A program made the position numbers and the translations under genes. From Setoptus koraiensis (taxonomy: Eukaryota > Animalia > Arthropoda), in contig CM106585.1 in the NCBI GenBank assembly GCA_048013815.1, forward strand, positions 11,966,001-12,030,000: DNA of 64,000 bases, in the 5' to 3' direction. This document shows, one piece after another, positions 1 through 64,000 of the stretch. The stretch's first letter is position 1. Every line of letters starts with the position of its first letter. The notes below the pieces were generated by a model that ran no database searches, was not told the origin of the DNA, and saw only the letters and a program-made list of their open reading frames with translations.

Positions 1-904
1 ACCCGAGGTGCGCCACACACTGGCGCTCACTGGCGCTCAACGGCGGCCACAAGCTCTCAATGCCAACGATCTCTGGTGCGCCACTTGTCCACTGGCGGCC
101 AGGTGCGCAACTAGACGCTGGCCGGCTGAACAATAACGACGCGTGCCTCCGTATCCAAGGCGACCGCAACTTGCGCAAGTGACACTTTCGGGTGTGTATG
201 TGCCGGCACAATTTCATCGCCGCGACATCGGCGGGCCGTTTATTTCGCCGTTGAAATAAAACGGAATATTCCCCATTATTTATTTATAATTTTTTCAAGC
301 GGAATAAACGGCCCGATGTCGCGGCAATGAAATTGGCCCGCTGCTGGGCGAGCACGATGCCCAACGCACCCAACGGAGCGTGATCGAGCGGCACGGAACT
401 AGGCGAACTCGGCAAGTCGCTGTTGCAGAGATAAGCGGCATAAACGCCGAGATAATTAGTTGTCGAGCGCAATAATCGTATCGTGGCTGGCAACGTTTGA
501 AGGTGTGCGATGGCAAGTGTTTTTTGTTTTTTGCTCGAGCTTTGCCAGTGTTTGTGTATGTGTGCGATATGTGTTGTTAGATTGCGTGTTAGATTGCGTG
601 TTAGATAGCCTTCGAGACACGATGAGGCATCGGCCGAGATCAGATATCGTCGTTGTTTGCCGAGACAAGTCTCTCCACGCAAAGCCAGTGCCGAGTGTCG
701 ATTGAAGCGACATCATTAACTGATAGGCGACGACGACAACAACAACAACAACAATAGATGCCGAGCCGAAAACTCAAGCAATTGTCAAGGCCGACAGTAT
801 CACATATCTTGCATATCTGGTTGTGGCGTCAGGCCTTTTACGGCGCACATTCGTAACTGTGATTCGCCAATGTTGTTCTCCCTGTGTAAATATCAGTTTT
901 GTTG

Positions 905-1010
905 CCGAATTTGTGCCGAAATTGTCCCGAAATCGCCCCGAAATCTCCCGAAATCGTGCCGAAATCGCCGGAAATCGTCCCGAAATCGCCCTGAAATCGT
1001 CCCGAAATTG
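905..1010. repeat. Minisatellite, about 10 imperfect copies of a 10-11 bp unit (CCGAAATCGTC-like)
   Basis: CCGAAA/variant cores recur at 905, 916, 927, 938, 948, 959, 969, 980, 991 and 1002, just upstream of the membrane-protein ORF. Confidence 0.9.
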
Positions 1011-1084
1011 TGTCTAGCGAGTGTGTGAGGTCCGAGAATAAGAACATCAAGAATCCAGTCAGAGGAGCAACCAATACGACCACA

Positions 1085-2251
1085 ATGGTGCAATACATGT
1101 TACGAAGAAACTCTGCTGAACATAAAGCCAATTATTCACGTGCGAAATCTTCGTTGGAGCTAGCGGTTGTTGTGCTGTGTTTGGCAACAACAACCACGCG
1201 ATTTTTATTGCAGTGCAGTGTTTCGGGACTAGAATTGGAGATCGCGCTGCTGCGCCACGACACATCGGCAAACGGCTCACAAGTGGCGGAAATGGACGAC
1301 AGGGCCAAAACGATCTATTCCGATCTGTACAGACAGGCGGTCGGGGGCCAAGTTAAATTTTTCGACCCGATTATCCAGCAAAACAATGCCAGCGAACAGA
1401 CAACATGGACACAACAAGCCGGCAGCCAGTACCTGATGAAACTGAGCATTGATCTCGGGGCCAACCGCACAACGTCGCTGAAATTGTTTGATTTCTTGGT
1501 CGACTGCGAACTCAGACTGGACGCTCGCCCGCTGCTGAACCGTTATCACCGGCCCGGCGGCGGCTTGGCGAGTCTGTTTTGGCGCAGTTACGTCAGTTAT
1601 GTCAGAATAACCAATGCGAGCAGCGAGGAATCGGCCATGATCGCGCCCAACGATGGCGCCCCCATGGCGTGTCAGTACGGGCATCGGGGGCACGACAGCA
1701 ACAACAGCAACAAGATCACTCTGACGGTCAACATAAACAACGCGGCCAGCAAGAGCGGCCCCGCGGACAGTCCGTTGTTTTTGTTGAAGCTTCAGAAAAT
1801 TTTATCCTCGCTCATGGATTTGGAGACGCTGATGCTGATAATTCTGGCCGTTTGGCTGCTCGTTTGTCTGGTGATCGCCATCATGATAAAGCGACGCGAC
1901 AAGCGACGAATGCGCCTGTTCCTGGCGCACGCCCGAGAGGACAACATCAACAGCGACAACGACCAACAATACGACGATTGTCGCCGGCGCCGCTGGTCCA
2001 AATTGCCGCCCGTCGTAGTGAAGCAAATGAGCATAGAGCTGCCAGTCATATCCAGCCAGGCGTCGTCGCCGACCGGGCCCCAATTCGCCGACGACAAGCC
2101 GGCCGACGCCGAGCGCCAACAGCTGATGGCCAGCGGCGACCAGCCCAGCAGGCCGTCGGCGAACGCGCCCATGGCCGATTGGGGCCCGATAGTGTTCATA
2201 AAAAAGTATCGCGACACGTACGACGACGACCGCAGCAAGTTGTTCATTTGA
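1085..2251 (+). CDS. Uncharacterised single-pass (type I-like) membrane glycoprotein
   Basis: Long GC-rich intronless ORF, first in-frame ATG at 1085. It has an N-terminal hydrophobic stretch (LELAVVVLCLA), four N-x-S/T sequons, one strong TM helix (LMLIILAVWLLVCLVIAIMI) followed by KRRDKRR, and a cytoplasmic tail. No family recognised. Confidence 0.65.
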   Translation: MVQYMLRRNSAEHKANYSRAKSSLELAVVVLCLATTTTRFLLQCSVSGLELEIALLRHDTSANGSQVAEMDDRAKTIYSDLYRQAVGGQVKFFDPIIQQNNASEQTTWTQQAGSQYLMKLSIDLGANRTTSLKLFDFLVDCELRLDARPLLNRYHRPGGGLASLFWRSYVSYVRITNASSEESAMIAPNDGAPMACQYGHRGHDSNNSNKITLTVNINNAASKSGPADSPLFLLKLQKILSSLMDLETLMLIILAVWLLVCLVIAIMIKRRDKRRMRLFLAHAREDNINSDNDQQYDDCRRRRWSKLPPVVVKQMSIELPVISSQASSPTGPQFADDKPADAERQQLMASGDQPSRPSANAPMADWGPIVFIKKYRDTYDDDRSKLFI

Positions 2252-3466
2252 CACACCGAAATTGACAACAACAATTCATTAGTCTAGTTGATAACAGACA
2301 AATGGACGTCCCGTTCTGTCGCAAACAACATTGTAACATGTACAGATGATACACCGAAATTGATTTGTTTTGTGTCCGCCACTTTAATTGGCGTGTTGGC
2401 CTCTATAAGCGTGACACCATTGAACCGGATTGACCCCGGCCAACGCTAATTAGTATCATGCTACCGCCGCTACCGAATGTTGCCACCGCCATGTCTCGTG
2501 TTCTCGGTTCACCGGCAATGCCCTCTGGCGTGCAGTTTGGTTAGATTTTTACATGTGTTACAAATTTAATAATAATCTATCAATAAATGCGAGGGCCAAA
2601 AATTGACAATCGCCCCTAATGAAGATACGACAACAGCGAGCAAACAAGACGGTGCAGCGCCTTCTCTGATTGCCGTGACCCCGTTACCGTTGGCTGCCCG
2701 GCTCGACCTTGCTGCCGTTTTTGCCACTGTATCGCCACTCACTGATATTTATATTTACATTAAAATTTACATTTGCATTTACATGCAGTTGACTCGCTCG
2801 ACCGTTGTCGCCAACGAAAACTTATGATGGACACACTCGAATTTCGGAACGAAACGAAACGAAATGAAATCTCAAATCTTGCACTAATCCGGCAGTTTCA
2901 TTACACACGCGTTAGGGGCCGTAACACGTACGGCCATGCCTATCTAATCAGTTACGGATATCAGTCAGTAGCCGTATGAGAGACTGGCCCTAACACCCAT
3001 GACTATACGTGTGCTATATGCGTCGCCAGTCTCGCTTCTTTCTTTCGCCCCGTGCACGGTAGCATTTCGGTTAAGATCATTATTGTTATTGTTGCCGCTA
3101 AATATAGTTAATGTATTAACTGACTCCAGACACCAGACTCTCCTGTTACGCCAATATTTGCCCATGGAAATCGGTTTAAATTGATTCAAATCTGATACAC
3201 ATTACAAGATTGTTGGTGTCGCCCCCGTCCAGTCTGCCTGTCTCAATATGTTTCACGGACACCAAAATGGTGGCGTGCCGTCTTGGACACACCGAGTTAA
3301 AGAATCATAAAGATCATCATAAAGAATCAATGACAAAAATAACAGACGCCAGCTACGATGCAAATTTTCAATTTATTTACTCGTCTACAGCGATGTCTTT
3401 ATTTCTTAAATTAACAATTGTTTCTAGTTAGACAAAATCATCTCGTCACGTTGACATTGTTGCTAA

Positions 3467-6250
3467 CTAGATGACTTTATATCGGCCACCGCGACTCACA
3501 GCTGGCGCGTTGTTGATCTTGTTTATCTCTTCTTTTATCAAACGAACCACCTCACAACGGGCCTTGTCAACTACCAACTCCGAAGTGCCCTCAATAGCCA
3601 GATACAATTTTTTGTCTGTGGGCTCCTCGCCGGGCGGACAATATTTGCCACGAACCGTTATGCCGGCCTCGCTATATTCGCTGATTCGGGCCAGAGCGTC
3701 CTTAGATGTAACTCGCCAGCGAGCCTGTTGTGGGAAATCATTAATCTCCATCTCAATCTCGTGACGTTCGCTCAGCAACGAGGCAGCCGAACTGGATGCG
3801 CCCTCGTCCGCGTCGCCTGCTCCCTCAACGCCTGATGTGTCCTCCTGGTAATGAGGTCCAACTTGCGTGGCAAGCTGACCGACATTTGTTTGAGGGTTGT
3901 AGTTGAGTTTCAGGTGTAATTGATCCGCGATCATCTTGGCGTTCAGTACGGCGTTTGGCGCAGATGATACCGATGCATGTAGCGGCTGCTGATGACTAGA
4001 CGCACCACCTTGGATGGAGTCCATTTGAGCGATCTGATGCGATCCGGTCTTAGCGACGCCCTTATTAGACGCAATCAACTTACTAGCTAACATCTTGGCC
4101 AGCTCCAATTTTGGATTGTTGATAGCGGGCGTCTTTTCGCTCGTTTGTTGTTGATTGTTAACAGAGGTCTTGCCCTGTGCTCCGTCCAATTCGGAAATAT
4201 TATTCTTAGTATTTTTCATCTGACCACCGCTTGTTCCAGACTCTTTATTGTTACTTATAACAGTTCGTTTGGTAACATTATTGATTAGGCCCTCCAGAGC
4301 ATCGTCTGCTGCACCATCATTGTTAGCTCCGTCGTTACCTTCCTCTTCATCATCGGAATCTTGCAAGCCCAGAGATTTCTTTTGGTATTTTTTCTTTTCA
4401 TTAACTAATTGTGCCTCGGCTTCGTCAAATTTGAACCCTCTGCCGGAGAAACCCGAAGACGACTTCACCTTGTGACCCAAAGCTTCTTGTTCGGTCTTGA
4501 AATCGTTCCACAGTTTTCGCACATCTTCTGCCACTGGATTACCTGTCAATTCGAGTGCTTTAATTATGTCGCAAGCATATTGACCCTGGTCGGGTGTAAT
4601 GAATGTATAGGCGAAACCCTTCTTTCCGGCTCTACCAGTTCGACCGCATCTATGAACATAGTCCTCATAATGATTGGGACAATCATAATTTACAACACAG
4701 ATGCAATCTTCCACGTGCAAGCCACGAGCGGCCAATGATGTGGCCACCAAAACTTTCACTTCACCATTAGCCTTCTTGAAGCTAGAAATTGTGGATGACC
4801 TGTCGTCCTCATCTATGCCTCCATGTAAAACAAGACAAGGATATGACGCTTGCATGAGATCGCCTAGCAAAGAATCAGCTTTTTCTCTTTTGTCAACAAA
4901 TATAATGGCCCTACTTACAGCATCGACATGACGTCCTAGAATTTCCAATAGTTTGAGGAATTTATCCTCGTTCTTGACGATGTCCACAACTTGAGTGACA
5001 TCTCTACAAACAACTGATCGGCCTCCAACTTGTATCTCTATTGGTTTGGTCAGTATACGGCGTGCGTGCGCTTCCACTAATTTCGGAAATGTAGCTGAAA
5101 ACATTACTGTTTGTCTGTCTGATCTGATTAGGCCCGATGGTCCAATAATACGCTCTATCTGTTTTTCGAAACCCATATCGAACAGCCTATCGGCCTCGTC
5201 TAGCACAACAAAGGTACATCTCCTAAGATTGGTGACTCGCCCGCCGTTGACAGTGAGCATCTCTATCATTCTACCTGGAGTACATACAACCACCTCGGCA
5301 CCCAACTTCATTAAAGCAATTTGTTCGCTAATATTTGGTCCACCATAAATAGCGACAACCCTCAGTTTGGTGGCCTTTTTAAATTTGTTTGCGTCAACGC
5401 AAATCTGGGTAGCTAGTTCACGAGTGGGAGTTATAATGATACCAATAGGACCATCACCGGGCTCTAGTGGTGGCTGATTAAGAATGTGTCTAAACATTGG
5501 CAAGAGAAAAGACAACGTCTTGCCGCAACCTGTTTTTGCGATACCTATCACATCTTTGCCAGACATAATTGCGGGAATAGCCTGAGCTTGGATTGGCGTT
5601 GGCGTTGCAAATTGTAACTTGTCCGTGAGAACTCTCATTAGTTGTGAATTCAAACCGCAATGAGCCCATTTTTTGATTGGCTTTGGACATCCTTTGGACG
5701 GCATGACTTTTAATTCTAATTGATTTCTATAGTCTCTCACTTCTTGTTCAGTCATATCTGCTAATTCCTTCGCCTCGAGATAGAAATTTTTCTCAAATGG
5801 TTGAAAGGTGATGTCCTTTAGACTGATGCTCGTCAGTCTTTTTGCTGTTTTGTGCGAGGCAGAATTAATTGTTTCCATTGAGCTGGCCAGATCATCGGCT
5901 GCCGACAGGGCCTCTCTATCGTTGAGATCATCATCATCGTCATCCATAAGCTCGCCGCGTTTTCTTTTGATAGAATTCCATCCTTTCTTGTTCAGTCCAC
6001 TGGAGGATGGATTGGATTGTTGTTGATCCAAGGCAAGCTTGTCGCGGGCATTAGTTTCCTTAAGCTCCTCATTGATAGTTTTCATATACGCATCGAGAGG
6101 ATCCTCTTCTAAGTTGGTTATGGTGAGGGTAGTTTTTTTCGTTTCCCTTGCTTTTGTTGCCGCATTTTCGTCCTCGTCTAGACGACGTTTTGTAAGTTTC
6201 AAATTGGCGGTGGGGTCAGTTAAAAATAGCCTCTTCTTGTCGCTGAACAT
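3467..6250 (-). CDS. DDX46: DEAD-box RNA helicase DDX46/Prp5 (U2 snRNP, branch-site proofreading)
   Basis: 927 aa intronless ORF with the DPLDAYM motif, Q motif TPTPIQ, AKTGCGKT, PTRELA, DEAD, SAT, HRCGRTGRAG and the C-terminal KH-like EINDFPQQARWRVTSK segment typical of DDX46. Confidence 0.95.
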   Translation of the reverse strand: MFSDKKRLFLTDPTANLKLTKRRLDEDENAATKARETKKTTLTITNLEEDPLDAYMKTINEELKETNARDKLALDQQQSNPSSSGLNKKGWNSIKRKRGELMDDDDDDLNDREALSAADDLASSMETINSASHKTAKRLTSISLKDITFQPFEKNFYLEAKELADMTEQEVRDYRNQLELKVMPSKGCPKPIKKWAHCGLNSQLMRVLTDKLQFATPTPIQAQAIPAIMSGKDVIGIAKTGCGKTLSFLLPMFRHILNQPPLEPGDGPIGIIITPTRELATQICVDANKFKKATKLRVVAIYGGPNISEQIALMKLGAEVVVCTPGRMIEMLTVNGGRVTNLRRCTFVVLDEADRLFDMGFEKQIERIIGPSGLIRSDRQTVMFSATFPKLVEAHARRILTKPIEIQVGGRSVVCRDVTQVVDIVKNEDKFLKLLEILGRHVDAVSRAIIFVDKREKADSLLGDLMQASYPCLVLHGGIDEDDRSSTISSFKKANGEVKVLVATSLAARGLHVEDCICVVNYDCPNHYEDYVHRCGRTGRAGKKGFAYTFITPDQGQYACDIIKALELTGNPVAEDVRKLWNDFKTEQEALGHKVKSSSGFSGRGFKFDEAEAQLVNEKKKYQKKSLGLQDSDDEEEGNDGANNDGAADDALEGLINNVTKRTVISNNKESGTSGGQMKNTKNNISELDGAQGKTSVNNQQQTSEKTPAINNPKLELAKMLASKLIASNKGVAKTGSHQIAQMDSIQGGASSHQQPLHASVSSAPNAVLNAKMIADQLHLKLNYNPQTNVGQLATQVGPHYQEDTSGVEGAGDADEGASSSAASLLSERHEIEMEINDFPQQARWRVTSKDALARISEYSEAGITVRGKYCPPGEEPTDKKLYLAIEGTSELVVDKARCEVVRLIKEEINKINNAPAVSRGGRYKVI

Positions 6251-6918
6251 GTTAGTCTGTGACGCCTCTATTAGCGCTTTGACCTGTGTGTGAGGCAGTA
6301 GTTGTATTGATGATAATAAATAATTTATCCAACAATATCGAGGATATAATCAAGACAAATGATAGGTCTATAGCATCTTTTATTGGAGCGACTACGTCGG
6401 ATGAGGCAAGTTATTACTCTAAATAAACTAATATGATGCGCTTTGCGCAGCTGTGAACCACGATAAAATGTGCAGTAATATTGAAAAGTCGCTCTCTGAT
6501 CATGTGAGTATTTTCGCAGTTTGTGCGCAGATATACAACTCTGAAAACATAAACATCTGATAGTGCAGAAATAACGTTGCTGCTTGTGCGTTCAAAATCT
6601 TGTGAAACATCACAGTCAGCAGCAACATTAACAACAACAACAACAACAACGTTCTTCAGCAGCCTTCGACTGTAAATTGTCGATATTATTTATCGACAGC
6701 TTACGCATATCCTCTAGTTTACATATATATATATATATATACATTATTAATATTTAAAGGGGATCCTTTCTCTTTATTATGCGAACCACTCATGTTTCCC
6801 ATCGAGGAACCGATCAAGAGCCCCTTTCAATGATGACCCTTTGACACGTTTATTCAATAAATCATAGACACACTCACATCTGACATACAACTGAACGCAT
6901 TATTGGCGAGACACAACG

Positions 6919-8460
6919 ATGATGCAAAAAGAAACAGATCAAGACGATGTATCATCTTCGACCACCAGCATATTCTGTAAGCAACCGGAAATTATTATGA
7001 CGGAGTCCATCGACGACGACATCGCTTTGTCGTCGTCGCTGGGCTCATCGCCGCCAGGAGATTTTGAAGTCAATATCATATCGCCCCTGCCATCGCTAAT
7101 TGGTGGATCGCCAGTCTCATCTATATCCATCGATAGTAATCAAGAATTTATACCATCGCCTGTTCTACTAACGGATCAAATGTCGGCCATAAAATGTCCA
7201 GTTTGCGATAGATTTCGTAGCACATTCTATTGTTCACAGTGTATACATGACGGAAATTTTGTTCAATCTGATTGCAATCTACCAGAGAGATTTGCCGAAA
7301 AGAAACTCAAATTACTCAAGTGCCAACAAGAAAATGAACACTTAGATAAATCATTCATAGACATGAATAAGGACTCTAGCCAACGAGAAATGTTACAACT
7401 TAAAATGAGAAACCTAAGTGCAAGCATAAACCTACTGGGTAATCTATATGATGAACAAAAAAAGAAGCTTCATGAGACTAAACTAAAATACGAATATAAC
7501 AAGACCCTCTTAGACGTCGATAGGATAAACAAATCTAGAGATAACAAGCTCTTGTTGATTAGGCGCTATATCTCGGACAGAAATAGATCTATTGAGAAGA
7601 GAGAGTCCATCAAGAAAGCAACTCAAGAAGAGTTGAAAAATGTTCTGCAAGAGAGGGTATACCAATTGACCGCGGATATATTTCCAATTGACGAAATTGA
7701 GCTCAACGAACACAATGGTTTGGGTCCGTTAAATATGGAAACATCGCCACTATTGACCTTCTCTAATAGTTCTCAACACCAGATGACTAATCAAACTGCT
7801 TATACAATTGTTGAACCTTGGCTACCAAGTAGCGGAGACTACAATGCCTACAGTTTGTGGATTAACGATCACAAGGACATGATGCCGGCCTCATTGGTTC
7901 AATTAGGCGAAAGAAATGCTGCTTTTCGCATTAGTGCTGGCCTCGCTTACGTAACACAATTAGTAAATAATTTAGCCTATCAGCTAGATATTATATTGCC
8001 AGCTAAATTGACATTCGATACTTTTAATAGTGACCTATTAACTGATTGCCAATTCACATACAATGTGGCCAAATTGAACATCAATATTATACATTTATGT
8101 CTGTCTCAAGGTATAGATATTTCATTACTGAACCCACGCAAGACAACTAAAAATCTACTACTGTTATTTGATCCGAATATTTGTGCACTAGGTCGCCATG
8201 TCACATTTGAATTCGACGACGAGGATCTATGCAAAAAGATTGATGATTGCTTCAGCTCGGACATCACTTTAATCACTGAGGATCTCTATGATCCAAGTAA
8301 GCAAGGTCAGAGTGATGACCTATCCGACTCAGAATGGGAATTATCAGACAATGTTACCGCAATGGATATGCAATCGATTATCGAACAGTCAGCTCAGCAA
8401 AACGCTAGCTTTATACAGAGACCACTCAGATTCTTGTCATCGTTTTGGACGACTAATTAG
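6919..8460 (+). CDS. ATG14: Beclin 1-associated autophagy regulator ATG14/Barkor
   Basis: CPVC...YCSQCIHDGNF cysteine repeats followed by ERFAEKK and a coiled coil, RISAGLAYVTQLV core, acidic C-terminal SEWEL motif. Intronless and head-to-head with DDX46. Confidence 0.9.
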   Translation: MMQKETDQDDVSSSTTSIFCKQPEIIMTESIDDDIALSSSLGSSPPGDFEVNIISPLPSLIGGSPVSSISIDSNQEFIPSPVLLTDQMSAIKCPVCDRFRSTFYCSQCIHDGNFVQSDCNLPERFAEKKLKLLKCQQENEHLDKSFIDMNKDSSQREMLQLKMRNLSASINLLGNLYDEQKKKLHETKLKYEYNKTLLDVDRINKSRDNKLLLIRRYISDRNRSIEKRESIKKATQEELKNVLQERVYQLTADIFPIDEIELNEHNGLGPLNMETSPLLTFSNSSQHQMTNQTAYTIVEPWLPSSGDYNAYSLWINDHKDMMPASLVQLGERNAAFRISAGLAYVTQLVNNLAYQLDIILPAKLTFDTFNSDLLTDCQFTYNVAKLNINIIHLCLSQGIDISLLNPRKTTKNLLLLFDPNICALGRHVTFEFDDEDLCKKIDDCFSSDITLITEDLYDPSKQGQSDDLSDSEWELSDNVTAMDMQSIIEQSAQQNASFIQRPLRFLSSFWTTN

Positions 8461-8682
8461 ATAGAAGACTATTGATTGAATAAATATGTAGCCTATGTAA
8501 CAATAAGGTTGCATTAAATGTCTCAAGTTGTCTCTTCTCTTGCCAATGTCGATCACGGGGAGCGTGTTGTTATTACATCGCATAGGGTCCTACCATGAGA
8601 TATGCGGTAAATGAAAAAAAGTGGATTACGGACCCAGCAGTAAACAGCGAAAGCTTTGCAGGTGGATACCATGTGAGTCAAA

Positions 8683-8895
8683 GATCTCTGTGATCTGGGT
8701 AAGCATGGTCAGAGTGACGACTTATCTGACTCAGACTGAGAATTATCAGACAATGTTACCGCAATCGATATGCAATCGATTATCGAATCAGTCAGCTCAG
8801 CAAAACGCTAGCTTTATACAGAGGCCAGTCAGTTTCTTGTCATCGACGATTAATCAGATAGAAGGCGATTGATTGAATAAATATGAAGGCTATAT
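8683..8895 (+). pseudogene. Decayed tandem duplicate of the ATG14 3' end (copy of about 8281-8500)
   Basis: Aligns with the last ~60 ATG14 codons, the stop region and AATAAA. It has TGG>TGA (gactgag vs gaatggg), a 1-nt insertion (gaatcagtc vs gaacagtc) and a small deletion near the stop. Confidence 0.9.
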
Positions 8896-9082
8896 AAAAA
8901 AATCGGCGTTAGCTGTAGCGTTTTATTGCCTTTTAGTTGTCAATCTCATACGAATCAAAGCTTGATAAGGTGATGTGTATTCTGGGATGCGACACTCACA
9001 TCATAAACGACAAGACATTCTTTGTCAGCGCTGCTATATTACGATAAAAAGGTGCATGCATCAGTTCGGAAAGATGAGACCT

Positions 9083-12000
9083 TCAGACGATTTGAAGATG
9101 TATGCCGGAACGGTTAAGATAATCTCTAAGTCGTTCGATAGGATCTTTATGCTCTCTTGTGATCGCCACAACAATATCCTGCAAGGTCGTATCTCCCACC
9201 TGATAGCTTATATTTGAGTGAGTGCTTTTGAGGGCTTTCAGCGACTTGAATATCAGTGATCGGGCGATTTTCGCGTCTGCAACTTTGAATACAACTGAAC
9301 TCGTGCCAATATCGTCCGTCGACACAGAGGTCTGCAAACTGTGGGCCAGAGAGCCGCGGATAGTTTCAATTTGGTCCCTGTGATTGGGAGTGATTGTGGA
9401 GTCAAACTGGATTCTAACAATGTAGCCCTGTCCAAATTTCGATCGCAAACTCTGCAGCGAGCCCACACATCGCATTCTCCCTTCAATGATTATAGTCAAT
9501 CTGTCACAAATAGACTCACATTCCTCCATTGTATGTGATGATATAATTACAGAGGAACCATTTTTACTTTTGAGCATGTCCAATAATTGCCATATGTTAC
9601 GCCTGACCACGGGGTCGATTCCGGCGGTTGGTTCGTCCAACATGAGAACGGCAGGATTGCCTATGACAGCCATGGCAAAGAATAATTTGCGCTTGGTGCC
9701 ACCGGACAGGTTCGCTACGGACTTGTCGCGATCTTTTTGAATGTCCAACAAAACCAAGAATGCCTCCACGGTCGGTTCAATGGCCAACTCGTCTATGCCG
9801 CGCAATCTGGCCATGAACTGAAGCGCCTGAAAAGGCGACAGGCCCAACGAAGGATTGGATTGCGGATCAAATCCAAGACTTTCGCAATAGGCCTCAATAC
9901 CGTTTTCGGGGCTCAAATTATTGCACGAAATGCGACCGTAATCGGCGCGGATATCGCCTGTCAACATTGACAGCAGCGTTGATTTTCCAGCACCGTTTGG
10001 ACCCAATAATCCGAAACACTCTGACTTGCCAACCGCGAATGTTACACCATCGACGGCTCTTCCCTTGCTTGTGTATGATTTTGTTAGTCCTTGTGCGACC
10101 AGAGCATTGTTGGCTCGCTCTGAATTGTTGTCCATAATGTTGTTTACTCTCAATGTCTCTTTATCCACTTCTCCGTCACGATTCCTCAAACCACTGGGTC
10201 CTTTCCTCGTGGAACGTGAGCAGGGCGAGAGAAAACTGAGAACGTTGACACGTTTCTTTTCTACTGTAACCAGGATCATGGTGAACGCTAACGATTGCAA
10301 TAATATCACAATCAGACCCAACCAAACAGAGGGATCCAAGTCATATAACTGACTAACATTTTTCTCTGAACTGTTTCTTGTGAAGCCATGCACCACTGTC
10401 CATTCTGCAGTCGCGGTCGGAATTATGTAATACAGGCCATACTGGTGATTGGAGCTGAAGGCGTGATCTTCTGCGCGAAAAAAAAACATCAGAATCATCA
10501 GCACTCTATGCAAATGCAACAGGAACACGTAGGCGAAAACTGTTTTGCCTATACCGGTGAAACAAGCTGACATTATGTAAGCCAACAAAAGTAGGGCGGC
10601 ACATACTACTATCATCAATAGGAACAGGAAACCGAAAAACTCGAATTGCCGGCCGAAACTATCCTCTGCTGTTACCTTGAATCCCAGCACGCAACAAAAA
10701 ACCACGATACAAGTGCATATCACGACACACTTGAGGTCCACGAATAATCTTGAGAGCCAATAGTGAAGGTAAGTTGCCTTGGAGCATAGTAGCATCGACT
10801 TGAATTTGCTTTTTCGATCGTACAATGGAAAACCGAAGAAACTGATCATCATCAATATAGTCACCAGTGAAAAGGTGAACCATCCAGGCGGGCTAGAATC
10901 ATTTTGGTTGGGCCGGATTTGGACAAATGTCCAGTGCATGGCAGCCACTGGCAGGACGAAACGAAGAAGCAGGGTTGTCTTAGGGTACGCGTACATCTTG
11001 ATCGAATGTCCGTTTGAAAGTGCCATTAGCATTCTAGTGAAAGTCGGTTTGTTGTTGTTCGTTTGTGTCAGGGTTTGCATCTCGGCAGCGATACTCTCAC
11101 TGGATCGGACAGAGCCGAATGTCTTGGCCGAGTTCAATAGAACGTCCTCGATTGTCGTGCACTCAAGACCGAATGACTCTACGCCCAAACTCGCATGATT
11201 TTGCTCCAAATCTTCTAACAATTGTATGAGTCTATCGTCGTAATTGTCATCGTCAGCTCTCAACTCGACGGAAGTGTGCCGGTGTTTAGAATCCTGGTTG
11301 CTGCCCCATTGAATGTTCGCATCTTCTATCCTGGCGTCAGGAAAGTGATTGTACACTTTCGACATTGCCAATTCGTGGCTGTCTCTCAGACATTCAATGC
11401 GGAGCCTATACGCAGATCCGAGCGACTTTTTCAAGAACGCAGGCGATCCGCAACACACCACTTTTCCCGAACTCACAATTGCTATTCTGTCGGCCAAATA
11501 GTCGGCCTCTTCCATGTGCTGTGTCGATAACAGAACTGTTCTGCTCGATCTACACGCTCTTATGCAGTCCCAAAGAGATTTTCTCGATTCGGGGTCCACT
11601 CCGGAACTTGGCTCGTCCAGAATGAGCACGTCACTGTCGCCCACGAGGGCCATGGCCAAACTAAGTTTACGTTTCAATCCGCCGGCGAGTGTTTTGCATC
11701 GCTTGTCTCGATCGTGTAGAAGTCCAACACTCCTGAGAACCAAATCAATATGTTTCTGTTTGTCTGGGCCCGAATAATTGCATTTGATGCTGGCAAACAA
11801 TTCCAAATGATCCTGCACGGTCAGACAATCCCACAATATGCTCTGTTGGGGACACCAGCCAACGCCAAGTCGCGCCTCTTCGGAACAAGTATCCATATCG
11901 TACCCATTTATGTAAATTTTTCCATAATTGGGTGCCAAATTACCGACGATCATGTTCATCAGGGTAGTTTTTCCGGTTCCGTTTTGCCCAAGAAGCAACG

Positions 12001-13063
12001 TTGTTTGGCCTCTGTACACGTTGAGCGACAACGAGTCGGCAACAATGCCAGAATCTGAAAATAGCTTTGTCACATCGTTTATGTGAATACCCAATGGTTT
12101 GTTTCGTGGCGCCTCCTCGAAATATCTTGTATTGTAGCCAACAAAAGGGTCTGGCACTTTGTCACTCGATTCTTCATCGTGCTGCCATAAACGGGCAGCT
12201 TTTTTCTCGCCTTGCGAACTATATTCTCGCCCTGAACATACGGGATCGTAATACCAGGAAAAGTAGTACATGACCACTGACCAAAAGATCATCAATAGCA
12301 AAGAGACATACAGTGGCGGATTAATGTATTGTGAGCAAGTAGGTTCCCTAATTATGTTGCTTTTTCCTCGACACAATTCGGCACTTTCAACCATCTGACC
12401 CATAGCCATGTATGGTGATGCGTGGGATAAAATTATTGCAATTATTCTGCGATTTCCACCGAGTTGCGCGCATACGGAAGCCAAACATACATCAGCAAGC
12501 AGGGCTAAAGGCCATATGAAAAAAGTCAGTATAACCAGAAAACCCCTTTTACACAGACTGGACTGGGCGAATACTATGCTAGCATTCTGTATTGGATATA
12601 ATATGAAGAGCAATGGATATATTGCAAATGGTATTGGTGCATCTTGATCTTTTACAGATATTAGCGAATACCCTATCATCAGACTATATGGCAGTGTTAT
12701 TGTAAGTATTGATAATGACACACCCAAATAGTATGAAGATTTTTTGAGGCCCATCGCGTGCATGAGTGAGCGAAATCCGGTTGCTTTTTCTCTCTGTAGC
12801 CAGCAAAGACCCATCAAGTTAAGCGTTATAAAAGAAAAAATCATAATCCTATTGGCCATATCCCATCTTTCCGGTGCTTTGCTTGGTGTAAAGAACCAGG
12901 CCGCCACAACTTGCAACGCGAAGAATATTTCCACAATTGTTCTTATATAGTCTCTCTTCTTCACTAAGAAAAAATGCTTGTATACAATCCAAATTTGTTT
13001 ATTTCTCGTCGGCCCAATGACCTCAGAGGATTGTTTTTGTTCTTTGAGCTGGGTAAAATTCAT
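9083..13063 (-). CDS. ABC transporter, subfamily A (full transporter, TMD-NBD-TMD-NBD)
   Basis: 1326 aa intronless ORF. NBD1 has GQNGTGKT, LAGGLKRKL, ILDEPSSG, LSTQHMEEAD. NBD2 has GPNGAGKST, LSGGTKRKL, MLDEPTAG, ISSHTMEECE. ABCA-type REK...MHAMGL motif follows TM2. Confidence 0.95.
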   Translation of the reverse strand: MNFTQLKEQKQSSEVIGPTRNKQIWIVYKHFFLVKKRDYIRTIVEIFFALQVVAAWFFTPSKAPERWDMANRIMIFSFITLNLMGLCWLQREKATGFRSLMHAMGLKKSSYYLGVSLSILTITLPYSLMIGYSLISVKDQDAPIPFAIYPLLFILYPIQNASIVFAQSSLCKRGFLVILTFFIWPLALLADVCLASVCAQLGGNRRIIAIILSHASPYMAMGQMVESAELCRGKSNIIREPTCSQYINPPLYVSLLLMIFWSVVMYYFSWYYDPVCSGREYSSQGEKKAARLWQHDEESSDKVPDPFVGYNTRYFEEAPRNKPLGIHINDVTKLFSDSGIVADSLSLNVYRGQTTLLLGQNGTGKTTLMNMIVGNLAPNYGKIYINGYDMDTCSEEARLGVGWCPQQSILWDCLTVQDHLELFASIKCNYSGPDKQKHIDLVLRSVGLLHDRDKRCKTLAGGLKRKLSLAMALVGDSDVLILDEPSSGVDPESRKSLWDCIRACRSSRTVLLSTQHMEEADYLADRIAIVSSGKVVCCGSPAFLKKSLGSAYRLRIECLRDSHELAMSKVYNHFPDARIEDANIQWGSNQDSKHRHTSVELRADDDNYDDRLIQLLEDLEQNHASLGVESFGLECTTIEDVLLNSAKTFGSVRSSESIAAEMQTLTQTNNNKPTFTRMLMALSNGHSIKMYAYPKTTLLLRFVLPVAAMHWTFVQIRPNQNDSSPPGWFTFSLVTILMMISFFGFPLYDRKSKFKSMLLCSKATYLHYWLSRLFVDLKCVVICTCIVVFCCVLGFKVTAEDSFGRQFEFFGFLFLLMIVVCAALLLLAYIMSACFTGIGKTVFAYVFLLHLHRVLMILMFFFRAEDHAFSSNHQYGLYYIIPTATAEWTVVHGFTRNSSEKNVSQLYDLDPSVWLGLIVILLQSLAFTMILVTVEKKRVNVLSFLSPCSRSTRKGPSGLRNRDGEVDKETLRVNNIMDNNSERANNALVAQGLTKSYTSKGRAVDGVTFAVGKSECFGLLGPNGAGKSTLLSMLTGDIRADYGRISCNNLSPENGIEAYCESLGFDPQSNPSLGLSPFQALQFMARLRGIDELAIEPTVEAFLVLLDIQKDRDKSVANLSGGTKRKLFFAMAVIGNPAVLMLDEPTAGIDPVVRRNIWQLLDMLKSKNGSSVIISSHTMEECESICDRLTIIIEGRMRCVGSLQSLRSKFGQGYIVRIQFDSTITPNHRDQIETIRGSLAHSLQTSVSTDDIGTSSVVFKVADAKIARSLIFKSLKALKSTHSNISYQVGDTTLQDIVVAITREHKDPIERLRDYLNRSGIHLQIV

Positions 13064-14454
13064 TGTAAATATTATTTGTTGATTCGTGTGTTGTAATTGC
13101 TATTGATGATTGTCGTTGACTAGAAAGCATCCACTTCGAAATAGAGCGAACGAGCGACTGACTTGCTTTTCGTTTATTTTCAATAAATAAATTTCAATAA
13201 ATCGTTGATGTGCCTCAATGTCAAGCACAAGTCATGCAATAATGCTTGATCGGTGCTTGACGGGAGACCACTTGTTGATGCAATTAGCTACATGTCTTGG
13301 CATTGGTTTCGCATTATCGCGATCCATCGCACCTTGCGCTTCATACGATCACTTTTTAATTTTGATAGAGCTTTTTATAATCACTCGTTATCAGCATCAT
13401 ACCGATAATGATCCACGCGAAAATCACATAGCATTCGAACCCCTGTCAATTGATAACGGAATCTGGGCGAACATTAAACAATTCCAAAGACACCGAAAAA
13501 GAGTTACGAGTTTGTGAGCAGCAGACAAATAGCTAGGTCAGTCACAATAGCAAAGACGATTGTGCTTCGCGAGGAGACCTACCTAGGCGCTGAACTCTGA
13601 CCTTACGAAAGCCAGAAACAGTCCGCCTCACTTTTTCACATCTAGATAGTCTAGTTCGCGATAAGATAGCGCTCAATCAAACCTAACCTTCCCACGCCAC
13701 GTCGCGTCGTTTTATTCCGAATGATGTGCACAATCCACAGAGAGTCTAATCTGAGTGTGTGCATGTCATTTTTTCAAATTTTCAAAGAGAGTTTTTGATT
13801 ATCGATTCGTTCTTCGCTAACATTTTTATCATATTGTCCTAGCAGTTGAATGATGGCTGATCCCGACGATTCGGAACATTCGAACGGCAGGCAAAGGTGA
13901 ACGAATAAATATCGTCGATGCACCGACTTGACCGAGGGAGAAAGATGAAGTCAACCAATACCAAAATTGTTTTTTATCACTTCCGGTGCGTGCTGGCAAC
14001 CAGTCGAGCCGGATAATAATTTATTGCATTGAGCGAGTCGGCCCACATTCGCTGAAAATACAATCTCACAAACTACTAGTTACTGTGTTTTTGTGCATTT
14101 ATTTGTGCCTCATACTTTTACGTTTGTAACATTGAGGGTCATAATCGTTGAGGTCCTAATTACTGATACTAATTATTGTGTGTCTGATTTATACATGTTT
14201 GCGCGCGTGCATGTTGACGTGAATTTGCATTTCTTCGAGCGCTTCGTTTTGCGTATACTTAAATTTATAAGCGTATAAATTGTGATGGTAGATTAATTTG
14301 TTTGAGTCGTGTTCGTGTTGTATTGTACATTGTGTGTCTTTTACAAATTAAGTGATATTTTATTGAAGTGAGGTGTGTGTCATAAGTGCGCTTGTTCGAA
14401 TGTTTGCTTTGTAAATTATTATCATTATTATTATCATTATTATATCACATATTG

Positions 14455-16802
14455 TTACGATGCAACTTTTTCAACCAAATAATTGATGCTCTTGAGAAAA
14501 GCATTCTCCAGGCCAGATCCGTACAGGCCAAAATAGTAGACCATCATGAGAAGCACCATTGTGGTGATGTTGTTGATGACCTTCAGTCTACGGATTACAT
14601 TGGATTACGTGGGATTAAATAGGAAAAGGGTGTGTCAGCGGTTTACATTGATATTGGAATGGTTTTCGAGCGGTGGATATCGCTTCAAACCGGAAGTAGC
14701 TTACCTGGTCCGGCTGACGATGGCCTGCGGAACGGCGTACGGGTCGTCCCTCATGACGTGTATTCTGGACATTGGCCACATTGGACATTGGTGAGAGATT
14801 GGTGAGAGATTGGTGAGAGGTGAGCGGAAATGAAAAAAATTTTAAATGTTGTCAGTTGGTTGTCAGTTGGTTGTCAGTTGGTTGTGAGCTGGTTGTGAGC
14901 TGGTTGTGAGCTGGTTGTGAGCGAGTGTCAGAGAAGTAGTCGAGTTGGCGGTTACTCACTTGGCGCCCACGTAGTAGTTTGTCAGGTAGCTCTTCCAGTC
15001 TAGCTGGCGAATGTCAAAGTTGAACAGATCCTTGTCGACGGGCTCCAGTTTGTCGTACAGTCTCATCACGTTGCTTGAGTCGAATTTCCATTGATTTATT
15101 GTGAACGGGGTCAGCGTGGTCACCATGCGATCCATCTTGTGATAAATGGGCACCATTTTGGGCTTCTTGCCCGACAGTGTCAAAAAGGTGTCCATTATGT
15201 GCGCTATGCACTTGTGATTCAACAGGTCAAACACGTAATAGACGTAATAGTTTGATATCAAATGTGAGCCGGGAAAACGGGCCAAATTGGTGCACGGATA
15301 TTTGGCGGCCGCCGTGAGCGTGTGATAGGCAAACTGTCTCCAGGTGACAGGATTTTCGCTTCCGCTTACGCAATTGAATATCTCTATGCGGCTGTTCTCG
15401 ATATCGTCGCACTTTGTCGCGGATGTTGCGGCGCCACTTTTGCCATAATTATCTAATTTGCCGCGGGTCCCGTTGCAGCTCGTGTCCGATGTGGTGCCGC
15501 CGTTGTGCTGCATTTGGTGGTTGCTATCATGTTGGTGGTTGCGTTTATCTTGAGAGGAAGTGACCAGATACCATGCTGTACAAATGAGTAAATTTGACAC
15601 AATGTCCACGGGCACAATGTCGGCACAATAGGCCGGATTGCCCCGCATGGCCTGTATCAAACCGGTCACTATGCTCAACAGAACCCCAGTGGGCCCGTTG
15701 TAATTGTCTACCCAGCCGGTGATTGGTTCGCGCCAGGCGCCCGCCACTATTGAGGGCCGCACAACGGCCACAGGTAAATTGGGCAATTGTTTGTTTATTT
15801 GTGACACTAGCAACGATTCGGCCACGGCCTTGGTGTAGGTGTAAGTGTTTGGTCGGCTTGCAATTAGTGCGGGCGATATTTGTTCCAGTGTGTCCGCTTC
15901 CATCCAATCGGCCATGTCAATCAGTTTATTTGGCTCAATTGGGCACTTGTAAAATACCTCTTTCACTTCGCGCCTGTCACAGTTGCTGTACGCCGTGGAC
16001 ACGTGAATGAGGCCCTCTAATTTGTCTAATTTCACTGCCAGATCCAACAGATTTCTCACACTTATAACATTGTGATTAATGGCCTGTTTCATGGGCTCCT
16101 GAAATTTCACCGTGGCCGCCGAATGAAATATAATGGAAACGTCGCGCGCCATGCCCGCCAGATCGTCGCCCGACACGCCCAGCTGCGGCTGGGTAATGTC
16201 GCCCCGGACGGGCACGATTTTGTCGAGGCGCGCCGGGCCGCCCTCCATGCTCTTTAGCCTGGTGAATATCTGTTTTTTTTTTTGGCAAAAATGATAGCAA
16301 TAATACAAATATTGTTAGTAAGCAGATAGCGAAGAATTGTGCCTAATGCTATCGTTGGGCACGATATTGAGACATTGGGGCCCCAGTGCTCACCTCTGAC
16401 TGCGTGAGCTCTCTGACGCGCTCGGTGATGTCTTTGCCGCGCTTGGGCCGCATCAAAATGTAGATTTTGTTTATTTGGGGGCACGATCTGAGCAGTTTCT
16501 CCAGCAGGGTCTGTGGTTGTTGTCAGTTGGAGTCGATGATAGTCAAAATGGTTAGTCAATGGGTCACTAATGAGATCGTCTAGCTGATCGATGCATCCGA
16601 TCGGCGATCGTCGATCGTCGATACTTACCTTGCCGATGAAACCCGAGGCGCCCGTTATGAAGACGCTTCGCTGCTGATAGAACTGGGCCACTTTGGACTG
16701 GTCGTGCTGATCGGTGACATTCGTCTTGAAACATTGCAACATTTCATTGACAATGTCGCTGTTGTTCAACGCGCCCCTATCCATGTTTTGTTTATTGTGC
16801 AA
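14455..16802 (-). CDS. Fatty acyl-CoA reductase (FAR); complement(join(14455..14587,14705..14764,14960..16269,16394..16510,16629..16802))
   Basis: TGASGFIGK NAD-binding motif, FHSAATVKF, YTYTK catalytic motif, VRPSIV, DIVPVD and a C-terminal TM helix. All four introns are GT-AG and join in frame. The start codon (16802 or a downstream Met) is uncertain. Confidence 0.93.
14781..14925. repeat. Short 11-bp tandem repeats inside FAR intron 3
   Basis: (GGTGAGAGATT)x3, (GTCAGTTGGTT)x3 and (GTGAGCTGGTT)x3-4 in series. Confidence 0.85.
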
Positions 16803-18861
16803 GCGGCGATTGAGCTGTTGTTTGCGTTGCTACGATGTCTTGTTTATTTCGACGTGTTTATTTCGAGGTGTTTATTTCGAAAAATTGGGCCGCAATCAAT
16901 TGTGTCTGTCGATGCGACGATACAATGTGTCCACAAGCAATTATATAAACTATTATGTAACTATATATACTATCGTATTATTATATATTGAGCGCGCACA
17001 CTGACCAACTCTGACACTATCTTGCGCCAATTATGCCGACTGTGCTAATTATGCCAATAATGCTAATTAGGCCAACTATGCTAATCAGACTAAAGTTATC
17101 TGAAGAATCTAATCAATCAGTGGTTGTTGTTGTCCAGTTTGGTTTGGTTAGTGTGTCGTGTGTTGCTTGCAGGTGCGGCGACCAGCAACAATTGTGAGGA
17201 AAAAGTGCACTCACCGAAGGCACCTCTACGCCGGCTGAACAGGTAGGCCCAAGCGAGTGGCACCTAGGCGATTGTTGTTGGCGAACTGTGTTTGTGACAA
17301 CGACTACAAGTAGGAATTGGATGAGTCACTCGTACAAACACTGACACTTGTTGGCGCAAATTAGTGCGTAATTGCTCGTTCAAGTGGTCGACCACTCGAC
17401 AAGATGATGCACTAGTTAATTATTGGCACTTTTGCGCTGCGTGACTTATGGTCGCTGCTGTTGCTGCTGCTCTTGTTGTAGTTGTTGTTGTTGTAGTTGT
17501 TGTGGTTGTTGTCGCTGTTGTTGCGAGGTGCTAAAAGTGCTCAAGAGTCGCTAAACTGAGTGCGCCATTGTCGTTGTAACCAACTGACGCTCAAACGACT
17601 GACGCTACTAGCCAAATCAACAAATCAATAACTCACGCCAGTAACGAACGGCCGCTAACATCAACAACCAATGTCAAGTACGTAACAGCCTCTCAAGAAC
17701 TGTGCGCTCTATGGGTCCGAAAGGTGCTTGCGTCAGCGGTGCTGTCGCTGCTCGATTGCGCAACAATGAGAACAGGTGATGTGATATATTTGTTATTACG
17801 AAACAAGGTGTGAAAATCTGAATATTCACTGTAGTGTGTTCACTGGAGAACGTGATCGCCGACTGCTGCTGGCTCGTCTGCGGCAATGATGCGGCAATTA
17901 TGCGGCGATGATGCAGCCGACAGGTAATAGCGATTGTTGCGGTGGTGCTTGTGGTGTTGCAATAATGATAATATTCACAGGGCACAGTTTTTAGTTGAGT
18001 GTGTCGACACTAGACAATAAGTAACGCGATTACGATAGAAATATTTTTGTTTTCGTTTCACTTGTGACGGCTTCTCGCTGCTGGCTCGTTTTATATGCAG
18101 ATCACATCAGCCGCAAAATATAATCACCGTTCACGCGCTGCCAACTTTTGCGCCAACTTTTGCGCTGTCTCGGCGGCTCTCACTAGGCTCTCACTCGGCT
18201 CTCAAACTAACAAAACTTGTAAATCGATCGGAAGCAGCCTGCGCCATTGTCGATAACCCCGGCACTTGTCACCATTGCACTAGGCACTTGACGTTTTCTG
18301 GTGGAAACTTTCTGACAAAAATTATTTAAGGCCTTTTAAGGAACTGCGGCTCTTTATATGTGTCTCTATGCGTCTCTGGCGAATATTTCCTGCTGCTTGT
18401 CGGTGATGCTGTCAATGTGAGCTGACAATGTTGTGAGCTGACAATGTTGCGAGCTCGGCTTCTTTTCGTGAAAACAAAGACATGTTGTTGTTTGCATCAC
18501 ATGCAAGCGATTATCGACTCGACACAGCGGCGCGTATCGTCGTCACGAGCGCCGTCTAGCCAGATCGCTAGATTCGGGTTGCGACGAGCCAGCAACAACA
18601 ACAGCAACAGCAACAACAACGGCAACAACAACCACAGTTGGCCATTTCGCCATTTTGTCAAGCCCGCCGCCGTATCACAGCGCTACTGTCACAGTAGACA
18701 CTCGATATAGCAACATTCTGGCAACTGACTTGCCAGCACCGCCGACCACACAACACAGCCAACCAACAGCAGCGAGGTGGAGCCAGCGCCAGCGCCATGA
18801 CGTAAGCCGCTCGCAACAAGTGTCTTGCCAGTAGACGAGCCAGCTTGTTGGCGTTGGCGAA

Positions 18862-18876
18862 CGCGCGCGCGCGCGC
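18862..18876. repeat. (CG)7C alternating tract
   Basis: cgcgcgcgcgcgcgc read directly. Confidence 0.9.
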
Positions 18877-20381
18877 TTAAATCGATCCATCGACAATCGC
18901 AACCCATTTATCCATATCCATTTATACATATATTTATATTTATATATTTATATATTTGCCTGCTCGCCGTAGTCAAACTCGCGCGCTTATCGCCGCTCTC
19001 GTCGAGCCTGGCAAGCTAGCTACTTCCAGTGGCGCTGCGAGTATTTCAGTCTGTCAGACAGGAGGATGTGTCCAAATTTAATCAGCGTGTCAGCTGCTCG
19101 ACGGGCTGGCTGGCTCGTGCGCTGCTTGTCGGGCTATTTCGGGAAACTCGTACCGCTGGCATCGCTAATTAACGCGAGAATCAAACAGCCCAAAGATAAA
19201 TTACAAGTTGACCTTCGAAACGAGCAAACGAGCCGTTCGTTTGAGCAACGTTAAGTGCTCTGCTCGCGTGAGCCAAATAAACGCTAAATTGGGTTCGCTC
19301 GCGACAGGTTAATTAATACAAACACGGCACAGATTTGCCAACCAGAATCGCATACTTTGTCAGACTTTTAACGTTGTCAGACAGCGCGATATCGGGAGCA
19401 CGGGAGTCGTCAGCGGCAGGAAAAGCTAAAGCTAGATTTCCTATTTGTTGCCTTAGTTGCCGTTGCGCCTCCGTTAGCCACCCCGATCACGTACAACCTG
19501 CATCACGGCGCTACCTGTTTTCTGGTAACTCGAACCGGTGGCGGCATGTGACTCACTCGTTGTTGTCGTTGTTGTTGTCGACAAACAACAACAGCAACGA
19601 CAACAACGACAACAACAACCAGCCACCATTAATGTCACCAGCAACCAACCACAATGAGCGTGTCATCGGCATGCATCAAACTGGCGCGAGAATCGTAGTT
19701 TTAATTGCTATCGTTTCAACAATCGCATAAATGTAACTCGAGCCACTTGTTGTTGCTTGTTCATCGTTCGCAGTTGCGGGGCTCACCGTAGCCGACGTCT
19801 TCTCGTTCCGCCAAGCTACGGCTAGTTCAACAAACTATAAATTCGTTATCAAGACGCACGAGCCAGCAATCATACCGGTGATAAGCGGCTTGTGCGTTCA
19901 GATAATGATGATAATAATTTATTTTTATAAGCTATAGCGCCCTAGGCTCAGAGAATCGTCGCGCGCCAACAGCAACTTGCTCGCAGTCTAGTTATCTAGA
20001 TCTTATTTAGCGAGTGACTTGATACAAGCGAGAACACTTTGTTTGTATAACCCTTGTTTGCGTTTCTATCTACCTACGGTATTGATTGATACTAACACTG
20101 ACACTGCCACTGTTATGCCAATACCGTTATACAGAAATAAATTAAATTTCCAGTGTGTCTTCTCTCTGTCAATAGTAGTCAGCTGTTGTTATTGTTATTG
20201 ATCTGGCTGTAACTTGGACTGGCCTTGAAAACGATCGTGAACCTCTCAAGATGTTGCGTACATTTTACATTTCTGATGACGTCGCAAACGTCACCACCAC
20301 CACAACCACCATATAAACGTAGGAATTCTTTCAAAATCGAGCGTCGACAATGATTCAATCATAATTATCTCTACTCCAAGC

Positions 20382-20437
20382 TTGATTCGTTGTTGATGCT
20401 GCTCAAGCACCCATAAGCAGCATCAACAACGAATCAA
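20382..20437. other. Perfect 22-bp inverted repeat with 12-nt loop (hairpin)
   Basis: TTGATTCGTTGTTGATGCTGCT (20382-20403) is the exact reverse complement of AGCAGCATCAACAACGAATCAA (20416-20437). Confidence 0.9.
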
Positions 20438-20699
20438 TCAACACCAGCGACAGTATTTGTCAAGCCAAAATAATGTCGTCAAACTGACACACTTCTGTGT
20501 CACCAAACGATCATTATTTCACTGCACTGATAGATGGTGCATTTTGATGCCATCAATCGAGTAGCGGCAGTAAACCAGCTCGTAAAATTATCACCACGTA
20601 TCAAGATTGATGGCTGCTTCAGTGAAAGTTGTTGTTTGTCGTTCTGGTTCGAGTGTTATTTATCGGCACGAATAGTCATTAAAATCTGATGATGATTGC

Positions 20700-20778
20700 A
20701 ACGACCAAACGAACAACCGAACAAACAAACAACCGAACAAACAAACAACCAAAAAAACAACCAAACAAACAAACAAAC
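20700..20778. repeat. Degenerate (AAAC)n-type microsatellite
   Basis: Runs of caaa/aaac/ccgaac repeats. Confidence 0.75.
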
Positions 20779-22491
20779 GAGATTCCATCTAACGGTTCGA
20801 GCCCCGACAACTCAATCGTCTGGGCATCGAGCCAGTATGGCTGTGTAGATTGGTTGGTCATCACTTTCGCTTAGATCGAGCCACCATCTTATTGGGACAC
20901 TGAAATTCTGGTGTGCCCAACTTGTGTTTGTCGTTGTCGTTGCCATTTGTCGCCGTTTGTTGCCGTTTGTGGCCATAAATCTCAAATCGCAACTCGCTGT
21001 TGGCTCAAATTCGTACCCTGACTGACACTGTGTCAGACTGTGTATGCTCTCTGTCCAGATTGGTCTGGCGATATTACCTGTGTGTCAATGCCAATGCAAT
21101 TATATATTGTTGCTACATTGAAAATCTCCAATCTGACATTATGGCCGACTACTAGGGCTCGCGCATGACAAGTGACAGCGAAATGGATGCCGAAATGCGA
21201 GAAAAAATCCAACTCTCACCGATAATGGCTCTCACCTGAGAGCCCTCAAAAAGATCAACTTCCTTGATACTTCAAACAACAACAAAAGGAGCGTGCTCTC
21301 TGGTATTGTCAGCTTGGTACGTGTGTGACCTCCCCTGTCAGTTAGGTAACAACAAAAGATTAAAAACTGTCTGACTCTTGCTTTTTCTTCCAACAGACAC
21401 TGCATTACACAACACAACTAGCGTTTATACTATTACTTGTGTAATATCGACATAAATGTACACGTTGATACAATCTCAAGGTTTTCGCCACTTTTGATAC
21501 TCGACCATAATTATCGTTACTATCATTGTACCGTATTGTTATAACATTGTGCAAATTGATTCAATATATTCCATAAAAGAACGTTGCTAAATATAACAGC
21601 TCTCGATGATTTGTGAGATCCGTTCTTGACATGTCTTTGGCCGAAGTTCTAGTCACGTTACCAAAATGCGTTATTGTTGTTGCTGTTGTTGTTGTTGTTG
21701 TTGTATAATTGTAACGACAAAACTTGCGCTTACCGTTGTTATTACCCAACGAATCATGCTCTGATTATCAGAGAGAATAACCTGATCGCACACATTTATC
21801 AGATCAAGTTCAATTATGTATAGATGGCAAGCGCTACACAATTGCAAGTTAACTGAATGCTAACATTCAATATTCGCTTGGCTTTTGAACAGGTAGAATC
21901 AACCAGATTTAGCCTGACCTTGATGTGTTTCATTTGTCTGATTATGGTCCAATCTTGCGTATTTTCTAAATAACTGTCTATAGACACAAACACTCACACT
22001 GGCTATCAAGTATTCCATTGCACAGTTAGATGGATGGCCCCTCATACCGCCCGGACATGTCATGCTACATGCTGTTTGGATGGATATTATTACAGCACAA
22101 CTGTAGATGACATTCAACTCACAACCCAACAGGTGATCAACTATCAACTGACACACATAAACACAATTTGATGCTAATTAGCCACTGTCCAAATAGGATT
22201 TTAACCACATCCGGGCGTCAATTTCAATCCCGTCGTCTCGTTGCGTTCCAACAAATCCGGCCGACACTCCCACCTTTTATATTTCTGTCGCAACATGTGT
22301 TTCTGGCGACAACCAATTATTGGCAAACACTCCTACTATGCCGCTACAGACGCTAATTCTGGAGATACATTAGTTATTGTTCTTACTTATACATGCTGAT
22401 AATAAACATGTTTAGAGCAACAACAATTGTCTGTCATTGCCGTAAATCTATTGTAATAATTGCAAGCTGTCCATTGAGACTATCGGGTTAA

Positions 22492-24072
22492 ATGATGGAA
22501 TATGAGGACAGTTACCTATTGGATCAACTACAAAAGGAGCATGGTGATCATCTGGAATATGAGAGCCTGACACCATACGAGAATATTTTCCATGATAATC
22601 AACAATTCGACTATTTAGCCCTGTATCTACAAGAAGGGACCCACCTATGTTTGTCATGTATGCAATCGGCGATATCGCAAACAATCAGCAATCTATTGTT
22701 ATCACTTCTCACGGCCAATCTTACATTGTTGATCATTCACAGAATATTCAATGGTTGTCACAATATCAAAAATATCTCAACTATACTCATAGGACAGGCA
22801 ACAGTTTATTTTTATCTGCTCAGGAACAAAAGCCATAATGAGAAGAAAGAAAGGATCTCTTATTTGCTGGCATCAGTGCCAGTATTGATCATTGTGATTA
22901 CTATCATATCAAATACACTTATACATTGTGCAAAAAGACACAGACGTTTAACTAACACAACATCATGGATCATTGGAATTATAACTATTCTTTTCAATGA
23001 GTTGTTTATTTATTCGGGTTCAACAGACTTCACGGCACTAAGGCCTCTTCTCATGGTGATCTCTATGAAGTATATTTCGCTTAATTCAGATAAAGTGACA
23101 TGGCTAGAAATTCCTATACAGAAGAAGAATGGCATCGCTACCACAAAACCATCACCTGGATATTTTGCATCAATCTTGTTTGATTTAGCATATCTCTCCC
23201 ACCCGGCATCCTCTATTCTAGGATCATGGCACCCTCAATTTAAGCAAAATTGTTCAATCAGTTTCAGGAATATATTAAAAGCCTCCTATGCTATAGTGAA
23301 ATCTCTCTTATATCTTGTGATCTCCACATGTCTATCAGGATACCTGTTGAACGTTTTTCGGATAGCTTTAATATGCTATGTACCAACAAGCCAAAGTTTT
23401 TTGGATGTAATATTACGATGCTTGGAGATTTATCTAATAGCTTTGGAATTTAGATTCTCACACTATTTCTCATGTCAGCTAACCCATGCTATGTTCCTCA
23501 TTTGGAATCATGATGCACCCGTGTGCAAACCTTGTGATATAGAAATGCCAAGATCATTGGTTCAGGTAGTGGTCTCCTGGAATAAACCTATGCACATATG
23601 GCTCAAGACTTATACATTTTTACCCCTCAGACAATTTACAAACTCAACCATAGTGCCCGTCTTATCAACGTATGTTCTCAGCTCAATGTTACACGGATTT
23701 AAATTTGAGATCTGGTCTGTACTACTATTATTGGGCATATACACATGGATTGAGCATCAATTGAGAAGAGTTACAGCCAAACGAAACAACGCTTGCGTAG
23801 CCAGTCGCAAATGCGATACATCGCGAGGTGGTCGTATATGTCTTAGAAGGCACTTGAATACTGAGTATGGATCGATTCGAGTAAGACTTATCAATGCATC
23901 TTTTTCGATCTTGGCGTTGGCTCATTTAACCTTTTTGGGCTCGTGTTTCCATAATGACTCGGACGCGAGTGGCTATGACAAGGTTATGTCGGTCTGGCAC
24001 GAGCTATATTTCTTTTCTCCCATGATAGCTGCCATGGAGTTGGTTATCTTCCTCGCGAGTAAACCGAGCTGA
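22492..24072 (+). CDS. PORCN: Porcupine, Wnt O-palmitoleoyltransferase (MBOAT family)
   Basis: KPCDIEMPRSLVQVVVSWNKPMHIWL, SSMLHGF with the catalytic His, WIEHQLR...ACVASRKC all match PORCN. Multi-pass hydrophobic and intronless. Confidence 0.93.
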   Translation: MMEYEDSYLLDQLQKEHGDHLEYESLTPYENIFHDNQQFDYLALYLQEGTHLCLSCMQSAISQTISNLLLSLLTANLTLLIIHRIFNGCHNIKNISTILIGQATVYFYLLRNKSHNEKKERISYLLASVPVLIIVITIISNTLIHCAKRHRRLTNTTSWIIGIITILFNELFIYSGSTDFTALRPLLMVISMKYISLNSDKVTWLEIPIQKKNGIATTKPSPGYFASILFDLAYLSHPASSILGSWHPQFKQNCSISFRNILKASYAIVKSLLYLVISTCLSGYLLNVFRIALICYVPTSQSFLDVILRCLEIYLIALEFRFSHYFSCQLTHAMFLIWNHDAPVCKPCDIEMPRSLVQVVVSWNKPMHIWLKTYTFLPLRQFTNSTIVPVLSTYVLSSMLHGFKFEIWSVLLLLGIYTWIEHQLRRVTAKRNNACVASRKCDTSRGGRICLRRHLNTEYGSIRVRLINASFSILALAHLTFLGSCFHNDSDASGYDKVMSVWHELYFFSPMIAAMELVIFLASKPS

Positions 24073-24351
24073 ACATAATAAACTACCCCAGATGCACTTT
24101 ATTTATCTTACAGTGATTAGTTCGCTATGAGACTCATAAGTTCTTGTTTTTATTCAGCTAGTCATCAAACACAGTAAGCCCTAGGCTAGCTGCGGTTTCA
24201 ATCAATATTGTTAAAAGTTCCTTACACTACTCTCGAGACTACTCGTGGCGCTTCAATTCTAAGAGTTGCGATTCTCTGACATGGTGCGAGATCTATAATA
24301 TACAGTTTAGTTTATTAAATTTAAATTTTTTTATAATTTTAAGACTCCTTA

Positions 24352-27126
24352 TCAACGCGCTGCTATGTTACAATGAAGAAAGATTAACTTCTCATCAACT
24401 GGGGGCCGATGATGTAACTTCTTTCTTCTCTCAATCGATGTTACACTAGCCGGCATACACAGCACCGATCTAGCAATGTGAGCCAATGTGGGATACCTTT
24501 TGGATGCTTCTTGCCACCAACTTAACAACATCTTTTCATTGCAAGAATTGGATTTATCTGAAAGATATCTGTTCAGCTCGTCCTGCTCAAATTCACTTAA
24601 TGCCTCCCACTCCGCATATTGTGAGCTAGCTGATATATTAGCTTTATATTCCTCAGATTGTTCAACATGGCGTGCATAGATTTCCATCAATCTCCTAACC
24701 TCTGCTTGTATCTCGTGCCTGTCTTTCTCACAAAACATCTTTAAATGTCTAAAATTAGGCCAGAAAAATACCGCGAGCTTATGCCACATGTGTAATTTAA
24801 TAACGTTGTCTAGCTCGGTTAGCAGGCTTAGCTTCTGCTCCATCATGTCAGGGTCATCGGCTGGTTCGGTGAGGAATTTCTTAAGCTTAAAATACTGAAG
24901 AGCAACTTGATTTATGGATGGTGAATGTTCAAAGCTTGATCTCATCAACTGAGATGCCTCCTTGAATGGTGTGAGTAGGTCTTTAATAGTAGTCATTGTC
25001 TGCATCATAGAATCCATTGAAAAATTACCGGGTATGAACTTGTCTACGTTGTCCATGACAGTCTTGATAAGGTCAAATTTATACATCCAATCAGCAGATG
25101 AGTTATCAGGTAAAAGCTTCAACTCGCAACAAATGTGTTTACAATTTTGGATTAACTGATCATAACGCCCGTCACTGAAGATGGCGACATCCACACAAGT
25201 ATCTAATAGATGAGATGCAGATGACAAGTGAACTTTAACTCCGCTCAACTGTCCAGCATTAGATATGTAGGAAAATTTGTTGATCAAAGTGTCTTCAAGC
25301 AACCCATAATCTTTAAGAGTAGTAGATATAAATTGAAGGAAATCCGTTATTCTTGATGAACCTCTAAGCACTCTATCTTGGAGTTTCCAATTGCGATCAA
25401 TATAACAGAGCGACATAATGCAGAGATCTTCTTTGAAATCTGAAACAATTGTACCTCCAAGATTATGTTCTATACAATAGTTGATCTCCTTTTGTATAGA
25501 GTTTTTTTCTTCCTCATATTTACCATCAGTCTGTTGTTGCAAGCTCTGTAAATTGAGGACGATGGGTGCTGAAATTTTAGATTGTAGTGTAGCAGATTTG
25601 AGTAGCTGCAATGCCATATTCCTGAATGCATCAGAGCAAATGGATTCTAGATTTACAAGTTCCGAATAACAAAAATTGATGACCGCTGACTTATAATCAA
25701 TCTTGGAAGCAGGCCGTAGGAGGCTATTGTTTTTTGACATGACTTTGATATTGTTGAATATCCTTTCGCCACCATACGCAAATTTTCCATCGCTGCCATC
25801 GCTGAAATGGCCTGTCTTAGGTGAATAATAACGACTTTTTGGTTCGGCTTTTAAAGAGGTTGTACCTTCGATAGACGAAGTTGAGGCGTCAGGGTTATAT
25901 TGGTTGCCCTTGAGCAGAAGTGATTTATTTCCGTCGAACTTGGGGCAGCAAACCTGATGAGTTCTGAGAGTTTTAGGCATAGCTTTGCGATCGCTAGCGC
26001 GAACGATGGCGCTACACAATGTACACCTAACCCATCCAAGTATTATATTAGTAGTAGGATCAACTATTTCTTGAAAATTCAACCATATATCTGACGCAGA
26101 ACGAATGTTTGGCTTATGACGGAATATGAGGTCGCCATTCTTCGGTTGTGTACCAATAGCAGCGAGTAGATCGTTTTTCGATGGACGCTTACATTCGTGT
26201 TTCTCAATGGCAACCAAATTGTATGGTACAAAATGAAAACATGACTTGCACATACAGTAGCTAACAAATTGCGTGGTTACGATATCTCTAACTTCGAAGT
26301 ATGGTTCTAATGCTCTTTCTGGTATTGTCCCATATTCATCTATTGTTAAATGTTCCTGCTTTATTCTTTTATTTGGGGTAAATGATTGATTAAATGAGCG
26401 ATCGTCAGTAGAGTCATCATTTTCCATTTTCATTGAATCGTCGTCCATGCTAGAATTGGCAACAGCCATTTGAACTCTAAGCTCGTGTCGTTTAGCTGCG
26501 TCCTTAACAGAATTGGGGAATAGTTCACCAAAACAACGATGCCTCCTCATGTGCGAAGTGCCAGTAGTTTGGCCGTGATATCTAGTGATGAACAAACAGT
26601 TGTGACATCTTATCATGCCAGTGAATTCATTAGTGTCTTTAGCAATAATCTCCTCAAATAGTTTCCATACATCGGATTGTCTGGCACTGGCGGCCCTGTC
26701 TGGGTTTATCTCTCTAAATTTAGTATAACACTGGCCATTGTCTAGCATGGCCCTAATTTCTGTAACACTAGAAGGATTTTTGGGTGGATTACCTCTACTT
26801 CTGACCGGCAATTTGCCCGTCGTCTGTCTGGTGGTGGTGGTGTTTGTGTTGGCGGTGGCGGCAGCATTGTTGTTGGTGCCCGCAACGGTAACACCGTCCT
26901 CGTCACCAATACCATCGTTATCTGGCGTTGGTGCGCCATTATCGGTCAATCTGATGGGTATATTTGCTGGTCCGTGCGAGCCCATGTGACCAGGGCTATT
27001 GTTCTGGGCATTGGCTGAGGTATTGTGATCATAGAAGGAATTTGTTATGTTGGCGCCTTCAGCTGAGGTATTGTGTTCATAGAAGGAATTTGTTATGTTG
27101 GCGCCTTCCGCCAACGAATCGTCCAT
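24352..27126 (-). CDS. hAT-transposase-derived protein (ZBED-like), 2-3 BED fingers plus hAT C-terminal dimerisation domain, probably domesticated
   Basis: hobo/Hermes-type BED fingers (SDVWKLF...CHNC...GTSHMRRHRC; SDIWLNF...CTLC...LRTHQVCC; one degenerate C-x2-C...H-x-C between them). C-terminal LLSWWQ...YPTLAHIARSVLCMPASVTSIER. Uninterrupted 924 aa ORF, no TIR pair found. Confidence 0.85.
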   Translation of the reverse strand: MDDSLAEGANITNSFYEHNTSAEGANITNSFYDHNTSANAQNNSPGHMGSHGPANIPIRLTDNGAPTPDNDGIGDEDGVTVAGTNNNAAATANTNTTTTRQTTGKLPVRSRGNPPKNPSSVTEIRAMLDNGQCYTKFREINPDRAASARQSDVWKLFEEIIAKDTNEFTGMIRCHNCLFITRYHGQTTGTSHMRRHRCFGELFPNSVKDAAKRHELRVQMAVANSSMDDDSMKMENDDSTDDRSFNQSFTPNKRIKQEHLTIDEYGTIPERALEPYFEVRDIVTTQFVSYCMCKSCFHFVPYNLVAIEKHECKRPSKNDLLAAIGTQPKNGDLIFRHKPNIRSASDIWLNFQEIVDPTTNIILGWVRCTLCSAIVRASDRKAMPKTLRTHQVCCPKFDGNKSLLLKGNQYNPDASTSSIEGTTSLKAEPKSRYYSPKTGHFSDGSDGKFAYGGERIFNNIKVMSKNNSLLRPASKIDYKSAVINFCYSELVNLESICSDAFRNMALQLLKSATLQSKISAPIVLNLQSLQQQTDGKYEEEKNSIQKEINYCIEHNLGGTIVSDFKEDLCIMSLCYIDRNWKLQDRVLRGSSRITDFLQFISTTLKDYGLLEDTLINKFSYISNAGQLSGVKVHLSSASHLLDTCVDVAIFSDGRYDQLIQNCKHICCELKLLPDNSSADWMYKFDLIKTVMDNVDKFIPGNFSMDSMMQTMTTIKDLLTPFKEASQLMRSSFEHSPSINQVALQYFKLKKFLTEPADDPDMMEQKLSLLTELDNVIKLHMWHKLAVFFWPNFRHLKMFCEKDRHEIQAEVRRLMEIYARHVEQSEEYKANISASSQYAEWEALSEFEQDELNRYLSDKSNSCNEKMLLSWWQEASKRYPTLAHIARSVLCMPASVTSIERRKKLHHRPPVDEKLIFLHCNIAAR
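27014..27108. repeat. 48-bp tandem duplication in the 5' coding region of the hAT-derived gene (AEGANITNSFY[E/D]HNTS x2)
   Basis: Two copies starting at 27014 and 27062 differ at one base. Confidence 0.92.
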
Positions 27127-27187
27127 TGTATCTCAAGTGCGTAGCGCAATAATAATATTCTGGATGTTTGTATATGTTTGCTTGCGT

Positions 27188-27786
27188 CTGTAGGAGAATA
27201 AATATATATTAATGCAGATATATATATATAATAAGATATATATATATAAAGAGAGGTATATATATGTAATATAGCAGTAGTAGCAATAATTCAACAAGGG
27301 AATAAGTGTTGTACATGTATATTGATGATGATAATATAATGTTTATACAACTGTATATCAATATGTATAATTGCGGGCATCATTATGAATAAAAACTACA
27401 TCACTATAAACAGTGCTTGGTAAACGCCACAAATAGGCAAACAGACGCACGCAAGCCCGCCCGTCGGCCCGCCCGCACGCACATACAGACAGACATGTAT
27501 GGGGAGTCGGGTGCAGTTGGGTCATTTTGCGCACAGTTTCCATAGATCAAACGTTAGATAAGCCTGTATAAAAGCACAAATCGCTGTTCTGTGCACATGC
27601 TGCTGAACGCGAGCCGGAAACGAGAAAGGGCGTGTCGATGTGGAAAGTGAATTGAGCGCCATGTTTGAACCAAACCGAAACCGCGCTAGTTAGTGCGGGA
27701 GACCCGTCCCGACCTCCCTCCACACTGTCCGAAGGTGCGAAATGGGAGACTCCCCCATGTGCTGGAAGAGGGAGTACCATACTCAC
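27188..27786 (-). other. Probable 5'-UTR intron of the hAT-derived gene (599 nt)
   Basis: Strong donor GTGAGT at 27786 and acceptor TTCTCCTACAG ending at 27188, 62 nt upstream of the ATG. No transcript evidence. Confidence 0.55.
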
Positions 27787-28968
27787 ATTTTTAGGGATCA
27801 ACCGGGAGTCCCACGGAAACTTTGAACTGCGTTTGGAACATCCCAAACCAGCAACATTTTTTTGCAGAAATTCCTTGGTTGAGAATAGAATTTCGTTTCG
27901 AAAAATTAAAGAGATGAGGTTGACCCCGAAATATTTACAATCGATACCAAATGTTAAATAGGCAACTCTCCAATGCACAACTCGAAACATGTGATGTGAC
28001 ATCACAATCTAATCGCGCCTAAAAACTGCACGCGCGTCCAGGCAAACTTTGCATAATAAAGATGAAAAAATTATTCCAAACGAAAAATCATCCGGGTCAA
28101 CAATGCGAAAGTACAGTAGGTCAACAAAAAAAAAACAGCTCAAAAGTTGTTTCAACAATTATTGTGCATGATCAACGTGCCGAGGGTGCCGTACCTGCAG
28201 CCGATTGTCACAACGTATGATTAGCATTTGTTAGGGAATAAATCAGTAATCAATTGGCTAATTAATGTTGGTCATTTTATATCGAGCCCGTGCCCAAGTC
28301 TTTCCTCAGACAATCTAATCGGCTGGCGCCAGCTATGGGTGCAGACGAAAGATGCAATGCTCTCTCTTCTCGCCAATTGACTGGAGCTCCCAAAGCCGCA
28401 CAGGTGCGGGTCCCGGTGAGCCATGCAGCGCGGTGTTTCCGGACGTTGACGTGGGCGTGTGAAGACGGGCGCTTTAGGTAGCAGCTGCGCGCCAAAGGCA
28501 TTGCTCAACGCCATCTCACCTAGGCGCAACAACAACAACAACAACAACGAACAGCTTCAGCGACCATTGCATGTGTCTCATTGCATAAACCTATATTAGA
28601 ATCAGCGCCAACCAGAAGAGTACTAGGTATTAGGACTAGACCAACTCGACTCGACGTATAAATACTGATAGAATAAATTTAGCAATCTGTACAGAGGTTT
28701 TATTGCGAGAATTGTGGCAGCTCACATGAATCCAAAAATTTTGCAATCTCCATTTCGATAAATGTTACATATAGATAAGAATCGCGCAAAAGCTTTTTGT
28801 GCGGAATTGGCAGAAAGTTTTTCGGGGTTGCAAGATTGTCATAGTACCCCACAGAAAATTTTCACAAGTTATTTACATTTCGTGGTCATCAATTATAGAT
28901 GAAAGATTATACTCCTATTAAATATTTATTCTAGATATTATTCGAATAGATACATTGTGATTATTCAG

Positions 28969-30099
28969 TCAAGACGGATCATCTTTATCTTCTCCAATCG
29001 TCGTCTGACTCTCTTGACTTTGCCCCACTGTCGATGTCAATCGTGGTGACATGTTGGACGCCTGACTTATGTATGCTGGCACAATATGATACGGCAGACT
29101 GGTTGAGGGCATGAGTTGCTGGTTGTTATGAGGGAAACAGCCATTCATATTAAGGTATGCAGCGGGGCGCAACTGGTTTCCGGCGGTGATGTTATTGGCA
29201 ATGGGGACACTTATGTGCATGATATTTCGTTGTTGACCATTGCTCATCATTGTTTGACCTAAATGATTGGCCCCTCCTGGAGCTACCGCAAATTGAGCAA
29301 TGGATACAGGTGGGCCACTGTTAGAGTAGCCAGGACTTAGATATCTTATGTTTTGGCCTAGCATTTGCTGTTGGGAGTGATTGAAAGTAAATAAGTTACT
29401 TGGTATACTCATTGAGCTAGTAGGAGATGCAAACGTTTCAAACGCCTGTTGCCCTCCTGCTTGGGCATCTTTTCCTGTTGCCACATTGACATTAATCATA
29501 CTGTTGCCAGCCGCTACCATATTGGTTACAAGTGAATTTGTTGGAACCAACTGAGTTACATTGGTTGTGGTGAATTTACTTTCAGTGTGCAATTGTTGAT
29601 TACTATTGTTTGGTGCGTCTTTTGCGCCTGGCGAGGGGCATTCGTTACTTTCAACGGTATGTGAATCTTCTCGAGGAACCACGTCAATGAGAAAGTCAAA
29701 TTGCTCATTTCTAGCAACTGCCATTGAAATATCGTTTCTTTGTATGGTGCGCCTCCGATTTTCCTCTGTATGTATCCAAGCCCTGATAGAAAGCTCTTGT
29801 ATAAATATCTCGGCCGCCTTGGAGAACAGAACAGGAACCTCGGAACCGATCATTTGTACGTCTTCGTCCATCTTGATAATTTTCTTTATCCGAGCCAATG
29901 GTAATTTTGATGTCCTAGTTTTGTCTTGGTCGTCACTATTAATCTTTTCATATGTCCTAATCCAAAATGTTTCAAATAGTTCTTTGGCTTCCTTTGACAA
30001 TGATGGGTAGAAAGCCGGCGTCATACCCGGCGAGAAGGCATTAATTTCTGTCAGGTTCATCTGACTATTGTTGCTTTGGCCTATCGTATTGGAGTACAT
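28969..30099 (-). CDS. NFYC: Nuclear transcription factor Y subunit gamma (CCAAT-binding, histone fold)
   Basis: LPLARIKKIIKMDEDV...RAWIHTEENRRRTIQRNDI...FDFLIDVVPR histone-fold core, followed by a Q/N-rich activation-type tail. Intronless. Confidence 0.93.
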   Translation of the reverse strand: MYSNTIGQSNNSQMNLTEINAFSPGMTPAFYPSLSKEAKELFETFWIRTYEKINSDDQDKTRTSKLPLARIKKIIKMDEDVQMIGSEVPVLFSKAAEIFIQELSIRAWIHTEENRRRTIQRNDISMAVARNEQFDFLIDVVPREDSHTVESNECPSPGAKDAPNNSNQQLHTESKFTTTNVTQLVPTNSLVTNMVAAGNSMINVNVATGKDAQAGGQQAFETFASPTSSMSIPSNLFTFNHSQQQMLGQNIRYLSPGYSNSGPPVSIAQFAVAPGGANHLGQTMMSNGQQRNIMHISVPIANNITAGNQLRPAAYLNMNGCFPHNNQQLMPSTSLPYHIVPAYISQASNMSPRLTSTVGQSQESQTTIGEDKDDPS

Positions 30100-30647
30100 C
30101 TTCGATTTTGGCTCTTTCGTCGATGTGTGTGGATTTGTAAATTCTTGAGTTTAGTTGCAAAAAATTTTTACATTAGTTGGAGAGCATTTTTCAGTTTTTC
30201 CCAGTATCACATGGCAATCAATCATGTTCGGAATAATAAACCAAATATGAATTGATGGAGATAACAAAAATACAAAGATAAAGCAAAAACCAACAATACT
30301 TAAGCGAGATCTATTGTGCTAGAATTCCAGTACAATACGTGCAATTACGCGTGTCGATTCTGTACTGCTTTGTTGATGTGAGTTTTGAATATTATCAGAA
30401 TCGAAAGCAGTTAACGCAAGCAGGAAAGATTCATGCACTGCAGGAATGTTGTTTGTTGTTGAGATTTGTGCCTATGAATACCACACTTGCTGCCTACACC
30501 TGATTACTAACAAATTTCATCAACATTTTCTCAAAAAATTTTTGTCCTCGTAGGATATCTCTCCTTTAATTTGTGACATGTTACTACACAGGATAGATTA
30601 GATTTGTATGATATTCTAATAGAATCTCACTTCTTGTATGTACATAG

Positions 30648-31055
30648 ATGGATCAAAAACGTGTGGCCCAAATACTGAGTTGCAAAAGGAAGGTAGTGAG
30701 CTTTGTCGAATCCATGTTGGAACCCGTGATAACCATGGAACAACTCATGGCCGGTTGCAATATAATATGCCAACGTGATTTCGATGATATAAACAATGAA
30801 CGATTTTTAGTCAATTTATGCGGCTACCCACCATGTTCCAATGAGATCACTAAAGAATGGAGACAACGGTTTCATATTTCGTTAAAAGAAAAAAGAGTGT
30901 TTAATGTGGAGCAAAGGAAACTGTTTTGTTCAACTAAATGCTTTGATTTATCAACAAAATTCAAACAGGATAATTTACACGAGCAACCAATGTGGATGCG
31001 TTTAGATGATATAAAACTAGGACCTAATTTCGAAATACAGACGTCCAACCGCTGA
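30648..31055 (+). CDS. RPAP2: RPAP2/Rtr1-type zinc-finger Pol II CTD phosphatase domain only (135 aa)
   Basis: DFDDINNERFLVNLCGYPPCSN...RFHISLKEKRVFNVEQRKLFCSTKCF...EQPMWMR matches the Rtr1/RPAP2 domain. Confidence 0.85.
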   Translation: MDQKRVAQILSCKRKVVSFVESMLEPVITMEQLMAGCNIICQRDFDDINNERFLVNLCGYPPCSNEITKEWRQRFHISLKEKRVFNVEQRKLFCSTKCFDLSTKFKQDNLHEQPMWMRLDDIKLGPNFEIQTSNR

Positions 31056-31769
31056 ATGGTCTCCGTTTGTTCAACTCAAAACGATTGTTTGATATATAAA
31101 TCAGTGATGCATATTTTTGTGCCAATCTTTCCGACAATAAAAAATGACTTTTTATGTTGTTCACCATGATGCCTGGCAAGCCGTCAATTGTCTTGTAGAT
31201 ACGCTTGAAATTGTCAAATTGACGCCTGCAAGATTTCAACGATTTACCTGTCTTTCTGCTGACCTCGTCTAAATCTTTACGATTTCTAGCCGATAGTTTC
31301 TTGCCCAGAATGGCTCTCATTACAGGATCGTCAAAATCATAAAATTTCTCCACAAGAGTGCGTTTGGTTTGTTCGGCCATGCGAAATGTCCAGTCCTCGG
31401 ATAATTTCGCTGGACATGGCAGAAGCTTTTCAATGAGAGCAAATGTTCTGTATTGGTCTAAAATATCTGCTATGATGAGATCCTCGTTGAAATTTTTGAG
31501 AAATTCTGCCTCATTTTTCCTGACTAGTGTAGCCGCCTCCTGAACTGTAAATAGAAGAATCAACAAAATTCGAAAGGATCAGTAACAATATATCAATGGT
31601 CGCAAGATTCTAGACCTAGATATAATTAACTTCATCGTTATGCGAACTACTCAATCTTATTTTAAACTCAATAATTACCAGGATATCCGTCGAGCCAGTA
31701 CTGATACAGATCGAGATCAACTGCTGTATTGTCCGACACCAAGACGTCAATGTCTGTGAATAATATCAT
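31024..31769 (-). CDS. FIBP: Acidic FGF intracellular binding protein, C-terminally short; complement(join(31024..31544,31679..31769)), 203 aa
   Basis: DIDVLVSDNTAVDLDLYQYWLDGY, DQYRTF, LGKKLS, LKSCRRQFDNFKR and NNRFE match FIBP. The 134-nt GT-AG intron joins in frame. Confidence 0.88.
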
Positions 31770-32198
31770 CGCCTTAAACAGGTTTTCTTCACTTGCTACT
31801 CCACACTGACGTTGTACTTAAACTCCTGACTAGTTAGTACAAATAACTAATTGATAATAACAAAAACATAACACATTCACACAAAGGATAATGCAAATAA
31901 ACGTCTCGCCAGGCCAGTTCCTATCTTGGTCTAGACTAATTCCAAATCTCGCCAATCATAGACTCAAAACTGGGTCTGTGCCTTTTCCATTTCTGTTCTA
32001 AGCTGTGCGCGGTCATCCCGCTGTGCCCAACTGTGAGTTGGTGTTAGTGTGTGTGTTTGCCAGAATGACAAGGCAAAAGTTAAATCCTAAATCCCCACGT
32101 CAACGTCAGTCAGTTACTAGATTTTTACACACTTATATATATTGATTTATATTACTACCAATCTATACATTACCCACATGGGTCTTTGACTTAGGAAA

Positions 32199-35100
32199 AT
32201 GTACTACCCAATTGGTTGGCAGAGGATCCTCAAATTAGACTTGGATGAGAGGACGGATGCCGCGTCAACAGAAGCCTATCCATATCATATTTTATCGGTA
32301 CAGCCAAATTTAGACAGGGAATTATTTTTAATTTTAACTAACAAATCACTACATGTATGGTTTTCGAAGCCTGCCGTGGAAATTGTTTGCCACCGAAGAT
32401 CAGCCAGATCTATAGAGGAGTTTGGCTTGAATGTTTCAGCAGTATGGAGGTTTGATTTGAATACCCGCACAGGGACAGTGGTCGTGGCTACCAGTGGCGA
32501 CCAGCTGCTATTCTATCAGATACGCTCCCGTAGTCCCCCATCTATGTCTTCAGCCACATTCCTGATACCGAAATCCATGTCCAGTAGCGATGCTAATTTC
32601 AAGATTCGAGATAATCTATCAAATAGGAAAGACATAAACATATCAACACAATCGGCCTTAGACTCAGTTCCAGCGTTGACATTGTATCTAGATGGAAAGC
32701 TAAACTTCTCAGATTTTGGAGTGTCATGCTTACTAGCTGCCGGGCAAAGAGTTGTTGTGGCATCGCTGAAATACGGTGATATTCATGGAGTTTTATGGGA
32801 CGGATCAGCAGACAACAATTTCCCTTGGACGCTCAAAGACGCTCACCATCAGAATATTGCGACCAACAACAATATCAACAATTACAACAATAACAATCTT
32901 TCAGCATCAGATCCACTGTCAGAGTTCAAATCACTTAACATATCTACCTCTAGGAATTTAAAATCTAGGTATAGTAGCGATTCTCTCGAAGGAAGTAGCG
33001 GTTATCATTCACCAAAGGATGTTAATCCACCCTTAGTGGCGTCATCTCAAAACAACCATCCACTAAGAAAATTTTCCAACTCACCTAATTCTTCTTATAG
33101 TGCCGCAAGTGAAAATAATAGTATAGATGAGATCTACTATCAAAGTGGGCATCGGTATTGTCCTTATGTCACAGATATTAAATACTCATCAGCTCACGCC
33201 GGGTTTAGCCTTGTGTTCTCTACAGGGAAAGCAGCCTTCTTACCTGTTGTTCAAGTTGCCAACCAAAATCTTGATTCGGATACATTGAACACAAAAAATA
33301 GGAAAGACTCACAGTCGTCCAACGCTTCCGAAGTTGAATCGTCCTGTAGTTCATTGCATTCCGACAGTCAGAATCAGAATGGCGGCCACTCTCAGAGCAA
33401 TGAACTCAATTCTGGTAAAAAATATACTCATAGTAAAACTGTTATAAATTATGTCCCAGGTGTTGACAATGCTACTTGTACAGAAGTAAATCATAAATTC
33501 AGATTGATTGCTTATGGTTTGAGCACTTCTCATGTAATTGTATGCAACATTGATGAAGTGAATCGCTCGGCAATCATCAACCACAGGCTGGCATTATCAT
33601 CTAGTCGTTTTCCAGGTAAGCTTCATTGCCGAATCTTCGACCATTTCCTTTGTCTCATTTAGTAATAAGAATTAAATTCTTTATCTTATACAGATGCCAC
33701 CAATAAAACAGGCCCGATAACGGACCTGAAGTACACCCCCGATAATCATGCATTGATAACAGTTTGGGACAAAGGTGGACTTGCGATGTGGAGCGTGTTT
33801 GGTTCTTTGCTGTTCACCAGCTTGAGTTGGGAGGAGAGTCTGAACAATACCATGACATCCACCAGAATATCTTCACTGTCATGGGGTCGTGAAGGTTACA
33901 ATCTATGGATTGTATTAGATCAACAGCAAGATTTGTCCAGTGAGACATCGGGACCCTCAAAGAGTGACAATAATTCATCGACAACAAATGGCGATCATAG
34001 TTTAGTTAAGGGCAAAGGAAAACTCACAACATTGTCGTTCGCAAAAGCAGCGTTGATCAACAGCCCTCACATCACATGTGTTACTGAATCAGTATTACTC
34101 CTTAGTGAAGATCGTCTATACGTAGGCCATAGTGTTTCACAGGATCCAAAACTAGACTCTTGGGACATGATTCAATTACCCCAATCTTACATTGGTTGTA
34201 ACTGGCCCATAAGATACGCAACAATCGACAGATTTGGCGACAATATTGCAATAGCGGGCAAGTATGGTTTTGCTACATACTCAATGGTCAACTCGAAATG
34301 GAAACTATTCGGTAATGAGACTCAAGAGCGAGACCTGACTATATGTGGAGACATGATCTGGTGGTTTGATTATATCGTCCTACCATGTCATAATATCAAC
34401 ACTAATCAGTATGAGATACGTGCATATTGCAATAAACAACGACTAGATAATAACTATGCCGCCATAACCCCTATTAGCAAAAAGATGGTTTTAATCTCAA
34501 TATTTGAGAACAGATTATTAGGTCTATATAACGATGGACGAATGGAAATGTTCTTATTGAATCTCAGACAGGTACATCATCAGTCGCAAAATAGTAGCAA
34601 CAAAACTGGAACAGCTCGACTAACCCGCTCAGCTTCATTCATAAAGATACTTCAAAATACACTGTCTTCGGAAATAACTGCTAAAAACTACACTCTGGAG
34701 ATTGTACCCTTTGATAGTTTAGTTGTATCTAACTTAAAAGCTAAGTGCCTAACATCTATAACATTAACGAGATTGCATTTTGAGAATAGCCGCACTGATG
34801 ACAGTATACTATTGAACGCATGTGGTAAATTATTCCTATTGGAGAGAGATCCACCTCATAAACCAGAGGCCGATTTGACAAGCTCAAATTCTGGGCCAGT
34901 GGTAGACTCAACTATGACAGCCAATATCCACAGATTGAATCAAGCTCGAGTTTCGGCAACACCAATGGACTTCGCAGCTGCCGCTTTAGAAAGCACTGTC
35001 ACTACAGAGCCTTGTACCGTAACTTTTAGAGCTGTATATGTACTGGCCACCAATGTCGAACACTATTGGATATCACCCGATATTAGCAATCCACAGAGAT

Positions 35101-35894
35101 CACACTATTTGACAAAATCTCTTTGGTTGCTTAGCGGAAAACCTAGCGAAGATAGACTCAATAGTATGGGACCCTTAACAGTCTGGCTTCCGCTATTGCA
35201 AACGCAAGAGCGCATCATGTTACCAGTCAAGTGTAATCAAAATATTTACCCATTATCTATATTGTTCAATGATGCGATCATTCTAGGCGCCGAAAATGAT
35301 ACCATAATATATTCGACAACCAATTCATATGCTCCGTTTTGCGTGATAAACAGACAAAGTCAAGTTTACTTACATCGAATTTTAAGGGAACTTCTCAGGC
35401 GGGATCTAAAATGCCATGCGTCCGCGATCGCCAAAAGCTACGATCAACTGGCCTATTTTGCTCACTCATTCGAGCTACTGTTACACGAAGTTTTAGAAGA
35501 GGAGGCTAGCTCGGCACAACCATTACCTGAAAAACCTCTGTTGCCTTTGATTGTTAAATTTATTGAAGAGTTTCCCACAGTATATCTGGAAACTGTTGTC
35601 CATTGTGCGAGAAAATCAGAACTGGCCTTGTGGCCCGATTTGTTTGACGTGGTTGGTAATCCGCGCCGTTTATTTCAGCGATGTCTCAAAGAAAACAAAC
35701 TTGATACGGCGGCCTCTTGTTTGATTATTTTGCAAAGTTTTGAAAGAAACACAGTTTCGCATCAAATGGTGAGCGACCTGTTATCAGCCGCCAAAAGTAA
35801 CCCAGATTTTCATTATCTACTTGAGGATTTAGAGTGTTTCCTTGAACGAGCGCAGTTGAATCACGACATCGCGCCCGACAATCAGCATGCCTGA
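32199..35894 (+). CDS. RIC1: RIC1, Rab6 GEF complex subunit; join(32199..33615,33694..35894), about 1205 aa
   Basis: MYYPIGW N-terminus, GGLAMWSVFG, NWPIRYA, WKLFGNETQERD, VHCARKSELALWPDLF and AASCLIILQ motifs. The 78-nt GT-AG intron joins the two ORFs in frame. Confidence 0.93.
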
Positions 35895-36035
35895 TTGACA
35901 TCAGTGATATATTGCAATAAACCTATTTATAATCTATAGTAAACTAGTCGTCAACAATTTTTACACAGTTTGTTCTAATGATTACCTTGCACTTTTTTTA
36001 TCGGAAATCACAAAGCCTTAAAAAAATTATCACCA

Positions 36036-37685
36036 TCAGCACCGTGGATGGAATATCAATGATATTCTTTCCTTTGGTTTCGACAGAAAAGTTGCATGCG
36101 TCACCATGACCAACTGATTGGGGCTGCCAAGTTTCAATCGGTACTTTGATAATATGTGAGTCACTATCAATTTCATCTCTGTCATTGCCAACGACTGACC
36201 TGGACATTTGCGCAATCCATAACCGAATGGTGCAAAATGTTCTGGCAATTTGCCCATTGAGTTAGTGTTTGTAGGATCCATGAAGCGATCTGGATTAAAT
36301 TGATCAGGTTCGTTCCATAGCTTAGTATCAAAATGTATACTCATGCTACTCAGTATAACAGTGGTTCCAGTAGGCAGTGTAACCGGCCTGCCATGATCCA
36401 ATAAACCAGTCGTATCTAGAGTGATGGGCTCGTCGAGGTAACGCGTAACAAACAAAGGCGAAGGGGTAAACATTCTCAGTGTTTCGTAAATCACTGCTTC
36501 AAGATAAGCCGCAGCAACACCCTCTCTAATTATTTCGTTGTATAGTCTTTCTTGGATCTCTTGATTGTCTGATAGCAGCCAAAACAAGTAGGCTAACGTT
36601 GTTGACGTAGTATCATAACCAGCCACTAAAATTGCCAGAGCGTTACCTTGAACTTCCGTCCTATTCAATGTACCATCTTTGTACAATTTTATCAAAGCAT
36701 CCAACAATGGAACTCTTTTTTCGTTCTCTCGATGATCCAGGGTTTTTTTAGACGGATGCTCATCGATGCGATCATTAATTGATTTAATTAATTTTGCAAT
36801 AAAAGGACCGGCAGTTATGTACTTAATAACAAAGTTAATCAATGTTGCCAGTAGTGGCAATCTAATAACCCATTCAACCAAACCATCATGACTACCCATT
36901 ATGTCTGTGTATGAGTCGAGTAGTTTGACATGTGGCTCATTCTCACCAACAGTCATTTGTTTCATATTTAGTGCTAATGATCCAATCATACTATAGGTGA
37001 CCGACTTCATTAGTTGGTGTATGACAATGTCAAATTCTACCTTATTTTCTTTGCGTTGCTGATTGTTCTTTGAATCAAGATAATTTAACATGGAGTCCAT
37101 GGTTTCATCTAGGTGAGCTGCTGCTTCTTTCTCTTCTATTCTATAGCGACTGATGTATACGAATGAGAGAACAAACATGCAATTTATAAATAAAGATAGA
37201 TACCAACGTGGTACAGTGATAAATTAATGAAACACTTGCCTGAATATCGGCTGTATGAGTTTCCTTTGGCTTTTCCATTTGGAACCACTCGAAAATAATA
37301 TGCTAGCATCTATAGGATTTGCTGATATGGGCAAGTTTATTCTACAAAGTAAATTTTTCTGATGCTTGACTAATAGCTGTTGGGCAAGTTTTGGATCGCT
37401 TATGACAACACAAGCTTGATCTGCCAAGAAATAGGCATACAAAGGTCCGAAGTCTTTTGCCATAGCGATCAACTCTTCATGGATAACTTTGCCTTTGAAT
37501 CTATCAAAATTTCCCTTCCAAATATCCGTATCTGTGCATGGAATACCTATCTTGTTGAAGAATTCGATGTTTTTCTTCCTAGTTACGAAAAAAGCAGCAG
37601 TTTTTACCACAGCTGCAATTCCGAAAAATATGCCAATACAAATTGATTGACTATATATTAATCTAATGATATCGACTAGATTCAT
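36036..37685 (-). CDS. Cytochrome P450, CYP3-clan-like; complement(join(36036..37149,37240..37685)), 519 aa
   Basis: N-terminal TM anchor, WKSQRK, AGYDTTSTT I-helix, ETLR, PDRF and FGYGLRKCPG heme motif. A 90-nt GC-AG intron (AG|GCAAGT) restores the frame. Confidence 0.92.
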
Positions 37686-38947
37686 TTCTTACGATGGCGA
37701 AGATCTTCAACGTTCAACAATAACTAGAGTGTGATTATTATTAGTAAAGATTAACAAAAATGATATAATATGCAAAGTGAGATCAAGTATGCGATATTAG
37801 AGTGAATTGAGCGCGTTCTCGAGGCGTTTCGAAAGTTTTCCGTTGTTTGCAGCAACAACAACAACAGCCCAGATTGCTAGCTGGCGAATAGACATGCTCC
37901 AGACATCGGTATGTATGTATGGATGAGTTAGCTGATAGCTTTGAGACCAAAGCTACAAACTAGAAAACAAGGAAAATCACTACTAATTAAAGACACATCC
38001 ATGAACGGTTTTGCTTTGTAACAGTTATCAGTGACAAGGCTCATTATCAACCGAAGCATAATTGATGAACCACTGAATTCAACAATTATTGCTCAAATGG
38101 TGCGAGTTGTTATGTGACAAACATGATAACTCGAGTCAGTGTTTCAGCTGGAAAACTATCAGTTTGCTATTCCACTCTAGGTGCCAAAAATGGCAGACTA
38201 CCATAGCTATTGAGAGTATTGCTGGCAACCAGTATCAAACGTTTCCAACCTGACTTGGCGAAGTTTTTGCAAATATTCGCGTATTCCCTCTGTTCCTCGG
38301 ATGTGCGAAGACGACTAGATGTTGATTTATTATTCACTCATGTTTGCCTGATATTCGCATCAAGTGTCGTCATGTACTTGTTAATCACCCTAACGATATT
38401 TTCACCGGATGAACTAGCAAGCCTGAGCACAACTAACTGATTAGACACTACCCATCGCACCTAGATGCGAGAAGTTCTTCGAAAATCGATGGGTTGCCCT
38501 CTTGCATCTCCTATTAATCTTATATGAGCAGCCTTCGAATTAATTTCCAACCCGTCCTCGTTGGGCCAACCCCGATGAATATCATCAAGAAAAATGCTTC
38601 CTATAAGCCCAATAGAGCGCTTCAAGGAATCGATCTGCCTAAAAAGGTAAATACAAGTTTGGCTCATGACAGAACCAAAAAATGTATTGATTACTTGGTC
38701 TGGATCTGTAAGATGATTCTTTTATTATAGCGGACAAATCCTATTAAATATACAATTATCTACTGTATACCCGGGATAAACAAATTGAGTATTAGAGGTA
38801 GACAGCATCGAAATAGTCAGTAAAGTATTGTTAAGTTAATTCTTGTTACTATATACAGTTAGCAGTTTATTAGATCTAAAGTTACGTATTTACATATCAT
38901 AGTAAATAGTGTCACAATCAATCAACAATCTTTGTGGCAATGGGGCT

Positions 38948-40828
38948 CTATATGGGTGTTTCACTATTAAAATAAACTGGGCTTTGTCGTTGCGTGAACG
39001 TTTGTGGTGCGGTAACGTGATAATCAGTCTTTGACAGTTTCATAGCAGCATGGTGTTTTGCAGATGTAGCTTTTGGATGTTGCGCTCTATTGTGGGTATC
39101 ACCGTTATAATTTTGAGTATCGTGATTGTTATTGTTGTTATGATTAAAATTTTTACCATAGTGATCATATCTACCATTCATTGACTGTTTCATTGGATTT
39201 ACACCATAGACAGACGGCACTGTATCGGATGTCTGTGTGGGGGGCTGAGTATTATTCTGTTGATCCTTGTTTTGATTATACCTCATGCTACTTCTTCTCG
39301 TTTTCACATCAGTTTGATTCAATTGCTGATTCGACCTGTGCTTGTTGGTATGGGTGCTATAAAGACTCTCTCCATCTCCATTCTGGCTATTCTCGCCATA
39401 GATATTGTCATAATTTCCGTTAGCGTTCCTACTGGCAATCGAAGCATGTGAATATAAACTAAACCGTGAACCAGAATAAGTTGGATTTGAGCTGCCTGCT
39501 GCTTTGATGTTTGAAGGGTGACTGCTCCTTTGGTTGTTGTAACTATCCAGAGAAGATAGCTCGCCATAAGAGCTTAGTAGATTGGCATTAGATGAATGCG
39601 GTGGCTGGTAAGAGGGCAGATAATCAGCGCTCGATAATGAAGATAGTCTACCTCTTTGTTGAGACGATCTATTTCCAGCCTTGACACTAGCGGCAGTGGC
39701 ATAAGTGAGGCTGGATTGATCGCTTCTTTTGCCATTACTTCTCCTACTACGACGTGATGACAACGAACCCGTCTTATAGTTATTTTGAGTCGATGAAGTG
39801 GAACCTCTCTGACTGGTTAGATTAACACTATCAGATGCTTGGCGTAAGCGACGTCTAGTTGATCTCATGGATGACATAGAGTGCTGTGAGCTACGAGCAC
39901 CTGTTCTATTGGTGGGCCTTCTTAGTGATGCCGATGTAGATAATTTGGAGCCTGGGTAGGGATTCGAATCTACACGCATTCTATCTGGAGGAATCTGATT
40001 AAGATGATATAATTTCTGGTCCGAAGTATTCTTTTCGTAGTAACCGCCCCTATAAGGATAGATACACATCACATAACTACATAGAATGAAAGCTAACATG
40101 GATATGAAAACATGAACAGCGGCCTGAGTGGATTCGATGAAATGATAATCAATTCGGCATCCTGTTATAGCATATGGTTGCATAAGTGCATATTGATTAC
40201 TTGTTGCTGCTTGTATTGAGCTAATGTTGTATGGTAAACATCCTGGTCCATTTGAATGCCACCAACTGGTTGTGCCTGTGAAAAAGTTGAGATTGTCTTC
40301 TGTCAAGTGAGTATCGTACAATTTTGTATGTATGCATATGACAATAAAGTTCCAACAAATATTTACTATGGACCAGAATAGGAATAAGGCCAGGTATGAT
40401 TTCCTGTGTTGATGGACGCCAAACAATGCAACGATGATGAGTATTATGGTGAAGAAATTGATTACTATTTGTAACCAAATTTGACCTAGAAAATCAAAAA
40501 TTTGGCGTGCTATTGTGAGCAATAATAGTATAACAAGTGTTATATTCAGTGCTGTTTTAGAACTAAGGCATATATTTCCATTGTTGTATGGATTGATTTT
40601 TCTTCGACGCTCACTTGTGTCATTGGGCCAGAGCAAACTTGTTGATGCAAGCGAATGTCTTCTAATTGTCATGAGATTATCTACGCTTGTCTTGGGGTTT
40701 GCTGCTCGTGTTCTGCTAATGGTATCGATGGATGACAAACTAGATGATATACTGTTGAGGTTTGTCATGAGACCGTGTTGATTATTGCCATTGGCTCTGG
40801 TCGTTCTTCGCTCGTGTGCTCCATACAT
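38948..40828 (-). CDS. NKAIN: Na+/K+-ATPase beta-interacting protein (NKAIN) with long S/R/N-rich cytoplasmic tail
   Basis: RQIFDFLGQIW...NFFTII...FGVHQHR...WNFIVIC, WWHSNGPGC, GCRIDYHFIE. Intronless CDS. Confidence 0.88.
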   Translation of the reverse strand: MYGAHERRTTRANGNNQHGLMTNLNSISSSLSSIDTISRTRAANPKTSVDNLMTIRRHSLASTSLLWPNDTSERRRKINPYNNGNICLSSKTALNITLVILLLLTIARQIFDFLGQIWLQIVINFFTIILIIVALFGVHQHRKSYLALFLFWSIVNICWNFIVICIHTKLYDTHLTEDNLNFFTGTTSWWHSNGPGCLPYNISSIQAATSNQYALMQPYAITGCRIDYHFIESTQAAVHVFISMLAFILCSYVMCIYPYRGGYYEKNTSDQKLYHLNQIPPDRMRVDSNPYPGSKLSTSASLRRPTNRTGARSSQHSMSSMRSTRRRLRQASDSVNLTSQRGSTSSTQNNYKTGSLSSRRSRRSNGKRSDQSSLTYATAASVKAGNRSSQQRGRLSSLSSADYLPSYQPPHSSNANLLSSYGELSSLDSYNNQRSSHPSNIKAAGSSNPTYSGSRFSLYSHASIASRNANGNYDNIYGENSQNGDGESLYSTHTNKHRSNQQLNQTDVKTRRSSMRYNQNKDQQNNTQPPTQTSDTVPSVYGVNPMKQSMNGRYDHYGKNFNHNNNNNHDTQNYNGDTHNRAQHPKATSAKHHAAMKLSKTDYHVTAPQTFTQRQSPVYFNSETPI

Positions 40829-42003
40829 GATGCTGATTGGATATTGGATACTGATCGATATATTGTGTCAGTAATTAATAATGAGATTAGCCATCCGGAG
40901 GGTCAATCTATTGAGCAGGTTTCTTTAATTACTAGTTGCATCGGCTGATATGAATGGATATATAAATAATAACATGAATATTGACATATATAGCTTGGCT
41001 TTGTTGTTTTTTGGAATGCTGGTCATAATTGTTTGATGATTTTAATTCCTAGATTTGGATTTTTTGAATTTCTTATACCGTCCGCAGCAAGACTGTTGAG
41101 CAAATTGCTGTACTGGGGCAAATTGTTGAGCTGTTGGTGTGACCAGGCATAGGTTGGGGCAAGTTGTCGAGTCAATTGTTTGAGATTTGATGTGGCTGGC
41201 ATGTTTTCATGATTGACACTGATTCATAATGAGTTATTTGATATGTTCAAGAGAGCCCGTTGAAATCGATTAGCAACAACGAGGCATGAGAATGGATATG
41301 TAGTGTTGTGGCATGTATTAATTGCATAAGATGAGAGAACAGGTTAGATGCATTGCACAAATTTGATGCAAGCGCTCACTGCCATTACTCATCTATGTAT
41401 CGCGGAGTTGTTTCCTTGGCCCGAGCTATCACTGCAAATTCGCTGCTTTAATAATATACAGTAATGTAGACTACAGTGATGGATAGTGTGGATATGTAAA
41501 TCTTGCCCTGTAGATGAGTATATTAAATACATCCGATACACACCAGCTGATAAGATAACAATTGTGACCAAGTGCCCCCTTAATACTGTGCTAGTGTGAT
41601 GAGGCGATGGCAATAATAATTGGAGTGCATGTTGTTTCTGTGTGATTGCTATTGTGGCTTAATTAGAATGGTTGCTAGTTTGTTGTCCTTTGTTTCTGTG
41701 GCGCTAATTGAATCACATTGTCATGCTAATGCCACTGGCGATTGCATGCAATGATGTGTAGTCTGTAATTATTGTATATTGTCCTCCTGTTGCTTTTGTA
41801 TTGGTTGTGGCTCGAAGAAACAACTGAGGAAATGGTCGCGTTACCTGATGACAATAGACACACATATTATAACTGCGTGTGTGTGTGTGTGAGACACAGA
41901 CAGAACGAGAATTCTTCGTTTCGAAGAAAGAGACTTGTTGGTCGCAATGGTGCAGCAGTGCCAACAATGATGCTACGCGTATGCCATGGGACAGCATAGT
42001 TGT

Positions 42004-42008
<5 letters not shown>

Positions 42009-42042
<34 letters not shown>
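42009..42042. repeat. (TG)17 microsatellite
   Basis: Read directly. Confidence 0.95.
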
Positions 42043-42044
<2 letters not shown>

Positions 42045-43917
42045 TGGCCGAAACTTGCAACAACAAGCAGCGGTCAGCAAGAATGAACGAACGGCGCAAC
42101 AACCAACAACCATAAACTGTACTGACCAGCTTCGAATAAGACGATGCGGTTGCTTTTCTTATTCTTCTGACCATTATTTTCAGTTAGCAAAACACACACA
42201 CACACACTCACTGGCCTGTGGTCAATCTCATGCTGTTTCCACCCCCACGAAACTCGTGCTCACACAATCGCGCTGCCTCTCATTTTCTTGTGCGCACCAA
42301 CAATCTTTAGAGCCTGTCAGTGTTCGTCGTGTCGTGCGACTGCTTGCTCACTACAACCTATATGAGACACACAACCAACTAACAGACGCGAATCCAACTG
42401 CTAAGGGGGGTGCAAATGTTTCGAACTGTTTCGACTTGAAACTTTCGAGTCCATTCGATCCGCGGCGACATGAGCATTTCGCGCTCAACTTAAACTCGAC
42501 CCAAGGATGGCACAAGTTTTGCCGCGGGCTCCGGCAAAGTTCAAGCATAACGCCATTAATACTGTCATAAATAGTCCATACGGGCCACATCATTCGTCAT
42601 CTCAACGATCCGAAACCAGTGAGCATTGTTATATGTTTTTCGATTTGTCTTCACGCCAGAGATCTTCCCTACCAGAGGAGAACTTTTCTGGCCGGAGCCG
42701 GAAATCATTGTGAAAGCGATGGGAGAGACAGCGGCTTGTGGCATACTTTCGCAACTGATCGCCACAACATTGTGCTAAGTAATGCTAGTCGCTTCTCGTC
42801 ATCAATGAGCCGAAATACTAATTGCTAAGTTGAGCAATTGTGATAGCAATTTTCAACAAGTCCTCGCGCGCGAGAAAGTAAAGATGGCAACTGATTACGA
42901 CGAGGACGCTAGCGTGATCAAAGAACTAAATAAATTTTCAGATGTCATAGCGAAACTCTCAACCTGCACTTCGGACTGCCAAGTTTAGAGGCCCCCATCT
43001 CCGATAGAGTGTATTTTTAAAATGAACGAATATGAACATCTCAAACTGTGCCTTTTGCACGAACTGAGCGCACATGCCCCGAACATATCAGAAGTATCCC
43101 AGGCAGCACAAACAGGCTGGTTGTACGTTCTGTGCAGTGCTCAATTGATGAAATGTGGACCGCTGCTGAAGCACCCACTGCAACGGAGAAAGGCATTCGC
43201 AGATGACGCCACCTCGAGAGAGTAATTGCAACTTTGATGCCAGACGTCATTTGCGCGAATCGCACCAACTTTGTGTAACTGGGACAACAAATAGAACAGT
43301 AAAGAAAAATTCGGTGCACAAATGGATATTGCATTTTTGATCAATCCACTGTATGCTTGACGCCACCACAGAATCACAAAACAGCATAGGGACTCTAGAC
43401 TGTAGAGGGCGCAAAGAACTGTAATGCCACTGTGCCATCGTGTGCGTTCTTACCAATGTCCAAACGCCAGGTGCAACAATAATCCGCGAGGGGCGCGGGT
43501 TGCATTCCGCAACGCACAACTGATACCACAGAGTGTTCCGTAAAATTTTCTCTTTCGTTGTATGTGCACACTGAAGCAGATAAAAGCGCAGACAAGGAAA
43601 CGTTCTCTGCCATTGCAGTTGTTCCTCATGCGTTATCCTGCAGATGAGATTACTAGGCCCAGAAGCAGCTAACACAGTTCAGAGAAAGCCACAAGCGCCG
43701 CCCTCGTGGATCTTCGTTGGAACTTACGTAGTGCAGAGACTGGACACAAATTTATACTGTACCTATATGACTGTATTGTATGCAAACAAACGGATAGCAC
43801 TGGATGTATTCGCTTTCTGTATCTCCCAGAGAATCGTTTCTGTGCTGTGCACTCCATATTATACAGTCACCCTGAATGAATTAAAGAATAGATAATTTAT
43901 ATTATTATTAAACAGTT

Positions 43918-44135
43918 ATATATATATATATGATATATATACATATATGTATATATATTTGCTCGAAATTGTAACATCATCACCAGCCAGCAGCATTGAT
44001 ATTTAAATAATCTGACGATTAATATACACACTTATATATATAAACACGCATATACAATCTATATATACTGTACAATATATGTATAATATATGAGTATATA
44101 TAATAAAATATATATTCGTATATAAACATACATAT
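43918..44135. repeat. (TA)n-rich low-complexity tract upstream of the BED-finger gene
   Basis: Multiple tatata runs, very low GC. Confidence 0.8.
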
Positions 44136-44148
44136 AAACATAAACACT

Positions 44149-44757
44149 ATGGAAAAACGCAATCAGAAGAGAAATAAATCTACCACTAGAAAACCTCGCA
44201 GATCTATTAAGGCTGAAGGAAATTATTTAAACAAATTGCTCCGTGATGGACACGCCAAGGTGATTGATGCCAGCAAATTAGGCAAACGATTAAGTAGCTC
44301 AATATGGTCTAGTTTCGGCTCTATTTTAGTAGAAGACAATTTCAACATGCCATCTATTACCACAAAAACTGTTGCCGATGGCAACTCAACCTTGAGGATA
44401 TGTCAATACTTCGTAGCTTGCGACAAATGCTTCAGTGTATTCAAATATGACGGCCATGCCTATGGAACAACCGGTCTTGTTAAACATGTCAAAATCTGCC
44501 CCAAAACACCCGTTGCGCCCCCTGATGCAGATCAGAAGCTCATTGTTTTTGCTGAGCCATTTGGTTCGAATGTTGATACAACCACCAATGAGACTAAGCC
44601 CAAAAGAAGTGAGCCTATCAAATATCTTACACGCGTAGTCGAAGACTTAAGGAAGGAGATGGTTGAGATGAAACAGAAAATGGATAATGTGTTAAATATT
44701 GTCAGCAACAGCACCTATATACTCCATGAAGGAGATGACAACAAAGTTGACCAATAA
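44149..44757 (+). CDS. Stand-alone BED zinc-finger protein with C-terminal coiled coil (202 aa)
   Basis: SSSIWSSF...ACDKCFSVFKYDGHAYGTTGLVKHVKIC fits the BED W..F-C-x2-C-H-x3-C pattern. Basic N-terminus; heptad segment LTRVVEDLRKEMVEMKQKMDNV. Confidence 0.8.
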   Translation: MEKRNQKRNKSTTRKPRRSIKAEGNYLNKLLRDGHAKVIDASKLGKRLSSSIWSSFGSILVEDNFNMPSITTKTVADGNSTLRICQYFVACDKCFSVFKYDGHAYGTTGLVKHVKICPKTPVAPPDADQKLIVFAEPFGSNVDTTTNETKPKRSEPIKYLTRVVEDLRKEMVEMKQKMDNVLNIVSNSTYILHEGDDNKVDQ

Positions 44758-44933
44758 TATAAGTTTGTTGCTAATTAAAAAATCTATTACATACACGATT
44801 GCACGAATTTAACATCTGTGCAATAACTGGTCAATGAGTAATGTCTATTCAAGTATATTATAATTAATGATGGGTTTATTCAGAAATTGGATTTATATCT
44901 GTTCGACAGCTGTCATCTATTCGCAAGAAAAAA

Positions 44934-46295
44934 CTATCCTGCTCTCTCACTCCTTATTCGCGCCCTTCTAGAGCGTTCGTCTTCTTTTTCATCTTGGTCG
45001 TCATCCTCCTCGCCAGATTGACTGTCATAACCCGAGTCTAGATCTGGATCATCTCCACTGGTATCTTCTTCGGCGGTTGTGTCGAACCAAGTACTAACGA
45101 ATTTTTTCTGTGGACTGCTCGATTCACAGCTTGATATGATTGATCGCATTGCTTGCCAAGCATCGTCGTCTTCCATGCACAACATGCCACCACCTCTGGT
45201 GAATTGTGATTCCATCCTGTTGATATCACCAATACAAACAACTCGCCGATCGTTTTTCTCTTTTGTTAGAGCCCATTTTGCGTGGTCTTTGCTGCCTGTC
45301 CAACCTGCCAGCTCATTATTTTTTTCATCCGTAAGACTTATATAATTGACGTTACATACATTATCGCTTGGGTCCAACTTACCACCATGTCCGTTTTGCC
45401 AAGACTGAACATATAAGGGTCCATAGAAATCCGAGATGAGTGTTGAATAAATGTCTGTTTCATATCTACGAGTTTTAGCAATCAAGTCGATGTCCTTGCC
45501 AGCCAAAGTTTGGATGGTTTGTTTGGACTTCTTTGGGCCTGCTAGTTTTGGTATAGTCTTAGCAGCTTCCTGTACTTTAAACTTGGCATACAGCGGATGA
45601 TCATCAGTGAATGCCTTGCTGAAAAATGAATCGTATATTATAGGCTTGATAAAGTCTAAATGCTCGGCAACGGCATCTGCGTATAAGTCCGCGTCAAATG
45701 ATATACACATGAACGCCTGGCCGTATCGCTCTGCACTTGATGGGAAAAATTCGTCCGAAGACTTCCTTTGTCTGGGAAATTGGGGGACCGAGTGACTCAG
45801 CAAGGTGGCTCTGCGGGTGTTTTTATTAACCATTAGTACACCCTTAGAATGGCCACGAGCACTACTTCCACCTGGTCCTCCTGGGGGAGTTTGATCGTTC
45901 CACATTGCATACAATAATGGTGTTGAGTGGAGCTTTCGTGATTTGTCGTTCGCTTCATATATAGGATTCAATGTTTGCACAATCATAGAATTTTCATGAT
46001 TTATGGGATAATCAGATATCTCGAATCTGTTTTGCCCAGCATTTTCACTTGTAATGTAACCGTAACCTAACCCATTCATATAGTCATCGGGACCTTTTCC
46101 TTGGGGGAATTTGTACACAATAAACCAGTCTAACTGGTCGCCATTCTCATCTTTACATACCGTATCAAACAAAATTTCGTCTTCACTGACCGGATTCTTG
46201 ATTGTGAATACTACGCTTGAACAAAGGGAGATTAGCAATAAACCTACAAGAGGTCTGCATGCCAAAAATATATGCATTTTCTGAATTCTAAACAC
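44934..46295 (-). CDS. DNASE2: Deoxyribonuclease II (PLD-fold) with signal peptide and acidic C-terminal extension
   Basis: DWFIVYKFP, GHSKG and KDHAKW (two HxK motifs), HSVPQFP, CIGDINRMESQFTRGGG. Intronless. Confidence 0.93.
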   Translation of the reverse strand: MFRIQKMHIFLACRPLVGLLLISLCSSVVFTIKNPVSEDEILFDTVCKDENGDQLDWFIVYKFPQGKGPDDYMNGLGYGYITSENAGQNRFEISDYPINHENSMIVQTLNPIYEANDKSRKLHSTPLLYAMWNDQTPPGGPGGSSARGHSKGVLMVNKNTRRATLLSHSVPQFPRQRKSSDEFFPSSAERYGQAFMCISFDADLYADAVAEHLDFIKPIIYDSFFSKAFTDDHPLYAKFKVQEAAKTIPKLAGPKKSKQTIQTLAGKDIDLIAKTRRYETDIYSTLISDFYGPLYVQSWQNGHGGKLDPSDNVCNVNYISLTDEKNNELAGWTGSKDHAKWALTKEKNDRRVVCIGDINRMESQFTRGGGMLCMEDDDAWQAMRSIISSCESSSPQKKFVSTWFDTTAEEDTSGDDPDLDSGYDSQSGEEDDDQDEKEDERSRRARIRSERAG

Positions 46296-46774
46296 TATTG
46301 CAAGTTAGTTTAAACGTAATTCTAATCTATGTTATAGTATCACTGATTGGAAATCTCGTCGAATCTCTCTTATATATTGCGATTCACGATACAATATTTG
46401 GTCACCTGGAATTCGGACTTGTTGAGCTAGCTGATACATCATTGAGCTCATGATAGAGTAAGGCCTATTTTTAGCTAGTTCCAGCGTATCAAATACAGAC
46501 TGTTTCGCTTCTATTTTGGAAAGTTTCAGTCACATAGACATCTCGGAGTAGATGTAGCCCTCCCGATGAAATCATCTGACTTTTAGTGGAGCAGTTTTCA
46601 AAAAGAGAAGCAAGCTTTACAGAAAGAACATGATCGATGATTATGTTGTGCATCAAAGAACGGTTGTTATTTACATTTTATCTTTTCCTAGTCCTCTCTG
46701 TAAGTAGAAACTTCATTCGTTCGTAAAGAAAGATTCACTTTCTGCTTTAGTAGGATACTAGAATACAATCATAA

Positions 46775-47704
46775 TTAGGAGTTCGAGCCTGCCTGGAAGC
46801 ACGTGTCAGGAATTTTATTCTCTTGCTTAAGTTGATTGAAAGTGGCTAAAGCGACATCTTCGCGCCAGTAATGCTCGTTCAGTAGCTGATTTGAATGAAA
46901 ATGTGTCATACGCGTCTTTTGCATTATGGATTGTATCATCGTTTCGCCAGATTTTTTCACTTGTTCCTCATTTGGTGTTTGTATCATAAAAAGATCGTTG
47001 AAGATGGCATACCGAGGCTCACCCTGTTCGTCTAGTCCAATCTGTTTCAGAACAAATATTCGTGTGAATGACTTCAATGCTAAGCCGGGTTGACTTAGGT
47101 CCCTGAAATGGCCGGTGATAATTATTTGCAATGATGTCACAGTTAAAGTGTTCATTGTATAAAAGGGCACATCCTTATTGAATGCATCTACAAAATGTTT
47201 TGTGTGAGGAAATGCTTTAAATGCCTGAGCTATGTGATCTTTGCCGCACCTAAGCTTGGCCAATCTGGCATGTGGATCGGTTGTTTCAAGCAAATTTCTG
47301 CTAAAATCTGTAACATTTGGTGCATTTATAACCGGTATGGAAGTGTCAGTCATTGAGTAGAAGGCTTGATCGTAATACGCGTGCTCTATGCCTTGTCTAC
47401 CTTGTGTGTCGAATATGACAAAATATTCTCTGACTATTTTTTTGACAAGCGCCTTAACTTTAGAATTATCCGGCAATGAGGCACAAGATAGTGTTATAGA
47501 TCTGCGGCTTGATAAATCGTTATGTGCTGTGCGTCTATTAAATTTTGTCGTTAATTTAGTTGTGGTGGCGGCCTTGTTGGGTCGCTGGCCGTTTCCACTG
47601 ATATTTAGTCTGTCATGTACTGAAATTCTGCCATCATTTCTATTGGCATTCTGGCGAAAATTCCCACGATTCCCACGACCACGTCCTCGCGGCATGTTGT
47701 TCAA
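46775..47704 (-). CDS. NXF1/TAP-family protein reduced to RG-rich N-terminus, NTF2-like and TAP-C (UBA) domains (309 aa)
   Basis: KALVKKIVREYFVIFDTQGRQGIEHAY, SRNLL, FPHTKH, KSFTRIFVL, IFNDLFMI (NTF2L). MIQSIMQKTRM...LNEHYWREDVALATF...KIPDTCF (TAP-C). Confidence 0.85.
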   Translation of the reverse strand: MNNMPRGRGRGNRGNFRQNANRNDGRISVHDRLNISGNGQRPNKAATTTKLTTKFNRRTAHNDLSSRRSITLSCASLPDNSKVKALVKKIVREYFVIFDTQGRQGIEHAYYDQAFYSMTDTSIPVINAPNVTDFSRNLLETTDPHARLAKLRCGKDHIAQAFKAFPHTKHFVDAFNKDVPFYTMNTLTVTSLQIIITGHFRDLSQPGLALKSFTRIFVLKQIGLDEQGEPRYAIFNDLFMIQTPNEEQVKKSGETMIQSIMQKTRMTHFHSNQLLNEHYWREDVALATFNQLKQENKIPDTCFQAGSNS

Positions 47705-48398
47705 TGTATAATATAGTAGTGACAGAGGTATGGCAATATGGTGTCACAGAGAATTTGTGATATTCCCAGATCTAACACACAGGGATAGCGACAGTAAATA
47801 TAGTCAATATTATAATTATTACAACAGCAATTATACTTATTAAGATTATTAGACTGGAGGGAGGTTTACATCGGTCATAGAGATCTCCGTAGAGAATGGG
47901 TACAGCGGACTTGTTCTGGCTTGTTTCCCCTCATGCATGCTGAAAACGCGTTCAGTTTTCCCCTAATGCTCAGGCAATCATATTCAGACACACTATTCAA
48001 CGGTGGAGCGTGCACAAATAGCCAAACAGACAAAAAACGCGCATCAACTGAGCATGCGCCTGACGGATGCCGGCAGTTTATCGTAGGCAGTATAAGAATG
48101 TGTTGTTGTTGCTATCTGCAGATAAACCATGCAGCAAGTTCATGATCATTGTGACCATGCCGCCAAGTTGCCAAGTGCGCGTTTAGAGCGAACTCTCTCG
48201 ACGCATATCCGCAATTTAGACCTTCAACTGCCTATACTGTTGGCTTTATATTCACCACGTGCCTGCATCACTATTATCATATTATTATTAGACATAGATT
48301 GTAAACGTTAATCTAATTCACATCAAACGTTTTTCTATCTTTCAATTTAGACTACTTCGCCTTCGGCCATATCAGTGAGGACAACAAACAGAGACGTC

Positions 48399-50268
48399 AT
48401 GAAGTATATTCTGGTCACTGGAGGTATACAGAGTGGCATAGGAAAGGGAGTCATAGCTAGCTCCATTGGAGCCCTGCTCAAGGCTTGCAATTTGCGTGTG
48501 ACTGCAATAAAAATAGACCCTTACATCAACATCGACGCTGGTACATTCTCGCCCTATGAACACGGTGAAGTGTTTGTCCTCGATGATGGATGTGAAGTTG
48601 ATTTGGATCTAGGTAACTACGAACGCTTTCTAGAGACGCGATTACATGGAAAGAACAATATTACAACTGGCAAGATATTTCAAACTGTGTTTGATCGTGT
48701 CGAGCAAGGCCAATACTCTGAAGAGTTTATCAAAATAGACAATCACGTGATAGACTGCATACAAGAATGGATAAGCAGTGTGGCACGAGTGCCAAGCGTC
48801 AATGATTTGGCGCATATATCTACAAACAACACTAACGACGCTGACACCGTCAATGGCGACGACGTTAGTCCAGACGTTTGTATTATTGAACTGGGCGGTA
48901 CAGCTGGTGATATAGAAGGAGTCATATTTATAGAGGCTCTCAATAGATTCAGGCACATGGTTCTATCAGAAAACTTTTGTTGCATACATGTCACGCTCGT
49001 CGCAAACATAAATGGCACAGGTACACTAGAGACAGATCCAACAAAAGGTGGAGTGAAAAAATTGCACAATTTTGGACTACGGCCAGATCTAATCGTCTGC
49101 AGATCCGAAGCGGCCTTGCCAGAATCCATTCTTGATACAATATCCCGAGATTGCGACATTGAACAAAACAAAGTTTTCAATTTACCTGACTTCAGAACAA
49201 TTTACAAAGTTCCAATTGAATTGGAGCGGCAAGGTGTACTCAAAGCTTTGGCCGATTGCCTGAAATTGCCGTTAGAGCCCACAGACAAAATCCAGAGATG
49301 GAATACTCTTAGCACCATTGCAACGACTGCTGCCGAAGAAGTTATTATAGGATTGGTGGGAAAATACACAGCCTTCCGTGATAGTTATACATCTGTCATC
49401 AAAGCAGTAGAGCATGCTTGTTACTATGTAGGATTAAAACCATGTATTCGTTATATTGACTCAAGCTCACTAATTCAACCTGATGATTCAGATCCCGAGA
49501 AATTTGAGAAGATCCAAGAATATGATCAGGCTTGGGATGATCTCAGAAGCTCTCACGGGCTTCTCGTTCCAGGTGCATTCGGTAAGTTGATAGCACTGAT
49601 GATAGTCAAGTAAAACGAGGAGTTTGAAATCGATCTAATTCTTTTATTCTCATGTCGTGATTTGAATTATAGGCTATCGTGGTGTTGAGGGAATAATAGT
49701 CGCCATCGAATGGGCACGTACAAATAAAGTTCCTTTCTTGGGTATTTGTCTTGGATTTCAGGCGGCCACAATCGAATACGCGCGTAACGTAATGGGTATC
49801 AACGAAGCAAACTCAGCTGAATTTGCCACTGAGGCAAATTTGCCCCCAAGTTTCATTCCAATTGTGATAGAGATGCTCGAATATCAGGATCCTATGAAAA
49901 AACTGGGAGGGACTATGAGACTAGGTAGCAGAGCAACAAAATTCGTTACTTCCGACAGTATACTGAGAAAATTGTACGGCGATGTTGATGCAGTATACGA
50001 ACGTCATAGACACAGGTATGAAATCAATCCGGAGTATGTTGATCGGTTGGAGGCTTCTGGGCTCAGATTTGTCGGTAAAAATGATGACGAGATAAGAATG
50101 GAAATACTGGAACTGGACGAGTCGATTCATCCGTTTTACGTGGCTGTCCAGTATCACCCAGAGTACTTGACCCGGCCGTTCAAACCATCACCACCTTACC
50201 TTGGATTAATCAAAGCCTCTAGAACGAGATCTCAAGACTTTGTTGTTTGCTGTGAAAAAGTTGCGTAA
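48399..50268 (+). CDS. CTPS: CTP synthase family protein, divergent synthetase domain; join(48399..49581,49673..50268), 592 aa
   Basis: MKYILVTGG..SGIGKG, KIDPYINIDAGTFSPYEHGEVFV, DLDLGNYERF, GICLG, ERHRHRYE, QYHPE. The 91-nt GT-AG intron joins in frame. Confidence 0.92.
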
Positions 50269-50465
50269 TCTATGTGATAACAGTAGTTAACAATTGAGTG
50301 TATTAAAAGATGGATTTTATTCTTCTATATGTACGAACAAAAGCTAATCAACATAAGACATCAAACACTTTTAATTGACTTCTGTCGCTCATACAAACTC
50401 TTATATCCACCAATACCATCATATTTTGACCAGCGGACTACCATTGTCGACAGTTTGGGTGGAGC

Positions 50466-51580
50466 TTACTGCTTTCCCTTCCACGACCATTCAGGTGTTT
50501 CTTTCTTGGGTTCTTTGGTGTCCGTCATTTGATCCTTTCGGACGGATTTCAATGAGATAGTGAATCCGACCTCTTTTCGGGCGTTTAATAACATGCGCTC
50601 GATCTTCGCTTCGTATTTTGGTATTTTCTTGAGTGGTGGACGTATACTATTCGATTGCGAAGTATTAATTGTACACAAAATGATGAAACAATGCAAAAGT
50701 TACTCTACTAGCTCGATCATGCTTCAAAATGAATATACCTCACGTGTTACGTCTACTTACAATTTTCCTCTCATATCGTTGACTTTAGTGGCCATCTCAG
50801 TGATCTATTTTCGTTTGGTTGAAATGGAAATGTTGAAATTGATATAGATGAATTTATTCATTTGGTTATTCGCAACAGAAAAAGATTACTGTTTGATTGT
50901 TTGTTACTCACCTCGTAATCTTTACGATTGACTTGGTACTCGAGATCGTATTTTTCATTCTCTAACCGTTCAATTTTTTCATGATACTGTTGGGCTAGGG
51001 CAAGTAATTGCTCTGTAGGCGATTTCAAGTTGATTGTAAGTAAAGTTCGTTAAAGCAAGATGTATGGAATTCAAATGATTAATAACGTTTACGCTCCAGA
51101 ATACTCTACTCACCGTTGGATAAACCTTCCAGAGGCTTCCTGGTTCCTGTTCGTTGAGCGATCACTTTTCGTCTTTCGTTTGCCTTGGCCTCTTGTTGGC
51201 GTTTGAGCTCTTCGGCGGCCTTTCTTCTTAAAAGTAAACGTAACTTTTTCTTTCTTTCAGGTGTCATAAAACCTTTCTTCTTCTTGCTGGCAGAAGCGGC
51301 CTCCAGACGGGCCCTCACTTCGGCCTTCTTGCGCTCGCGATCTTCGCGTTTGCGTTTTTCTTCCTGTTATTGTGGTCATCGTGTTGATGATGATATTTGT
51401 ATCATGCGAGTAGTTGGTTTTGTTATGTTTGTTTTTGTTGTTTCATTTCAATGAATATTCAATATTTATTTGTTAATTAGATTCGTTACAATTGTCGCAA
51501 TGAGATTTAACTTACTTCGGTTGCAATTTAACTGCACCTGTGTGTTTGTTTATACTCACCTCACTTATAAAATCATTCAT
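50466..51580 (-). CDS. TnI: Troponin I (protostome type); complement(join(50466..50646,50761..50804,50912..51012,51114..51363,51560..51580)), 198 aa
   Basis: [46 protein letters not shown]-terminus. Four GT-AG introns join in frame; the first exon (MNDFISE) is less certain. Confidence 0.9.
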
Positions 51581-53198
51581 CGTTGTTTAGTATAGATGTG
51601 CACGCAACAGAAAAGAAAAGTTGACCAGATTGCTTTGTTTTCTCTAACTAAACACTTTTTATCAAATTGATCCGACCAACCAGTGTTAGCAGGAAATTAG
51701 TTTCTCCGCATAACTCAATTACTGTCTTACAGAAAGAGAGTTTATGCAAGTTTAGCGCAGTATTAGCTGAGCGGACAAATTAACGTACAAGTATATCAAT
51801 TCTGCAAACAGAAGCTCGGTCCCGCCTTGGTTATTCTCAATCGAATTGTATTGGCTTAGACATGGTCCAAGGAGCGACGCAGACTTGAAGCTGAGGAAGC
51901 CAACTAAAATAAGAATTGAGTCGCTCGCGATTGCGCGATTCAACACGACAAGAGTGCTTGCCTATTGAACAAATCGCATAAAGTCTGCCTAATTAGGAGA
52001 CTTTGAGGCCTACACAAACTCATCGCTCTAGCGAGGACTCATAATCGTCGCTGCACACTTGATTACTTGTTGAACTCACTGATCTCAGTGAGTGAGCAAG
52101 TGAGTAGCAGCAAGTTAATTGGAGGCTAAAGCTCGCAACAACAGCTCACTGAGATGCTGGCAAATGAGATAGAGGATTAGCTATAATGAAGAGGCCAAAA
52201 AGATTGAGAGTTGTTGTTCGATGAATACTCCAGTTACAGTCTATCGACATGACATACATCGCCCATATGCTAGCGATTTTCTCCCAGATCGCTGCTAGCT
52301 TGCTCACGAGATTAGCAGCTTTCTCTCACCATCCCCATCGCTATATATCACAAAAACATGAGCGCTTGCATAGAATAGCATCAAGTTACTATCGTCAGCG
52401 TTAGTTGGTCTCCCAAACCATATTTGGCTAGAGGAGCCAAAAATTGGCTTCGTTGAGCGACGATCATAAAGCATCTTCATTTTAATTTGCATATTGCTGC
52501 AATAACGGCTGGCATTCGTGTCTCATAAACACAAACAATCTATCCATCTTTATTGTAATTGAATATACGAGCCTCGTCTCTATCCTCTCTATTTTGCTTC
52601 TCTCTATTTAATCGATGGTTATTTACAAGAACAATAATGTGTGACGTTACAAAGTTGTGTTCAGCTTTGATGAGTTATTCATCTTTTAAGAGGTCCACTG
52701 ACGATGTTTTGTCCTGCCGTGTATCTTTATCCCTCATTTTCTCTCTTTCAAACCAGTAAATCGCTTGCATCAGCAACGTTCCTCAATAATGTCTGAGTTA
52801 GTGAACTCTGAACAATCACTACGTTATGCGCCTCTAGTTTTCTCCAATCTATTTTATAGTTTCCGCCCTCTAAACTCGAGTTTGATCAACTGGATTGGAT
52901 TTATCATTCGACGTTTCTTCCTCGACTCTAGCCTCATCAATGTGCCTCTACTCCATTCAACATTTTACAACATTCGCAACATTCGATATATTGTTTGTGG
53001 TTACGATTGATAATTTAGATCGTTGCCAACATCTACATGGTTTATAACGACCAATGTAAAGCCACTGTTGGCCGAAAACCTCGAAACCCCTCCAATAGAG
53101 GAGGCATCCATTCATTACAAACTCAATGAGAATTGAAAATCTATCCCAGAGAAGTATAGTTGAACATAAGTGGTTGTCGGAACTATCTTGGTAAACTA

Positions 53199-53217
53199 TT
53201 TATTGTTGAAAGACATG
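53199..53217 (-). promoter_or_regulatory. Putative VGAT poly(A) signal (AATAAA, 53204-53199) with an adjacent 11-nt complement to the miR-71 5' end (53217-53207)
   Basis: Minus strand reads CATGTCTTTCA-AC-AATAAA about 320 nt after the VGAT stop. miR-71 begins UGAAAGACAUG (recalled sequence). Confidence 0.45.
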
Positions 53218-53532
53218 ATTTAAACTGATGAAAATGCTCCTAGGGAGTGCACATGATTTTGAGCTGATCTAAATCTTAGGTTCCACACTCTCATTTTTAC
53301 AATTGTTGTCGTCGCTGTATAATGTTTGTGTTGTGTGTTTGTGTCATACTTGAGTTCAAAATAAAATTGTTTAAATTAAAAATACATAAGATCGGTATTG
53401 ACTCACTCAATCTCAGTTGAAATCTGGCACGATTTTGTACACGAGCTCGTATCTAATTTTTCGTATTAGCGGAACTCGTTTTTGTTCTAGCAATCTCTCT
53501 ATGGTGCTGCTTTTTGGCGGCCACCCGGGCAG

Positions 53533-55116
53533 TTACAATGCCTCGATTCCCGATACGGCCTCAACGATTCCCACATCCGACAGGCCAATGAAGCTACTGT
53601 ACATCCCTGTCAATCCAAAGAAGACACCTAAACAAATAATGGTTATCTCCCAGACTATCGTGCGCAATTCCAATTCATTCCATCTCAAGTACATGTGAAA
53701 GTAACAGGGCCACACAAAGGACAACATTGTTCCAGTGAAACTGCCAATGAATCCCAATAGCAGAGCAAAATGTGGAATTGATATAGCGGCAAACATTGTT
53801 ATCATCACTAGAGTTACGCGTAATCCTACTGCCCAAACTCTATATTCACCATCACGAGTCCATAACGATGAAAAGGGTTGATCGCCCTCACCATCTGGCT
53901 GATCTTCAGTGGGCCTCCTCTTAAACAATCCAATCTCTAATAGATGAGCGGCAGCGTAATAAGGTAATGGATAGGACAATAGGGCCTTTACCACCAATGT
54001 TAAATTGACTAGAGCCTTGAAACCTCTTGTAGGTAAATTGTTTGTTATAACTTCTTGTGTCGCATCGCCAAAAGTTAAAAATCCCACCCAGGCGAATAGT
54101 GTCTTACATAATGCCGCTGCTATATGACTCCAATCTAGCATATTGTCAAATCTTGCTGGCTCTTTCATGTTGCCTTCTAGGCTGGGCAAAAATATTTGCG
54201 ACGTATAACTGAACACGACAATGCCCAAACAAATCGGAAATGTGGCCGCGTCAATCTTGAATGATACCTTATCCCAGTACCAATCGCCCACTTGAATGAA
54301 ACAATAGGCAAATATGACAGCATTGATGGCGAAATGTATCATGGTGCACCACAGGCTCAGTGTACTAACTGAATGAAGGTCCTTGAGAAAAGCACAAGGT
54401 ATCAAAAGTATGCTACATAACATCATCCACGATCTCATGTCTATTATTCCATCTGGAAATGTTCCTATCATTAGATCGCCGCATAGGACAACGTACAATA
54501 TGCACGTCATTAATAGCTCGATAACTTGAGCCGTGTTGATAATTTTTCCGCCATACTTTGCACCGAAACACACCTGTGCAACCTCAACGTAGCTATCTCT
54601 GACCCTCTTTATTTTGCCAGTTTTTTCGTCGTATTCATACAGGCAATCTACTAATATTTTGCCTGTGTGACAACAAATATAAGCGATAAATATCAAAGAG
54701 AACAGTCCCCAGTAGCCACCATGTAATACAGCGTATGGCAAACTTACTAACGACATTCCTTGAATGGCATTGGTAACATTCCAACCGGCCTGCCAATCGG
54801 ATATCTTCCCTTGACTCATTTCAAATTCACTCATGATCTCATCATGAGGCTTAGGAGGCACCGGCGGCGACAGGGGAACTGCACCTGGCGCATCTGACAA
54901 TTCAAACTTAGTTTCAGCTTCGGCGGCCTTCAAAGAGTGATTGTTGATACTATGGTCGTTGTTAGTTTCACCAATACCCCGCATCTGATGCTCAAATTGT
55001 TGTTCATAACATTGTACACGAAGACTATTCGCAACTCCTGGTTTTGGAAAGTTGAGCTTGAGAAAATCAGCACCACGTTTTGTGGCACTAAATAGAGGAT
55101 TCAACCAGATTTCCAT
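53533..55116 (-). CDS. VGAT: Vesicular GABA/inhibitory amino acid transporter (SLC32A1)
   Basis: KISDWQAGWNVTNAIQGM, GIVVFSYTSQIFLPSLEGNM, KALLSYPLPYYAA, LSFVWPCYFH. Multi-pass and intronless CDS. Confidence 0.95.
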   Translation of the reverse strand: MEIWLNPLFSATKRGADFLKLNFPKPGVANSLRVQCYEQQFEHQMRGIGETNNDHSINNHSLKAAEAETKFELSDAPGAVPLSPPVPPKPHDEIMSEFEMSQGKISDWQAGWNVTNAIQGMSLVSLPYAVLHGGYWGLFSLIFIAYICCHTGKILVDCLYEYDEKTGKIKRVRDSYVEVAQVCFGAKYGGKIINTAQVIELLMTCILYVVLCGDLMIGTFPDGIIDMRSWMMLCSILLIPCAFLKDLHSVSTLSLWCTMIHFAINAVIFAYCFIQVGDWYWDKVSFKIDAATFPICLGIVVFSYTSQIFLPSLEGNMKEPARFDNMLDWSHIAAALCKTLFAWVGFLTFGDATQEVITNNLPTRGFKALVNLTLVVKALLSYPLPYYAAAHLLEIGLFKRRPTEDQPDGEGDQPFSSLWTRDGEYRVWAVGLRVTLVMITMFAAISIPHFALLLGFIGSFTGTMLSFVWPCYFHMYLRWNELELRTIVWEITIICLGVFFGLTGMYSSFIGLSDVGIVEAVSGIEAL

Positions 55117-55284
55117 GACTGTCTGTGAAACTGGAGCTCGCTGGATATGAATATAGATAAATTGTTGATAGAACTATATATATAAATTGAGATGACGATG
55201 GAAATAAGATCTATAGCGATTGTATTGACTTAAGCTGAATATGTGTTCGCAGCTTAATCATCACTCGATAGATTGATCAGTTTC

Positions 55285-55653
55285 TGAAAGACTAAATTGA
55301 AAGACTTGATGAAAGACTTGCTGGAAGACTCGATAGGTCTTCCTATGTGAATTCTATATACAGTTAAGCTCTGAAAGACTCCATTACAAGTTAAATAAAA
55401 CGTTCTCTGGACAACTCGTTTCCGGACTAGCGGATCACGATTTCTGCTGTTTCATGATAAGCTTGAGTAGCTTCCTTGTATCGATGTGCAGGTAGCCAAA
55501 TGGATAAATCTGATTGATATATCTAGTGATAATATAATAGGTATCCAATATAATAGATTCTAGATGAAAGACTTGACTTGTTCTTGGAATGAGACAAATC
55601 TCGTTGAAAGACTTGAGTTGTTCTTGGAATGAGATAAATCTCGTTGAAAGACT
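55285..55653. repeat. Cluster of seven TGAAAGACT motifs (plus one TGGAAGACT), including a 40-bp tandem duplication at 55566-55653
   Basis: Exact copies start at 55285, 55298, 55310, 55372, 55565, 55605 and 55645; variant at 55322. Confidence 0.9.
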
Positions 55654-57008
55654 GGATGTTTCTCATACGTTTCCATTCACATCACGGGTATTGTGGTAAT
55701 TCTTTGTTGGAGCATCTACAAATAGGTGCTTATGTAAATAGTAATATTATGTCAATATTTGTCTGCATCGGCTCATTGAAATCTTTAATGAAATATGATA
55801 TAATAGATCAAGACCGATGTATTCATCGAATAGGGCTTCAACGGTTGGGATGTTGATTTCTGTTGAATAGCTGGATAATTTGGATGAAAGAACGTAGTAG
55901 GAATCCAAACATAGTGTACAATATCTGGTTTTATGCACTATATATCTGTGCTCTACAATATATCTTGCACCCGTCGATTCCTTTCTGATCACAATTTCTC
56001 GCTGCGATTTGGCAAACCATAATTTAGATTCCGATAGATAAGATAAAATTTGGAGATCAATTCGAAAGTAAAATAAAATATATCGCTCGATTCGCAAACA
56101 GTGATTTCATGAGTCATGTTTGAGATTACCTAATTGATTCACAGATGAACTGAAGCGCGCATATGGTCGTGGCTCCGCGGCACTTCGGATAAGAGAGGCG
56201 CACAAACCAACGTTCCTCCTCCTGGATCACTAAAATACCAAAAAAAAAAAATTCAACATTCGCAACCGACGAATTACGGCTTAGAACCTGATCTCTTAGA
56301 TGCACCATGAGGATCTTGAATTTTAGAAGAAAGACCTAAAAAGAAACTACTATACTACCAGCATAGTCGCGCTTCACCGATAAGGTTGTGCATTCCAATA
56401 AAAGCTGATGCTATGATTTGACATAGCTACAAAATCCTAGAGAGTTCTGAAAAAGGTATCTCATTCACAGCTAGAAATTAAAACCTTTTTTAGCGAAACT
56501 TAATAGGTAATATTATTAGAAATTTTAGTCTACAAAAATATTCATGGAAATTAAATCACAGTGAAAAAACGCTACCGTGACATTTTAGCGTTTCGCGCTA
56601 GAGAAAGTATACTTTTTAATGTATACCGCGAGAGCAATTCAAAGCGAAGATTCTCCAAATTTGTGTTTGATAGCTGCTTTCAACAGTTTGAAAGCCATGT
56701 TTGAAAGATAGTTCTGTACAGTTAAATTACATCCTCTTCTCTTTAGTTTGAGGTTTAATTCATAGAAAAGATAAGTATTTGTTTCATGAGTTCATGGTTA
56801 GTCAGCATTTTCTCAGTTTTAATTTGATACATTTTCTTTTCTCCAAGCTGGTTGTCTCGGATAAGCTCAACTGAAAGTATTTTTAAGCCAGGAGCTAAGG
56901 TATCCATTCCATCCAGGTGGTCCTTGCTTATCACGTTGGTTGAAACAGATAAGCATCTCTCATACTCTACAATTTAATAAAATGGATGTGATTCTGCTCA
57001 TAGTTGTA

Positions 57009-60000
57009 TTAAACAGCGCTGGTGAGTTTTTGTAGTCTATCAATTTCAATCTGCATCGTTGCGGTTTTCTTCCTTTCATCAGCCAGATCATTTATCAAGT
57101 CTTTTATAAGGTTTCCGTGAGTCCTTTTTTGATTTTCCATGAGAGTTCTCAATTCATTTATCTATTGATGCAAATTAAATAGTTTAGATATTGTTAAAAA
57201 ATTACATAATGTACAAAGTGTGACAGTGTCAAACATAGGTATATGAAGCTTACCTGATTCGATAGAGAATTGAACTCGTTATTGGTTATAGAAGCTTTCT
57301 TAAAATCCTCTCTTAACCTTCTGAGCTCTTCTTTTAGCATTTCGATTTCACTAGTATTGGCGATAGTCATCTGTTGCTGTTTTAGGAAGTCTCGTTGAGC
57401 GCTGGATGAATTTTCGTCATTTACAACCGTGTTTACATCGCTAGGTGAAGTATCTTTATCGAAAAAATTGTTTTGACTAGAGTTTTGCTGTGGCCCATAT
57501 GCATCAGAGTTGAGTTTTGAATATGGATACACATCATCAGATGCTTTTACTTGATTGGAATTTGTCTGATTACTTATGTTGCTTGATGAGCCTTGATGTA
57601 AAGTGGGTGTAGAAGAGATGCTATTGGAACTTGATGTATTGTGCCTATTGGCTATTGAAGATGGTGAATATCCAGACGCTGGTGAACGTTCTGAAGGCAG
57701 AGAAGATGCCTCGGCATCTTGACTTCTTGAGGAGGATGAATTCACAGAAGGAAAACCTGGTCTACTATTTATAGCGCTCGTAGGTTTGTTTACAAGTCCC
57801 GCATTATTCACAGCCGATTGATTCTTGAAATTAGAACCTTGGACGAATTCATTTGGGCCGGATGTGTCAACGATGGAATTCTGATTCATTGAATTAATTC
57901 CTTTGTCAGAAAATGAGAAGTCTCCTGAATAACGTGAAGTCAGACTTTTCACACCTCCGGTCAGACTAGACGTTGGTGTTTGCTGGTAGGATAACCCTCG
58001 ATTAGTATTAAATGGTGGTGAGTTTTTAACTGGTGCTACATTCGACACAACTGGCGATTCTGCTTGTTTGGCATTTGTGATGAAATTATTTGTCGAACTA
58101 CTTGAGTCCTCTGCTGAAGTATTGGGACCAGTATCGCGTTTCTTTTCAATTTTATCTGAGTGAGCTTTCTTGGTTGTTTTATCTCTTAATTCAAGCATCC
58201 AAGGAACTGCCGAAGTTTGAGGTGTCTCTTTTTGCTGTTGTGGCGACTTCTGTAACTTCGTTGAGCTATAGTCTTGATTTGAATCAGTTGGTTTAAAATT
58301 TGTAGGAGGAGTAACTGATTTGCTGTTCATTTGCTGTGAATTTTGGTTGACATTTATTGCTGCTGCTGGGCTATTCCCGTTATTGTTTGGCAAGGAAGAT
58401 TGATTGATACTGTTTGAAGATTTTGTTTCTCCATTATGCAGAATATCTAAAGAATTATCTGAGATGTTATCTCTCGCTGCTAGAATATTCGATGGAGGTC
58501 TTCTTGAAGAAGGACCTTTAGCCCTTTGTGCAGTTAGATGATTGAGTTTGCCCGGTACCTGACCTGAGTTAGAATCATAACTCGTAAAAGAATCGAAAGA
58601 GGAGTTGTTGTTAAGATGATTTCTACTGCCGAACGCTGAGTTTAGAGAATTCAAGTCCTTAGATTGGCTGTATGAATTTGTTTGGTCACGAATGTTGTTA
58701 TCGGCCGCATTATCGTTAGGTTTACTCATGGACGTTAGAGATGGTTGCGGAACGTTCATTGGCGATTTGGCAGCGACTGGAGGTTTAGTGCATGATGATG
58801 AGCCAAATTTGTTTCGATTCAATGATAGAAATGATGCCGACGAACCTACATTGTTTATGTCACTATTTGTCTCTAAGTCTTTGCTGAAGCCTTTTGGCGT
58901 CGAAACTAGTGATTGATTTTTCTCAGTTGGCATAACCATTGATATTGGACCGCCACTCATCATAACAACAGGCGGTGGCCTTGAGGGCTTTTGCATTCTA
59001 GGAGGGAATAGATCTGGAGTGTAGCCTTGATCCTGGGGAACGGGCACTTTGATGAGCTCCACAAAGTTATCTGGAAATACACCTATCTGGCCTCTAAGCT
59101 CTCCTTTCCACCAGCCTTGGTCCTCTATTTGCTTATTGATAACATTAATGATATCTCCTTCCTCTATGGTGAGCTCATCTGAATTTTGTGCTTCATAGTT
59201 ATAGATAACTCTGGCTTGTTCGCGGATGATTGCAGACTGTTGCTTATATGGATAAGATGACGTCTGAGAGTGTGAGGTAGCCTGATTAAGAGAGGCTGAT
59301 AATTGAGCTGTAGAGGGCTTAGGAGGTAGAACAGGCGCTGCCTCTGAGGATGAGTCACTATTAGACTGGTCTGGCATGGGTGCTGGTGGGGGTGGTTTTT
59401 TTGGTATTGCTTTGTGGCCACTGCCACTATTATTAATACTGTTGTTGTTACTGTTGTGTTTGTCTCCTCCTGTAACAATTCCATCAACTGGAGACAATTT
59501 TGGTTTGCCCCCTGCAAATATATCACCAAACCCTACACCTCTAACTGGCTTTGGTTTGCGTTCACATGAGGCCGAGTTTTCGTCGTCATGCTGCTGTTGG
59601 CTATCCATTTGAGATCTTGGCCCGATATTGTTGATGGCACACTTGAAATTTGAATTTGAATTATCAATGGAATTGCTATTGTTGAAATGATTAGCGATTT
59701 TGTTTAAGTTGTTGCCGTTGTTTTGGTTAACGTATTGTTGATTTAATATTGGTAGTTGTTGTTCAAACGATGGAGAGGCATTTGAAGTCAACTCTACGAA
59801 ATTGGATGGAAAAACACCTTCTCGTCCGTCTAATTTACCTGTGACGTAAACGAAAGTAGTGAAAACAGTTGAAATATAATATGGTTAGAAAATTGGCGTC
59901 ATGTCACCATGGCTATCAGCCATTGTCAAATGATAAGTGGTCATTTGATATATACTAACCTCTCCACCAGCCTTTGTTTTCATCGCATGTGATGATGATT

Positions 60001-60681
60001 CAGGTGGCACAGATGTGTGTTTGTGTGAGCAAGTGTGTTTTTGTAATAATTGAATAACACACAATGTTGATGTTACAAACGTTGATACATGAGTAAAATA
60101 ATATATTTGTTGTATATAATATTATTGAATGAATGTAAAGATTGGGAATGTATTAGAAAATGTTTGAATATTATCTAATATTAATAATATGATTCTATTA
60201 TGTTATAGATAAAAAATATCTGTAAAATAAGTCTATGGCTGTTGAGCTGTAGAACTGCAGTTTGCTGATTTTGGTATGTGCTGGAATCTGCAACACGATG
60301 TAATGTGATGTGCGGTGGTGCGCATATGCGCAAAAAAGATACCATCGCTCAGATAGAAGTCAATGTTGCTGCTGTCATCGTGGCTGACATCGGTGGTCAC
60401 CAGCACTACAGACATACCATTGAAGGCAACTTTCGTATGGACCATTAATGCTAAAGCATATATGAGCAACTAACGAGTTGTTGCACACCTATCAATGGTT
60501 GGCCAAATCAATCTATCATGTAATTATTATTAGATGAATTGTATGAATGAATCACAGAAATACTTTACCTTGTTCCTCTTCGTCCAGGACCTCTATGAGT
60601 TCGCCCGGATTAAGTTTGAGTTCGTCGCTTTTCACTGGATCATAAGAATAGAGAACACGAGCCAATCTCTTCATGATTCTC
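57009..60681 (-). CDS. cindr: CD2AP/CIN85 (cindr) SH3 adaptor, possibly 5'-partial; complement(join(57009..57161,57254..59838,59960..59971,60569..60681))
   Basis: Two SH3 domains (ARVLYSYDP...DEL...GWWRG...GVFPSNFV; ARVIYNYEA...DEL...GWWKG...GVFPDNFV), the family GVGFGDIF motif, PxxP stretches and a C-terminal coiled coil (LADERKK...IEIDRLQKL). An acceptor at 60682 with a CACTAAC branch site implies further upstream exon(s); in-frame ATG at 60674. Confidence 0.88.
59960..59971 (-). other. 12-nt microexon (GC TGG TGG AGA G) encoding G-W-W-R of the first visible SH3 domain
   Basis: Flanked by caaAG and GTtagt, phase 1/1. It supplies exactly the WW core missing between the neighbouring exons. 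Confidence 0.85.
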
Positions 60682-60984
60682 CTATCAGGCTGGCTCAATG
60701 TTAGTGTCTCGACGATATATCTGGTATATCTATCACACACATATACACATGCACACAGAGACAGAGGGGCAGGCAGGCAGGCAGACAGACAGACAGACTC
60801 AGTCAGTCAGTCACACAAACAGACAAGCGCAACTGGCTACTATACGAACAGTGGAGTTTTGGTGTAGAGAAAAAGGGACTCACACTATTATATATAATCA
60901 ATAATGTGGCAATGATGCAAGACAGGTAATAGTACAAATTCTACACATACAGTACAAATATACATGTATGGAGAGAGTCTTGGT

Positions 60985-61900
60985 GTTTGTGTGTGTGTGT
61001 GTGTGTGTAGCCGAGCGAGTGTGTGTGTGTGCAAATGCAATTAGAAGTTGCTCTTGTTTCCAAGTTGTTGCCCCTGCAACCGCTGGTCTTGCCGACGCCG
61101 ATGCTGTGTATGTGTGTGTGTGTGTGTGTGTGCGTGTGTGTCTGTGTACAACTGGTAGTGCAAAAGTTGAACTAATTTTACAGTTGTTGTTGTTGATGCG
61201 CCATGAGTGGCCTGTGGCAAAGAGAAAAAAGATGTTGCTGTTGTTGTTGTGTCGTGGACTGTGCCGCCGACGACAAGACTATTGTGTTGCTGCCTGTTGC
61301 CTCGACACACTAATTGTTGTTGCTGTTGTTGGCCTGGTCGATACTACAAGTATAAGTATTTGATGCAACCACCATTTGGCGAATAGCCGGTTGCTCCGCA
61401 GTGCGTAGATGCCGTGGCTCGCCTTCTGCCGTCTCGGGCCGCTGTGTAGTGTTTTCCTGTGCTCGGACTTGTGATCGGATAATAGTAACAGTTGTGGTAA
61501 TAATAAAATAATATAGGCGACACCGTGGAGAATAAAAACAATAATAATAATAGTAATAATCTGATACTGCTGTGATAATTCAACCGCTGCGCTGCTTTAT
61601 TCGTTGGCGTCTGGTCACCGACTGCTGCTGCTGCTGACCAATCTCTTTCTCTCTGTTCTGTTCTGTTCTCTAATAGAGAATCTCTATCGTGTGTGTGTGT
61701 TCGCCATCTCCCACTATCTCCCTCGCACTGGCTCACTCTCCCGAGGAATCGAACAAACACACTGGTTGCTGTTCAGTGTGGCCACTGGTGCTCGCAGGCA
61801 GCGCGACAGCGCACAGTCTACACCCTTTGCTGCTCGCTCACTTGCACGCACAGTCAACACTTTTCAAGCGGCGAACATGCTGTGTGTGTGTGTGTGTTTG
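60985..61900. repeat. Region rich in (GT)n, (GTT)n, (AAT)n and (CTG)n microsatellites
   Basis: Several runs read directly, e.g. 60987-61030, 61108-61148 and 61878-61897. Confidence 0.8.
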
Positions 61901-64000
61901 CCAGTCTATACTCACACTCGCTGCTGCGAATGATTCACACTGTGAATCATTCACAGCAACCGCTCAACGCACGCTCACAAAGCCCGGCTCACCATTCGCC
62001 GGTGACTATTGTTGCCCGGCCTTGCAAGGGCAGCAACAATCTGGTTGCAATAATGCCCTTAGTGCGCATCACACACACGCACGCATGCACCGACAGCGCG
62101 CAATGCGCTGCAGCACAACCAGCCAAACGTTGGCGCACCAAGAGGGAGCGCGCCAGGGGAGGGCACAATCTGTCGATTCGCCATGCTCATTTTACCGTAC
62201 AATTTGTACGTGCGTTATCGAACTTTCAATATTCGACAGGGGGGGGGGAGGCGTTTCGTTCGGCAACCTGTGCGCTGATGAAATGTTATCGAACGCTCTC
62301 CAAATTCCACGCCATTGCCTGTCCCCAAACTGAGGCTGAATCTGGCCAAAGCAAACGACTGACAGGTCAGGTGAAAGCAAAAGTTCCTTTGCCCCTCCCC
62401 CACCTGCTCATTTCCTCACAGAAGGCTCCGTCTCCCATCACCAATCACGATTCTGGTATGAGCACGTACCAATCGACTGAGGCCTCCCTTCGGGAGATAC
62501 TGCGAACAGGTTGCACCGACCAGCAGACGTGATCTTTTCAATGATCGACACCTGACGATGCTCGAAATAAACAAAAACGGCTGGCTTGTGACACACGAAA
62601 ATGTTGAAATTGTTGAAATTGTTGTTTGGTAGCTAACCAATAAACATGTTGCATAAACATCGCGCGAAAACACCGACTCCCAGATCTGGCAGCTGCTTAT
62701 TTCATTGGTATATCCAGCTCACATTTCCTGTAACTTTGCTCCCTCTCACTCTCGCCGTCTTGTGCAAACCATGATATAATGAGTACCGAAAAAGGCTCCA
62801 CGGCAGCAGAGTCTTTCTCGGGATCGCTGTCCAGCTTCGGGCCATATGTACGGGCCATATGCATGAACCGTCGCCTAATAACTCTTTTACCAGTGGGTTC
62901 CCTTACAGGGTCCCATTACTTGAATACGCCCGAGGTCAAGCATGACGCATGCAATCAAGACAATTGGTGGCCGCAATCAGGTCAACACATTAGCTAATCG
63001 CTAACGGCTACTCGAAACGCTTCCCAGCTTTACGGCACATTGCGGCACTTGTCACAAATTCCTATCACATTTCAAAAGCAGCAGTCAGTTGTCCTTGGCA
63101 GAACGCTGCCGAGCGTTAAAACGAAAGTATCCAGCCATCCAGTTGGGTTAGAGAACAGCGCAAACAATGACGCAATAACAATCTCAAATGATTTCTCTCT
63201 CTTGGCCAACGCTAATCTAGCGGGTGTCTATGAATACTAAGTTGTATTATATTGTAACTAGTAAGACGACTGCCTCTAATTGTTCTAATGAAAACCATGG
63301 GTTGAACACGGTGTTAGCCATTGTCCAGAACATATCTCATGTCTCAACATTTCTCATCTCGTGCGGCTTGCAGCAACTAGCTGCTGGCCACTACCATAAC
63401 TCTAACTATTCCGATGGATGCGGATTGCGAATTTATCCGTGTTAACGAAACACAATGAGAAGAAGTTAATTTTGCAGCTTACAAGTTAACTGTTAATCAA
63501 GCCGCTTCGAAGAATTTGCCGAGGCAAGCGGCCAGTAAACGCGGTTACGCACACACCTACATCTCCAACGATGGATAGATTTAATCTCACTGACAGGTTT
63601 GCTATTAATTTCACACGGGCTCTCTGCAATGGCAAAGCAATTCCAACTGAGCAACTGGGTGGAATAATAGTAACGTAAAAGATTAATAAATCACCACTAA
63701 TCTAACATATTTTGTTGTTCATGTAGCACCCATAGTTTAAATGATTTATGTTGCAGCATTGGGAATGTACTCAATTGAAACTGGCTGGCTGCCTTTTAGC
63801 TCTATTATTATGACAGCATTTGTTAACTATTCACGACAACAAACTTGATGATGGCTCACAACAACAAAATAGTTTGCTCTGTCTAACAGATACCCACTAG
63901 TTACTACTTACCAACAATAAAGCGTTCGTTCATGTCAGAGGTAAAAAGTTAAAAGGTTATTATTTATTCCTCCCATGTTTCATTATACTACACAATTGTC

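What the first reader, a model, noticed from the sequence alone, without database searches (positions are those of the whole stretch)
48399..50268. CTP synthase with its UTP/CTP triphosphate-binding site rewritten: pseudo-enzyme or new activity
The ATP P-loop Lys (SGIGKG), DLDLG, IELGG, GDIE and the glutaminase Cys-His-Glu triad (GICLG, QYHPE) are intact. However, the near-invariant GE(Q/L)KTKPTQ is GTLETDPTK (49020-49046; two Lys changed to acidic residues). The Lys of KI(S/A)xFC is Thr (DTISRDC, 49137). KERxGxYLGxTVQxxPH has become RVEQGQYSEEFIKIDNH, and GGFG is GAFG. In E. coli PyrG the K187/K189/Q192/K223 region contacts the triphosphate of substrate UTP and feedback CTP (numbering from memory). 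Charge reversal concentrated there, in an otherwise intact spliced gene, points to loss of UTP binding or feedback, a changed substrate, or a structural role in cytoophidium filaments (inference).
Basis: partly seen in the sequence, partly recalled or inferred. Interest (0 to 1): 0.75.

Follow-up and report, generated by a model that had tools for sequence, protein, structure and literature searches.

The report
Mite CTP synthase with rebuilt nucleotide pocket
A deep-branching gall-mite lineage keeps, expresses and conserves a full-length CTP synthase whose catalytic machinery is intact but whose pocket for the phosphate tail of UTP and for the feedback inhibitor CTP has been replaced, so it probably no longer behaves as a textbook CTP synthase.

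Summary
A two-exon gene (48399-49581, 49673-50268, + strand, 592 aa) encodes a complete CTP-synthase-family protein. [quoted passage not shown]

Of 201 columns near-invariant in 110 canonical animal CTPS, 25 are changed. None of 57 falls in residues 1-100, and 20 of 56 fall in residues 101-254. The changes hit the triphosphate loop (Ec K187E, K189D, Q192K), K223T, F227D, R158N, the L4 coupling loop (Ec 102-118) and the L11 hinge (Gly352Ala).

A syntenic ortholog in another species (SRR33593474) shares 23 of the 25 changes. dN/dS is 0.08 at dS 0.7, so this is not a pseudogene. RNA-like contigs cover its exons only.

A DDX46 control shows that the two species form a deep sister lineage to all other sampled eriophyoids. 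Paralogy is therefore not shown, and the gene may be the lineage's only intact CTPS. I could not test for a canonical copy in this genome.

My best reading is an active amidoligase with changed substrate-tail recognition or CTP feedback. A dead pseudoenzyme is the main rival. A filament role is not supported. The scan holds one other CTPS note on this genome (s1-364678), which I did not examine.

The parts
48399..49581 (+). Exon 1: whole synthase (ammonia-ligase) domain, the linker and the start of the GAT domain (residues 1-394 plus the first base of codon 395).
   Evidence: Pfam CTP_synth_N at 7e-98. 49-55% identity to human, Drosophila and eriophyoid CTPS. AF2 model has pLDDT 80 and its top PDB matches are CTPS.
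49582..49672 (+). Single intron: GT..AG, 91 nt, phase 1, inside the codon after PGAF.
   Evidence: The frame is restored across it. The ortholog L001 has an intron at the same position, 95 nt. A DNA contig spans it unspliced (X6 record 7). RNA-like X7 contigs leave it uncovered, and one starts at the exon-2 edge.
49673..50268 (+). Exon 2: rest of the glutamine amidotransferase domain, with Cys (GICLG 49741-49755) and His/Glu (QYHPE 50149-50163), the GTP contacts GGTMRLG and ERHRHRYE, a conserved tail DFVVCCEK, and the stop.
   Evidence: Pfam GATase at 1.4e-25. Alignment. Coordinates.
48699..48752 (+). Rewritten L4 loop region (residues 101-118, equal to Ec 102-118). 9 of 12 near-invariant columns are replaced: Drosophila E101V, R102E, L107S, G108E, T110F, V111I, Q112K, P115N, T118I.
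   Evidence: The region couples glutamine hydrolysis to CTP synthesis and its Leu contacts GTP (PMC9138612; PMC8325340). Ec Q114-I116 line the CTP pocket (PMC10182726).
48795..48848 (+). 18-aa lineage-specific insert (residues 133-150) in a surface loop.
   Evidence: Absent from all canonical sequences. Conserved in L001 (local omega 0.02). Low pLDDT, so probably flexible.
48921..48953 (+). Helix equal to Ec 152-161 of the CTP pocket, with M156V, P157I, R163N (Ec R158) and Q164R (Drosophila numbering).
   Evidence: The helix is named as part of the CTP pocket in PMC10182726.
49020..49046 (+). Former triphosphate loop: GTLETDPTK in place of G/S-x-E-x-KTKPTQ (Drosophila E190T, K192E, K194D, Q197K).
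   Evidence: K192/T193/K194 bind the UTP triphosphate (PMC8325340). Identical in X7 and X11 contigs.
49122..49154 (+). Helix equal to Ec 218-228: ESILDTISRDC, with Ec K223 to T (49137-49139) and Ec F227 to D.
   Evidence: K223 and F227 contact CTP (PMC10182726).
49575..49577 (+). Ala393 in PGAFG, at the position of Ec Gly352, the hinge of lid L11.
   Evidence: G352P abolishes glutamine-dependent activity in E. coli (PMC9138612).
46775..47704 (-). Upstream neighbour: NXF-like gene, part of the conserved local gene order.
   Evidence: 90% identical to the NXF_NTF2/TAP_C gene of L001.
50413..51318 (-). Downstream neighbour on the minus strand (troponin-like), with a spliced intron at 50647-50760.
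   Evidence: tblastn to the L001 troponin ORF at 51109-51267. X7 contig joint 50646>50761 with CT..AC ends.

Best explanation
The gene encodes a transcribed, selectively maintained enzyme of the CTP-synthase family. It is found in a deep-branching eriophyoid (gall-mite) lineage: this species and the one sequenced in SRR33593474.

Shown:
- The parts that bind ATP are unchanged: Gly13, Gly15, Lys16, Arg216, Asp312.
- The parts that phosphorylate uracil O4 are unchanged: Lys16, Lys38, Asp70, Glu145.
- The uracil and ribose contacts (Asp40, Asp152, Glu154), the ammonia gate (His55) and the GTP contacts on the GAT side (Phe50, Lys306, Tyr307, Phe373, Arg376, Leu444, Arg479, Arg481) are unchanged.
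- The glutamine-hydrolysing Cys-His-Glu triad is unchanged.
- The pocket at the tetramer interface that clamps the triphosphate of UTP and holds the feedback inhibitor CTP has been replaced by a new set of residues with net charge reversal. So have the L4 loop that couples glutaminase to synthase and the hinge Gly of lid L11.
- That new set is itself conserved between the two species.

Inferred:
- The protein is still a glutamine- and ATP-dependent uracil-4 aminating enzyme.
- It no longer recognises the substrate's 5' tail in the classical way and is no longer feedback-inhibited by CTP in the classical way.
- Either it binds UTP through metal ions and the newly gained Lys112/Lys216/Arg250, or it acts on a uridine compound with a different 5' group.

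Whether it is the lineage's only CTPS or works beside a canonical copy is undecided.
For: - Family and fold: Pfam CTP_synth_N plus GATase; NCBIfam CTP synthase NF003792 at 371 bits against a 308 cut-off on exon 1 alone; top PDB sequence and fold matches are all CTPS.
- Constraint: dN/dS 0.075-0.08 at dS 0.70-0.76 against the syntenic ortholog L001. The first 100 residues have omega 0.006. The intron position is shared.
- Pattern of change: 25 of 201 near-invariant columns are changed, confined to residues 101-254 plus 5 others, and none of 57 in residues 1-100. 23 of the 25 new residues are identical in the ortholog.
- Ligand residues: the documented ligand residues of Drosophila CTPS (PMC8325340) are all kept except L107, Q112, K192 and K194. 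Ec K223, F227, R158 and Q114-I116 of the CTP pocket are also changed (PMC10182726).
- Transcription: the X7 run holds a spliced contig of the neighbouring gene. Its contigs on this gene cover exons only, and one starts at the exon-2 edge. Runs X11 and X10, guessed to be RNA, hold exon-1 pieces.
- No overall acceleration: root-to-tip length is 0.75 against 0.53-0.95 for canonical eriophyoid CTPS. A dying or free-running copy would be expected to show acceleration.
Against: - No activity was measured.
- Two acidic residues now sit where two lysines clamp a tetra-anionic triphosphate. With K223T and F227D as well, the change could abolish nucleotide binding at this site altogether.
- The L4 loop and Gly352 changes resemble E. 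coli mutants that uncouple or abolish glutamine-dependent synthesis.
- Omega of 0.08 is about four times that of canonical pairs (0.02 or less).
- A pseudoenzyme that must keep its fold, its dimer interface and its ATP or glutamine binding could preserve many of the same residues.
- Splicing of this intron is not directly shown by a bridging RNA contig.
- The gene lies outside the conserved NTF2-RNA_pol_L-Fer2-Gcd10p-CTPS-RRM_1 block that holds CTPS in every other eriophyoid looked up. That fits a duplicated copy.
Confidence: 0.45

Rival explanations
1. It is a catalytically inactive pseudoenzyme with respect to CTP synthesis. It is a duplicated CTPS that lost nucleotide-substrate binding. It is kept as a regulatory partner of a canonical CTPS encoded elsewhere in the genome (for example in mixed tetramers), or as a stand-alone glutaminase or ATP-binding protein.
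For: - Charge reversal at both triphosphate lysines, plus K223T, F227D and R158N.
- All rewritten elements sit at the tetramer interface (PMC10182726).
- The L4 and Gly352 changes mimic uncoupling mutants.
- The gene is at a different locus from the conserved eriophyoid CTPS block.
- Another CTPS-derived piece is reported on the same chromosome (s1-364678). If real, it shows that the family has duplicated here.
- Omega is about four times the canonical value.
Against: - No canonical CTPS has been shown for this species or for SRR33593474.
- None of the 13 canonical-bearing samples I looked up is that run.
- A short-protein search found no further eriophyoid CTPS piece.
- Every catalytic, uracil, ribose, gate and triad residue is retained, with omega 0.006 over the first 100 residues. 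That is more than a scaffold role needs.
- There is no overall rate acceleration.
- The DDX46 control shows that the tree position is simply the species position, so paralogy is not demonstrated.
- A full-text search returned no paper that describes a CTPS pseudoenzyme.
Confidence: 0.3
2. It is an ordinary working CTP synthase (UTP to CTP, inhibited by CTP). The lineage-specific substitutions are compensated by the neighbouring gains Q112K, Q197K and N231R and by Mg2+ bridging.
For: - The gain of Lys or Arg at three positions next to the lost lysines looks like a charge swap.
- All chemistry residues are intact.
- The protein may be the only full-length CTPS of the lineage.
- The summed TIGR00337 score of the two exon pieces is about 597 bits against a 462.75 cut-off.
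Against: - The replaced residues are invariant in 110 canonical sequences, from mites to vertebrates.
- Net charge in the pocket moves by several units towards negative.
- F227, R158 and Q114-I116, which shape the cytosine pocket, are also replaced, so normal CTP inhibition is unlikely.
- The synthase part scores 95-130 bits lower against the PyrG model than the same part of canonical eriophyoid CTPS.
Confidence: 0.15
3. It is a decaying pseudogene, or an assembly or annotation artefact.
For: None beyond the unusual motifs.
Against: - The reading frame is intact in two species, with the same intron.
- dN/dS is 0.08 at dS 0.7.
- 23 of the 25 derived residues are conserved.
- The sequence is reproduced in contigs of several independent runs, and RNA-like contigs lie on the exons.
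Confidence: 0.02

Closest known systems
Metazoan CTP synthase (human CTPS1/CTPS2, Drosophila CTPS; EC 6.3.4.2)
   Same: Same two-domain architecture and fold, with 47-49% identity in structural alignment. The ATP site, catalytic Lys16/Lys38/Asp70/Glu145, uracil and ribose contacts, His55 gate, GAT-side GTP contacts and Cys-His-Glu triad are all identical.
   Different: - The triphosphate loop KTKPTQ is replaced by ETDPTK.
- Ec K223T, F227D, R158N and Q114-I116 to K-I-D.
- The L4 loop is rewritten, including the GTP-contacting Leu107 to Ser.
- The lid-L11 hinge Gly is Ala.
- There is an 18-aa insert.
- The filament His355 is absent.
Canonical eriophyoid CTPS (P0002-P0024 and related; loci L002-L005, L086-L094)
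   Same: They share clade-specific characters, such as Cys in DDGCEVDLDL and the MLEYxDP segment. Together they form one clade with 100/100 support.
   Different: The canonical genes are intronless and sit in a conserved Gcd10p-CTPS-RRM_1 block. They keep every invariant CTPS motif. The window gene has one intron, lies between an NXF-like gene and a troponin gene, and carries the rewritten pocket.
E. coli CTPS site-directed and drug-resistance variants (D107A, L109A/F, G352P; CTP-resistance changes around residues 116, 146-158, 229)
   Same: Natural substitutions here fall in the same elements that these variants define: the L4 loop, the L11 hinge and the CTP pocket helices (PMC9138612; PMC10182726). 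The list of CTP-resistance positions is from my own knowledge.
   Different: Those are single laboratory or selected changes in an enzyme that keeps K187/K189. Here about 20 invariant positions changed together and were then fixed under purifying selection.

Membership tests
CTP synthase homology family (Pfam CTP_synth_N + class I GATase; NCBIfam PyrG) | N-terminal CTP_synth_N domain followed by a class I glutamine amidotransferase domain | tested here: met
   PF06418 at 7.2e-98 on exon 1 and PF00117 at 1.4e-25 on exon 2.
CTP synthase homology family (Pfam CTP_synth_N + class I GATase; NCBIfam PyrG) | Score above the curated equivalog cut-off | tested here: inconclusive
   Only the exon pieces could be submitted. 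NF003792 gives 371.3 bits on exon 1 against a cut-off of 308, which is met. TIGR00337 gives 382.7 and 214.4 bits on the two pieces against 462.75 for a whole protein. The same part of canonical eriophyoid CTPS scores 477-514 bits.
CTP synthase homology family (Pfam CTP_synth_N + class I GATase; NCBIfam PyrG) | CTPS fold | tested here: met
   The AF2 model has pLDDT 80. The 50 best Foldseek PDB matches listed are all CTPS, with TM about 0.8.
CTP synthase as an enzyme (EC 6.3.4.2: UTP + ATP + Gln to CTP, CTP-inhibited, GTP-activated) | ATP P-loop and phosphoryl-transfer residues (Drosophila Lys16, Lys38, Asp70, Glu145) | tested here: met
   All are present in the alignments. Their roles are from PMC8325340.
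CTP synthase as an enzyme (EC 6.3.4.2: UTP + ATP + Gln to CTP, CTP-inhibited, GTP-activated) | Glutaminase Cys-His-Glu triad and oxyanion region | tested here: met
   GICLG and YHPE are present. The oxyanion and lid hinge reads PGAFG instead of PGGFG.
CTP synthase as an enzyme (EC 6.3.4.2: UTP + ATP + Gln to CTP, CTP-inhibited, GTP-activated) | UTP/CTP triphosphate clamp (Ec K187-T188-K189, Q192, K223) | tested here: not met
   The residues here are E211, T212, D213, K216 and T247. The canonical residues are invariant in 110 canonical sequences.
CTP synthase as an enzyme (EC 6.3.4.2: UTP + ATP + Gln to CTP, CTP-inhibited, GTP-activated) | CTP feedback pocket (Ec Q114-I116, R158, F227) | tested here: not met
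   The residues here are K-I-D, N and D. The pocket residues are from PMC10182726.
CTP synthase as an enzyme (EC 6.3.4.2: UTP + ATP + Gln to CTP, CTP-inhibited, GTP-activated) | L4 coupling loop (Ec Asp107, Leu109) and lid-L11 Gly352 | tested here: not met
   The residues here are Gln105 (Glu in L001), Ser107 and Ala393. Their roles are from PMC9138612.
CTP synthase as an enzyme (EC 6.3.4.2: UTP + ATP + Gln to CTP, CTP-inhibited, GTP-activated) | Measured CTP synthesis, CTP inhibition and GTP activation | not testable with these tools
   Needs purified protein or complementation.
Filament-forming (cytoophidium) eukaryotic CTPS | Interface helix with His355 (Drosophila/human numbering; role from my own knowledge, with His359 in S. 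pombe per PMC10779087) | tested here: not met
   Asp in the window protein and Thr in L001. The stretch carries the only indels between the two orthologs. Canonical eriophyoid CTPS have the segment deleted.

The most novel reading that the evidence does not exclude
This deep gall-mite lineage has no canonical CTP synthase at all. Its only intact CTPS has lost the lysine clamp for the UTP triphosphate and the CTP feedback pocket. One possibility is that the enzyme aminates uracil on a different substrate (a uridine compound with another 5' group) or by a re-invented, metal-bridged binding mode. The other is that the mite lives on cytidine salvaged from plant cells while the protein serves a new reaction. 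The eroded half CTPS noted elsewhere on the chromosome (s1-364678) would then be the relic of the ancestral gene.
Probability: 0.3. Interest if true: 0.8.

Novelty: new variant of a known kind. Interest (0 to 1): 0.6.

Why it matters
CTP synthase is one of the most conserved enzymes of nucleotide metabolism and a drug target. Its UTP/CTP pocket is invariant from bacteria to humans.

A natural, selectively maintained version has all its chemistry residues but a charge-reversed nucleotide-tail pocket and a rewritten coupling loop. It could serve as a test case for three questions: how UTP is held, how CTP feedback works, and how glutaminase and synthase are coupled.

If it is the lineage's only CTPS, it would mean one of two things. 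Either there is a new way of binding UTP or a new substrate, or an animal has lost de novo CTP synthesis. That would bear on metabolic streamlining in the smallest arthropod genomes. A full-text search returned no paper that describes a CTPS pseudoenzyme or a variant of this kind.

Tried and rejected
- **Pseudogene or artefact.** Rejected by dN/dS 0.08, the shared intron, independent contigs and RNA-like contigs.
- **Fast-evolving recent paralogue misplaced by long-branch attraction.** Not supported. Root-to-tip length is within the canonical range. DDX46 from the same two species (P0122 is from SRR33593474) is also sister to or outside all 42 other eriophyoid sequences.
- **Canonical CTPS in the sister species.** All 12 contig look-ups are used. 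Nine of them located canonical eriophyoid CTPS genes, in 13 samples, none of them SRR33593474. This is inconclusive, because other canonical clusters were not looked up and intron-split pieces would score too low to be listed.
- **Exact look-up of the window's CTPS and 10 other window proteins.** None is in the protein collection, so the species itself cannot be searched there.
- **Metagenome scan with exon 1.** It returned only hits of 49% identity or less, with no eriophyoid contig.
- **Laying this species' reads on a canonical CTPS of another mite.** Abandoned, because canonical orthologs are only 66-72% identical in DNA, below the tool's 80% floor.
- **Search restricted to short proteins, for a half-CTPS relative.** Only P0001 is eriophyoid-like.
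- **Ancestral-intron test.** The Leptotrombidium CTPS has an intron about 9 codons upstream of this one, not at the same site, so the test gives no verdict.
- **Paralog of 80% or more DNA identity in the DNA run X6.** None seen.
- **Species identity.** Two pieces and about 48 Mb by window count fit Setoptus koraiensis (47 Mb, two chromosomes; PMC11920263) better than the 34.5-Mb unidentified mite (PMC11879100). I could not verify this.
Full report
**Anatomy.** The region holds one gene on the + strand. Exon 1 is 48399-49581, a 91-nt GT..AG intron is 49582-49672, and exon 2 is 49673-50268. The spliced product is 592 aa. Exon 1 matches Pfam CTP_synth_N (7e-98) and exon 2 matches class I GATase (1.4e-25). 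The best solved relatives are human CTPS1/2 and Drosophila CTPS, at E about 1e-110. An AlphaFold model of the exon-1 part (pLDDT 80) finds only CTPS structures.

- I aligned the protein with 26 canonical eriophyoid CTPS and 84 other metazoan CTPS. 201 columns are conserved at 92% or more in both groups, and the window protein differs at 25 of them.
- The changes are sharply clustered: 0 of 57 conserved columns in residues 1-100, 9 of 12 in 101-118, 11 of 40 in 161-254 and 5 of 88 in the rest. Fisher p is 8e-9.
- In Drosophila numbering the changes include E101V, R102E, L107S, G108E, T110F, Q112K, P115N, M156V, P157I, R163N, Q164R, E190T, K192E, K194D, Q197K, K228T, G372A and K381I. F232 (Ec F227) is also changed, to Asp.

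**What the changed residues do in known CTPS.**
- K192/T193/K194 bind the UTP triphosphate directly, and Q112 binds it through water (PMC8325340).
- UTP and the feedback inhibitor CTP share this triphosphate pocket at the A-B-A' tetramer interface. The CTP pocket is built from helices Ec 115-130, 152-161 and 218-228, with Q114-I116, R158, K223 and F227 (PMC10182726).
- Residues Ec 102-118 (the L4 loop region) couple glutamine hydrolysis to synthesis. Its Leu (Ec 109, Drosophila 107) contacts GTP from the neighbouring protomer. Gly352 is the hinge of lid L11, and G352P abolishes glutamine-dependent activity (PMC9138612; PMC8325340).
- So two tetramer-dependent elements have been replaced: the UTP-tail/CTP pocket, and the coupling loop together with the lid hinge.

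**What is kept.** The documented ATP, catalytic, uracil, ribose, gate and GAT-side GTP residues are unchanged. These are Ser12, Gly13, Gly15, Lys16, Lys38, Asp40, Phe50, His55, Asp70, Glu145, Thr149, Asp152, Glu154, Arg216, Lys306, Tyr307, Asp312, Phe373, Arg376, Leu444, Arg479 and Arg481. The Cys-His-Glu triad is also unchanged. Two adenine-base contacts differ: His244 is Pro here, as in all canonical eriophyoid CTPS, and Leu246 is Phe.

**It is a living gene.**
- The protein search found one close relative, P0001, at 89% identity. Its contig L001 (run SRR33593474) has the same gene order: a 200-aa ORF, DNase II, an NXF-like gene, CTPS in two exons, then troponin. It also has the same intron position.
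- The two coding sequences differ by dS 0.70-0.76 but dN 0.057, giving omega 0.075-0.08. Omega is 0.006 over the first 100 codons, and 0.02-0.10 in every other segment, including the 18-aa insert.
- 23 of the 25 derived residues are identical in both species. By my rough estimate, that is far more than neutral drift at this dS would leave.
- Canonical eriophyoid pairs have saturated dS and omega of 0.02 or less. The new protein is therefore somewhat less constrained than a canonical CTPS, but still strongly constrained.

**Sequence and expression support.**
- 14 public runs from 8 studies hold the stretch or part of it, and six of them hold at least half of its sampled words.
- DNA contigs of X6 reproduce the stretch, including the unspliced intron.
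- Run X7 is of unrecorded kind but contains a spliced contig of the neighbouring minus-strand gene (joint 50646>50761, CT..AC). On this gene its contigs lie only on the exons. None lies on the intron, and one starts at the exon-2 edge with three unaligned letters.
- Runs X11 and X10, guessed to be RNA, hold exon-1 pieces. One of them covers the altered triphosphate loop without a difference.
- Transcription is therefore likely. A contig bridging this intron was not listed, so the splice itself rests on sequence logic and conservation.

**Origin: paralogue or ortholog?**
- All other eriophoid-type CTPS in the collection keep the canonical motifs.
- The nine whose loci I fetched are intronless. 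Most sit in a conserved block, NTF2-RNA_pol_L-Fer2-Gcd10p-CTPS-RRM_1 (searches are short contigs). None of those neighbours is in this window.
- In an ML tree the window protein and L001 are sister to all 26 canonical eriophyoid sequences, inside a 100/100 eriophyoid clade. At first I took this to indicate an old or fast paralogue.
- As a control I treated the window's DDX46/PRP5 gene in the same way. It is 92% identical to P0122, which comes from the same run SRR33593474. It is only 53-58% identical to 42 other eriophyoid sequences, which form their own clade.
- The two species are therefore a deep sister lineage of all other sampled eriophyoids, and the CTPS tree simply mirrors the species tree.
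- The CTPS root-to-tip length (0.75) also lies inside the canonical range (0.53-0.95). There is no general acceleration, only substitutions at places that are otherwise never touched.
- Paralogy is thus not demonstrated. The gene may be the lineage's ortholog at a rearranged locus.
- I could not test whether a canonical CTPS coexists. The species is absent from the protein collection. No canonical sequence came from SRR33593474 among those looked up. The metagenome and short-protein searches gave nothing.
I could not read it.
- My estimate is roughly even odds between a coexisting canonical copy and this being the only intact CTPS.

**How it most likely works.** All residues needed to bind ATP, phosphorylate uracil O4, hold uracil and ribose, deliver ammonia and hydrolyse glutamine are under the strongest constraint in the protein. 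I therefore think it still performs ATP- and glutamine-dependent amination of a uracil ring (inference). The pocket for the substrate's 5' tail and for CTP has lost three lysines, one arginine and the stacking Phe. It has gained two acidic residues in the loop and more nearby, along with new Lys112, Lys216 and Arg250.

The likeliest consequences are loss of classical CTP feedback together with either metal- or new-lysine-mediated UTP binding, or a switch to a uridine compound with a less anionic 5' group.

The main rival is a pseudoenzyme that no longer binds a nucleotide there and acts with a canonical CTPS or as a glutaminase. An ordinary, fully compensated CTPS is less likely. The filament idea is not supported, because the interface His is Asp or Thr in a variable, indel-bearing stretch.

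**Comparison and novelty.** By homology and fold it belongs to the CTPS family. By the defining substrate and regulatory signatures of the enzyme it fails three tested features: the triphosphate clamp, the CTP pocket, and the L4/L11 elements. I therefore do not file it as a proven CTP synthase. A full-text search for CTPS pseudoenzymes returned one unrelated paper. I rate it a new variant of a known kind. It would be of clear interest to CTPS enzymologists, and of higher interest if the lineage proves to lack a canonical copy.

Noticed in passing
window 47900-48015: The stretch just upstream of the gene has much higher summed contig depth in X6 (226 against about 14), with small indels among the contigs. 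It is probably a dispersed repeat or a low-complexity element.
   Followed up: no
window 50647-50760 (minus strand): A 114-nt intron of the downstream troponin-like gene is confirmed by a spliced contig in run X7. That run's kind is unrecorded, but this shows it contains RNA.
   Followed up: partly
window 24352-27126 (minus strand): A 924-aa ORF carries a hAT-family dimerisation domain. It may be an intact or domesticated hAT transposase in a very compact genome.
   Followed up: no
window 50236-50265: The C-terminal tail DFVVCCEK is conserved between the two species. It is absent from canonical eriophyoid CTPS, whose tails are short and variable. The paired cysteines might be a lipidation or metal site.
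   Followed up: no
L002-L005, L086-L094 (canonical eriophyoid CTPS): Canonical eriophyoid CTPS lack the segment that carries the filament-interface His355 of fly and human CTPS. Cytoophidium-type filaments may therefore be absent or differently built across Eriophyoidea.
   Followed up: partly
L092 (Leptotrombidium deliense NCKV01009891.1) about 2063-2110: The deposited gene model P0114 drops about 10 residues (G-V-L-V-P-G-G-F-G-S) at an intron boundary. tblastn recovers them in another frame segment, so this is probably a splice-site mis-annotation.
   Followed up: partly
L091, L094 (P0010, P0018): Two canonical eriophyoid CTPS carry mild variants of invariant motifs (KTKPLQ, KISKSC). This shows some tolerance in the pocket among eriophyoids, short of losing the lysines.
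   Followed up: no
window 3470-6250 (minus strand): DDX46/PRP5 of this species is only 53-58% identical to that of other eriophyoids, about as far as it is from spider mites and oribatids. The lineage is very deep or very fast-evolving, which matters for every 'divergent gene' call in this genome.
   Followed up: yes
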